Origin: Dictyostelium discoideum
Lineage: Eukaryota
NCBI GenBank assembly: GCA_000004695.1
Contig: CM000151.3
Location: 1,920,001-1,984,000 of the forward strand
Direction of reading: 5' to 3'
Length of the DNA stretch: 64,000 nt
In this document: positions 1 through 64,000 of the stretch, piece after piece
Position numbering within the stretch: position 1 is the first letter of the stretch
Layout of the letters: each line of letters begins with the position of its first letter
Translations under genes and position numbers: made by a program
The notes under the pieces: model-generated
Databases searched by the model: none
Seen by the model: the letters and a program-made list of their open reading frames with translations, nothing else
Told to the model about the DNA's origin: nothing

Positions 1-2422
1 AAGAAGGTAATAATTTTGAGACATCTGATCCAAGGTCATGAACTACAATCTTTTTTTGAGGTGAGTCATATGACTTTCTAAAAATTTCAATCATCTTATC
101 AGTTTGAGATGTGATTTTAATGAAATAATAGTCAATTGATTTTGAAGATAATTTTTGTAAAAGTTTTTCTGGAACCAAACCACTTGGGTCACCATCTGGA
201 TATGAATCAACACAATTATGATATTTTTTGCCGTGGCATGGTGCATCGCCTACATGGACAACAAGTTTAGTATGAGTTGGTTTCCACGATAGGTTATTTA
301 CTTGTAAAAAAGCACCTGTAATATCTTCTGGAGTATCACCACCACCTGTTGGAACTGCTTCATTAATTTTGGAAGCAAGATATCCCATATCCGTTGTAAA
401 TGGTACAACCTCAAATCTATTGGAATCAGTAATATCACGATAACCTATGAAACTTGCATTCAATTCCAAACCTACATATGAGCTGGCTAATAATCCAGTT
501 AATGAAATAATTTTTTCTTTACTTTCTTTAATCCATGAGCCCATACTACCAGTGCAATCCATCATGAGGCAAAGTTGTACCATTGGGGGTTTATTCTTTT
601 CTTGACGTAATCTATTTCTTCTTAATGATTCTGCTTCATCGAGTGCAAAGTCGTAAGAATGTCTAATTTCCTTTCCCGATTTTACATGTAATGCACAAAC
701 TTCTATCTCTGTTGATGCAATTTTAAAGTTACATCAATACGGTTTTCATTGACTGGTGCACCTACATTTGGAATATTAACATACAATTCACCAATAAATT
801 GAACACCTGGGTCAGTCGTATATGACATTGTTTGCATATACGATGAGAAAATGGAAATTTCAATGGCTTTTTGATCTTGTGAAGTTGGAACATATGACCT
901 TGTAAACACTTCATCACAACCAACCATTTGATTTGCATGAACAAAAACATCACAAACATTTTGGCAATGTGGAATATCTCTGATTTTAATTATTGATTTT
1001 CCAGTATGTGGTTTACTTGGTGTAACTACTTCTGTAATCTCTGTTGCATAACTTTTGGTTTGTTTTCTTGTTGAAATTGTATTTGGATTTAATCCAAATC
1101 TTGTTGCACCCATAACGACTGATAGACCAGCCTTATTTGGAATGATGAATTTTGCACCAGTAAATTCTAATTCACTTTTAATATGTTCTTGCAAATCTTT
1201 ATTTTCATTGAAACCGCCAATTAAAAAAATATAATCTAATTTTTTAATATCTGAATTTGATTTGATTTCACTTTTTATTGAATCGGTGATACTTTGGAAT
1301 AAAGGTTTGAAAAATGAAATAAATAAATCCTGTGGGAAAATCAATTTCTCTCTTGCTGATGAATATCTTAAACTGAAACCACTTTTTGAATTAAATTCTT
1401 GAATTTTTTTATTTAACCATTTTTCATCTTCATGAAATAATGCCATTGGAAAAAATTCTAAACTGATGATATGATTTGAATCTCTATTATAAGTTTTTTT
1501 TAAGAATCCAAATTTATCAAACAAAGATTGTAAGTGGGGCTTTTTTTTCTTTTTTCAATAACATCATCTCCAAATAACTTTTTAAGAAATAAAATAAAAT
1601 TATTATTAACATAACTTGATCCAAAATCACCACCAAATGAACGAGAAATTGATTTTAATTTTCCTCCTTCCAATTGTTCATAACAAATGATATCGGATGT
1701 TCCACCACCATTATCGATAACCATAAACTTTTAACCAACTTGAACAGAGTAACCAGTAGTTTTTTCAAAAATACATTGTAATGCACCAGCTTCTGGTTCA
1801 TATGAAAAGATGAGAGACTCTAAGAATATTTTAAATAAATTGTTAATAAATGAAAATTTGATTTTATTTAATAAATTAATTTTTACTTACCTTTATCATC
1901 TTTTGAACAAAGTCCTGCAGTGTCTGCACAACTTCTCATTACTTGTTTACTAGAGTCATCCCAAATTGCAGGGATTGTTAATACCCATTGAACTTCGGAT
2001 TCATAAACTTTTTTGGAAGATATACTATTTACCTTATTCATTGCAACAATTTTTAAATATCTTAAGGATTCAGTAATGAGTTCTTGAATTGTTGCACTAT
2101 GATTACCACAAACTGATTTAATTGGTTGGCCTCTAGTTTTTGGGTTAAATAGATGCATTTTATAAGAGGAGTAAAGCGAATGTTTTTCAGTACCTTCATC
2201 ATCATTGTTTGAAAAGTAATCTCTAGCCTCGTAACCAAATGCAACAAATTTTTTTTTTTCATCCAACACAATTTGCGTCAAAGTTTTTACATTTATTGAA
2301 CATGACCCACCCCAAGTTTCAGTGCAATAAACTGTCTCTGAAATATCTTGGGGGAAAACAAATGCAAACCCAGAACATGAAGTACCAAAATCAATTGCAA
2401 TTACAACACTTTTACCTTTCAT
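1..2422 (-). pseudogene. Hsp70-like (HSPA12-type actin-fold ATPase) fused to a C-terminal von Willebrand factor A (vWA) domain. The 5' end is complete (ATG at 2422) and the 3' end runs past the window start. The reading frame is broken three times.
   Basis: Minus-strand exon 1 (2422..1891) encodes MKGKSVVIAIDFGTSCSGFAF, the Hsp70/HSPA12 phosphate-1 motif. A GTAAGT...AG intron lies at 1890..1820. Exon 2 continues SLIFSYEPEAGALQCIF...VQVG, hits an in-frame TAA (plus 1731-1733), then resumes FMVIDNGGGTSDI (Hsp70 phosphate-2 / connect motif). The frame switches within 1503-1527, next to an A8/T8 homopolymer. It switches again within 703-738, with no GT..AG boundary available. Downstream of that (about 700..1) the frame encodes a clear vWA domain: LCLMMDCTGSMGSW (DxTxS MIDAS motif), GGGDTPEDI and LVVHVGDAPCHG. 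Confidence 0.5.
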
Positions 2423-2551
2423 TGTTTACTATTTTTGAAAATTAAAAAATTGTTTTAAATAAATCCAATTTATATTTATATTTACTTTAAAAAAAAAAAT
2501 TAATTTTTTTTTTAAATTTTTAAATTTTGAGATAATATTTTTAAAAAATTT

Positions 2552-2591
<40 letters not shown>

Positions 2592-2706
2592 AAAACAAAT
2601 ATTAATCCACACAAAAAAAAAAAAAAAAGAAAAACAAAAACAGATAAATTTCAGATGGAGAGTAATACTTTAGATAAATAAAACATATATAAATATTTAT
2701 ATATAA

Positions 2707-2748
<42 letters not shown>

Positions 2749-2809
2749 ATAAAATAATAAAAGAAAAGTATTCATTAATTTAAATCAGTTCTTTTTTTTT
2801 TTTTTTGTA

Positions 2810-3150
2810 TCCTTAAGTTTAAATTAATTTTTTTTGATCAAAATAAAAATTAGATGTTTGAAAACTTATATAAATAAGTTTTTTTTTACAACTTTTTACA
2901 ATTTAATTTTTTTTCTCAAATCAAGATACAAATTTGTTTTTTTTTCACTTTTTACAATTTAATTTTTTTTTTTTTTTTTTAATTTTTTGAATCAAAGATT
3001 GAAATTAGATCTTGGACCACTTAAATTAATAAGTTTTTTTTTAATTTTGAAATTTAATTTTTTTCACTGTTACAATTCAAATTTTTTTTCACTTTTGCAA
3101 TTTAATTTTTTTTTTTTTCACTTAAGTGAAAAATAAATTTATTTTTTGTT
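2810..3150. repeat. Tandemly duplicated ~150-bp unit carrying five copies of a ~27-bp motif (consensus cacttttTacaatttaattttttttt) in the divergent intergenic region between the gene starting at 2422 (minus) and the gene starting at 3213 (plus).
   Basis: Motif copies begin at about 2889, 2946, 3065, 3090 and 3119. The flanking segments '...gatcaaaataaaaattagat...taaataagttttttttt' (2835-2888) and '...gaatcaaagattgaaattagat...aattaataagttttttttt' (2985-3040) are clearly related, so the whole unit is duplicated. Confidence 0.6.
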
Positions 3151-3212
3151 TTTTTTCCATAAACCAATATAAAAATTTTTAATAAATACAAATTTTAAAG
3201 AATCCAATAAAA

Positions 3213-3995
3213 ATGAATACATTTTTTAAAAGACATAAACAAAAATTAAAAGAAGAAATTAAAAAACTTGAAGAATCAAAAATAGAGTTACAAAAAAACC
3301 ATGATCTCTCATTTATTGAAATAAATAAAAAAATTTCAATTTTTAAATGTAACCTTAATGCTCTTGACAACAATGAAACTCAATCATTACAAAATAAAAT
3401 TTCCCAACTAGAAGAATTTATCGAAAATGAAGAAAATAATAAAAAACGTGAAATTGAAAAAATTGTCAACGACAAAAATGAAGAAATTCAAAACCACAAA
3501 AACCAACTCAATAAATACATTTCAAGATTGAACCAAAATGAAGTAGAATATAAAAAAATAGAAAATGATTTAATAAGAATGAAAGAAATCAGATCAATTG
3601 AAATTAGTTACTCTGCTTTAGAAAGTAAAAGTAAACTTTCTCATATGGGCAACCAACTTCCAAAGTCCACAGACATTAAAGATTTAATGGAAGATTTCTA
3701 TAGTTCAATTGAAAGCTACTTACTTGGAACCTGTTTAGAACATTATTCCGAAGAGTTTTGTGCCAATTTTATTAAACATATATTTGTTAGTTCATATAAA
3801 ACATGTAAAAAAATTGTTACTAATGAATTTGGTAATATTTTTAAAAATTCTCCAACTGACAATCAAGAATATTATTTTAGACGTTTAATTTTCTCTTTAA
3901 TTGATATCCTCATAGAAAGGGCTTGCAAAATTTTAAATGAAAAACTTTCAAATGAGCTATCAAAAAATCATAATCATAATAAAAATTATTTGTAA
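3213..3995 (+). CDS. Hypothetical protein of 260 aa. The N-terminal half is K/E-rich coiled-coil-like, followed by a cysteine-containing C-terminal region. No recognisable family; lineage-specific.
   Basis: Uninterrupted ORF with A-rich pre-ATG context (aaaATGaat) and coding-type composition. Part of it is duplicated as a fragment at 5070..5243. Confidence 0.55.
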   Translation: MNTFFKRHKQKLKEEIKKLEESKIELQKNHDLSFIEINKKISIFKCNLNALDNNETQSLQNKISQLEEFIENEENNKKREIEKIVNDKNEEIQNHKNQLNKYISRLNQNEVEYKKIENDLIRMKEIRSIEISYSALESKSKLSHMGNQLPKSTDIKDLMEDFYSSIESYLLGTCLEHYSEEFCANFIKHIFVSSYKTCKKIVTNEFGNIFKNSPTDNQEYYFRRLIFSLIDILIERACKILNEKLSNELSKNHNHNKNYL

Positions 3996-4077
3996 GTTAT
4001 TTTATCAATAATAATCAACAATATATTTATTAACTATTTTTTTTTTTTTTTTTTTTTTTCTCTCATCTAAAAGGAAA

Positions 4078-4569
4078 ATGGCCCATAGTTTTATTAAGGA
4101 TTGTTGTAAATTCAATTTCAGTATTCTCTTATCACAACCAAAAGTCAAATACAATGAAATTGATGAAATTGGAAAAGAGTACTCTGAAAAAGAACATAAA
4201 TCATTTGGAAAGATTCCTTCTGATTCTAAAATGTGTGTTGATTTATTAATAATTCCATCAATCCATTTGGCTTCAGATAATAATAAAATAACTCCAAGCT
4301 ACGTACTATTAAAACCAATTGATCTTACTCCTCAATTAACTAAAGAAACCAATGAGATCACACCCATGAAGTCGCCTCTTACTGTTGATGATGCAAGTAA
4401 TGAAAAATTCTATGAGACAAACAACTCTATGGATTATTGCTATGTTAAAATCAATACCTATCTTGAACACCCTGAAATTATCACTTATGGTAAAACATCA
4501 TCAAGTGGTCAAGCATATATTGATAACTTTGAAAATAACTCTTCAAACAAAATGCAACCAACTTCTTAA
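4078..4569 (+). CDS. Hypothetical small protein of 163 aa with no recognisable domain.
   Basis: ORF with aaaATGgcc start context and a poly-T tract upstream. Composition is coding-like (not homopolymeric), but there is no supporting homology. Confidence 0.35.
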   Translation: MAHSFIKDCCKFNFSILLSQPKVKYNEIDEIGKEYSEKEHKSFGKIPSDSKMCVDLLIIPSIHLASDNNKITPSYVLLKPIDLTPQLTKETNEITPMKSPLTVDDASNEKFYETNNSMDYCYVKINTYLEHPEIITYGKTSSSGQAYIDNFENNSSNKMQPTS

Positions 4570-5069
4570 AAATACAAAAAAATAATAATCTCAATAATTC
4601 ATTAATACTTTCATAACAAAATATAATAATAAGCTACATCTATTTTAGGAATTAAAAAAAAAAAAAAAAAATATATTAAATAAAAACAATTTTTATGAAA
4701 GATTAATTAATTTCTCTTTTTTTTATATCTTTTTTTTCTAATCAATATCTCTTTTTTTATTATGTGTTTAATTTATTTCAAAAAATAATTTTTTTCACTT
4801 TTTTTTTTTTGAAATAAATTTTTATTAATCCAATTTACAAGCCATACGGCTAAAATCAGGTGGCGTATTTATGCTTAAATTAATATTGCAGCTTAAATTA
4901 ATATGGTAATTTTGGAATGGGACAGTTTTAAAGTAAAAAAAAAAAATTAATTTAAATTAATATTTATTTTTTTCTTAATTAGTTTTGATTTGGTGGTTGT
5001 GTTATTTTATTTTATTTTTTTTTTTTTTTTTTTTTTTTTTAATCATGATTACAAATTTGAATAGTCAAA

Positions 5070-5243
5070 ATGTCGAAAAATAATCAACAAAGATATGAAG
5101 AAGAAATTGAAATTATTAACTCTACTTTTCAAAGTAAAAGTAAACTTTGTCAAATGGGCAACTCACTTCCAAACCCATCAGATTTTGCTTATAGTTTAAT
5201 GGAAGATTTCTTTTTTTCAGTTCAACTCTTACATAATAAATAA
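5070..5243 (+). pseudogene. Truncated paralogous fragment (58 codons) of the gene at 3213..3995.
   Basis: Encodes MSKNNQQRYEEEIEIINSTFQSKSKLCQMGNSLPNPSDFAYSLMEDFFFSVQLLHNK*. It aligns with residues ..IEISYSALESKSKLSHMGNQLPKSTDIKDLMEDFYSSIESYLL.. of the 3213 ORF through the shared SKSKL..MGN.LP......LMEDF pattern. It ends at a stop after 58 codons, and the flanks are pure AT-rich intergenic DNA. Confidence 0.5.
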
Positions 5244-5751
5244 ATAAATATTTTTTTTTTTTTTGATTCTTAATTAATTTTTTTATGATATTTAATTTGT
5301 TTTATTTTTTTTTAACAAAAGTTTTTTTTTTTATATTTTACTTTTTTGGTAATTTTGAATCCAAAGTCAGGATAAAGTTCAAAAAAAATAAATTAAAAAA
5401 ATAAAAAAAATAAAAAAAAATAAAAAAAAATAAAAAAAATAAAAAAAAAAAAAAAAAAATGAAAAAATTTAATTTTTAATTTTTTTTTAGTTTTTTTAAT
5501 TTTTTTTTATTATTCCAAAAACATTACACAAACACAACCATTTTAAAATCTTTATAGTTTAATTTTATAGTTTTATTATTTTTATATATTACAATATTGT
5601 ATTTATATATTAAATTTTTAGTGTTAGTGAATGATTGTACATAGAGAATAAAAATATAAAAATTTTAAATCGTAAATTTATATATATATTTTATAAAAAA
5701 AAAATAAAAAATAAAAAATTAAAATTAAAAAAAAAAAAAAAATAAAAAGAG

Positions 5752-19413
<13,662 letters not shown>

Positions 19414-19437
19414 AATAAATGATTTTAAAATAATATC

Positions 19438-19470
<33 letters not shown>

Positions 19471-19549
19471 TTCTAAAAATATCTTCTTTTTTATTTTTAT
19501 TTTTTTTAAAGATTAAATAAGAAAAAAATAAGATTTTCATTCAAAGATT

Positions 19550-19597
<48 letters not shown>

Positions 19598-19653
19598 GAC
19601 AACCCAAAATATCTTCTTTTTTTTTAAAATAAACACTGCTTAAAAAAAAAACA

Positions 19654-19698
19654 ATGATTTCTAAATTATATACATATTTAAGTAAAATGGATAGTCAC

Positions 19699-19759
<61 letters not shown>

Positions 19760-22329
19760 TAGAAATTGAATTGCATGAGAAATTATTTTGGAAAATTTTT
19801 AGAAATAAATATATATTTAATGAGATATTCTCAAATTTTCAATGTTTAGGAATTAATAAATTTAGATATTATGATATTATTCATATATCATGGATGTTGG
19901 ATAATGGGTATATAAATTTAATTAAAGATAAAATTGAATTTCAAAAACATATAGTTTTTACAACTCATTTACCATCAGTAATTCAAAATAAATTTAGTGA
20001 ATCAAATTTATTTTTAAAATCAATGGATGAAACATTTGAAAGATTATTTAAAACATTTAAAGATAACAAAAATATAAATAATTTAGATGGGGACTGTACA
20101 AATAATTTAGTTTATAAATTTTATTTAAATTTATTTTCAGAAAATTATGAAAAAAACCATCAATTTGATTATTCTAATTTATTATTAATTTCAACGAGAT
20201 GTGGTAATTTAATTGTAAATAAAATTTTATATAAAAAAGGTTTTGAACAAGATACTTTAAAAAATAAAACTTTCGGAATAAAGTTATTTGAAAGTATAAT
20301 GAAATCAAATTCTTTAAAAATGATTAATTCATTTTTATCAACTTCATCATCATCATCTATAATAAAAGATAATAAAATATTTGATTACTATAAGAATCAA
20401 AATTTCAAAAATGATTTTAAACCAAATATTTATAAATTATTAAATGCATTATTTGATACAAATGAAATAACAAATAATTTAAATTTAAATGATAATGATG
20501 TTTTACAAATTATTTTAAAAGCAATCATTGAAAAATACTTTCCATTTAGTGATCCATTTTATTCAAATTTCAAATTAAATAATTTAATTGAATCAATTTT
20601 ATTTGCAATTAAAATAAAAATAATTAATGGTGATTATAAAATTAACAATTGTTCCTATGACCAAAATGAAATTAATTTAATTGATTTTTCAAATTCAATA
20701 AAATTAAAATATAATTCATTATTAAAATTATCATTAAGAAAATTAATTAATTTTAATAATAATGAATTTAATAATGAATTTAAATTATTATTAGAAATTT
20801 ATTTATTTAAAATAATGAAAAAACCAAGTCCACCATTTTTATATTATTTAAAATATTATGATAATATAAATATATATGATTATAATGAAAGTGATGAAAA
20901 ACTAAAAGAAAATGTTAAATTTATAAAAATATTGGTTGATAATAAATATGATAGTATTTTACCAAGATTTAAAAGATCAGTTTCAAAATCAAAATTATTT
21001 AGACAATCATTAAAACATGGTAATTATAATTTATTATTATATTCAGATTTAAATCAAATTAATCAAGAAACCTATAAAGAATGTGTATATGGTTTATATG
21101 AGAGAAAATCAAAAACTCCAAAATTATTATTCAAACATTGTAAAAATAATAGAGAAAAGCAATTTAAATTCTTAGAGGAAATTTCAAAGAATCAAATTAA
21201 AATTCATCCAATAACAATGATTTGTATGTTAATTGAATTACAAGATATTGAATTAATAGAATTTTATTTAAAATCAGTTGAATCAATTGATAAATGGTTA
21301 AAAGAGGTAAATCCAACACCTACAATTTCAATTGCACATTCAATTGAAACTATTGAAATGTTAGATTATTGTTTTAATAAATTTAATAATCATTTCAATA
21401 GAATTTCAATATCATGTTGGTATGAATATGGTCGTATTAATTTAATTAAAAGATATACTGATTTACGAATTCAATCAAATTGTGTCAATGATTCCATTAA
21501 AAATATACTATTACCATTTGATTCAGAATTCTTACTACATAATAGAAAAACCTCATTCAATGGTAAACTTTTACAAACAATGTGTTGGTTTATTAAAATT
21601 CAAAATTTACAATTATTTAGTGGTAATGGTGATGGGTCGCCATTATCAAATGAAAACGCTGTAAATGAATGTATAGCACTATGTAGAGATAAGAATTTAT
21701 ATTTAAATGAATTGATATTTATATTATCAAAAACAAAAACAATTTTGGATGGAAATAAAATAATTAAAAAAAAAAAATATAGTGATAATATTATCAATAC
21801 TTTAAAAACAAATATTGGTCACAATAGTAGTGGTGAACTTTCTAAATTTTCAGAATTTGTAAATTGGGCTTACTATTCTCAATCGCCATCATATATAGAT
21901 TTAAATAAATTTAAAATCCAACCAATAAATTTATATTACCAAACTAGTGAATTTAATAAATTAATGGGTTATATTGAAAATGAATTTAAAGAGTATACAA
22001 ATGAAAGATTCTTTTCAAGTAAAATTTGTAAACAATTATTATTTGAAATAGGTAGACTTGGTAACATTTCAGGTTTTAGAAATTTATTTAATTATTTACC
22101 TCAATCTATTGATGCAATTAAAGAGGTTTTAACAATTTCAGCACAATATGGAAGAATTAATATATTTCAACAATTGAATGAAATTTTAAATCAAGATCCT
22201 GAAATTACTGAAAATTATTTAGGAATTGATACTCATTTTAAACATTTTCTAATTAATGTAACTACAACAAATAGAAATTTTTATCTTTTATATTACTTTA
22301 ATAATCATTTTTCAATTATATACAAATAA
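19654..22329 (+). CDS. Member A of a lineage-specific paralogous family (891 aa). It is N/K/I-rich, with an N-terminal poly-Asn tract followed by the conserved motif LFWKIFRNKYIFNEIF and an ...ISWML... block.
   Basis: Single long ORF. The N-terminal region aligns with the ORFs at 40673, 43629 and 56953 ([LI][FY][FW]K[IV]F[RHK]N.[FY] ... [SK][WL][YW]M[LI]). C-terminal segments weakly resemble degenerate ankyrin-like repeats (LTISAQYGRINIFQQLNEIL). Confidence 0.6.
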
Positions 22330-22593
22330 TTATGAAGAATTAAATAAAGCATTAAAAAAATAAAATTTAAAACAAAACCACAATAAAAAACAAATTAATT
22401 CATTTCATTCTTTTCTAGATTAAATAGTAAATTTAATTGTTTTTTTATTTTTATTTTTATTATTTTTTACTAAAAAAAAGAAAAAAAAATAAAAAATAAA
22501 AAAAAAAATTAAAATAATTATTTATATATCTAGACGATTTTATTTTTGTTTTTCAAATAAATAGTTTTTGGCGCCACAAAAAATGCTTTTTTG

Positions 22594-22641
<48 letters not shown>

Positions 22642-22696
22642 CTCATCCATTCATTCAATTCAAGTAATAAAATTTATTCATCTAATAATAACAAAT

Positions 22697-23386
22697 ATGA
22701 AAAAAATTAAAATTAAAATAGAAAATGAAGATGAAAATAAAAATAAAAATGAAAATGAAAATAAAAATGAAAATGAAAATAAAAATGATAAAGAAAAAAA
22801 AATAAAAGTTTCAAAAAAAGAAATAAATAATGAAGATGTTAATCTAAAAAATGAGATTGAAATTGGCAATAAGAATAATATTACTAATGAAGATTTAATT
22901 AATTTAAAAAAAATATATGAATCAAAAATATCAATATTAAAAGAAACACATAAAAAACAAATTGGTATGTTAATTGAATTAAATTCAAAAACAATGGAAA
23001 ACATTGAAATTGGACATCAAAATCAATTGAATAAACTTGAATCCAGCCATTCAAAGTCATTTTTAGCGTTAAAAGAAAACTATTATACAATGGTTAAAAA
23101 TACAAAGATTTTACTTGAAGAAATTGATTTACTAAATATAGATTTAAAACAATCAAATCAAGATATCAATAAAGTCATTTTAAAGAATAATATCTTAAAA
23201 AATCAAATTCTAAATTTAGATAAACATATTAAAGAAATAAATAATTCAAAATCATTTTTAGAAACAATTATTTTTGAATCAAAAAATGATAATAATAAAT
23301 TAAAAGAACAAGTTGCAAATTTATTATCTTTAGCGAATAATAATATTAATAATAATAATTATAATTATAATAATAATAATAATAAT

Positions 23387-23473
<87 letters not shown>

Positions 23474-24250
23474 TATAATAATAATAATAGTAATAATAAT
23501 AGTAATAATAATAATAAAAATAGTATAAATAATAATAAAAATAATAATAGTATCCATGAAGATATTAATAATTTAAGTTTTTTAAATAATACTTTAATTA
23601 ATGGATTAAATAATATAAATAATAATTTACAAAGATTAGAATCATCAAGAGAATGGGATATCGAATCTGAAAAAGAGAAACTAGAACTTGAAAAAGCTAG
23701 AATTAGGTTAGAATTAGTAAAACTTTTAAAAAAAGGAGATGAAAAAAAATATTCTGAAAAAGAGAAGGACAAACTAATAAAAACTGAAAAAAAATCGAGA
23801 AATAATAGCGCCACCACCACCACTTATGAAGAACAACAACATCAATTACAACAAATCTTAGAAAAAGATAATAAGAAAACTATAGAATTAAAACAACAAC
23901 AACAAGATGATCTTGATGTTTCATCAGCATCTGGATATATTGATAATAAAATAGAAAAGAAAACAAGAAAATCAAATCAAAAGAAGGAAGAAAAAGAAGT
24001 AGAAGAAGAAGAGAAAAAATATGACGGAGAAAAATCAAGATCAAAGAATAAAACAACAGAAAAATTAAAAAAGAGTGGATCAACTGAATGTATTATTATA
24101 GAGGATGAAAATGATGGTGATAAAAAAGAAAAAGTTTCAAATAAAAAAAGAACAATAACTTCAAGAGGGAGTAATAAAAAATCCCAAATCGATGATGATG
24201 ACCTAAATGAAAAACCAATGAAAAAAACAAGAAATTCAAAAAAAAAATGA
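22697..24250 (+). CDS. Coiled-coil, K/E/N-rich low-complexity protein (517 aa) with a basic C-terminal tail (KKTRNSKKK).
   Basis: Single ORF. Heptad-like KxxE periodicity, an internal (AAT)n-encoded poly-N run at about 23340-23500, and A-rich start context. Confidence 0.5.
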
Positions 24251-24523
24251 AATCACTATTTTTAGAAATTTCTCTGTCTCTAAAGGAACAAAAGGTTTCT
24301 ACTCATTATTAAAACATTCATGTAAAAAATAAAATAAAATAAAAAAATTTTAACAATTAAAAAAATAAATTAAAAAGTAAACACACACAATTATTTATTT
24401 AATTTTCTTTTGTGTAAAAACTCCCCACACTTTCCATTTTTTTTTTTTGTTTTTTTTTTTTTGTTTTTTTTTTTTGTTTTTTTTTTTTTTTACCTATATG
24501 TAAATTGGAAATAATAAATAAAA

Positions 24524-25592
24524 ATGGAAAAAAAAGAAATTAAACATTTACATGAAAAAATAAAAAAAACTAATTTAGAAAATGAAAATAAAATAACAAA
24601 TGTTAATAATTTATATCTTCAAGATACAATAATAATAATTATTCTAAGGGATATTATTGATTATTTAATTTCAAATAAAGTTAAATATAAAAATAAAAAT
24701 TATTCAATAAAAAGATATTATTTATATAAAAATGAAATTATATATTATTCATTAGTTTCAAATAAATGGTTTAATATAATATCAACAATAATAACAAATA
24801 ATTTAATTGAAAATAGAGGAATTGGTAATTGGTTACTAAAACCAATTATTAGTTTTGAAGATACCGATTCAGGAAATTCTCAAGTAAAGAAAGTATTTTC
24901 AATTAATTATAATCATATTGGATTTATTAATAATTTAACAAATTATTATTCCCCCAATATGTAATATTGAACCACCCAATGAAATTAAATTAGAAATTGG
25001 TAAAAAGAAATCAATAATTAAAATAAATGTAAATGATATTAAAAAAATATTTAATTTTCAAGATAAATCATTATTAATATTAAATGAATTTATTGATTCT
25101 TTTAATAGTAATAATAATAATAATAATAATAATATCAATCCAAATGAATTTGATAAAATTATAATAAACATATCAAATTCTGTTTTACCAGATAATGAAG
25201 AAGTAATTAAATATTTATCAAATCCAAATTTTAAATATAAACTAAATAATGAAAATGTTGAAATTAATATAAATAAAATATTTATTGATGAAGAGAATCA
25301 AGTTTTTTCAAATTTAAATGAAAATATTGCATTAGATAATAAAATGAATGTTAATAAATTAAATATAGTTGGTTGTAGAGAATATGATTTCGATGATGAT
25401 GACGATGATGAAACTAGTGAATTATATGAAAATGAATTCAATGAATTAAAGAAACTATTACTATACTTAAATCCAAAACATTTAAAATATTCACCAAATA
25501 GTTGTTATCCTGGTTCTGAAAGATTTTATCATTGTGATTATTCTTGTTTATTTAATCCAGATATAATAATTCGTAATTTCAATTTCTATTGA
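24524..25592 (+). CDS. Hypothetical protein read as two frames joined by an apparent +1 frameshift near 24940-24964. It is N/I-rich with an acidic D6E patch and a Cys/His-containing C-terminus (CYPGSERFYHCDYSC).
   Basis: ORF 24524..24964 ends ...YYSPNM*. A second frame is open from about 24938 to 25592 (IEPPNEIKLEIGKKK...). The frames overlap by about 25 nt around a C5 homopolymer (cccccaatatg), and no GT..AG intron fits. Confidence 0.35.
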
Positions 25593-25679
25593 TATTCAGA
25601 ATTTGTTGAACAATTAATTTAATAAGAATAAATGATTTAATAATTTAAGAACAATTTCATTACATTTTTATTTCATGAA

Positions 25680-26582
25680 ATGTTTAAATTAAATAATTGT
25701 AGTGGTGATGGTAGTGATGATGATAGTAGTTGTGATGATGATAGTAGTTCAAGTAATGATGAAACTCATATAAATAATTCATCAAGCTCTTATAGTTGTA
25801 ATAGTTTATTTAAAACAATTAAACATAAAGATTCAGTTAAACAAGATTGGATTCAAATGATCAATTCAATTTCAAATACAAAATCATTAAAATCAATAAC
25901 TTTAAAGAATTATTGTAAACTATTTGATACTGCAAAAAATAATAATTTAAATGAAGTTGATTTAATTTCAAATGGAATTCAAACTATAATAAAATCATTA
26001 CCATATTTAAAAAGTTTAAAATTAGTTGACATTGATCCACATATATATCCATCAATTGTATTCTCAACATTACTTTCAAATTCAACCTCAACCTCAACCT
26101 CAACAACAAAAACCAAAAATGATATTGAAAACTATTCAATTAATACATTAATAATTAAATCATCATTTATACCAATTTCAGAATTATTAATTAATTACCT
26201 ATTTAGAGATTTATTATCTTTACCAATTAAAAATCAAAATTATTTTAATCATATAAATAATAGTAATAATAAAATTAGAAATTTGAAATTAATTAAAAAA
26301 CCAGTTGATCATAAAACATCACAATTAATAATTGATAATATTAAATATCTTGAAAATAATAATTTAATTTTAAATTTATATTCTTTGGAATTTGTAATTG
26401 ATATTTCAAAAATTAATCAAATATTAGATTTATTAAACTCAAAATCACTTTTATTAATTAAAGAATTAAATTTAATTTATATGGATAATCAAGATGAAAA
26501 AATTGAAAATATTATATTATCATTAAAATCAAATTCAAATAATATAATTAATAATAAAGTAATTAATTTTATAAAATTATAA
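25680..26582 (+). CDS. Hypothetical protein of 300 aa with an acidic Ser/Asp-rich N-terminus. Possibly part of the same locus as 24524..25592.
   Basis: ORF in the same frame as 25344..25592 but separated from it by several stops. Coding-like composition. Confidence 0.35.
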   Translation: MFKLNNCSGDGSDDDSSCDDDSSSSNDETHINNSSSSYSCNSLFKTIKHKDSVKQDWIQMINSISNTKSLKSITLKNYCKLFDTAKNNNLNEVDLISNGIQTIIKSLPYLKSLKLVDIDPHIYPSIVFSTLLSNSTSTSTSTTKTKNDIENYSINTLIIKSSFIPISELLINYLFRDLLSLPIKNQNYFNHINNSNNKIRNLKLIKKPVDHKTSQLIIDNIKYLENNNLILNLYSLEFVIDISKINQILDLLNSKSLLLIKELNLIYMDNQDEKIENIILSLKSNSNNIINNKVINFIKL

Positions 26583-26791
26583 AAAAAAAAAAAAAAAAAA
26601 AGAATTAAAACAATTACATAATTAATAAAATAAAATAAAATATAATTAAATTTAAATTAATAAATTAATAAATAAATTTTTATTTTTACTTTATTATTAT
26701 TATTTTTATTGTAAAATGATTACAATAATTTTTTATTTTTATTTTTATTTTTATATATATATATATTTATAATTTATATAATGAGATTATT

Positions 26792-28767
26792 TTATTTTAA
26801 TTTTCTTTCCCAAGAATCGAAAATCTCATTATCAATGTTTATTGTTTCGATATTAACAGTTGAATTGTGAGAATTTACCATTGAATGAATAACATGTTGA
26901 ATACGACCATAAACTTCTAAATAATCATAATCTCTTAATTTCATTGTAGTTTCAACACCCCATGATCCATCACCAATATATAATGTCTAAAAATAATAAT
27001 AATAATAAAAATAAATTAATAAAAAATTAAAAAAAATAGTAATAATAATAAAAATAAAAATAAGTTTAAAAACTTACACCATTTGGATGTTCCAAGCCAT
27101 TAACTAATTGTTTTGAACGTTTATATAAATGATAATGATTTTCATAACCAACAGTTAAATTATATTTATCAAAAACTGGACCCCAAAATTCTTTTGCTAA
27201 AGAAGAGATTTCAACATCCATTGAAATTTTAGTGCATGGATAGAGGGCGATATGATATAGAGCAAATTTAAATGTTTTATTATTATTATCTGATAATACT
27301 TGTTCCATCCAAGACACTTGATCAGGAATTTGATCAACTACCCAACTATCCATAACGATGATAATGGTTTCATTACCAATCGTATGAGAATGTTGTAAAG
27401 GTCTGTCATTGGGTGCAATATTTTGTAAACCCAATTGGAATGGTAAATAACTTGTATAGAATTGAACTGAGCCTCTTGAAGATTTCCATCCTCCAGCTTC
27501 ATGATTACCAATGGTTGTAATGATTGGTAATGAGAATCCTAATGGAGTGATAAAAGTTGTATCCCAACGATTGAACCATTCATCCCAACAACGATAACAG
27601 CTATCGAATCCACTGTCATATGCGACATCGCCACCCAACATCACAAACAAAGGTTCAACCATTGCTGCGTTAATTGATAATGATTCACCTGTACCTGTCA
27701 TACCCATATCACCACCTGTTATGAAATTGTATGGTGTACCATCTGATGGTGCAGTTCTAAATTTACGTTCTGGATAAAATATTAATTCACCATCAGATTT
27801 CTCAATACCAACCACTATATAATAAACAGTTGATGGTGTTAAACCAGTTATATCTGCCCAACTAACATATCTTTGTTCCTCTTGTCTAATATTATCCATT
27901 TCAAAATATGTACCATTCACACTAAAACCATATAAATTTTTAAAGTTTTCGATCTTCATCACTAAACCATCTTTAAAATAATCACTATGACTTGTTGTAT
28001 CATAATATGCGAATGAACCAATTGGTTCATCATTTGAATGCCATCCTACAATAATTGAATTTGATAAATTCTCTGGTACTGTTAATATAAAATTACAAAT
28101 TTCACCACTTGGACAACTTTCACCAAGTGATTTTCTAGAATATCTACTTGATACTCTCTTTTAAAAAAAAAATAAAAAAAAAAATAAAAAAAATAAAAAA
28201 TAAAAAATAGAATTAATATTTTATTGATTATTTATTTATTTATTTATTTATTAATTATTTAAAAGAAAAACTTACAAATGGATGAATACCAATACATAAG
28301 TCATACATCATAAAACTTGAAATAAAAGAACCAATTACAAAAGCAATGAAAACTAAAATTGAATTTCTTTTACCAAATTTTGATAAACCATTAATTAATG
28401 AACGGAAATAATTATCAATTTTACCTTTAAATTTTAAATCATTTTTATAATCTGGTGAACGTTTCATTATATTCATAAAACCAGATTGTAAAATGATTAC
28501 CATTAATACCCATGCCAATGCCCAATGAATTTGATTGAATGCTGATGCCATTAATACAAATAATGGAGTACCCACCCAAAATACTTCCCATGCTAAATAT
28601 CCACCATATCTAGCACCATCTTTTTTTGATAATCCTCTCTTTACATATTTAATAAATCCATATAAAAAGAATCCAATCATAACTGCTACTATTATTGCTA
28701 AACATATTCCTAATGATGCTAAAAAAAATAAATGTCTAAATGAAATATCATTAAATGTAGCTGACAT
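26792..28767 (-). CDS. Purple acid phosphatase-like metallophosphoesterase, three exons (28767..28276, 28157..27078, 26986..26792), with an N-terminal multi-pass hydrophobic exon.
   Basis: Exon 2 carries the PAP metal-ligand motifs GDMGMTG, GGDVAYDSG, GNHE and ..NHYHLYKRS (equivalent to the GHVHxYER block). Exon 3 encodes TLYIGDGSWGVE.... The introns are GTAAGT...AAAAG (28275..28158) and GTAAGT...TTTAG (27077..26987), both phase 0. Exon 1 encodes about 160 aa of strongly hydrophobic segments (FFLASLGICLAIIVAVMIGFFLYGF...). Confidence 0.8.
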
Positions 28768-29439
28768 TTTTGATTTTTGTTTTCCTTCTTTTTTTTTTTT
28801 TTTTTTTTTTTATTATTATTCCTATTTATACCTAAAATAAAATAAAAATAATAATAATAATAATTATAAATAAAAATAAAAATAAATTAATAAATAAATA
28901 TTATTTTTTTAATAAAAAAAAAAAAAAAATTAAAATTGAATAAATAAAATGTTTAGATTATTATTTTATTTTTATTTTTTTTTTTTTAAACAAAAAAAAA
29001 AAAAAATGATAATAATAAATTAAATAAAAATAATGAATTATATAAAAACCACACTTAATCGTTTAGATCTTTAAAGTTTTTTTTTTTTTTTTTTTTTCAA
29101 TTCTTTTTTTTTTTACTAATACAAAAATAATATTACAAAAAATTAATATTACACTACTGTGCGACAAAAAATTGAAAATCCCTACCCTGATCAGAAAAAA
29201 GAAAAAGAAAAAGAAAAAAAAAAAAAAAAATCATATCATTGCGAAAATAAAAAAAAAAAAAAAATAAAAAAAAAATAAAAATAAAAATAAAAATAAATAT
29301 GTGTGTGACTAAGATATTAAAATTGATTGGAAAAATTTTATTTTTAAAATTGCATCCATGCACATTTTTGAAACTTTAATCTTAATAATTTTAATTTTTT
29401 TTTTTTTTTTTTTTTTTGATTTCAAGAAAAATAAACGCT

Positions 29440-29471
<32 letters not shown>

Positions 29472-29613
29472 TTAAAATTAAAAAAAAAAAAAAAACTGTG
29501 TTGGTGGTTTTTTTTTTTTTAAAACTAACAAAAAAAAAACTTGTTTCGTTTTTTTTAAAAAAAAAAAAAAAAAAAAAAACTATTTTATATCACACATCTT
29601 TATTTTATCAATT

Positions 29614-31836
<2,223 letters not shown>

Positions 31837-32611
31837 TTTTAATTTTTTAAAAAAAAATATATTTTTGTGATTAAAAAAACAAAAAATATAATAAATTAAA
31901 TGATTTCTGTTATTAGAAAAATAATTAAAAAAAAAAAAAAAAAAAAAAGAAAAGAGAGAAAAGAAAAAAATGAATAGAAAAAGTAAAAAAATATTAATAT
32001 TAATCTTTTTTAAAAAAAATAATAATAATAATAATAAAAAGAAGAAAAAAAGGAAAGAAAAGAACAAAAAAAATAAAAAATTATTAATATTAATCTTTTA
32101 TTTTTTAAAAAAAAAAAATAAAAAAAAAATAAAAAAATATTATAATTATAAATGTGTATTATTTAATTGTTCTTTTTATAGACATAAATCACCTCCTCAA
32201 AACTCACACACACACTTTGATAAATAAAAACAAATAATTCTCAACGCCATAAACATCTTTTTTTTCAATAAAAATGAAATATGTTGTGACAGAATTTATA
32301 TAAAATGTTTTATTTTTAATTTATATCAACTTAAACCATAAAAAAATTTAAAAAAAAAAAAAAGAGCAAATTTGGGGTTTGGTATACAAAATTGGAAAAA
32401 AAAACAAAAAAAAACAATTAAATGAAACACATTTTCATAAATTGTTGTGTATATATATATTTTTTATTCTCTTACATGAGATATATATATATATATATTT
32501 TTTTTTATAAAATTTATTTATTTATGTTTATATATTTTTTATTTTTTTTTTATTTTTTTTATTTTTTTTTTTTTTTCTTTAAAACAAACTTGAGAAATTT
32601 AATAAATAATT

Positions 32612-33335
32612 TTAATCTAACTTAAGTTCGAATTTCTCCCAATGTACACCATTTTTATCAACGACAACAATATCTGCAAAATCACCAGTGTAAATATCTC
32701 TTTCACCAGCAGATGTAATTGAATCCTTTACAAATGAAACAACTTGTTCACATGATACATCTTTATTTCCTTCTACAATTTGTTGATTAAATTTAGCAAC
32801 CTTTTTAATTGAAATAGATGTTAAAAATCAATAAATTAATAAATGTGATATAAATATTATTATTATTATTACTATTATTTTATATATAAATTACTTACTT
32901 GGTTATCGAGTAATGGAATTACTAATTGATTACCAGAACCTTGAGAAGAGTATTTAACTCTTTCATGACTACCTACAGCATCATAAGTCCAAATCCAACC
33001 TTCACCTTGTTCGTCTACACCAGCAACTAAATTGAAAGTATAGTATGGGAAAAATCTTTTATAGTACAATGTGTTTGATAAGAATTGAGCGATTGCTGGT
33101 GTACTCATTGGTTTACCATGCTCTTTTTCAAATGATTCCAACATTGATTTTAAACGTTTTTGTAATGCAATTGTATCTGCTTGCATACCTGATGTTGCTA
33201 AAACACATTTCTTTGTTCTAAATTAAATTAATTAATTTTAATTTTAATTTTATCAATTACAATTAATCATATTAATAATTATTAAAATATTTTTATTGAT
33301 ATATATGTATTGTTGATTAAATTATCGTAATTATT

Positions 33336-33368
<33 letters not shown>

Positions 33369-33771
33369 AATTAGTTAATATTTTATTAATTTATAATAAT
33401 TATAATAAAAAAAGTTAAAAAAAAAAGTTACATACAATTGAAAAATTTTAGTATATTTTCTAGTTTGAATACCATAACCACCATCAGACATACGTGTATC
33501 ACCAGCAATAACACAATAATCTTTACCAGCAACTGCCAAAACTGTACTATAATTTTTTATATTTTAAAGGGTGAAAAAAAGATAAATAAAGTAATTAGTA
33601 ATTCTAATTCTCTATTTTAAAATAATAATAATAACCATATATCAGGATTAAAGTAGATTCTTTTTATTAATTTACTTACCCTCCATTATCTACATATGCC
33701 TCAAATCTTCCATGACTGATTGGTTGTTGTTTATCTTTTTCTGGTAATGCACTTAATTTTAAAGTTTCCAT
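32612..33771 (-). CDS. psmB1: Proteasome subunit beta type-1 (beta-6), four exons (33771..33680, 33546..33436, 33217..32899, 32800..32612), 236 aa.
   Basis: Spliced product reads METLKLSALPEKDKQQPISHGRFEAYVDNGG|TVLAVAGKDYCVIAGDTRMSDGGYGIQTRKYTKIFQL|TKKCVLATSGMQADTIALQKRL...RFFPYYTFNLVAGVDEQGEGWIWTYDAVGSHERVKYSSQGSGNQLVIPLLDNQ|VAKFNQQ...ERDIYTGDFADIVVVDKNGV.... It is co-linear with human PSMB1 ([21 protein letters not shown]...[34 protein letters not shown]...LLDNQVGFKN...ERDVYTGD). All introns are GTAAGT/GTATGT...AG, and exon lengths are phase-consistent. Confidence 0.9.
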
Positions 33772-34019
33772 ATTTAAATATTTTAATATATATATATATA
33801 TACAAGATGATGATAATAATTGATGAAAATAAAAAAAATTAAGAAAAAAAGAGAATGAAATTGTAATATATACAAAATAAAAAAAACAAAAATTAAATTG
33901 ATGAAAATAAAAAAAAAAAAAAAAATAAAAAATTAAAAAAAAATGAAAGTGGTGAGTTCAAAAAAAAAAATTAAAAAAAAATAAATTAAAAAAAAAAAAT
34001 TAAAAAAAAAAAAAAATAA

Positions 34020-34050
<31 letters not shown>

Positions 34051-34200
34051 TATTTTATAAAAAATAAAAAAGAAATAATCTTTAAATTAAAAAACTTAAG
34101 GTTTTTTTTTTTTTTTCAAAATATATTCCAAAGTAATAATTTTATTTCATTTATATATATATATATTTTTGGTGTTTTTTTTTTTTTTTTTGGATGTGTT

Positions 34201-34231
<31 letters not shown>

Positions 34232-34957
34232 TTGGAAATCCATTTTTATGATAAATTGCCAAAACATTAATATATTAATATATTCTTCAACTTTAAACAA
34301 TTGTGAATATCTTTTTTTAGATTATACAAATATCATTAAAATAAATAACTCTAACCCAAGTTTTTTTGTGATCCCAACCATATCCAATTCTCAAATAATT
34401 ATTAATTTGGAAAATAAATAAAATAAAATAAAATAAAATAAAATAAAATAAAATAGAATAAAATAAAATAAAAAAATATGAACATATCAAAAAATAAAAT
34501 AAATAAAAAATAAATTTGAATGAAAAAAAAAAAAAAAAAAAAGTGATTAATAACCGATCAGAGATAGATTAGAGTTTTAAAAAAAAATAAAAAAAAAAAA
34601 AAAAATAAATTTTTGATATTTTTTCAAAATTAAAAAATTAAAAAAAATAAAAAAAAATAAAAAAAAAAAAAAATTTTTTTTGACCACACACAAAAAAAAA
34701 AAAAAAAAAAAATTTTAAAAACAAATACAATAAAGGTTTATAAATCTACCAAAAAAAAAAATAATTTGTTTTTTTTTTTTTTTTTTTTTTTATAAAAAAA
34801 ACAATTTTGCATCTATTTATTATTTATTTATTTATTATAAATAAAACCATTGTTCGATCAAAAACATAATTTTATAAAAAAAGATAAATAAACCTATATA
34901 TATATATTTATAAAAACTCAAAAACCTGTAATATTAGAATCAACAATAAATAATAAA

Positions 34958-35176
34958 ATGACACAAAATGGATTAAAAGAATCTAAAGATGGAAAAGTAC
35001 GTATAAAACTATTTTATATATATATATATATATTACTATACTATTCTCGGTTATTAAATTTTTAATATTAAATATTATATGATTAATTCAAAAAAAAAAA
35101 AAAAAAAAAAAAAAACAAAATTCAAAATTCAAAATGAAATTTTCTATATAAAATAATTAATTAATTAATTAATTAA

Positions 35177-35227
<51 letters not shown>

Positions 35228-36208
35228 ATGAAATTTAGACAATAAAAGAAGGCAGTGTAATTAAACAAGGTGGTAGAATAAAGAATTGGAAAAAAAGATG
35301 GTGTGTTTTAAATGAGGAAGGATTACATTATTTTAAATCTCAACATAGTATAGAAAAAGGTTCAATACTGTTGGCAGAGATAATATCAGTGGAGGGAGAT
35401 GATAAACCTGCAACTAAAAGAAAATATTGTTTCAAAGTTACAACCATCGATAGAAAATATAGAATATGTGCAACTGATTCATTGGATAGAGATGAATGGA
35501 TAAATTCAATTGAAAAACTTTTAAAATCAAAAGGATTATATAATATTGAAAATAATAATAATGGAACTGGTACAATTATAAAGGTACCTATATTATATTA
35601 ATGTATATATCTATACCCCCACCTAATTCACACACATATTAACATATTATGGATGAACATTTTTATTTTGTTTTATTTTTTATTAGACTTCAAAAAATGT
35701 AGATATTAATAAATTAAGGAGTGAAGAAGATGATGATTCAGAATCATCAACACATTCAAATAGTTATTTAGGTAGTAATTCAGTACCATCAATGAAAAAA
35801 ATAATTTTAACACCAATTATGGTATCATTAAAAGAAAAGTTTTCACAAAAAACATTTGCTGCAGAGTTAAATAGAAAGGTTAGTTGTTGTTGTTGTTTTT
35901 ATTATTATTATTATCATTACAAGACAGAGAGAGAGGGTTATTAATATGATGTTATGTTTATTAAAAAAAAAAAAAAAAAAAATTTATAGAAAGATTTATT
36001 ATCATTAGAAGAGACAGAAAGAGTTTTATCACTTTTAGATTCATATATTGATGGCGAAGTTGATGAATCACAAATTGAAAGAGATAGGGAAATTAAATTA
36101 ATTGTTAAACAAATTGCTCAAATGAAACAGGCTGAAATGGATGCAATAGAAAATAAATACAATCAAAAACGATTAGAGATTTTAGAAGAAATTAAAAGAA
36201 GGTCTTAA
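34958..36208 (+). CDS. Small PH-domain protein with a C-terminal coiled-coil, four exons (34958..34996, 35239..35583, 35687..35878, 35990..36208), about 264 aa.
   Basis: Exon 2 encodes a canonical PH beta1-beta2 region and C-terminal helix: KEGSVIKQGGRIKNWKKRWCVLNEEGLHYFKS...KYCFKVTT.DRKYRICATDSLDRDEWINSIEKLL. Donors are GTACGT, GTACCT and GTTAGT; acceptors are TTTAG, TATTAG and TTTATAG. Phases are all 0. Intron 1 contains a (TAAA)n array. Confidence 0.75.
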
Positions 36209-36230
36209 TTAAAATTATAAGCTATCAACG

Positions 36231-36264
<34 letters not shown>

Positions 36265-36373
36265 TCAATTAAACCAATTAATGAATCATTATAAAGAAAT
36301 CAAAAAAAAACCCAAAACCAGTGTAAATCCAAAAAAAAAAATAAAAAAAAAATAAAAAAAAATAATAGAAATT

Positions 36374-36404
<31 letters not shown>

Positions 36405-37483
36405 AAAACATAAAAAGAAATTTATGAACCATAAAATAAAACCCACTTTTCTTCATTTTCTTGGACAATAAAAGATAAAAAAAAGGCAAATTTTTAAAAG
36501 AGGGTGTTAATTGAAATTTCTTTTTTTTTTTTTTGTTTTAAAAGTGATATTGTTTTTTTTTTTTTTATAATAATAGAAATAATTTAAAAATAAAAAAAAA
36601 TAAAAAATAAAAAAAAATCATAAAAGGGTTTAGTTTTTTATTTTTATTCATTTATATGTGTCACTCAACCACAGAGGGTATGACAATATTTTACTTTAAT
36701 ATAATTTTCTTTAAAAAAAAAAATAAAAAAATAAAAAACAAAAAAAAATAAAAAAGAGTGAAAAGAAAGCGATAATTATAATAAAAAAAAAAATTATAAT
36801 TTTTTAAACATTTGGCTATTTATAACCCACAATTAAATCATTTTTTTATTTTTTTTTTTTTTATTTTTTTATTTTTATTATTTTTTTTTTTTTTTTTGTA
36901 TTCTTTTTTTTTTATTATTTACACAATTATTTAGGTAACTATATATAATTAAATATATATTTTTTTTTAAAAATTTATATAAATCTAAATATAATTGTCA
37001 TTTATTAATATAAAAAAAGAAATCTTGTTATCGTTTAAAAAATAAAAGGTGTGTAAAACCAAAAATAAAAAAAAAAAAAAATAAAAATAAAAAAAAAATA
37101 AAAAAAAAAAAAAATCCTAAAAAATTTTTTTTAATTTTTTTTAGGAATCCAATTCATTTCGCTTAGAAAAAAAAAAAAAAAAAAAAAAAAAAATTAAAAA
37201 TAGTTATATAATAAAATTTCATAATAATAATAATAATAACAATTAATTTAACTAATAATACTAATAACAATTAATTATAAAAAAAAAAGAATAATCTAAA
37301 AAAATCAAAAAAAAAAATAATATTTTAAAATAATTTGTAATTTGTAATAATTTGTAATTTTATATTAATAAAGAAAAAAAAAAAAAAAAAAAAACAAAAA
37401 CAAAAACAAAAAAAAAAAATTTTAAAAAAAAAAAAAACATTTTTTTTTAATACATATAAATAAATAAATAAATAAATAAATAA

Positions 37484-39368
37484 ATGAGTGGTGTAGGAGG
37501 TGAATCAGTACATTTGAGAAGATCATCAACAACTGCGACAACCACAGGATCTAGTAAAAGTAGTTTAAATATAAGTAAGTCAGTTTCACCTACTGGTAAT
37601 AAAGCAGTTTCACCCATGAGTTCACCAAACTCATTGCAAAGTGGTGCAACTCCTACAATAGCACAATTACAAAGTTTATTAAAACAACAACAACAACCAA
37701 ATCATTCAATAACAACAAATAATAATAATAATAAATCAGTATCGGTTGAAATTGATGATTTAAAATCTCAACTACAACATTCAAATATAAACGATACCTT
37801 TAATGAAGATGAAGAAATTGAAGAAGTAACAGACGAGGTTATCATTAATCATGATTATCATTCATCTGAAGATGAATATGAAGATGATGAAGATGAAGAT
37901 GAAAATAATAATAGTGTAAATAATAATAGTAATAATAATAGTAATAATAATAATAATAACAATACAAGTATAAGTAGTGCACATAGTTGTGAAAGTATAG
38001 CAGAGGAAGAGGAACTTACAGCATCACCAATTTTATCAAGACAATATAGTTATACAATTGGTCATGGTACAAAACCTGATGTTGTTTTATCAATTGGCGG
38101 TGGATTCCATTCATCACCAAGATCAAATAGATCAGAGAGTACCATAGTTCATGAAGATGATCTCACAAATCAAAATGATAAAGTTATAAATGCAAAAGAT
38201 AAAATCTCTTCAGATTATAAAAGAATGATGGAAGATCCTGAAGCATTTAGAAATGAAAAATTAAAACAACGTAAATCAAAATTCTTTACAAAAAAAGGTT
38301 TGTTAAAAATATATATATATACACATAAAATAATAATATTAACTTTTTTATTTTATTTTTTTTTATTTAAAAAAAAATAGATTTAGAAGAAATACCATTT
38401 AATCCATCATCAGGTACTCAATTAAGATCAACATTATTTCAACAATTTATGAATGAAAAGATACAAATGATATCAGAGAATCCAGAGAAATATAAAAGCG
38501 AATTAATGAAATTTTATAAACAAAATTTGAAACCACAAGTACCTAAATCACCACAATCAAGTGGATCATTATCAACACATTCCGATAAATTAAAGACATC
38601 ATCGTCATTACAAAGAAGTAGATCAGTTAGTCAACCACCAGTTGTGACTGGTAATAGCAAGAATGCAATTGGTTCATTGGATACTATTTTAGAAAAGGAG
38701 AGAAAGAGGGATGGAAATCAAGATAGACAATTACCAATACTATTCACAAAGTGTGTTGATTTCCTCTCAAATGATGAAGCTTTAAAAACTGAAGGTCTTT
38801 TTAGAGTTGCAGGTAATTCAAGTGAAGTTGAAGATTTAATGAAATCAATATTACTCTATGGTTCCGATATTCCAAGTAATTGTTGTTATCATGTAGTTTC
38901 AAATATGTTAAAAAAGTTTTTACGTCAATTATCAACTCCAGTTTTCACTTTTAAATATCATAATGATTTCATCCAAACAATGAGTAAGTTTTAATTAATT
39001 TTATTCAAAATTACATATATATATCTATATTAATTTTATTTTATTAACTTTTTTTATTATTTTTTTTATTATTTTTTTTTCAAGAATTAAATAATGATGA
39101 AGAAAGAATTAAAGCAATTAAAGAGATTTTAAAATTAATACCACCAGTTAATCAATTATTAATTAAAGAGTTGATGAAATTTTTAGTAAAAGTAACTAGT
39201 TTTTCAAATGTTAATATGATGCATGCTCATAATTTAGGTTTAATGTTTGGTCCAAATATGTTAAAGGCGCCATCAGATTCTGAAATGAATGCAATTTCAA
39301 TGTTGGATGCTGGTAATCAAGTAATCACTTTATTAATTGAAAATTATAATTTATTTTATGATAATTAA
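37484..39368 (+). CDS. RhoGAP domain protein, three exons (37484..38297, 38381..38983, 39085..39368), with an N-terminal S/T/N-rich low-complexity region.
   Basis: RhoGAP motifs: LPILFTKCVDFLSNDEALKTEGLFRVAGNSSEVEDL (arginine finger GLFRVAG) and NVNMMHAHNLGLMFGPNML. Introns are GTTTGT...ATAG and GTAAGT...TTCAAG, both phase 1 and consistent. Confidence 0.8.
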
Positions 39369-39474
39369 TATTTAATAATTAATTGATTAAAAATAATAAT
39401 AAATTGAAAAAAAAAAAAAAAAAAAAAAAAATCAAATTTGTAACAACACTCACTAAACAATATCAGTTATAAAA

Positions 39475-39556
<82 letters not shown>
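39475..39556. repeat. Non-coding (AAT)27 microsatellite about 110 bp downstream of the RhoGAP stop codon.
   Basis: Perfect aat repeat run in the 3' flank; no ORF context. Confidence 0.9.
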
Positions 39557-39558
<2 letters not shown>

Positions 39559-40283
39559 GATTAATTATTATAATAAAAATAATATTAAAAACTTTTTATA
39601 TAATTAAATTTAATATTGAATAAAATACCATTTATTGAGAAATGATTGGAATGCCGTTTTTTTTATTAATTTTTTATTGTACTAACTTGGAATTAATTTT
39701 AATATTAAAAAAAATAAAAAAAAAAAATAATGTTTATTTTTTTGTACAATTACTTGATTGAATTTAAATTAAGGAACCATAAATGATTTCAATTGATATT
39801 TCTAGTCGGGTAAAAATATCAATGAAATATTTTACAGTTCATTAAAATAAATCCAACAATTATGTTTTTTGTACTTCTAAAAAAAACCTTTTTTTTTTTT
39901 CTTTTATTTTTTATTTTTTTTTTTATATATATATAAAATAAAAATGAATAAAAAAAAAAAAAAAAAATAATTATAAATAGAAAAAACAAAAAGGAAAAAA
40001 AAAATAAAAATAAAATAAAAAAAATAAAAAAAAAATAAAATAAATTATCAAAAATTTATTTATTATTATTTTTTTTTACAAAATGGGATTTTCTTCCCTT
40101 TTTGTAATTTTCATTTAATTTGGTAGTGTCTACACAGAAAATATTGGGTTTTTTTTTGTTGTTCAGAGTCTGAAAAGAAAAAAAAAAAACAGGGGGGGTG
40201 GAGGGGACTAAATATAGTGGTTGACATTTATTTGTGATAAAAATTGAAAAAAACAAAAAAATGAAATTATAATAAAAACAAAT

Positions 40284-40322
<39 letters not shown>

Positions 40323-40672
40323 AAAAAAAAAAAAAAAAAAAAAGGAAACCTTTTTTAAATATCTATTTTTAGGGTATAAAAAATTTTTTTGATAAAAATA
40401 TATAATTATTCAGTTAAATTTTTTTTTTTTTTTTTAACAATAATTTTGAAAATAATTAAAGAAAAAAAAAGGGAAAATAATTAATTCCTTTTTTAATAAT
40501 AAAATCCAATGAAATTTTTAATATGATAAAAAAAAAAAAAAAAGTAGAGGTTTTTTTTGAATTTATGATTTTTTTTTTTTTTTTTAGATGAGGAAACTGA
40601 TGAGAAAACCGATTAGAATTTTTCTTTTTTTTATTTTTTTTTTTTTATTTTTATTTTTAATTTGTTCTCTCT

Positions 40673-42949
40673 ATGGATATTTTATATTTTAAAGTTTTTA
40701 AAAATATATATATAAACAAGAAAATTTGGAGTTTTGTAAAAAGATATGACAAAACATCAAAAAGGTATGATGAAATAATATCAATTAGTGAATTGCTTTC
40801 GCTTCATAATAATAAAAATAGAATGAAAATTACAGATCAAGATAGTAGTTTAATTGAACTATTAAAATATAAAATTAAAAGAGGAGATATAATTTTATTT
40901 GATTTTAATATTCAACAATTAATACAAGTTTTTTCTAAAAATGAACAAATTAAACATGATAGAGAATTCTTTAGATGTTTAGTAACCTACTATAAAGAGG
41001 AATTAATTTTTATACCAAATTTATTAGAATCATTTTGTAAATATGGTAATTTAATAGCATTAGAAGAAATTACAAATTTAGAAAAAAGCAATAACAACAA
41101 CAAATATAGTAATAATAATAATAATAAAATTAATAAAATTATATATTATGAAAATTATAAGGTTTCAAAGAAAGCATTTGATTTAGCAATTGAAGTTGGT
41201 GAATTTAAAATTATGGATTTTTTATTCAAGAATCGTAATGAAGGTTATACAGAAAGAGATATTCTTGAGAATATATTTTTAGAAAGTAATAGTAGTAAAA
41301 TGTGTTTAGTTTTCTTAAAGTATGCATTAAATACAATGTCTATAGATTTGTCAAAATGTAAATCAATTAATATAGATTGTTATTACCATTTACAGGATGA
41401 TTTAGAAATTGCAAATAAATTAAATGAATTTGGGTTAATTCATTTTCAAGGAATATCTTATCTTTATCATAATATACCTTTTCCAATTTTAAATACACCA
41501 AATGAATTATTAAATATAGTTAAATCATTTTTATTTATTTTAAAAAAGTATATTTATATAAAACAAGAAGATTACAATGAAGATTATTTTAATAATGAAA
41601 ATTTTGAATATCCAATACCAAAAAGACCACCAATTGAATTAATTGAAAATTTTATAAATAATGAATGTTTATTTACAAATGAAGAATTAGAATTTGATAT
41701 TATTTTAAATTTTAAAGAAACTGATAAAAGAATTGAAAAATTAATTCATTGGTATATATTATTATTTGAACCCTATGGTTTATTCTCTGAATCTGTTGAT
41801 TTAATTTATTCATATATTGCAAAGTATACTAATGATACAATTGAAGATAAACAATTGGTTAATAGAATTTTTAAAAATTCAAATGATTGGGATAAAAATT
41901 TAATTTTTACAATAATATTTTTAAATTGTAATTTTAATTTATTTAATTCATTTTTTAATCGTTTCAATAATTATAGTTATAATAATATTGCTATAAATGG
42001 TATTAAAATTGGAATTTCTTCTTTATTTTAAATAAATTCAAATGAAAAGATTTTACAATTTCTACAATTATTTTATAATAATTATGATTTTAATAGTAAT
42101 TTAAAAAATGAAATTTTAAATGTCATTTATCAACATTTAAAATCAAAATCAAAATTAGAATTATTTTCTCAATTATTTGATTTATTACCTATAAAATTTA
42201 AAGAATATTGTTTACTCAATTTAAATGATGAAAAGAAAATAAATAATAATAATAATATTAATAATATTAATAATATAACAACAATAATTTTACCACAAAT
42301 AGAAACAAAATTATTAATTGAAAAAAAAATAAATGACAATGATTATGGTTATGATAAAAATAAAAAAATGAAAATTGACCCAATAGAGTTAATTAAATTA
42401 CAAAGATTCGAAGAATTATTTGAAAAATATTTTACTTATTATGATGATAACACTAAAGCTTTACTTGAAAATGAAAAACTTTATATTGAAATTGGTAATA
42501 AATGTGTACAATTTGATGAATTACTTGATAGGTTTATTAAAGTATTAATTAATTTTAATTTATTGGAAAATTCAAAAGAGTTTATAATAAATTCAATTTT
42601 AATTAAATCAATTAAAAATGGATTTTTAAAGAATTTACAATACTTTTTAACAACTGATAATAGAAATTTATTTAAAATTTCAAATGAAATTATTATAAAG
42701 ATTTTATTAAATTCAGCAATTATTAATGATAATATTACAATGGTTTCTTATTTACTTTCAATTTTATTTCCTTTTTTATTTTTTAATAACAATCAAATAA
42801 TATCATCTCAAACAATTCCAAGAATTTCAACAGTAACAAAAGAAGAAAAAGAATTGTTATTAAGTATTAATGAACAATTAAATTCTATAAAATTAATTAC
42901 AAAAATGGAAAATTATTTAAAAAAAACAATACTTTTTTTTGATTTATAA
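40673..42949 (+). CDS. Member B of the LFWKVF-motif paralog family. It forms one continuous reading frame of about 758 codons, interrupted by a single in-frame TAA at 42029..42031.
   Basis: ORFs 40673..42031 and 42368..42949 are in the same frame (1695 nt apart). The sequence between them (42032..42367) is open in that frame and coding-like (INSNEKILQFLQLFYNNYDFNSNLKNEILNVIYQHLKSKSK...). The N-terminus MDILYFKVFKNIYINKKIWSF matches the family motif. Confidence 0.5.
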
Positions 42950-43131
42950 ATCAAAATTTTAAATATATTTTTTTTTTTTTCCTAATAATATAAAATAAAC
43001 CTATAATTTAATTTCAAAAAAAAAAAAAAAAAAAAAAAAAAGAAATTTCAAGATTTAATTAATTATATCTATTTCCAAGTCTATGTTATCATACTTTTTT
43101 TCATTTTTTTTTTTATAATTAATTATACCAA

Positions 43132-43161
43132 AAATAATCAGTTTTTAAAAACTGATTATTT
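43132..43161. other. Perfect 30-bp palindrome (aaataatcagttttt|aaaaactgattattt) in the intergenic region 470 bp upstream of the gene starting at 43629.
   Basis: Exact reverse-complement symmetry of the 15-nt arms with no spacer. Confidence 0.85.
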
Positions 43162-43586
43162 ACATCATTACCATAATGATCTTCAAAAAAATTTTTTATT
43201 TTATATAATTTTTTTTTTATATTTTTATTTTTATTTTGGTTTTTTTTGGTTTTTTGGTTTTTTTTGGTTTTTTTTTTGGTTTTTAGATGAATTTAAAAAT
43301 ATCTTTTAAAATTATTTTTGGAAAAAATAAAGTTGAAATTAGAAGGATTGGGAGATTGATTCAAGTTAATTTTTTTTTTTAATTATTTTTTATTTTTTAT
43401 TTTTAATTTTTTAATTTTTTTTTTTTTTGGGGTTGAAAATTTTTTTTTTAATTTTTTATTTTTTGTTTTTTAATTTTTTTTAATTTTTTTTTTTAATACA
43501 AAAACAGTACGTTTTTATATCAATGCAGCCAAATAAATACACATACATATATTGCTTTTCATATTAATAATAATAAAAAATAATTT

Positions 43587-43628
<42 letters not shown>

Positions 43629-43631
<3 letters not shown>

Positions 43632-43694
43632 AATAATGAAGACACTATTAACAATAATAGTATTATATTTACCAATAACAACATTATTAATAAT

Positions 43695-43788
<94 letters not shown>

Positions 43789-44501
43789 TTGAAAGCGATA
43801 GTGAAGTTTTATTTTGGAAAGTTTTTCATAATAAATTTTTATTGTATTATATATTGAAATGCGTATCATTGCTACCATTAGAATTTACAGATACTGAATT
43901 GTATTATGTTGGAAATAGATCAAAATTTTCAAATATTAAATCACTTTATTGGATGTTATATCATAAACAATTCACACTTGTAATTGATAAATTAATATCA
44001 AATCAAGTGGTTTATATATCACCAGTTTCAATTGAATATTTAATTGAAAAATGTAAACAACCAACAACAACAACAACAACAACAACTACAACTACAACAA
44101 CTACTACTACTACAATTACAACAAAAACAACAACAACCACAGAAGAACAAGAGAATTTATTAAAACAATATAAACAAATTTATCAACTTTTAATTGAAAA
44201 AAATAAAAAAGAATTACAAAGTGTAAATTTAGTAGATAGCTGTATTAGAAATGATAATACATTAGCATTACCATTATTCTTAACAGATTCAACAAATTTA
44301 ATATTACCACAAACCATTACTACATGTATAAAAAATTGTTCCTCTGATACATTATCATTACTACTTTCATCAATTAATCAAAATTCAACAATACCTTTAT
44401 CAGAATATATAAATCCACGTCAAACAATTTTAGATGCAACTTTTAATGAGCAATATAGAGATGAAATGATTAAATTTATATTGGATTATAAATATAAATC
44501 A

Positions 44502-44587
<86 letters not shown>

Positions 44588-45236
44588 TGATGATGATAAT
44601 GATAATAATAATAATGGTGCAGATGAAAATTTTAAAAAAATATTTGAACCATTAAATAATACAACTATACCAAATTTCTCATTAATAAAATCAAAACAAT
44701 TAAAGTTAAGAATGGTTAAAGAATTTTCAAATTTCTTTTACTTGGATCCAATTTCACCAAGTTATCAAATTTTATCACAATCAATTGAAGAATGTAAATC
44801 ATATATTCAATTATTATATATAAAGATTGGTGTTGGTATACCAAAACATTTATTATCAGAAATTAATCAAATTGAAAAGAAATATAATAATACTGATCAA
44901 AATAATAATCAATTAATAATTCAAAAATTGAAAGCAATTGTTATTAAAGAGACTGGATCATTAGATTTCTATTTACAATATTTATTAGAGTATGATCAAA
45001 TCGTTGAAAATCATCAACATAATCAACCACAGAAATTATTAATTTGTAATTACACATTAGCCTTATTTTCATTAAATGGTTTAAAATATTTAGTTAATGA
45101 AAGATATCAAATTACTGATACATCATATCGTAGAGATGAAATTAATAATATCTTTAAAAAATATCGTGGTCAAATTTTAAAAAATCAATCAAAAATTATT
45201 GAATTCTTTCAATTTTATTTTCAAAAATTAAAAATA

Positions 45237-45297
<61 letters not shown>

Positions 45298-45894
45298 GTA
45301 ATAATAATAGTAATAATAATAATAATAATATAAATAATAATAAAAGAAATTCAGATATATTAGGATTAAAAAAATGGGAAGATATTATTAAATTTTTAGT
45401 AATTAATTGTTCAATTGAAACATTGAATGAATTAAAAGGAATTGAAGGTTTTCCAATTGAACATTTCTTATGTATTAATCATAGGGATATTCATGATCCA
45501 TTGAAATATGATTGGTTTGTTAAATGTATTTTATTGGAGAATAGAAAGATGCCACATTTCAGATCAACATTACAGTATATTAAAGATCAAGAGAATTTCT
45601 ACCCACATTCATGGCAATTAATAACAAAATTAGAATCGAAATTAAAGATTAAATTAACTGACGAATATTATCATTTATTCATTCATTCAATTTTAACTTA
45701 TGATTTAGAATCAATTTTAAAATTGAATACTTTAAATTTAAAATTTAAAGATCAATCTTATTATCAATCAAATGGTAATGTTGGTTTTGCAAGTTCTAAT
45801 AATTCTGTACTTTTAAATAATGTTGTAAATGATGAAAATTATAATAATAATGACCATATTGATGAATATTATCATTATAATAGTAATAAAAATT

Positions 45895-45978
<84 letters not shown>

Positions 45979-47303
45979 GAAGAAATAACAATAATAATAA
46001 GAATAGATATAGATTTAGAAATAGATATGGTATTGATGTTGGTGCAATGATTATTGGTAGTAGTGGTGGTGGTGGTGGAGGTGGAGGTGGTGGAGGTGGT
46101 GTCAATAATGATGAAGAAAATGAGGATAATAATAGTAATATTGATAATATTAATAATAGTGATGAAAATGATGAAAATTGTGAAATTAAAACTAAATTTA
46201 AAATACCAGAAACATTTGATAAAGTTTTAAATTTATTTACTTATTTTAATATAACACAATTTAAATCATTTACAGCACAAATTTTTAAGAATATGATAAA
46301 GCTATTTTTAAATAGTCCTGGTATTACTTTGGAAGAGTTATCAATGGTACCTTGTAATTTCAATATTTTTAAGAGGGAATCATTATATCTATTATTGACA
46401 TTCATTTATCAAATTAAATTTGAAAAGGTTTGTTTCATAATAAAGAATACTAAATTTCAATTCAATCTAAATGGTATTCAATTCCCACCAGATTCAATCA
46501 TTAATAAATTTCATAGAGATCATCAATTCGATGATAATTCAGTTGATCCAAAAACTTTTAAATTACTAAATTTTAAAAATCATTTACAAATAATTCAAAT
46601 TATAAATTCATTATTTGATTGGATATCATTAGTTACAAATTTAGAACAACAACAACAACAACAACAAAATAATAATGGTAATAATAATTTTTATGATCAA
46701 AAGAAAATGTTAACTTTGTTTTTACCAGTTTTTGATTATTTATATAAGAGATTATTACAAACTAGTGGTACAACATTAAAGGATATTGAAATGGTAATAG
46801 TTTTATTTAAAAAGTTTGGTATTACAATTCAAGAGGATTTCTTTAACATTTTCTTTTATTTCCTTATAAAATCAAATAAATTTAAAAAATATTTCAATTA
46901 TAAATTATCAAATCTATTAACAACACCATATGATTTAATTGATAAAAAGAAACAACCAAAATTAGAGAAATATTTTAATAGTAGTGCTTTCTCTTTTAAT
47001 CAAATTTTAAATACAAATTTTTATGATTTATTCTTAATTTTAAAAAATCATTTAAATTATCAAATTAATTTAATGCCACCACAACCTCAACAACCTCAAC
47101 AACCTCAACAACCTCATCATCAACAACAACAACAACACTACCTTAATTTTAATAATTTCATTGAAAATATTAATAATCATAATAATCATAGTATTCAACA
47201 AATTGAAAATCTTTATCATCAAGCTAATAGTATTCATGCACAATATAATAATAATAATAATAACAACAATAATAATAACAATAATAATAATAATAACAAC
47301 AAC

Positions 47304-47361
<58 letters not shown>

Positions 47362-48170
47362 GTGGTAATGATGAAATTAAAAATAAATTAAATCAAAAGG
47401 ATAGAATGATTGAAGATTTGAAATTTTTATTAGATATTGGATTAATTGGTTTAGCATTAAAATTAATTAGAGAGGAAGAAGTTTTATCAAAGGAAGAATT
47501 GAAACAAGTTATTGAAGAAATCTTAAAATCATTAGTATCGATCATATCAGTTGAAGATTTTGAATGTTTTATTCAAGATGGTTTCATTGAAATTAATGAA
47601 TTATTAAGTTTTGCTATAATAACTTCAAGATTAGATTTAATTAAAATAATTTTAGAAGATTATAATAGTGATGAAATTAATAATCAAAATGATAATGATG
47701 ATTTATTATCAAAAATTTCAAATTATTCATGTATATTTGAAACATGCCAAAATGATATTATCATTTATTTATTTTCAAAATTTAGACAACAATTAACAAA
47801 TTATGATCAAAGTAGATGGCAAGTTATTGATTCAAGTGAACCCGATTTATTCGATATTTCATTCATGAATGGTAATTTAGAGATAACTCAATTATTATTA
47901 AGTTTTTATCCAATTTATAGTGGTAATGGTAATGGTAATGGTAATAATAGTAGTAATAATAATAATAATAATAATAATGGTTGTAGATTTAAATTTAAAG
48001 AAGAAATAATTCAAAAAACTTTATTAAAAGGTTGTTTTCCTATTGTTAAATTTTATTATGAAAATGGTTTCTTCAGTAATCAATTGGTTGATTCAATTAG
48101 ACAATTACCAATTTCAAAGTTTTTACCTTGGTTAACAAATAAAAGAAAATTTGAAGAATTAGAATTTTAA
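43629..48170 (+). CDS. Member C of the LFWKVF-motif paralog family (1513 aa), with multiple poly-Asn tracts, a poly-Thr run, a poly-Gly run and ankyrin-like degenerate repeats near the C-terminus.
   Basis: Single long ORF. N-terminus reads ...SEVLFWKVFHNKFLLYYILKC...KSLYWMLYHKQFTLVIDKL. C-terminal region reads SFMNGNLEITQLLLSFYP / TLLKGCFPIVKFYYENGFF. Confidence 0.65.
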
Positions 48171-48946
48171 ATAATAATAATAAATATAATTAATAAATTA
48201 ATAAAAAAGTTATAACAAATATGTTTCCTTTTTTTTTTGTTTTTTTTTTTTTAACAAAAAGTTTATTTTTAGAATTTAATTATTTGTTGCTCTGTACCTG
48301 GAATTTAAAAAACATAAGTACCAATCAAATGATAGAAAAAGGAAAGATTTATCATTATTATTATGGTTAATTATTTGAATACAGTGCCAGAGATTTTTAA
48401 TTACATTTTTGAGCGTATTGTGGTTAATGTCTCTTTTCCCATCTTAATATTTTTCTGCTTTGGCACATTCAACAAACCAACATGGTTAATTAATAAATTT
48501 TTGAAATAAAATAAAAAACAATTATTAAAAAATTTATTTATTAAAAAAAAAAAAAAAACAACTTAAATCTGTTTTGATAAACTTTTTTTTTAATTGTTTA
48601 TTTTTTATTTTTCTTCTTCTTCACTAAATTAATCTTTACCCAAAGAAATATATATATATATTTAAAAAAAATAATAAAAAAAAGTGTTAATTTGTTTTTA
48701 TTAAATATTTTGTTTTTATTTTTATTTTTATTTTTTTTTTTTCCACGAAAAAAAGCGCAAGTTTATTTTTTTTATTTTTTTTTATTTTTTTTATTATTTT
48801 TTAAAAACCAATTATGTCTTTCAGATAGTCGACTATCAAATAATAATTTTCAATTTGCTTAATAAAAAAAGGGTTACAATATAAATAATAATAATAATAA
48901 TACTAAATAATAATAAATAAAAAAAACATTAATATTAATAAAAAAA

Positions 48947-50274
48947 ATGTCAAAAAATAGTAATGTTACAATAGTTGATCCAGTATTAAGATTAAAACCA
49001 ACAATTGGTGGTGACCCATCTCACCCATTCTCTGATTTTAAAATTGAAATAGGTGTAAATAAAATTGGTAGAGCATCATCAAATAATATATACTTAAAAG
49101 GTGATACTTCAGTTTCAAATTATCATGCTCAACTAGGTAATTATTTATTTTTAAAATAAAAAAAATAAAAAATAAAAAAATAAAAAAATAAAAAATAAAA
49201 AAATAAAAAAATAAAAAAATAAAAAAATAAAAAATAAAATAATTCTAACTCATTTATTTATATAATTTATGTGTATATTTTTTTTTAGTATTTAATGGAG
49301 CATTCTTTTTAATTAAAGATTTAAATAGTTTAAATAAAACTATGGTTCAATATAGACCAAATGAAGATACAACTGTCTTAAAACCAAATTTAGAGTATCC
49401 AATTATTAATGGTAGTAAAATTACATTTGGCTCTGCAACAATGACACTCAGTTATATGGAAGTTCATAATAGTAATTATTCAAATGATACAATAAATACA
49501 GAGAAAAATTTTAGTTATACTGATAATAGATTAGTACCTCCATCACCACCTGAACCAAAACAACAACAACAACAACAGCAACAACAAATTAATAAACCAC
49601 AACCAATACAAAATATAAACACCACAACCACAACCACAACTACTACAACTACAACCACAGATACAGGTGCATCACTCCTATCTCCAAAATCATCAAATAA
49701 CAACAACAACAACAGCAACAACAACAGCAATACAACCACCACAACTTCATCATCTCCATCTCACCTTTTAACCACCTCTAATTCTGAAATAAAAGATATT
49801 GAAAATAATGTACACCATATAAATAGCAATAACAAAAGAAAACAAGAAGATGAAAATGTTGATAGTTTAGGTAGTTTTGACGACGATGGCAATCTGGTAA
49901 CTGTTAAAAAGCACAAATTAAATAAAATAATAGATGAAGAACACGAAGAACATGAAGAGTATGAACAAAAAGAACTAAAAGAAAAAGAAAAAGAAAAAGA
50001 AAAAGAAAAAGAAAAGAAAAAAGAAATTAAAAAGACAGTATCAAAATATAATATAGAAATTGAAGATGATTTAGAAATGGAGGAAGATGAAAAATTAAAT
50101 AACAATCAAAGTTATGATAGAACTGAACAACAAAATGATAATAATAATGATAATGATAATATTGATAATATGATGGACGAAGAGGATGATGAAATTTCTT
50201 CATCACCTCAACCAATTAGAAAAGAAAATAAAATAGTTAAAAACGATAAAAAAAAAGAGAAAAAAGAAGAAACC

Positions 50275-50347
<73 letters not shown>

Positions 50348-51369
50348 GTATTAGTAATACAAGTCAAAATAGTATAACAAGTCAACAAAGTGATATTAGC
50401 AATAATAGTAGTGGAAGTGTTTGTAAAAGGGGTAAAAGAGGTGCTGGAAAAGTAAATGATGTATATATCAATAATATAGGTATTGATATTGTAAATAGTA
50501 AAAGAAAAACATCAAAACCTGAAAGATTAGAAGAACAAATTTTACAAAAATCATCTTCATCATTATCTTCATCTTCTTCATTACCCTCGTCATCTTCATC
50601 CTCCTCATCATCATCTTCATTTGATAATAAAGAGAAAGAAGAAATAATTAATAAATCACCAAAAAAACAACAAACACCAAAAACAACAACAACAACAACA
50701 AAAACAACTACAAAAACAACATCATCAACAGCAAAAGCAAATTCAAATATAAAGATATTATTTTCAATGTTTTCAGATGATGTTGTAAAGAATTTTGAAT
50801 CAATTTGTTTAAAACTTGGTGGTTCATTAGCAAATAATTCAAAAGAATGTACACATTTGGTTAGTGATGAAATGAAAAGATCGAAAAAGATATTGGAGTG
50901 TATTTCATTTGGTAAAATTATTGTAACCTCTAAATGGTTAAAGGAAAGTAAGAAATCGAATCATTTCTTACCAGAATCACAATACCTTTTAAAGGATGAA
51001 AAAGCAGAATCAGAGTGGGATTTTAATTTGGAGAAATCTTTATCAATCGCTAGAAATAGGGTTAGTGGTAGTGCTGCTTTAAAACCGTTGTTTAATAATA
51101 TGTTGTTTTTCATAACAAAGAATTCAATACCACCAAAGGAATTCCTTAAAGAGATTATTGAAATCAATGGTGGTAATTTATTGGATGATATCAAAGATGC
51201 TGAGAACCAAGAGAATCAAAAAAAAATTATAGCCGTAATTGCAAATGCTGATAAAGATAAAAGGTCTTTAAAAAAATGGTCTGATAATTCTTATAAAGTT
51301 TTAAAAGGAGATTTCATTTTATTATCTGTACTTTCTCAACATTTAATTTATGAAGGTTGTGAAATTTAA
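48947..51369 (+). CDS. FHA domain + C-terminal tandem BRCT domain protein (MDC1-like architecture), two exons (48947..49136, 49289..51369), about 757 aa.
   Basis: FHA motifs span the intron: IGRASSNNIYLKGDTSVSNYHAQL|VFNGAFFLIKDLNSLNKTMVQ. The GTAATT donor at 49137 and ttttttAG acceptor at 49287-49288 are phase-1 consistent. C-terminus: ILFSMFSDD..ICLKLGGSL....CTHLVSDEMKRSKKILECISFGKIIVTSKWL (BRCT1) and LFNNMLFFITKNSIPPKEFLKEIIEINGGNLL (BRCT2). The middle region is low-complexity (poly-T, poly-N, (KE)n, poly-S). Intron 1 carries an (A6-7T)n array. Confidence 0.75.
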
Positions 51370-53023
51370 AATAATAATAATAATTAAAATAAAATGGAAA
51401 AAAAAAATTAAATTTATAATTAATTAAAAAAAAAAAAAAAAAAAAAAATTTATTTTTTTAATTGTAATAGGTAATCATTAAATTTCTATATACTGAAATA
51501 AATAAAAAAATGAGATAAAAAAAAAAAAAAAAAAAAAAAAACCACATTCCGATTACAACAGATAAAGCCATAAAATTAAATTGAAGTGTGGTAAAGATAA
51601 AAATAAATTAAAAAAATTAAAATGGTGTTTGTGGGGGTGAGAATAAAAAAAAAATAAAAAAAAAAACAATTAAAAATTAAAATAAAAAAAAAAAAAAAAA
51701 ACAATAACATTTTTGACCATATTTTATAAAAAGTTCATAAAAGGAAAAATCGATTTGGTTTTTTTATTTTTATTTTTATTTTTATTTTTTTTTTTTGTTG
51801 ATTTATTATTTTTAATTTTTTTTTTTTTTTTATTTTATTATTTTTTTTTAAAAAAAAATAAATAGTTTTAAAGAAAAAAAAAAAAAATAGTTTTACATAT
51901 TTATTTGCATTCTTTTTTTTATTTTCAAATTATTATTTTTTTTTTTTGTGTGTTCATTGTTTTTAATCAAAAAATAAAAAAATAAAAAAATAAATAAATA
52001 AAAAAATAAATAAAATTTTATTTTCAGTTTTTTTTTTTTTTTTATAATAATCAAATCAGCGATAAATTTGTTTTTTATTAATATTATTATTGTTTTTTTT
52101 TATTTTTTAAATTAAAAATCTTTATTAATAAGAATTAATTATTATATAATTAAATTTTATAAATTTTGGGTTTTTTTTTTTTTTTTTGTCATAAATTATT
52201 TTATTATTTTTTATTATTTTTTTGCATACCCGAATAATTATAATTTATTCAAATTAACGTACGATTTTCAATAGCATGTAAGTTTCATAGTTTTTAACCA
52301 TAGTAGATGTAACAAACCACTTTTTTTTATTTATTTTTTTAATTGTTTTTTTTTTTTCACGTGCAGAAAAAAAAAAAAAAAAAAATGGTGTTTGTATTTT
52401 TGATTTGTTTGTTGCAAATTATTACAAATGTCAAAAAATAATTTTTTTTATTTAATTTAATTTTTTTATTTATTTATTTTTATTTATATTTTTTTTTTTT
52501 TTTTTTAATGTATTAAAATAATTATTTGTTAAAAAAAAATAAAAATTTTGGATATTATTTTTTGGTTTTTTTCAATTTTTTTTTTTTATTGGTTTTTTTT
52601 TATTTTTTTTTTCTAAACATTAATTGTTAAAACCAAAAAAAAAAAAAAAATTAATATCCAAAAAAAAAAAAAAAAAGCAAAAATAGGATAATATTCACAG
52701 GTAAAAATAAATTAAATTGATCAAAAGGGAAATTTTGTCAGGTAAATTATTTTTTTTTTTTCTTTTAGGATTCCTAAAAAAAAAAAAAAGTAAAATAAAA
52801 TAAATAAAAAAAAATTAAAAAAAAATTTTTATTTGTAAATTCAAGTTCTCTTGTTATTACAAATTTAATCAAACAAATAAGGGTTACCACCACACACCCA
52901 ATAAAAAAAAAAAAAAATTATTAACAAACAACTAGTTGGTACATAATTATATAAATTAATATATCAAAAATAATATTAATATACAAAAAATTATCATTAA
53001 AACATTTTCTGTCCACCAAACTA

Positions 53024-53059
<36 letters not shown>

Positions 53060-54053
53060 AAAAAAAAAAAAAAAAAAAAAAATTAATTGTTGTGTGTTTG
53101 AAGTTGGGTGTTTTCGGTAAAAATTTTTTTTTTTTTTTTTGGTGGTGCATTTAATAGAAATGTTGTTTGGGTAGATAGAAAAAATGAGTGGTGTGTGTGA
53201 ATAATCTAATTTTATCAATATATAATAATAATAATTATAATAATAATAATAATAATGCAATATATTTGCACTTTTTTTTTTTTTTTTTAATTTCACTTTT
53301 TTTAATTTTTTTTTTTTTAATATACAATAATTTATTATGTAATAATTTAATAATCACATCAATAATCAATTTATATATATTTAATAATTTTAATAATTAT
53401 TATTTTTACTACACACTATTTTTTTTTTTTTTTTTTTTTTCACTTTAAAAATTACAGATTTATTTTGTCACAAAAAAAAACAAAAACAAAAAAACAATTG
53501 TTATATATGTATATGTATATATATATGTATATGTATATTAAATAAACTTATAAAAAATTAAAATTTCATTTATTATAACATTTTTTTTAAAAAAAAAAAA
53601 AAAAATTAATATTAAATATAAAATTACAAGCGAAAAAAACAAAAAAGAATTTTAAAATATTAAATTACATTCATATAATCAAAGAAATCTCACCACATGA
53701 AAAAATAAAAAAATAAATAAATAAATAAAAAATAAAAAAATAAAAAATAAAAAAATAAAAAAAATAAAAAAAAAAAACAACTCCCAATTCAACCATAATA
53801 ATAAATAATAAATAATACACCCTTTTTTATCTTTTTTTATTTTTTTTTTTATTTTTTTTTATTATTTTTATTTTTTTTAAATTATTATATTATTAATTAT
53901 TAATATCATTATTATTTTAATATTCCCTCAGTAACAATAAATCATTTTTCTTAGTTTGAATTTTTAAATAATAAAAACAAAGCGCTGTAATAATTTAAAA
54001 TTTTCCATTAATAGTTAATAAATAAATTAATAAATAAATATAATAATTAAAAA

Positions 54054-54420
54054 ATGATGGCAGAAACAGCAGAGGATTCAGATCCAATCTCAGAAGCAGT
54101 TGGGTAAGATTATAAAGTTATATTAAAGAAAAAAAAAAAAAATAAAATAAAAAACTAGGGTTATATATATATATTATATACTAATTAATATTTTTTTTAT
54201 TTTTATTTTATATTTTTTTTTTTTTTCTAAATTAATTAATGAATTATTAGATTCATTAGTAATATACTATCAAGTGATACAGAATTACAATATAAAGGAT
54301 TAAAAGGGTTAATGATATGTCCAACTTCACTTGTTGTTGAGTTATTCAAAAATCCAGCTTACTTTTATCATATAAAAAAACATCCAAATCATAAATTTAA
54401 TAACCATAATAATCATAATG

Positions 54421-54452
<32 letters not shown>

Positions 54453-55094
54453 CCATCACCAACATCTTCAACTACATCATCAAATGGCTCATCACCTAAT
54501 AATGGAAATTCTCCAAATCATGGTTCATCATCACCTAATAATAATAATAATAATAACAATAATAACAATAATAACAATAATGTATCATCTAATACTTCAT
54601 CATCATCATCCTCTTCATCGCCACATTCATCATCATCACCAACTAATTGCCCATCGACTTTACCTCATGGAGTTGATCCATGTAATCAATGTTCACCAAA
54701 TGGGTCACCAAAATATTCAGATATTGATTTCGATAAAATCACAAAAAAAAGAAAAAGCAATATAAAAAGTTTAATTGAACTTTGTTTATCCGAAAATAGA
54801 AAAGTTCAATCATCTGCATTAAGATTATTATGGCATTTATCTGCACAAGGTATTTTTTAAAAAATTAAAAAAAACAATTTCTAAAAATAATAATAATAAT
54901 TTACTAATTTAATTTTTTTCTTTTCTATAATTAATTTAGCTGATTTAAAAGTTTTATTATTTGAAGAAGGTGTTTTAGATAAATTAAAATCGTTAATGTT
55001 TAGTGATTTTGAAAAATATAATATTAATAATAATAATAATAATAATAGTAAATACCCCAATAATAATAATAACAATAATAATAATAATAATAAC

Positions 55095-55137
<43 letters not shown>

Positions 55138-56440
55138 GTGGTTCAACATCACCAACAGATATTGCAAATGAAAGACAAATCAATGTACATAGAACAGATG
55201 TTCAATTAGCATCATCAGCAATTTTACAGAATATAACAGAATTTAGATTTGAAAAAGGTGAAATTAATCCAAACCAAGTGAAGATCGTTAATGAAGGTAT
55301 AGTTGATTTAATTCTAATACCAAGATCCAAGAGTACAGATAAAAGAGTTCAATTCTTAACAACACTCACTATTGCAAACTTATCAATGAATGATGAAAAT
55401 CATACAGCACTTACAAAATCAAAAGCATTTGATGTGGTTGAAGCATTTGTAACTTCAAATTCTTTACATATGGATTTAGTTTGTCATTGGATAACTTTAC
55501 AACCTCATATACCTTTATTACATTCAAAATATCATCAAGTTCAATTATTTGCATTATATTGTCTATATAATTTAATAAGGAATGGTATGAATTATTTAAG
55601 TAATTTAATTATATTTTTTAAAAAACAAAAAGCATATTTGCTAATTTATTTTTATTTTATTTTTAAAAAGAACAATATAAAGTTGAAGTTTGGAAAGGAT
55701 TAAGTGTAAATAATGGTGTACAAAGTATTTTCATTTTATTACATTCAATGCATCCAAAAGTTGTTGAATTAGCAAAAAAGATAGCAGATCAATTACAGAT
55801 TGAAGAACCATCAGTCACTGTGAATACAACAAAGATTGGTACAGATTTGAAAAAGTTATTTAATAATCAAGAATATTCAGATGTTATATTCACATGTGAA
55901 GGAAAGAAATTGTATGCACATAAAGCGATTTGTGCATCGAGATGCGAACAATTGAGAGCAATGTTCACTTGGGGTAAGGAATCAAAAGAACAAGATATCA
56001 ATCTACCACATACACCCTACTGTGCGATGTATGGTGTGTTAGAGTACATCTATTGTGGTCAAGCTACTATCACTTGGGAGAATGCATGTGATCTATTGCA
56101 ATGGGCTGATTTCTTTTCTTTGGCTGGTTTAAAAAGTAGTTGTGAATTTTATTTATGGCATTATATTGATTTAGAGAATGCTCCTATCATTTTGACTGTA
56201 GCTGATCGTTATCGTTGTACTCAATTAAGAAATGTAGCCGCTAACTTTGTTCTTAGAAATTGGGATAAAATTAAAGATTTTGACGTTTGGATAAATCAAG
56301 TCACTGTTGATGTTAAAAATTATATCTCTGAAAGAATTTATTCTTTAATAACTTGTTCTTGTGGTTGTATTTGTAGTTGTGTTGATGATGCTAAAAATAA
56401 TAATGCAAATTCTCCTTCTCAAATTGTTGATGAAAATTAA
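54054..56440 (+). CDS. Armadillo-repeat + BTB/POZ domain protein (ARMC5/ARIA-like), four exons (54054..54103, 54251..54849, 54940..55584, 55671..56440).
   Basis: ARM-like segments: SALRLLWHLSAQ, ASSAILQNITEF and LTTLTIANLSMNDENHTALTKSKAFDVVEAFV. BTB: EYSDVIFTCEGKKLYAHKAICASRCEQLRAMFTWG. Donors are GTAAGA, GTATTT and GTATGA; acceptors are TTATTAG, TTTAG and AAAAAG. The phases (2, 1, 1) all restore the frame across the four ORF pieces listed in the six-frame track. Confidence 0.75.
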
Positions 56441-56498
56441 ATCAATTAATTAAAAATAATAATCAAAATCATAATCAAAATCATATAATCATAATCAT

Positions 56499-56535
<37 letters not shown>

Positions 56536-56952
56536 AAAAAAAAAAAAAAAAAATAAAAAAAAATAAAAAAGAAATAAATAATCATTGAAATTTATAATTG
56601 TTTAAACATTAAATTAAAATGAAATAAAATAAATAAAAAAAATAAATTAAAACTTTATTTAAAAAAAAAATACCAATAGGAGGAAGTCGACTTCCTAATG
56701 CTTTTATTTATAATATTATTAGTTTCTAATGTGTCCATAACCTGATAATTGTTTTTTTTTAAAAACTAAATAAAAAAAAAAAAAAAGTTAAAAAATAATA
56801 TCTCAATTTTGAGACATTAAATATCTTTTTTTTAATTTTTTTTATTTTTTTTTTATATTTTTTTTTTTTTGATTATCTTTTTTTTTTTTCATTTTTTATT
56901 TTCAATTTTTTTTTTTTTTTTTTTTTTAAAAACAATAAGAATACATAAAGAA

Positions 56953-57520
56953 ATGAATGAAGATTTAACAAAATTAAAGAGAGAAATCATACAACAACAA
57001 CCAATGGATTATAACGAAATTTTATTTTGGAAAGTTTTTAAAAATAATTTTTTAAAAAGACAAATCTTTTATTTAATGTTGAATATGGATATTGAATTTC
57101 AAAATCATTCAAAATATTTTACTGAAAATAGAATTAAATTTGAGAATGTTTACTCATTTAAATGGATGATAAAAAATAATTTATTAGATTTAATAAAATT
57201 TAAATTGGAAAAAAACCAATATATTGATATTAGAAATAGTGATATCTGTAATTTCATTAAATCTGTCAAAATCCTCGGTGGACCTTCAAAAATAACAAAT
57301 AATCATTTAATTATCTTTAAATTATTAATTAATCAATACCAAATTCTATTTGAAAATCAACATGTTAGATTATTAGTAAGACTTGATAATCATCAATTTT
57401 TACAAATACTATTATCAGAATCAATTAAAAAATTTAAAATCACTTCAAGTCATATTTCATTTTCAATTAAAAAATGTTCAACATTAACATTAGATTTATT
57501 AAATAAATATATAAATAAAG

Positions 57521-57615
<95 letters not shown>

Positions 57616-60006
57616 TATATTAATAATGATAAAGATAAAATAATAACAAATTATATTAAAACCAACTCAATAGAATGGTGCTTACAATATAATAATAATG
57701 ATAAAGATAGTATGATATCATACATTTTGGAAAATAAAATTTTTTTATATAATCAATATGGGTTTCATAATTATTATAAATATGATTTAGAAATTTTTGT
57801 AGTAAATAATGATAAAGCGTACAATTTAAATCAATGTATCCCAACAACAACAGCAACTGAAGAAGTTACAACAATGGTAAAAGAATTGGAAATTAATTCA
57901 AAAATTAGTGATTATGAAAAAATAAAACAATTTATTAAATCAATTGTTAAAAAGGAAAATTCAATGAAATTATATAGTTTTTATTATTTTAAATATTATG
58001 AATTAATTGAAAAGGATGATGATTTTAAAGGTTTTAATGATAGTGGATTCTTAAGATTAAATACAGTTGGAATATTAAATAAAATTGATAATTTAATTAT
58101 TGATTTAAAAAATAATAAAATTAATACCAATGATATTATTAATTTTATTATTAAATTTTTAAATGAAATTAAATGGAATAATTGGAGAAAGAATAAAGTT
58201 TTATTAAATAGAATTAGAATTTTAATATTTGAAATTGTTAATGATAATAAAGAACTATATGAAAAATCAATAACTAAATTAAAACAATCATTAAACATTC
58301 AATTATATAATTTATTTGAATTTCCTAAAGAATGGAATTCGAATATGATTTCATTAACAATTGAACCAATGAAAAGTAATGACATTTTATTAATGGATAA
58401 AAATAATTATTGGTTAAATGCTATTGATCGTATAAATAATAATAATAGTAATAAAAGTATTGCAACACCATTTATAATAGAATTAAAAAAGAAATTATGG
58501 AAAAATTTAATAGCATTTGATCAAGATGAAAAAATAAATAAAATAAACAATAAAAACAATGTTAAAATTAATAATAATAATAATAAAAATAATAATTTTA
58601 ATTTATATGAACGTTTTCAAAATGAAAATAATCAAAAAGAAAATTTAAAATTCAAAAGTACAATTATAAATTTTAGTCAATTTTTAGATATATCAAATCC
58701 ATTTCCCCTTGAAACTGATATAAAAGAATCATTTGAAACTATCTTTGAATCAATTAATGAATTTGATATTACAAAAATTAAATCAGTAATTAATTCAATC
58801 GATATCTTTTCACCACCAATCTCAAGACAATTCTCAAGATCATGGGAAGCATTTATAAAGAAATTTTTTAATAATCAATTTGAATTAATACAAGACGATG
58901 ATCAACTTGAAATTGTAAAGAATTATTTAAAATTTTGGTTAACTTTAAATCCAAAAATCGTTAAAAAAACATCATCATCATCATCAACAACAGCAACAAC
59001 AACAACAGCAATATCAACAAAACCAAAAAGACCAACAAGACCACTACCAAATTATCAATTTATAATTAATTATTTATTTAAAATTTTGATTAAATTTAAA
59101 GGTATTTCAATTTCAGAATTAATTGAAATTAAAAATCAAATTAAAAAGAAATCAATTTTATTGGAAAATTCAGTTTATCATATTGGATTCTATTTAAATT
59201 TTAAATCTTCAAAATATTTTGCATATTTTAAAAATGATTCACTTTTAGGAAATAAAGCAAATTTAAATGATTTAAATAAAATTTGTACATTTGAATTTAT
59301 ATTTGAAGAAGGTAGATCATTTGATGAAATATTAGAAACAATTATAATCAATAGTACATCAATAACTGATAATACAATCAACTACCTAATTAATATAAAT
59401 AGAATTAAATTATTTAGAAAATATTTCCCAATTTATTTAAAAAATGACAGATATTTCATTTTTAATGAACTTTTACAAATTGGTTTTACCCTTTTAAAAA
59501 AGTTAATTAATTATAGTACAAATTTAGAATATATTCAATCCAATTTAAATGAATATTTACAACAAATTGAATTAAAAGTATTGGATAATAAAATTGATAT
59601 TATAATTTTTAAGAAAATTTTAAGTAATATTTTAGGTTATTCAATAATTTTAAATAGAAAAGATATAGTTTCATTCATTATAAATCAATATAATATAAAG
59701 GAAATTTCAAATGATTTTACTTATTGGAATAATTATCCAATGATTGAATATATTTGTGAAAATCATCCAAATGTTGATATTTCAAAACCTTTTCAAACTG
59801 CCTTTGATAATAGTTTACCATTTCTTTCAAAATCAATACCAATCTTTGATATCCTTATAAAGTATAAACCATCTTTATTCATAATTACACCTTATAATTT
59901 AAACAATGCAATTTCATCCAAAGATTATTATATTTTAAATTATTATTTTAAAAAAGGTTATTTACATAAAGATGAAGATGGTAATTTTAAATTAATAAAA
60001 AATTAA
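56953..60006 (+). CDS. Member D of the LFWKVF-motif paralog family (about 1017 aa).
   Basis: The ORF reported from 56869 begins in a poly-T tract (MIIFFFFHFLF...). The realistic start is the in-frame ATG at 56953 (MNEDLTKLKREIIQQQPMDYNEILFWKVFKNNFLKRQIFYLM...FKWMIKNNLLDLIKFKL). There is an (AAT)n poly-N tract at 57530-57615. Confidence 0.65.
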
Positions 60007-60097
60007 TAGAAAATAAAAAAATAAAATAAAATAAATAAATTTAATTCAAATATTTTGTTTTTATTAATATTATTTTGATTTTTTTTTTTTTTTTTTT

Positions 60098-60997
60098 TTA
60101 ATCTAATTTAAAATTTGAATTTTTTAAATATTCTCCAAATGTTGTGAATTTTGTAATTTTTGAAGCAATTGATTGATCTAAATCATTGAATACACCAAAT
60201 TCATTGTAAAATTCAAACATTGAAGCTAAATCATTAGCATTTGGGAATCCAAATGTACGGAATATTGAAGGTGGTATAAATTTGAATGTAACAGATTTAC
60301 CAGATACTTTGGAGAAGATATTGGCAATTTCAGGACCAGAAAGAGCTCCACCAGAGAATGGTACAACAACACCAGAATATTTATTTTCATTTAATAGGAT
60401 TTCACATACTATTGCACCGATATTATCAACATCACCCATATCCATTGGTTTGCCATTTGATGGTAAAGAGATTGTATAACCACCATCACCATTTTCATTC
60501 TTTTTTGGTACGAATGATTTAAAATTTTGATAATAAAATGGTGCATAAACGAATGAACTGATAAATGATGGATTGGATTCAGATAATTCTCTAACATATT
60601 CTTCAACTAAATATTTTTGGTCAAAATGTGGTACGATGATACGACCATTTGAAATCTTATTACATGGAGGAAGACCACTGAATACAAAGTGTTTAACACC
60701 AGCACCGAATGCAGCATCAGCTATCTTTTTACCAACATCGGTTTCATTTTGTGCAAAAGCAATTGTTAAAGCAAATACAGCATCACTACCTTTTAAAACT
60801 TCTTGAATAGCTTCTTTTGAATCGGTATCATTTGATTTTACAACTTCAGCTCCCAACTCTTTTAATGATTTTGATGCTTCACTACTTGGATCTCTTGTTA
60901 ATGCACGAACTTTAAAATTACCATTTTTTAATAATTCCCTAACAACTGAACTACCTTGTTGACCTGTTGCTCCAAAAACTGTAACTAATTTTGTCAT
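60098..60997 (-). CDS. NmrA-like family NAD(P)-binding Rossmann-fold protein (299 aa).
   Basis: N-terminal MTKLVTVFGATGQQGSSVVRELLKNGNFKVRALTRDPSS is the classic NmrA / isoflavone-reductase-like GxTGxxG dinucleotide-binding start. Single uninterrupted ORF with typical length. Confidence 0.85.
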   Translation of the reverse strand: MTKLVTVFGATGQQGSSVVRELLKNGNFKVRALTRDPSSEASKSLKELGAEVVKSNDTDSKEAIQEVLKGSDAVFALTIAFAQNETDVGKKIADAAFGAGVKHFVFSGLPPCNKISNGRIIVPHFDQKYLVEEYVRELSESNPSFISSFVYAPFYYQNFKSFVPKKNENGDGGYTISLPSNGKPMDMGDVDNIGAIVCEILLNENKYSGVVVPFSGGALSGPEIANIFSKVSGKSVTFKFIPPSIFRTFGFPNANDLASMFEFYNEFGVFNDLDQSIASKITKFTTFGEYLKNSNFKLD

Positions 60998-61005
60998 TTT
61001 TTTTA

Positions 61006-61036
<31 letters not shown>

Positions 61037-61256
61037 CTATTTTATTAATGCTTTATTTTAAATAATAATAAAAATAATAATAAAATTTTTTAGTTTTTAT
61101 AGTTTTTTTTTTTTCAGTCAAATATATTAAAATATGTGTCAGCATCTTAGAACCATTTCAAAAAAAAAAATTTATGGGTTTACAAAGAAGGAGTAATCGA
61201 AAACAAAATGAGAAATAAAAAAAATAAAAAAAAAAAAAAGATATTTTTGGAAAATA

Positions 61257-61330
61257 AAAAATTAGGTGTTGAAATTTTTCAAAAAAATGTCCCACTAATC
61301 CAAAACACCATTTTCCGACACCTAATTTTT
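61257..61330. other. Imperfect inverted repeat (15-nt arms aaaaattaggtgttg / cgacacctaattttt with 1 mismatch, 44-nt spacer). It lies between the 3' end of the 61430 gene and the promoter of the NmrA-like gene.
   Basis: Direct reading of 61257-61271 against the reverse complement of 61316-61330. Confidence 0.6.
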
Positions 61331-61429
61331 TATTCACATTTTTAAAAATGTTCTAAAAATAAAGTTTTTTTTTTATTTTTATTTTTCATATAATTTAAAT
61401 ATATTTATATTTTAAAAAGATTATTATTT

Positions 61430-63155
61430 TTATTTTATTTTATTTTTTTCTAATTTTTGTTTTTTAAGTGGTTGATCTTTAATTTCAGCATTACTGGCTG
61501 ATGTAGTTTCAGTTGGGGTTGTACTTGAGGTACTTGGTGCAGTACTAGTATTAGTAGTTGAAGTTGATGTTGTATCATTTTGTTGCTCTTGTTTTTGTTG
61601 TTGCTCTTGATGTGGTTGTTGTGGTTGTTGTGGTTGTTGTGGTTGTTGTGGTTGTTGTGGTTGTTGTTGTGTTTGTTGCTCTTGTTGTGGTTGTTGCTCT
61701 TGTTGTGGTTGTTGCTCTTGTTTCTCTTGTTGTAGTTGTTGTGGTTGTTGTGGTTGTTGTTGTGGTTGCTCTTGTTGTTGTGGTTGTTGTGGTTGTTGTG
61801 GTTGTTGTTGTGGTTATTGTTGTGGTTGTTGTTGTGGTTGTTGTTGTGTTTGTTGTTCTTTATTACCTTGATTTAATTTAATTGGTTTATATGGAGTAGT
61901 TGGAGTTAAAATTATACAAGCTCTATGATATAATTTTTCATATTCACTACCTTCATTACCGGTTTTCTCAGTAACTAACTTTTTATAAGATGGAGTACCT
62001 TTTAATGAGCCAACAACTACTTCAACAGGTACCTACCACCTATTTGACCACCCCCAAATTACACATTTCTCCACAATAAATGGAATAAGATACACATTCC
62101 TTAGTTTCACCCAAGTCAGAACTAGGAATATCACTTACACAAGCACGATCTTCATATAAAGTACCTTCCTCAGTGATATGAATAATACCTAATGTAACTT
62201 GAACTGATAATTTTGATTTAATTGAATCGAAAAAACTTGTAAGTACTATATCCCTATTTTTCAATTTCTTGAATCCAAAACTAGCAGGTGGATAACTCTG
62301 ATCAAGTACTAAGAAAAGTGATGAATTTATTTGATTATTTCTTTGTTTTTTTTCAAAATATTCAATAATACCCTCCTCAATAGTTGGTATAATTTTATTT
62401 GATTTAATAATTGATCCAATATCTATAGTTGTTGATGTGGAAGAATCAGATTTAATTAAATTATAAACTAAACATATACGTGTTCCCTCTGTAATTTCTT
62501 TAACTTCATGTTCGCAATCTGCATAGAATGCACAATATTTAATTGTTTTATTGGCACTTTCACCACTACCACTACCAACACCACTAATATTACTACTATC
62601 ATCCATTGATACTTTTACTTCATTACCTGAATGTCTAATATATAAATCACCACCTAAATGAGATGAAGGTAAATTTACAACTAATGTACCAAACATTTTA
62701 TCTTCTTTTTCTGTATCTTTATGTGATAAAAAGAATGATCCTTTATTATAAATTAATAGTTTATATAGGTTTGCTTTAACTTTATCCTTTTTAGCTAACC
62801 CTAAATCTGAGCATACACTTGGTAAAATATATTCTGAAACTATTTTATTGATTATAGTTGGTGTTTTTAATATTTTTGGATCCATTTGCCATACTTTTCT
62901 AACATTAGTATCTACAATGGTTTGTTCACCTTTACCAAATGGTGCTAGTTCACATTTTTCAATTATTTTTTCAATTGATTCATAAGTAACTGGAAATTAT
63001 AATTTAGGACCTTTCTTAACTTCAATATTTGGTATAACTTCACGAACAATTGAACCACTTGAATAATATGAACCAAATGATTCAATATTTTCAGGACTTT
63101 TTGAAACTTTTTGATTCAATTCTATATCACTTAATTCACTTAATTTTGAAATCAT
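61430..63155 (-). CDS. 2-oxoglutarate/Fe(II)-dependent dioxygenase-like protein with a long poly-Gln/Pro-Gln C-terminal extension. As sequenced, the frame contains an in-frame TAA (plus 62997..62999) and a frame discontinuity at 62033..62062.
   Basis: Starts MISKLSELSDIELNQK at 63155. Core: SFFLSHKDTEKEDKMFGTLVVNLPSSHLGGDLYIRH...KYCAFYADCEHEVKEITEGTRICLVYNL, i.e. an HxD...H...R facial-triad pattern typical of Fe/2OG oxygenases. After ...CGEMC the protein continues in frame only if the 30-nt segment gtaatttgggggtggtcaaataggtggtag is skipped: VPVEVVVGSLKGTPSYKKLVTEK...(QQP)n...TTNTSTAPSTSS...LEKNKIK*, with the stop at 61430-61432. Confidence 0.5.
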
Positions 63156-63283
63156 TTTATTTTATTTTTATTTTTATTTTTATTTTATTAAATTTTATTT
63201 TATTTTATTTTATTTTATTTTATTTCTATTGTAACTTAAACTAATTAAATTATTTATTTTTTATTTTTTATTTATTTATTTTT

Positions 63284-63342
<59 letters not shown>

Positions 63343-63839
63343 TTTTAATAAGATTGTTAATTATTCTATAATAATTTTTATTTTAATGTTTTTTTTAAAA
63401 TTAATAAATGTTGGTGGATGGGAAATTAAAAAATTAAATTATTTTTATGAATTTAGTCTTTGTAAAGACTGGAAAAATAAAAATAAAAATAAAAAAAAAA
63501 AAATAAAAAAAATAAAAAAAATCAATTTATTCTTTTTTCATCAAACCCGTTTACTTTGCTGCACTTCTTTTCTTTATTTAGTTTTAATTGATTAAATTTA
63601 TTTTTTTTTTTTTTTTTTTTTTAATCTTAAATTTTTTTTTTTTTTTTTGGATCATATTATTGAAATATCTCAAAAATTGAAAAAAAAAAAAAAAAAAAAA
63701 ATTAATAAAAATAAAAATAAATAAAAATAAAAAAAAACTTTTAAAAAAACGAAAAACGAATTTTTTTTTTTTTTTTTTTTCATTTTCCACAATTACCAAT
63801 AATAATTATTTCAAAACCGACATTGTAAAATATATAGAA

Positions 63840-64000
63840 ATGGCAAAAAAGAAAATAGAAAGCAGTGATGAAAGTAGTAGTAGTAGTGATGAAAGCAGCA
63901 GCAGTATTGAAGTAAAAAAGAATAAAAACAAAAAACCAGAAACTAAAATAAATTCATCAAAAAGAAAACATGAATCATCTTCTTCAGAATCTGAAGTAGA
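63840..64000 (+). CDS. 5' part of an acidic Ser-rich protein (Nopp140/SRP40-like composition). It continues beyond the window.
   Basis: ATG at 63840 in aaaATGgca context. The translation MAKKKIESSDESSSSSDESSSSIEVKKNKNKKPETKINSSKRKHESSSSESEV stays open to the window edge. Confidence 0.4.
   Translation, partial: MAKKKIESSDESSSSSDESSSSIEVKKNKNKKPETKINSSKRKHESSSSESEV

Follow-up and report, generated by a model that had tools for sequence, protein, structure and literature searches.

The first 2422 nucleotides of the window (the 64-kb stretch of DNA from AX4-type Dictyostelium discoideum analyzed here) very probably represent, on the minus strand, a recently inactivated, non-processed and probably unitary pseudogene of an Hsp70-like/vWA gene. 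This single gene initiates with the ATG at 2422-2420 and runs past the window start (Table 1). Four stop-free segments of 177, 94, 273 and 241 codons align colinearly with a 798-aa intact orthologue at 92-96% identity in tblastn comparisons; colinear open segments of this kind, in DNA of about 30% GC, are far beyond chance. Taken as a whole, the locus is colinear with orthologues of 795-806 aa over 100% of its own length and shows 93% identity to the 798-aa intact orthologue. The first exon encodes the phosphate-1 motif AIDFGTS of the Hsp70/actin-fold ATPases. In DNA alignments, the position and splice sites of the one genuine intron are kept in three intact Dictyostelium loci. The last 44 nt of exon 2 (14 codons and a TAA) lie beyond the window but are visible in an independent assembly, GCA_054883475.1; the start codon, the GT..AG borders of the real intron and the stop codon TAA (the latter read in GCA_054883475.1) are all conserved. 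The region upstream, presumed to serve as promoter region for both the pseudogene and its divergent neighbour, contains a motif of about 30 nt repeated at 2871-3118.

Table 1. Coordinates of features at the Hsp70-like/vWA locus (window positions).
Feature	Position	Strand	Description
Exon 1	1891..2422	-	177 codons + 1 nt; residues 1-177 of the 798-aa intact orthologue, 92% identity
Sole genuine intron	1820..1890	-	71 nt, GTAAGT...TTAG, phase 1, 90% A+T
Exon 2	1..1819	-	Clipped by window edge; all three lesions within
Hsp70-like coding part	647..2422	-	Nucleotide-binding domain and beta-sandwich like the Hsp70 substrate-binding domain, HSPA12 type
C-terminal vWA domain coding part	1..646	-	Segment without lesions
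Lesion 1	1731..1733	-	Nonsense TAA at codon 207, between ...GYSVQVG and KFMVIDNGGGTSD
Lesion 2	1534..1540	-	1-nt deletion in Ser-Pro-His codons, AGC CCN CAC to AGCCCCAC; frame shifts at codon ~272
Lesion 3	718..724	-	1-nt deletion, TTT to TT (719-720), in AAA TTT GCA (K-F-A, codon 545)
26-nt GT..AG span	707..732	-	'Intron' of DDB_G0272917 bridging lesion 3; removes VTLKFASTE
Intergenic region	2423..3212	.	A+T-rich; between probable pseudogene and divergently transcribed neighbour (ATG at 3213)

Exactly three lesions interrupt the gene, each of them absent from all three intact Dictyostelium orthologues aligned as DNA. Three lesions in an Hsp70-like/vWA gene had been proposed in the initial annotation, made from the letters of the window, and all are present, as judged from the DNA alignment and from frame switches in tblastn; its suggested check, a comparison with orthologous loci, yielded intact orthologues sharing none of the three. 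No further lesion was found in the window part of the gene by DNA alignment to the three intact orthologues or by tblastn. The codon read as an in-frame TAA is GAA in two 'D. discoideum' lineages and CAA in D. dimigraforme, and lies six codons ahead of the DNGGGT phosphate-2 motif. The frame change reported next to an A8 run is real but had been placed at about 1503-1527, which is the overlap zone of two ORFs; the lesion itself lies some 10 nt closer to the 5' end of the gene, in a C run. Here the 1-nt gap falls in AGC-CCCAC, where a C4 run (1536-1539) adjoins the A8 run (1541-1548), and the tblastn match of an intact orthologue changes frame between 1539 and 1536. The deleted base probably belonged to the C run or the Pro-His codons, not to the A8 run itself. 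The second frame change, originally given as about 703-738, was confirmed and narrowed to the T run: all three intact orthologues read AAA TTT GCA where the window reads AAAATTGCA, and the tblastn frame changes between 724 and 718. Translation from the normal start yields at most 206 aa, terminating six codons short of where the DxGGGT phosphate-2 motif begins; among the residues in skipped or truncated segments are the invariant ATPase positions D213, G215-T218 and D220.

Could the lesions be sequencing or assembly errors in the reference, the gene being intact and functional in the organism? Two of the three alter the length by 1 nt within or adjacent to short homopolymers (C4 and T2, with A8 and A4 alongside), the classic type of error, and the AX4 chromosome 2 sequence is an old Sanger assembly. 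However, GCA_054883475.1 is 100% identical to the window over all 2422 nt, with the three lesions included, whereas over 12.4 kb it differs in five long flanking homopolymers and one substitution only. Because these flanking homopolymers differ, GCA_054883475.1 is not a copy of the reference, and because it is identical over the 2422 nt, sequencing error is unlikely, as the initial annotation had held. Moreover, the TAA involves a substituted base and no change in length, and the adjoining 12.4-kb SZT2 exon is uninterrupted, again as originally claimed (ORF 6982-19413, 4143 aa; match to human SZT2, E=1e-27). An artefact of this sort is thus extremely improbable and already largely refuted. If GCA_054883475.1 were to derive from AX4 or another NC4 derivative, it would confirm the sequence but not the presence of the lesions in wild populations.

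A related explanation is that the lesions were produced in the laboratory, when axenic strains were derived or mutagenised, and do not occur in wild D. discoideum. A mutagenised axenic line stands in the ancestry of AX4, and GCA_054883475.1, with its one substitution in 12.4 kb, could represent a related laboratory strain. Against this, three hits in one 2.4-kb gene would be very unlikely given a single substitution across the surrounding 12.4 kb, and none of the three is a G:C to A:T transition, the change typical of nitrosoguanidine. Natural decay of the orthologue in two sister species (see below) further indicates that the gene is readily lost in nature. A laboratory origin is therefore considered very improbable.

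Intact orthologues were identified in two 'D. discoideum' lineages (ACTFIW_011652 and ACTFIR_012592, 798 aa, 93% protein identity), D. dimigraforme (ACTA71_007183, 795 aa, 74%), Polysphondylium violaceum (CYY_000058, 806 aa, 58%) and Cavenderia fasciculata (DFA_11474 and DFA_11448, 43-44%). They share domain order, length and the C-terminal tail LLPSLVNFVxxSIT with the window copy, but are encoded in one continuous frame, whereas the latter is interrupted by a stop at codon 207 and by two 1-nt deletions. The three Dictyostelium orthologue loci retrieved agree with the window copy in intron position and have the same SZT2-like and ~390-aa genes on their upstream side. The order SZT2-like gene, ~390-aa gene, Hsp70-like/vWA gene, Ifi-6-16/P450 genes is held in five of six assemblies; in D. 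dimigraforme the upstream side alone matches, with two extra genes inserted there. Since both the intron and the ancestral position are retained, the window copy is not a retrocopy. No second copy of the gene was detected by tblastn elsewhere in the 64-kb window, and a protein-database search returned no other Hsp70-like/vWA homologue from AX4 beyond the two fragments annotated at this locus.

The syntenic orthologues of D. cf. discoideum and D. citrinum are disrupted as well, through other stops, frameshifts and large deletions; given the differing lesions, the gene was lost independently at least three times. In each of the assemblies, the adjacent SZT2-like exon reads through 1840-2304 codons with no stop. 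Assembly error was considered as the source of the breaks in these two species and rejected; stop codons, deletions of 4 nt and 462 nt and a missing vWA segment are not explicable in this way. One of the breaks (codon 56 of the locus designated L005) lies in an A10 run and could be an assembly error.

Assignment of the N-terminal part to the Hsp70 superfamily is supported by matches to the Pfam HSP70 family (PF00012), with the repaired window protein scoring 26.1 bits and the 798-aa orthologue 29.5 bits against a cutoff of 20.6. Residues D11, G13, D213, G215-T218, D220 and G379 are invariant across 30 homologues, with G380 present in at least 90%, and the phosphate-1 (DxG), phosphate-2 (DxGGGT.D) and adenosine (GG) motifs are all encoded unchanged in the window, though split by the lesions. 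Proteins named HSPA12A or HSPA12A-like match at 1e-82 to 1e-50 and Hsc70, DnaK and BiP at 1e-5 to 1e-7 (3e-5 for the Hsc70 nucleotide-binding domain); judged by these match scores, the Hsp70-like part appears nearer to HSPA12A/B than to canonical Hsp70. The AlphaFold2 (AF2) model of the 798-aa orthologue (pLDDT 86.4) aligns in Foldseek with full-length DnaK and BiP at E values of 1e-26 to 1e-23 over some 600-670 columns. Animal HSPA12A and HSPA12B are the best-scoring homologues outside the amoebae (E 1e-82 to 1e-50, 27-32% identity over the first ~570 residues) and likewise combine the phosphate-1, phosphate-2 and adenosine motifs with an atypical C-terminal half. However, these animal hits are mostly 570-650 aa long, which leaves no room for a further domain, and a vWA Pfam domain is listed for none of them, whereas the amoebozoan proteins are predicted to carry a 200-aa integrin-beta-like vWA domain in place of the canonical Hsp70 helical lid. 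Neither the intact orthologue nor a metagenomic vWA+Hsp70 protein was matched by PADLOC defence-system models, and NCBIfam gave weak DnaK/HscA matches alone, far below cutoffs; these results provide no link to a known prokaryotic defence family.

The vWA part encodes the MIDAS-like residues D-C-T-G-S, GGGD-T and D-A-P-C-H-G; the family-wide invariant elements are D-x-T-x-S (MDCTGSM), GG.D..ED and D-A-P-C-H-G. MDCTGSM and D-A-P-C-H-G align to the integrin MIDAS sequences LMDLSASM and SDADSH, the first Ser being Thr here, and the family profile, with the MIDAS positions in register, finds the integrin beta I-like domain at 4e-5. An AF2 model of window positions 646-2 (215 aa; pLDDT 86.4) finds integrin beta I-like domains as its best PDB matches in Foldseek (E 5e-10, TM 0.66-0.70) and also matches the vWA domains of CMG2, Rpn10 and TFIIH. 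In Pfam, VWA_4 (PF25106) stays below its curated cutoff for the D. discoideum proteins (19.3-20.2 bits versus 27) and is listed among precomputed matches for the Cavenderia and Pelomyxa homologues. The fusion of an Hsp70-like ATPase to a vWA domain, presented in the initial annotation as an uncommon architecture seen in dictyostelids, does occur there but is not confined to them: Pelomyxa has the Hsp70-like plus VWA_4-type combination, and Naegleria and Willaertia combine an Hsp70-like part with other vWA types.

In the AX4 annotation the locus appears not as a pseudogene but as two adjacent protein-coding models. DDB_G0272700 (XP_644881, Q86IH8, 'Heat shock 70 kDa protein 12A', 206 aa) is identical to codons 1-206 and stops at the TAA. 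DDB_G0272917 (XP_644880, Q559D6, 'VWFA domain-containing protein', 487 aa) has an internal Met as its start and is identical to the window translation apart from nine skipped residues; codons 207-302, 96 in all, fall between the two models and carry no annotation. Compared with the intact orthologues, one broken gene is shown here as two. The nine residues are lost to a 26-nt 'intron'. It had been argued that no GT..AG intron could explain the third lesion; literally, such a span exists, but it is not credible as an intron. The residues that it removes are colinear and largely conserved in intact orthologues, and its length is far below that of the real intron. The gene model in GCA_054883475.1 (ACTFIT_002636, 722 aa) hides all three lesions in three extra 'introns' of 62, 69 and 95 nt. 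These were likewise rejected as genuine: they remove residues kept by intact orthologues, including the DNGGGT motif. Their A+T content is 67-77%, versus 90% in the real intron.

The two AX4 models might alternatively reflect a gene fission, in which the 206-aa N-terminal Hsp70-like piece, the C-terminal piece with the vWA domain, or both are still useful proteins. Besides the annotation itself, such a reading could draw on the low pN/pS of the AX4-type branch (see below) and on the vWA segment (646-1), which is lesion-free, contains an in-frame internal ATG (MVQLCLMMDCTGS...) just upstream of the MIDAS motif and is predicted to fold confidently on its own (pLDDT 86). Yet the 206-aa product breaks off midway through the nucleotide-binding domain, with the invariant DxGGGT motif still to come, and the 487-aa model needs an internal start without a promoter of its own as well as the 26-nt 'intron' with its loss of nine colinear residues. 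The low pN/pS is fully explained by recency, being no lower than expected for an ancestral functional gene, and no split version is found in other species, where the gene is either whole or visibly decaying. Persistence of useful fragments therefore seems quite improbable. The chance that the full-length protein is restored by recoding is vanishingly small. Insertion of one C or U in the mRNA would repair each frameshift, and insertional RNA editing of the single C/U kind exists in the mitochondria of the myxomycete Physarum. However, readthrough of the TAA would still be required, so that stop readthrough would have to be combined with two programmed +1 frameshifts or with editing, that is, three separate events of two kinds. 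At both frameshift positions the intact orthologues encode the same residues in one DNA frame, with no conserved recoding signal, and nuclear insertional editing and programmed +1 shifting are not known in Dictyostelium.

Returning to the pseudogene interpretation, the age of the inactivation can be judged from the pattern of substitutions. The AX4-type branch has accumulated 23 synonymous and 14 nonsynonymous changes (pN/pS 0.16), and pairs of intact orthologues give dN/dS values of 0.21-0.28, indicative of purifying selection. There is thus no signal of relaxed constraint (dN/dS toward 1) on the AX4-type branch, which we interpret as meaning that the event is too recent; pN/pS is not, by itself, support for a pseudogene. 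Since it cannot reveal relaxed constraint for so recent an event, the pseudogene call rests on the lesions alone. Accelerated evolution of the pseudogene was considered and rejected: its nucleotide identity to one intact locus (L001), 94.6%, is equal to or above that of flanking genes (91-96%), and pN/pS is not raised. The lack of an excess of amino-acid changes on the AX4-type branch indicates that the inactivation was recent when measured against the ~5% divergence from the closest intact lineages. Together with the three lesions and the intact syntenic orthologues, it bears out the original description of the locus as a likely recent pseudogene.

The ancestor would have been a single-copy gene for a protein of about 798 aa, made up of an HSPA12-type Hsp70-like ATPase and a C-terminal integrin-beta-like vWA domain. 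In the AX4-type lineage, codon 207 would then have become nonsense by a G to T change, and a short C run and a short T run would each have lost 1 nt (codons ~272 and 545); every one of these three changes alone would truncate the protein before or within the ATPase core. The gene has kept its intron and its ancestral syntenic place between the SZT2-like gene and a cytochrome P450 cluster. A functional protein is presumably not made from the locus, and the independent breakage in D. cf. discoideum and D. citrinum suggests that the gene is dispensable. Pseudogenes of this sort are an already known, ordinary kind of feature, of modest interest in themselves. Primate GULOP, a unitary (non-processed, single-copy) pseudogene, is likewise a single-copy gene disabled in place, with intron and synteny kept and functional orthologues in relatives. 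The window pseudogene differs in being much younger, with three lesions and no detectable dN/dS relaxation, and in belonging to a gene lost independently in at least three closely related lineages. It is conceivable, though unlikely, that the gene is conditionally useful, for example in stress, defence or symbiont handling, with its loss repeatedly tolerated or favoured in the D. discoideum species complex; the three inactivations, alongside intact copies in sibling lineages, would then reflect an ongoing presence/absence polymorphism under fluctuating selection, not neutral decay. In bivalves, whose HSPA12 families are expanded, roles of the stress, defence or symbiont type have been proposed. 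Searches of public assemblies for exact copies of four proteins (DDB_G0272917, DDB_G0272700, the 247-aa ORF lying between lesions 2 and 3, and the 891-aa neighbour), as a route to transcripts or independent reads, gave no matches, and a literature search on DDB_G0272700, DDB_G0272917 or HSPA12/vWA in Dictyostelium retrieved nothing relevant.

The chief value of the finding lies in annotation: DDB_G0272700 and DDB_G0272917 are, in all likelihood, fragments of one dead gene. Models of this kind contaminate protein databases and orthology tables, the 'VWFA domain-containing protein' being the tail of an Hsp70-like protein. The repeated loss in three close lineages also offers a small but clear-cut case of a gene dying recurrently at one syntenic position. 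In the standard laboratory D. discoideum, a functional HSPA12-like/vWA member seems to be missing, whereas some near relatives keep one; because they retain the gene, these relatives are the right place to study the function of the family.

When the Hsp70-like/vWA fusion gene (minus strand, cut by the window start) was aligned base by base with three intact syntenic orthologues, two from assemblies labelled D. discoideum (GCA_054859355.1 and GCA_054859385.1; loci L001 and L004) and one from D. dimigraforme (L002), exactly three disabling differences were found to be private to the window's lineage, confirming the three reading-frame lesions proposed in the initial annotation. All lie downstream of the 71-nt intron. 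No change affects the start codon, either splice site or the terminal stop; the last 14 codons with this stop, beyond the window edge, are seen in a related locus. The in-frame TAA is exactly where it had been placed. The frame change near the A8 run is also present, but the interval proposed for it, 1503-1527, is the zone where open reading frames overlap; the base was lost about 10 nt away, the change converting AGC CCN CAC (Ser-Pro-His) to AGCCCCAC. The other frame change was correctly assigned to 703-738. If a sense codon is put in place of the stop and a single base is inserted at each frameshift, the frame stays open for 784 aa, beyond which it is cut by the window start. The G+C content is about 30% in coding DNA of the gene region versus about 20% in its surroundings.

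Features of the Hsp70-like/vWA locus and lesions of the gene in two related species
Feature	Position	Strand	Details
Start codon ATG	2422	minus	Opens MKGKSVVIAIDFGTSCSG...; frame open to donor at 1890
Genuine intron	1890-1820	minus	71 nt, donor GTAAGT, TAG end; 90% A+T; coding resumes in phase
Lesion 1	1733-1731	minus	TAA between ...GYSVQVG and KFMVIDNGGGTSD; codon 207, GAA/GAA/CAA in orthologues
Lesion 2	1536-1539	minus	One base lost at C4 run adjoining A8 run (1541-1548), codon ~272; frame shift
Lesion 3	718-724	minus	AAA TTT GCA (codon 545) minus one T, leaving TT at 719-720; frame shift
Annotated GT..AG stretch	732-707		26 nt
Repeated motif	2871-3118		Four to five copies of ~30 nt (TTTTTTTCACTTTTTACAATTTAATTTTTTT), intergenic
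Coiled-coil gene	3213-4450	plus	~390-424 aa across assemblies
SZT2-like ORF	6982-19413	plus	4143 codons without a stop
D. cf. discoideum (L005)	codons 56, 342, 388		1-nt deletion; 4-nt deletion; CAA to TAA
D. citrinum (L006)	codons 136, 215, 263-416, 504		1-nt deletion; 1-nt deletion within DNGGGT motif; 462-nt deletion; TAA

The window translation is identical in sequence to two adjacent gene models of the reference strain AX4. DDB_G0272700 (XP_644881, Q86IH8; 206 aa) ends at the lesion-1 TAA, while DDB_G0272917 (XP_644880, Q559D6; 487 aa) begins at an internal Met past lesion 2 and bridges lesion 3 by treating GTAACTTTAAAATTGCATCAACAGAG as an intron. Thus, against the wording of the initial claim that no GT..AG intron could explain this frame change, a literal GT..AG is present, but the stretch is not believable as an intron: its removal excises VTLKFASTE, a segment that lines up with the intact orthologues and is largely conserved in them, and its length is about one-third that of the genuine intron. 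At the corresponding locus of GCA_054883475.1 (L003), the automated model ACTFIT_002636 (P0041; 10001-12466; 722 aa) skips the stop and both frameshifts with three invented introns (69, 95 and 62 nt; 67-77% A+T), the first of which removes the DNGGGT motif. This is a clear case of gene predictors masking pseudogenes. A literature search found no paper naming DDB_G0272700 or DDB_G0272917. We present as new that the two AX4 reference "genes" are one dead gene and that the gene models of two assemblies conceal its lesions in fake introns.

The L003 locus is 100% identical to the window across all 2422 nt of the gene. Over the comparable 12.4 kb there is a single substitution between the two, and the five places where they differ in length are all long A/T homopolymers in the flanks. 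Because it differs in the flanks while being identical over the gene, L003 represents an independent assembly reproducing all three lesions; random sequencing error is unlikely, in agreement with the earlier argument. That argument had invoked the uninterrupted SZT2 exon nearby. The open frame is there, and the SZT2 label is supported: the ORF has no Pfam match at all, and its residues 2179-2428 match structures of human SZT2 (KICSTOR complex; E 1e-27), with weaker matches of residues 3481-3650 and 2-68 to other SZT2 chains. In every assembly the SZT2-like exon contains 1840-2304 codons without a stop, so the assemblies are not generally full of frameshifts.

The coiled-coil gene, which matches no significant Pfam family, is the most diverged coding stretch at the locus (91% nucleotide identity to L001/L004 versus 93-97% for SZT2). 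The repeated motif lies between the pseudogene and this divergently transcribed neighbour; the region is in part conserved, is repeated in L001 and L004 as well, and may be a shared promoter element.

The inactivation appears to be recent, as initially proposed. Identity between the window and the intact L001/L004 loci is 91-97% in flanking genes and 94.5-95% in the Hsp70-like/vWA gene, indicating that the pseudogene diverged no faster than its surroundings. Polarising the changes with D. dimigraforme as outgroup assigned 23 synonymous and 14 nonsynonymous substitutions to the AX4-type branch (pN/pS 0.16), compared with 0.26-0.30 on the remaining branches and 0.21-0.28 overall for intact pairs; 20 codons were not polarisable, making the estimate rough. 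Full neutrality at this synonymous divergence would predict about 88 nonsynonymous changes. From these roughly estimated values we infer that the neutral phase occupied at most some 15% of the branch, which would imply purifying selection for nearly the whole time since the split and a recent death. Over the whole syntenic stretch (window 1-13227), the L001/L004 assemblies show 3-9% divergence from the AX4-type sequence and about 2-5% from each other; they resemble cryptic lineages more than ordinary strains of one species.

The pseudogene keeps its intron and synteny, and the protein database holds no other AX4 family member; it is a pseudogene of the non-processed and probably unitary type. 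Judging from the sequence, the locus most likely gives no working protein. Translation from the normal start would yield 206 residues and break off midway through the nucleotide-binding domain, six codons short of the start of the phosphate-2 motif; the leftover ORFs (the vWA segment and two others of 74 and 273 aa) would be without promoters of their own. It is very unlikely that the gene is expressed through recoding or RNA editing, since a single DNA frame carries these residues in the orthologues. A purely laboratory origin of the lesions would seem unlikely. A stand-alone vWA product is conceivable in that this segment is free of lesions and has an in-frame ATG (MVQLCLMMDCTGS...), although an intact segment is expected anyway in so young a pseudogene.

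The proposed Hsp70-like plus vWA architecture is right. Full-length relatives of the repaired protein occur in the two assemblies labelled D. discoideum (798 aa, 93% identity), D. dimigraforme (795 aa, 74%), Polysphondylium violaceum (806 aa, 58%), Cavenderia fasciculata (795/822 aa, 43-44%) and Pelomyxa (864 aa, 30%). Pelomyxa shares the arrangement and the C-terminal tail, so the fusion is not confined to dictyostelids as had been suggested. Naegleria and Willaertia have Hsp70-like proteins carrying other vWA types, and one metagenomic protein has the two domains in reversed order. Outside amoebae, residues 1 to about 570 match proteins named HSPA12A(-like) by their sources (E 1e-82 to 1e-50). 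Pfam HSP70 exceeds its curated cutoff; the phosphate-1, phosphate-2 (DxGGGT.D) and adenosine (GG) motifs show no or almost no variation among 30 homologues; and an AlphaFold model of an intact orthologue (pLDDT 86.4) aligns over about 600-670 columns with full-length DnaK/BiP, spanning the nucleotide-binding domain and beta-sandwich. With Pfam VWA_4, the vWA domain at the C terminus, some 215 residues long, scores 19-20 bits, under the cutoff of 27. A family profile matches integrin beta I-like domains (4e-5) in an alignment that takes in the MIDAS segment and pairs MDCTGSM with MDLSASM, and a confident model of the window's own 646-2 translation (pLDDT 86.4) matches these and other vWA domains (E 5e-10, TM 0.66-0.70). 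D. dimigraforme also carries a tandem paralogue, ACTA71_007181 (603 aa), that consists of just the Hsp70-like part and, after it, a low-complexity, Ser/Thr-rich tail. This gene and a 226-aa gene form an insertion (L002 2080-6193) that separates the ~398-aa neighbour from the SZT2-like gene; at that position the five D. discoideum-complex loci have neither model.

In both D. cf. discoideum and D. citrinum the gene lies between the same neighbours and is broken. No recognisable vWA segment follows codon ~586 in D. cf. discoideum, and the dN/dS between L001 and this locus is raised (0.43). No lesion is shared among these two and the AX4-type lineage. The different lesions indicate that, within a small clade, a single syntenic gene was inactivated independently at least three times, while sibling lineages retain it under purifying selection, a pattern that is new. 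Neither D. purpureum nor several other sequenced dictyostelids yielded an orthologue in the protein search, which hints at possible further losses. The initial interpretation is thus upheld with minor corrections. The feature is thoroughly familiar in kind and its novelty modest; it serves mainly to correct the annotation and as a minor example of repeated gene loss.

Follow-up and report, generated by a model that had tools for sequence, protein, structure and literature searches.

Gene models can be split in two by a single in-frame nonsense codon, whether in a unitary pseudogene, in a strain-specific null or through an assembly error, and the Dictyostelium discoideum locus described here resembles such cases in its adjacent same-frame ORFs, the open bridge between them and its full-length orthologs with GAA at the position of the stop. 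It differs from them in that the stop is absent even from the sibling laboratory strain and lies within a cluster of substitutions private to the reference, and the stop may not exist in the organism. Genes with programmed readthrough likewise have an in-frame stop followed by a long, open and conserved extension, but the stop at this locus is not conserved, being GAA in relatives, and it stands in the context TAA-A with no downstream structure. Comparison of the AX4 reference with resequenced stocks has uncovered 1,916 candidate reference discrepancies common to independent AX4 lines, which that study ascribes either to reference errors or to its AX4 clone differing from the reference (Saxer et al. 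2012, PMC3466296). The differences at our locus are of the same kind, single-base and private to the reference; in the resequenced stocks they occur at ~1e-4 to 1e-3 per site, whereas the local rate here, ~1.2e-3, is several-fold above the genome-wide figure of that study. The encoded protein resembles dictyostelid ankyrin-repeat proteins (Heterostelium PPL_11418, Cavenderia DFA_07758) in a profile match at residues ~107-206 and in being predicted to be helical; unlike them, it reaches the cut-off of no Pfam ankyrin model, has no PDB match and is modeled with a pLDDT of 40.7.

The locus lies in a window of 64,000 nucleotides from chromosome 2 of D. discoideum AX4, on which all positions below are counted. 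Translation of 40673-42949 gives 759 codons with one internal stop, a TAA at 42029-42031, and a terminal TAA at 42947-42949; the remaining plus-strand frames contain 72 and 154 stops over the same interval. The internal TAA closes ORF-A (40673..42031, 452 aa), and ORF-B (42368..42949, 193 aa) follows on the same plus strand in the common frame after a bridge of 336 nt (42032-42367; 112 codons, 12.5% GC). This bridge has no stop in the frame of the two ORFs, as against 13 and 26 in the other plus-strand frames and 7-19 on the reverse strand, and its openness is far beyond chance, since shuffling it 100,000 times never gave a stop-free sequence. Runs of A or T of at least 10 nt, numbering 8 and 10 in the true intergenic flanks, do not occur in it. 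The initial annotation had described two ORFs in one frame with a single internal TAA and a stop-free bridge of 336 nt, and both descriptions are confirmed, by the translation and by the shuffles. It had also proposed a single gene of about 758 codons carrying one nonsense codon, a model that is supported by five collinear, single-exon, syntenic orthologs with GAA at the stop, with the caveat that the nonsense codon is confined to the AX4 reference record and could reflect a sequencing error. We conclude that 40673-42949 is almost certainly one intronless gene of 758 codons, of which the AX4 models are the halves, and that its parts are as follows.

40673..40822, plus strand: gene start, 50 codons (MDILYFKVFKN...), which the AX4 model DDB_G0272692 lacks, its start being Met51 (40823)
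40673..42028, plus strand: N-terminal 452 codons of the single ancestral gene, the better conserved part, with a weak ankyrin-like region at ~110-205
41996, plus strand: AX4-reference-private G>A (GAT>AAT, D442N); GAT in five other genomes
42029..42031, plus strand: interrupting TAA, codon 453 (E453stop), by a single G>T at 42029; GAA in five other genomes
42032..42367, plus strand: bridge, coding sequence of the same gene and not intergenic, stop-free in the frame of the gene only and collinear with the orthologs
42194, plus strand: AX4-reference-private G>A (GAA>AAA, E508K), relative to five other genomes
42368..42949, plus strand: C-terminal 193 codons and terminal TAA, annotated in AX4 as the separate gene DDB_G0272821
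42501, plus strand: AX4-reference-private G>A (AGA>AAA, R610K), relative to five other genomes
42897, plus strand: AX4-reference-private C>T (ACT>ATT, T742I), relative to five other genomes

The AX4 reference carries the two gene models that annotation had been expected to produce, DDB_G0272692 and DDB_G0272821. The product of the first (XP_644894.1/Q86IG8, 402 aa) is residues 51-452 of ORF-A, and that of the second (XP_644895.1/Q86IG7, a hypothetical protein of 193 aa) is ORF-B residue for residue. When the 452-aa ORF, the 193-aa ORF and the 758-aa protein of AX2 type were looked up as exact sequences, nothing beyond the AX4 annotation itself was returned, and a literature search for DDB_G0272692 and DDB_G0272821 returned no papers. 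The true start of the gene is 40673 and not Met51. No ATG precedes it in the open frame, and an in-frame stop lies four codons before it; the equivalent ATG follows an in-frame stop by 4-7 codons in every genome, and codons 1-50 are almost invariant across the four aligned orthologs. The AX2 model ACTFIT_002620 also begins at Met51, like its AX4 counterpart.

A search with the read-through protein found, among the matches listed, full-length proteins of 758, 758 and 777 aa from D. discoideum, D. cf. discoideum and D. dimigraforme; the same search did not list the 193-aa fragment of the query itself. Members of the protein cluster add proteins of 761 and 708 aa from two further D. discoideum assemblies. 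At five orthologous loci the gene is a single exon of 2277-2334 nt, in every case divisible by 3, that begins at the same ATG as 40673 and encodes a protein of 758-777 aa. All five keep the gene order of the window, namely a proteasome subunit, a PH-domain gene, a gene of ~580 aa, this gene, a 1513-aa gene and a gene of ~760 aa. Collinearity of orthologs across the stop had been proposed as a check; the alignment is collinear in all five, with GAA there. The corresponding check for paralogs was confined to the window, where tblastn returned nothing beyond the self-match. The position of the stop falls inside a conserved block, GIKIGISSLF-E-xNSNEKILQFLQ, in which all five orthologs have Glu encoded by GAA and of which the part NSNEKILQFLQ belongs to the bridge. 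As judged from the genomes compared, the alignment shows that the ancestral codon 453 was GAA and that the change is private to the AX4 reference. Pairwise dN/dS among the orthologs is 0.2-0.5 for codons 1-452 and ~0.55-0.85 for the remainder, so that the C-terminal part appears weakly constrained by this measure, yet it is open in every ortholog genome.

Two other accounts of the stop were considered. In one, DDB_G0272692 and DDB_G0272821 are genuine, independent genes and the bridge between them is open by accident. This is the current AX4 annotation, and ORF-B does begin with an ATG, but an accidentally open bridge is what none of the 100,000 shuffles gave, the bridge lines up with coding sequence of five genomes, and it is without the A/T homopolymers seen in the real intergenic flanks on either side. 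The ORF-B stretch is contiguous with upstream sequence in all orthologs, and because D. dimigraforme has Glu in place of the initial Met, ORF-B is not a gene in its own right. The stop, moreover, is found only in the AX4 reference among the genomes compared. On the bridge statistics, the collinear orthologs and the non-conserved start of ORF-B we therefore reject a pair of independent genes as scarcely credible. In the other account, which is very unlikely, the stop is bypassed in vivo through an unrecognized intron or programmed readthrough and the AX4 sequence still gives the long protein. The TAA falls within 16 in-frame GT...AG intervals, 159-387 nt long; Dictyostelium introns typically begin with a GTAAGT-like donor, however, and none of the 16 does. 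Each candidate intron would remove at least 53 codons that are conserved and exonic in the five single-exon orthologs, those of GIKIGISSLFE.NSNEKILQFLQ for example, and rescue by an intron is rejected because all 16 intervals would delete conserved coding sequence. Readthrough is rejected because the stop is not conserved, all five orthologs carrying the sense codon GAA, because its context is TAA-A, which is a strong terminator, and because no downstream RNA structure is seen, the 131 nt after the stop folding at -10.8 kcal/mol (z = +0.5), no better than shuffles.

The single-gene product matches no Pfam family above the cut-off, the best model being Ank_3 with 13.5 bits where 22.3 are required (E = 0.11). 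A profile search that covered 1.84 billion representatives exhaustively returned its own family and 12 weak matches (E = 8e-6 to 6e-4), all 12 of which align to query residues ~107-206; the six of these that were scanned against Pfam all match ankyrin repeats strongly, and two carry the name 'ankyrin repeat' in their source. A profile search of the PDB gave no sequence match at E up to 1. AlphaFold2, run on an alignment of three sequences, predicts an all-helical fold that is unreliable (pLDDT 40.7, pTM 0.26). Among the matches listed, the confident homologs all come from five genomes closely related to AX4, that of D. dimigraforme and four in the discoideum clade. On these results the product is a fast-evolving protein, all-helical by prediction, with a slight ankyrin-like similarity that falls short of membership in the Pfam ankyrin families.

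The assemblies behind the five loci match those of Holland et al. 2025 (PMC12745789), which cover AX2-214, the diverged tropical isolates CR116C, OT3A, M4B and S6B, D. citrinum, D. dimigraformum AR5b and D. intermedium. One of the five, locus L002 (GCA_054883475.1), matches the window across 22 kb with 99.68% identity, as against ~92% for the other isolates labeled 'D. discoideum'. AX2-214 is the only non-diverged D. discoideum assembly listed in PMC12745789, and we infer by elimination that L002 is AX2-214; the same paper gives AX2 and AX4 as 99.5% identical at another locus and the coverage of the AX4 reference as 8x. Within the gene, AX4 differs from L002 at five positions spanning 902 nt (41996, 42029, 42194, 42501 and 42897). 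At all five, the five other genomes agree against AX4 and the AX4 state is the derived one; every change is non-synonymous and replaces G or C by A or T. The nearest independent assembly of this laboratory lineage, L002, thus has GAA and not the TAA.

When a second AX2 locus to the right of the gene (L006) is joined to L002, 33 kb can be compared, and over this length AX4 shows 40 substitutions, ~1.2 per kb. Sixteen of those that could be polarized are AX4-derived and at most four AX2-derived (binomial P = 0.012), the latter all in poly-A tracts. Substitutions lie within 100 nt of another in 29 of the 40 cases, with 8.4 expected, and the AX4-derived changes match an adjacent base in 16 of 16 cases, with 8.2 expected (P ~3e-6). 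Small clusters of substitutions private to the AX4 reference are found at 35797, 35799 and 35851 in the PH-domain gene, and also at 36312/36318/36329, 43668/43684/43687, 52882-53120 and 58342/58343; they include three A>C changes within 18 nt, and in the PH-domain protein they produce T>K and N>K, where four outgroup loci and L002 agree against AX4. These AX4-private clusters, with their copying of adjacent bases, suggest many small errors in this stretch of the reference.

On balance, we favor the view that the TAA is a consensus or base-call error of the 8x Sanger AX4 reference. Extant lines go back to a common axenic ancestor, as the identical axeB deletion in Ax2 and AX4 indicates (Bloomfield et al. 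2015, PMC4374526), the mutation rate is 2.9e-11 substitutions per site per generation (Saxer et al. 2012, PMC3466296), and nitrosoguanidine leaves at most ~34 variants per genome (Li et al. 2016, PMC5052037). Given this ancestry, rate and load, less than about one real difference is therefore expected in 33 kb, and most of the reference-private differences found here cannot be real because of their excess, one-sided polarity, clustering and neighbor-copying; the TAA is probably one of them. It would then be part of a local cluster of Sanger-assembly errors, the record giving TAA for the ancestral GAA at codon 453 would have led annotators to make two models, and living AX4 cells would make the full-length protein. 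A precedent exists in the 1,916 candidate reference discrepancies common to independent AX4 lines (PMC3466296). Several points nevertheless speak against an error. The five changes all fall at ancestral G/C sites and four are G:C>A:T, which is the spectrum of real mutation and of nitrosoguanidine, whereas G/C makes up ~17% of the gene and random miscalls would reach it only ~17% of the time. The first 1,323 nt are untouched, all five changes falling from codon 442 onward (P ~0.008 from the share of G/C sites), a placement that a real stop followed by relaxed constraint would give. Taken by themselves the five changes do not show significant neighbor-copying (P = 0.08), no frameshift interrupts the 2,277-nt frame, so that this stretch of the reference is not grossly poor, and the identity of L002 as AX2-214 comes by elimination.

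The same one-gene model would hold if the TAA were a genuine and very recent nonsense mutation, a G>T change that arose in the AX3/AX4 laboratory lineage, which we regard as possible rather than probable. AX4 would then make a truncated protein of 452 residues or none, the downstream 305 codons would be a decaying remnant, and the four nearby missense changes would also be real, perhaps as a local mutation cluster. The AX4-derived state and non-synonymous effect of all five changes fit such an origin, as do their uniform G/C>A/T direction and their confinement to codon 442 and beyond. In all four G:C>A:T transitions the mutated G, read on its own strand, has an A as its 5' neighbor, as reported for nitrosoguanidine, in whose spectrum G>A is dominant at 19:1 (PMC5052037). 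The final 954 nt of the gene show a 27-fold excess of changes at G/C sites over the remainder of the 22 kb (Fisher P = 1.3e-5), and the reading frame is free of indel errors. Set against this, neither spontaneous mutation nor a single nitrosoguanidine treatment would yield anything near five real substitutions in 902 nt, a number orders of magnitude too high for either, and if AX2 and AX4 come from one axenic ancestor, earlier mutagenesis cannot have produced changes private to AX4. The change that made the stop, G>T, is a transversion and not of the nitrosoguanidine type, and like clusters in neighboring genes and spacers, including the three A>C changes in 18 nt, cannot be due to nitrosoguanidine; as the cause of all AX4-private changes it is rejected on mutation load and spectrum. 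Three of the private missense changes come after the stop and one 11 codons before it, and codons 1-441 have none; the C-terminal part of intact orthologs, too, is under weak constraint, but relaxed constraint cannot lift the rate beyond neutral and the density of private changes is above any neutral expectation. An old natural null haplotype of a wild isolate was dropped as an explanation when the near-identical genome was recognized as a sibling laboratory strain. Rather unlikely, in our estimation, is the more specific proposal that the five G/C>A/T changes in 902 nt are a real, localized mutation shower in the AX3/AX4 lineage, whether a nitrosoguanidine replication-fork cluster or another kataegis-like event. 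Were it true, an ankyrin-like gene would have been silently knocked out in the most widely used Dictyostelium reference strain while the AX2 copy stayed intact, a concealed difference in genotype between the two laboratory backgrounds in standard use.

The value of these observations is mainly curatorial, for this is an ordinary gene model split by a nonsense codon and not a new biological mechanism. DDB_G0272692 and DDB_G0272821 should become one 758-codon model starting at 40673, with codon 453 flagged. If the TAA is an error, as we favor, Q86IG8 and Q86IG7 are artefactual fragments; if it is real, AX2 and AX4 differ by a null allele not known to users of either background. The wider point may matter more, namely that clustered, neighbor-copying substitutions occur at ~1 per kb and also alter residues of neighboring genes. 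They suggest that this part of AX4 chromosome 2 has many small errors, which the AX2-214 assembly could correct.

The comparison with the AX2-like assembly also showed 12 indel sites, at 33909, 34012, 34692, 34788, 37374, 40338, 43591, 51517, 51684, 53051, 56503 and 63680. AX4 is the longer at all 12, and all lie within or beside A or T tracts; the bias could arise if Nanopore sequencing compressed homopolymers in AX2 or if the Sanger reference over-called them. Two further loci labeled D. discoideum, L001 and L003, have ~87-96% DNA identity to AX4 over 30.8-52.6 kb of the window and a dS of ~0.05-0.06 in this gene, which is large for one species. They appear to be CR116C and OT3A, and their divergence fits the remark in PMC12745789 on diverged isolates.

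Elsewhere in the window, the word-indexed protein search gave no match among the candidates listed for an 891-aa ORF at 19654-22329, its own AX4 product included, presumably because low-complexity words took up all 8,000 candidates, a limit of sensitivity for Asn-rich Dictyostelium proteins. A sharp spike in GC skew (+0.47), accompanied by negative AT skew, covers 30001-32000 over a minus-strand ORF at 29614..32067 (817 aa). A single uninterrupted ORF of 4,143 codons with 26-31% GC occupies 6982-19413 on the plus strand. Just beyond the gene described here, a run of T(6-10)GG units (ggttttttttggttttttgg...) is found at 43220-43285, ~340 nt upstream of the 1513-aa ORF.

Follow-up and report, generated by a model that had tools for sequence, protein, structure and literature searches.

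A Dictyostelium discoideum gene that probably encodes an MDC1-family scaffold for DNA-damage chromatin

In animals, MDC1 is the central reader of γH2AX, and a gene of the social amoeba Dictyostelium discoideum raises the question of whether a protein of this family also exists outside metazoa. The gene lies in a 64,000-nucleotide stretch of the D. discoideum genome (the window; GenBank assembly GCA_000004695.1, contig CM000151.3, positions 1,920,001 to 1,984,000 of the forward strand). A first-pass annotation of the sequence described an FHA domain, a long disordered linker, and tandem BRCT repeats (tBRCT), and proposed an MDC1-like mediator. From sequence comparisons and structural modeling, we consider it likely, with a probability of about 0.8, that the gene encodes a social-amoeba MDC1-family scaffold that reads DNA-damage chromatin. 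Coordinates are positions in the window, and all features are on the + strand.

Gene structure and conserved domains

The gene has two exons, and its spliced product contains 756 amino acids (ATG at 48947, TAA ending at 51369). Exon 1 (48947–49136), made up of codons 1–63 and the first nucleotide of codon 64, specifies the N-terminal half of the FHA domain with G41-R42 (codons 49067–49072) and S57/H60 (codons 49115–49126). It is followed by an A/T-rich intron of 152 nt (49137–49288) with GT..AG ends and (A6-7T)n repeats. Exon 2 (49289–51369) runs from the remainder of codon 64 to the stop codon and covers the second half of the FHA together with the linker and the tBRCT. Because codon 64 is split G/TA, the intron is in phase 1; it falls inside the FHA, between YHAQL and VFNG. 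The start codon is found in the context aaaaaaaATG, and the orthologues begin with the same MSKN...VDPVL. The splice junction is supported by the D. citrinum orthologue, which is collinear across it ("...SNYHAQLIFNGTFFLIKDL..."). Pfam detected three domains (FHA, RTT107_BRCT_5, and BRCT_2); since all three exceed their gathering scores, the matches are far beyond chance. The Pfam FHA match, the split codon, and the orthologue collinearity together confirm the annotated FHA split by a phase-1 intron.

The FHA coding region, which is interrupted by the intron, spans 49061–49431. Pfam placed the domain at residues 39–111 (E = 1.5e-10; 41.8 bits versus a cut-off of 20.7), and the fold probably extends over about residues 10–120. 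The phosphothreonine-pocket residues G41, R42, S57, H60, N79, and T81 are invariant in six dictyostelid sequences. In a PDB search with the FHA profile, the best eukaryotic structure was MDC1 (6.2e-6, positions 7–85 aligned). Xrs2 was matched weakly (E = 0.061), and the human nibrin FHA was absent from the matches. The match to MDC1 was no stronger than those to generic bacterial FHAs.

At the C terminus, BRCT repeat 1 is encoded at 50749–50991 (residues about 551–631) and BRCT repeat 2 at 51085–51351 (residues 663–751). Pfam matched the first as RTT107_BRCT_5 (residues 536–631, E = 1.8e-10) and the second as BRCT_2 (residues 663–751, E = 4.2e-15), and the C-terminal 216 residues were a strong match to tandem BRCTs of the γH2AX-binding group. 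When the tBRCT was used as a single sequence to search the PDB, the matches were PTIP BRCT5/6 (3.5e-23), MDC1 (3.5e-16), Brc1 (1.2e-12), and Mdb1 (3.6e-8), all of which align to the whole tandem. With a profile of the dictyostelid tBRCTs, these values became 4.3e-42, 1.5e-26, 4.8e-22, and 7.6e-20, respectively, followed by a gap down to SLF1 at 1e-10; Nibrin scored 1.4e-4 through one BRCT only.

Structure prediction gave a similar picture. AF2 run on the tBRCT sequence alone yielded a pLDDT of 33, and an alignment of seven orthologues was used in its place, giving a model with a pLDDT of 86 and a pTM of 0.82. The geometry of this model is canonical, with S556 at β1 and K597 at the start of α2. 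The best five Foldseek matches were PTIP-γH2AX, MDC1(-γH2AX), Mdb1-γH2A, Brc1-γH2A, and MCPH1-γH2AX, with PTIP BRCT5-BRCT6 (PDB 3sqd, a γH2AX complex) scoring 7.5e-18 with a TM of 0.82. Sequence and predicted structure both place the tBRCT in a group in which every member with a solved structure is a binder of the H2A(X) C-terminal SQ tail in its phosphorylated form. Pfam, the PDB search, AF2, and Foldseek all agree with the C-terminal tandem BRCT of the first-pass annotation.

Human MDC1 contacts γH2AX through T1898, R1932, R1933, and K1936 (Wei et al., 2014; PMC4013092). The amoeba protein shares with metazoan MDC1 the equivalents of T1898, R1933, and K1936, with a basic residue where human MDC1 has R1932; all four residues lie in BRCT repeat 1. 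S556 (50764–50766) and K597 (50887–50889) form the predicted phosphoserine pocket, and R594, encoded next to K593 (50875–50880 for the two), is the predicted carboxylate binder. Dictyostelids show no variation at S556, R594, or K597, so that the phosphopeptide-binding S/K residues, which the annotation had proposed to check, are kept. In an alignment of 42 sequences, S556 aligns with the Thr of an F-T-G motif (20/22 MDC1-type and 12/13 PTIP-type sequences), and R594 and K597 line up with an R and a K that never vary. Dictyostelids, like 21 of the 22 MDC1-type sequences, have a basic residue at position 593, where PTIP-type sequences have T, V, L, or I. A HMMER pairwise alignment to MDC1 had suggested S559 as the T1898 equivalent; S556 was preferred because of its conservation in orthologues, the predicted end of β1, and the multi-family alignment.

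Relationship to MDC1 and PTIP

In a search of 1.84 billion proteins, the best matches were dictyostelid orthologues carrying both domains. An FHA with a C-terminal tBRCT was present in 31 of the 150 matches listed, 26 of them non-dictyostelid, and every named protein among these listed matches was a metazoan MDC1. The orthologues of D. purpureum, P. violaceum, and T. lacteum are named "Mediator of DNA damage checkpoint protein 1" in UniProt, and D. discoideum EAL70982 and P. pallidum EFA74881 have been described as MDC1/Mdb1 homologues with an FHA and a tBRCT (Wei et al., 2014; PMC4013092). The gene studied here is almost certainly EAL70982. Since the study of Wei et al. and the UniProt orthologue names already give MDC1, our finding is not new: the MDC1-type identity of the gene was known, and the finding is correct yet ordinary. 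Nor would an MDC1-type mediator outside metazoa be notable in itself, as the annotation had held, for S. pombe Mdb1, plant BCP4, and the D. discoideum FHA-tBRCT protein have all been published. A 2026 preprint describes a Dictyostelium "Ki-67 homologue", but this is the product of another gene (Q54WT0, 1032 aa).

The amoeba protein has the layout of metazoan MDC1s, including human MDC1, Drosophila MU2, and the proteins of sponges and other invertebrates: an FHA, a long disordered linker, and a C-terminal tBRCT. Its length is similar to those of short invertebrate MDC1s, such as a 503-aa sponge protein. An N-terminal FHA and a C-terminal tBRCT are common to all 119 metazoan MDC1s surveyed, and this pair, not the repeats, is the common denominator of MDC1 (Lorkovic et al., PMC11014961). 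The γH2AX-reader type of BRCT pair, the invariant contact residues, and MDC1 as the best eukaryotic match of the FHA therefore support an MDC1-like reading.

One might instead suppose that the protein is of the PTIP/Brc1/Rtt107 type, or that a generic FHA was fused independently in Amoebozoa to an ancestral, PTIP-like BRCT pair that reads γH2AX, and that it is not a true MDC1 orthologue. Such a protein would still read γH2AX, and its downstream role would resemble that of PTIP/Brc1, as a scaffold in replication stress and repair. BRCT5-BRCT6 of PTIP/PAXIP1 is the top match to the amoeba BRCT pair both in structure and in sequence, where it exceeds MDC1 by 85.7 to 62.9 bits with the single sequence and by 147 to 96 bits with the profile. 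The amoeba tBRCT is also less diverged from PTIP than is the tBRCT of human MDC1, and its first repeat is the one matched by RTT107_BRCT_5. With HMMs built from equal-sized sets, the amoeba tBRCT scored 165 bits for the PTIP type versus 148 bits for the MDC1 type (a comparison on unequal sets, 22 versus 2, was discarded). The FHA, being no nearer to MDC1 than to bacterial FHAs, would fit a fusion as well, and there is a precedent in plants, whose MDC1 and PAXIP1 counterparts are argued to have arisen independently from tBRCT ancestors (Lorkovic et al., PMC11014961).

However, PTIP/PAXIP1 combines six BRCTs with a long Q-rich region and lacks an FHA (PMC11014961), whereas the amoeba protein has an FHA and only two BRCTs. 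It lacks the N-terminal BRCT pairs and the long Q-rich region, its sole Q run being a 9-residue polyQ. This architecture rules out membership of PTIP itself, and the combination that the amoeba protein does have is the one found in all of the surveyed metazoan MDC1s. Position 593 is basic, as in the MDC1 type and unlike the T/V of PTIP, and the Acytostelium orthologue scored higher with the MDC1-type HMM than with the PTIP-type HMM. In a neighbor-joining tree of tBRCTs, built from simple distances and a limited set of taxa, PTIP formed a separate clade without the dictyostelids in 79% of bootstraps. The dictyostelids fell among the MDC1-type sequences, beside sponge and rotifer, although with this limited sampling the MDC1 type was not monophyletic (8%). 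On this evidence, we consider a PTIP-type protein or an independent fusion unlikely.

Two further groups of γH2A(X) readers differ from the amoeba protein in architecture. Mdb1 and Brc1 of S. pombe belong to the same tBRCT group and keep the γH2A-binding residues, but Mdb1 is without a recognizable FHA (PMC4013092) and Brc1 has six BRCTs. The plant proteins BCP4/BCP3 (XIP), which are functional counterparts of MDC1, carry a C-terminal γH2A.X-binding tBRCT after a disordered region with docking motifs. They have TQx-φ, SQSQ, DWD, and DTQ motifs and no FHA, the reverse of the amoeba protein (PMC11014961).

The probable H2AX ligand and the linker

A published cloning primer, once decoded, gives AEGSSQIY* as the C terminus of D. 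discoideum H2AX, and a damage-induced γH2AX signal and foci have been reported in Dictyostelium. Certain details differ from the human complex. The pocket Ser is followed by Met in the amoeba protein, and by Met or Leu across dictyostelids, in place of the Gly usual in metazoan MDC1, and the +2 residue of H2AX is Ile, versus Glu in the human complex. These differences would be compatible with a phosphopeptide scaffold that binds a ligand other than γH2AX, for instance an internal phospho-motif or the pS-x-x-(Y/F)-COOH end of some other protein. The function of such a scaffold may fall outside double-strand-break signaling; a mitotic role is one example and has been proposed for Mdb1 and MDC1-TOPBP1, and spindle functions are described for Mdb1 (PMC4013092). 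This reading is quite improbable, however, as the Arg predicted to bind the carboxylate and the Ser and Lys predicted to contact the phosphate do not vary, the SQIY-COOH end of H2AX fits the pS-x-x-Y-COOH rule, and the five best structural neighbors are all γH2A(X) complexes.

Between the FHA and the tBRCT is a low-complexity linker (49459–50748, residues 121–550) with polyQ, polyT, polyN, (KE)n, and polyS tracts. The annotation correctly recognized a long linker of poly-T/N/S and (KE)n but slightly overestimated its length, which is ~430 residues, not about 480. The linker contains 18% N, 14% S, 11% K, 10% E, and 9% T. Hydrophobic residues make up 16% of it, versus ~40% of the FHA and BRCT domains, and their content remains at 7–25% all along residues 121–540. 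Judging by this composition, rather than by a dedicated predictor, the linker is presumably disordered. No signal for a BRCT or any other domain was found in the linker even at E ≤ 10.

These results also bear on whether the protein could be an Nbs1/Xrs2-type MRN subunit with a displaced BRCT pair or an adjacent BRCT hidden in the linker. Although Nbs1 likewise joins an FHA to a BRCT pair, and Xrs2 (E = 0.061) and nibrin (1.4e-4, one BRCT) appear low in the match lists, this reading is refuted and its likelihood negligible: no BRCT signal adjoins the FHA, the low hydrophobic content leaves no sign of a hidden one, MDC1 and PTIP score >20 orders of magnitude above nibrin, and the BRCT pair, being at the extreme C terminus, leaves no room for C-terminal Mre11- and ATM-binding motifs. 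The annotation's preference for MDC1 over the compact Nbs1 arrangement therefore stands: the C terminus is BRCT, MDC1 is the best eukaryotic match of the FHA, and no BRCT lies beside it.

Metazoan MDC1s contain TQxF, which docks RNF8, whereas neither the linker of the amoeba protein nor that of any dictyostelid orthologue contains this motif. SDTD repeats, which dock NBS1, are found only in vertebrates and PST repeats only in mammals, and the amoeba protein is without both (PMC11014961); S[DE]T[DE] had no match in its linker or those of the dictyostelid orthologues. The linker has no SQ/TQ clusters and just two SQ sites.

Two other stretches recur in dictyostelids. The first (50170–50211, residues 358–371, MMDEEDDEISSSPQ) is an acidic run followed by I/L-x-S-S-P-x-P and is present in most dictyostelid orthologues, although its information content is low and it may recur by chance. 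It is a candidate phospho-docking site. The second (50497–50544, residues 467–482, SKRKTSKPERLEEQIL) is a basic cluster of the form S-K-R-K-S/T-x-K-P-E-R-L-E-E-Q that is conserved in orthologues 60–110 aa upstream of the tBRCT and may serve as a nuclear localization signal or a docking site.

A possible role at damaged chromatin and the age of the architecture

If the protein is an MDC1-family scaffold, it may function as follows. A double-strand break would lead PIKK kinases to phosphorylate the tail of H2AX, which in D. discoideum reads ...GS-S-Q-I-Y-COOH. In the BRCT pair, S556, K597, and the backbone NH of residue 557 would hold the phosphoserine and R594 the free C-terminal carboxylate of H2AX, so that the protein would be tethered at damaged chromatin. 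Through R42, S57, and N79, the FHA could bind a phosphothreonine partner or mediate dimerization, as in human MDC1, and the long acidic/basic linker, once phosphorylated, would recruit downstream factors. Since TQxF and SDTD are absent, any such recruitment must use motifs other than those that dock RNF8 and NBS1. The two dictyostelid linker motifs could be where Nbs1, TopBP1-like, or other repair factors dock in Amoebozoa.

In the literature, we found no functional study of this gene in Dictyostelium, and MDC1 goes unmentioned in a 2021 review of DNA repair in this organism. The practical value of the gene lies in function more than in discovery. Dictyostelium has γH2AX and DNA-PKcs-type signaling, and its genes are easily disrupted; a knockout could reveal the role of an MDC1 that lacks docking motifs for RNF8 and NBS1.

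The evolutionary age of MDC1 is disputed: its origin has been dated to Vertebrata (PMC3969565) and to at least Opisthokonta, perhaps earlier (PMC4013092), and the plant counterparts are held to be independent (PMC11014961). The full FHA-tBRCT architecture is present in Amoebozoa, as confirmed for both domains, which supports an origin before the split of Amoebozoa and Opisthokonta. More tentatively, and with considerable doubt, we suggest that the whole FHA-linker-tBRCT scaffold may predate this split and that each lineage may then have rewired the docking motifs on its own. If so, Dictyostelium would be a genetically simple organism in which to study the function of MDC1 in its minimal, ancestral form.

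Structure and domain layout of the FHA-BRCT gene

The FHA-BRCT gene occupies positions 48947-51369 of the forward strand. Exon 1 starts at the ATG at 48947 and is 190 nt long, ending in CTA G before the GTAATT of the intron; the 152-nt GT..AG intron (49137-49288, phase 1) splits codon 64, and exon 2 begins at 49289, with the last base of its TAA stop codon at 51369. Across the splice junction the 756-aa product reads '...SNYHAQL-V-FNGAFFLIKDLNSLNKT...', and the splice is right, since the Dictyostelium citrinum orthologue is collinear over it. The intron interior (49158-49235) is mostly an (A6-7T)n tandem repeat, ordinary for this genome. The G+C content of the window (13-31%), its poly-Asn and poly-Thr coding runs and its short A/T-rich introns are typical of dictyostelids.

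Three Pfam domains exceeded their curated cut-offs: FHA at residues 39-111 (E = 1.5e-10), RTT107_BRCT_5 at 536-631 (E = 1.8e-10) and BRCT_2 at 663-751 (E = 4.2e-15). The linker between the FHA and the tandem BRCT (tBRCT), residues ~121-550, is rich in N, S, K, E and T, with a hydrophobic share of 16% versus about 40% in the domains, and a domain search of it at E<=10 found nothing, not even a weak BRCT. With these domains, the phase-1 intron and the domain-free linker, the architecture is as described in the first-pass annotation, although the linker, long and biased as stated there, measures roughly 430 aa rather than about 480.

That annotation also considered an MDC1-type mediator outside metazoa notable. 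That D. discoideum has such a gene is correct but not new, having been annotated bioinformatically before: Wei et al. (2014, PMC4013092) named D. discoideum EAL70982 and P. pallidum EFA74881 as apparent homologues of MDC1/Mdb1, with an FHA at the N terminus and a tBRCT at the C terminus. Published non-metazoan counterparts are S. pombe Mdb1 (PMC4013092) and plant BCP4 (PMC11014961). The age of MDC1 is disputed between papers, one dating it to 'Vertebrata' (PMC3969565). A 2021 review of Dictyostelium DNA repair does not mention MDC1, and our literature search turned up no functional study of the Dictyostelium gene.

Relationship to MDC1 and PTIP

We searched a library of 1.84 billion proteins with the FHA and tBRCT fused, omitting the linker to avoid low-complexity matches, and obtained 1780 proteins at E<=1e-3. 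The top five were dictyostelid orthologues containing both domains. The closest protein was that of D. citrinum, 87% identical over the two domains; next came those of D. purpureum, Polysphondylium violaceum, Tieghemostelium lacteum and Acytostelium subglobosum. In UniRef, the proteins of D. purpureum, P. violaceum and T. lacteum are already called MDC1. Among the best 150 of the 1780 matches, 31 combined an N-terminal FHA with a C-terminal tBRCT; wherever named (sponge, ant, millipede, tick, rotifer and shark), these were 'Mediator of DNA damage checkpoint protein 1'. The strongest matches lacking an FHA were PAXIP1.

Judged on raw similarity, the tBRCT lies closer to PTIP than to MDC1. Searched against the PDB as a single sequence, the whole tandem aligned with PTIP BRCT5/6 (3.5e-23), MDC1 (3.5e-16), Brc1 BRCT5/6 (1.2e-12) and Mdb1 (3.6e-8). 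A profile of seven dictyostelid sequences gave the same order (4.3e-42, 1.5e-26, 4.8e-22 for Brc1 and 7.6e-20 for Mdb1), followed after a gap by SLF1 (1e-10), TOPBP1, MCPH1, BARD1 and BRCA1 (1e-7 to 1e-4) and nibrin (1.4e-4). With equal-sized HMMs, the D. discoideum tBRCT scored 165 bits against PTIP-type and 148 bits against MDC1-type sequences, whereas the Acytostelium orthologue preferred the MDC1-type HMM.

In a neighbor-joining tree of tBRCTs, the dictyostelids were monophyletic (100%) and lay among paraphyletic MDC1-type sequences, beside sponge and rotifer, while the PTIP clade (79%) excluded them. This placement, together with the FHA, the residue at position 593 (see below) and the absence of further BRCTs, favors membership in the MDC1 lineage and a tBRCT that has changed slowly. 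Because the tree is a simple one, its support for phylogenetic orthology is tentative.

In a profile search of the PDB, the FHA matched MDC1 at 6.2e-6 (positions 7-85), well ahead of Dun1 (8e-3), Xrs2 (0.061) and Ki-67 (0.96) and on a par with the top-scoring generic FHAs of bacteria (about 5e-6). MDC1 is thus its best eukaryotic match by profile, but this signal alone is not family-specific. As Xrs2 reached only 0.061 and the human nibrin FHA went undetected, the view that the domain is not Nbs1-like held up. Its pocket residues G41, R42, S57, H60, N79 and T81 do not vary among the six dictyostelid sequences aligned.

P0022, the 820-aa product of an intronless gene (L002 1001-3463, on a 3.1-Mb contig of the eukaryotic ENA assembly ERZ25068685), carries FHA, RTT107_BRCT_5 and BRCT_2, lies close to the dictyostelids and sponge in the neighbor-joining tree, and may be another non-metazoan MDC1-type protein. 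Besides its orthologue, Acytostelium subglobosum encodes another tBRCT protein of this type, which is fragmentary (XP_012751180, 167 aa). The 1404-aa Synstelium polycarpum gene model, in which no FHA was detectable, appears to join the orthologue to the gene downstream of it.

The predicted phosphopeptide pocket and its probable ligand

AlphaFold2 with the seven-sequence alignment predicted a confident tandem BRCT (pLDDT 86, pTM 0.82); the single-sequence model (pLDDT 33) was not usable. The best Foldseek matches were PTIP BRCT5/6-gammaH2AX, MDC1 with and without gammaH2AX, Mdb1-gammaH2A, Brc1-gammaH2A and MCPH1-gammaH2AX; all five families nearest to the predicted model are documented gammaH2A(X) readers.

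In human MDC1, T1898 and K1936 contact the phosphate directly, R1932 contacts pSer+2 and R1933 the C-terminal carboxylate (Wei et al., PMC4013092). We aligned the seven dictyostelid tBRCTs with 22 FHA-bearing (MDC1-type) and 13 PTIP-type sequences. S556, immediately after predicted strand beta1, falls in the F-T-G column, where T occupies 20/22 MDC1-type and 12/13 PTIP-type sequences; the R594 and K597 columns are invariant R and K. All three pocket residues are invariant among dictyostelids. HMMER pairwise alignment had offered S559 as the T1898 equivalent, which we rejected because S559 is not conserved and S556 is. The residue following the pocket Ser/Thr, usually Gly, is Met or Leu in the dictyostelids other than Acytostelium, which keeps the Gly. 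Known BRCT complexes use a backbone NH from this position, so the substitution is not necessarily important. Position 593 (K593, 50875-50877; human R1932) is basic in dictyostelids (K in six of seven) and R in 21/22 MDC1-type sequences, but T/V/L/I in PTIP-type tBRCTs. It therefore separates the two groups in this alignment and may offer a simple way of telling the families apart.

The probable ligand exists in this organism. The published D. discoideum h2AX reverse cloning primer (Dubin et al., PMC2995078) decodes to ...AEGSSQIY-stop, a tail of the pS-x-x-Y-COOH form read by this BRCT group; its +2 residue is Ile rather than Glu. An antibody against human gammaH2AX is reported to reveal both gammaH2AX signal and foci after DNA damage in Dictyostelium (PMC5087659; PMC8758696). 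We infer that the tBRCT would tether the protein to phosphorylated H2AX, while the FHA would bind a phosphothreonine partner or self-associate and the linker would recruit effectors.

No TQxF or SDTD motif occurs in the linker of any dictyostelid orthologue compared, and any coupling to RNF8-like or Nbs1 partners must therefore work in another way. Two motifs recur in the same order among the orthologues in an otherwise unalignable linker: an acidic run followed by I/L-x-S-S-P-x-P (50170-50211, residues 358-371) and S-K-R-K-S/T-x-K-P-E-R-L-E-E-Q (50497-50544, residues 467-482). These may be docking or nuclear localization elements replacing the metazoan sites, but are candidates only, since low-information motifs can recur by chance in biased sequence.

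Other genes in the window

A single uninterrupted 4143-aa ORF (6982-19413, forward strand) matched no Pfam family at E<=1e-5. In a phmmer search of the PDB it matched human SZT2, a KICSTOR complex subunit (1.3e-27; other SZT2 fragments matched at 8e-9 and 9e-6), and apparently encodes an amoeba SZT2 homologue. An 817-aa ORF (29614-32067, reverse strand) has a C-terminal homeodomain (PF00046, E = 9.7e-7, residues 706-739). Three large forward-strand ORFs, of 891 aa (19654-22329), 1045 aa (56869-60006) and 1513 aa (43629-48170), had no Pfam match at 1e-5. The last lies directly upstream of the FHA-BRCT gene, and poly-Asn and poly-Thr runs are abundant in at least this ORF.
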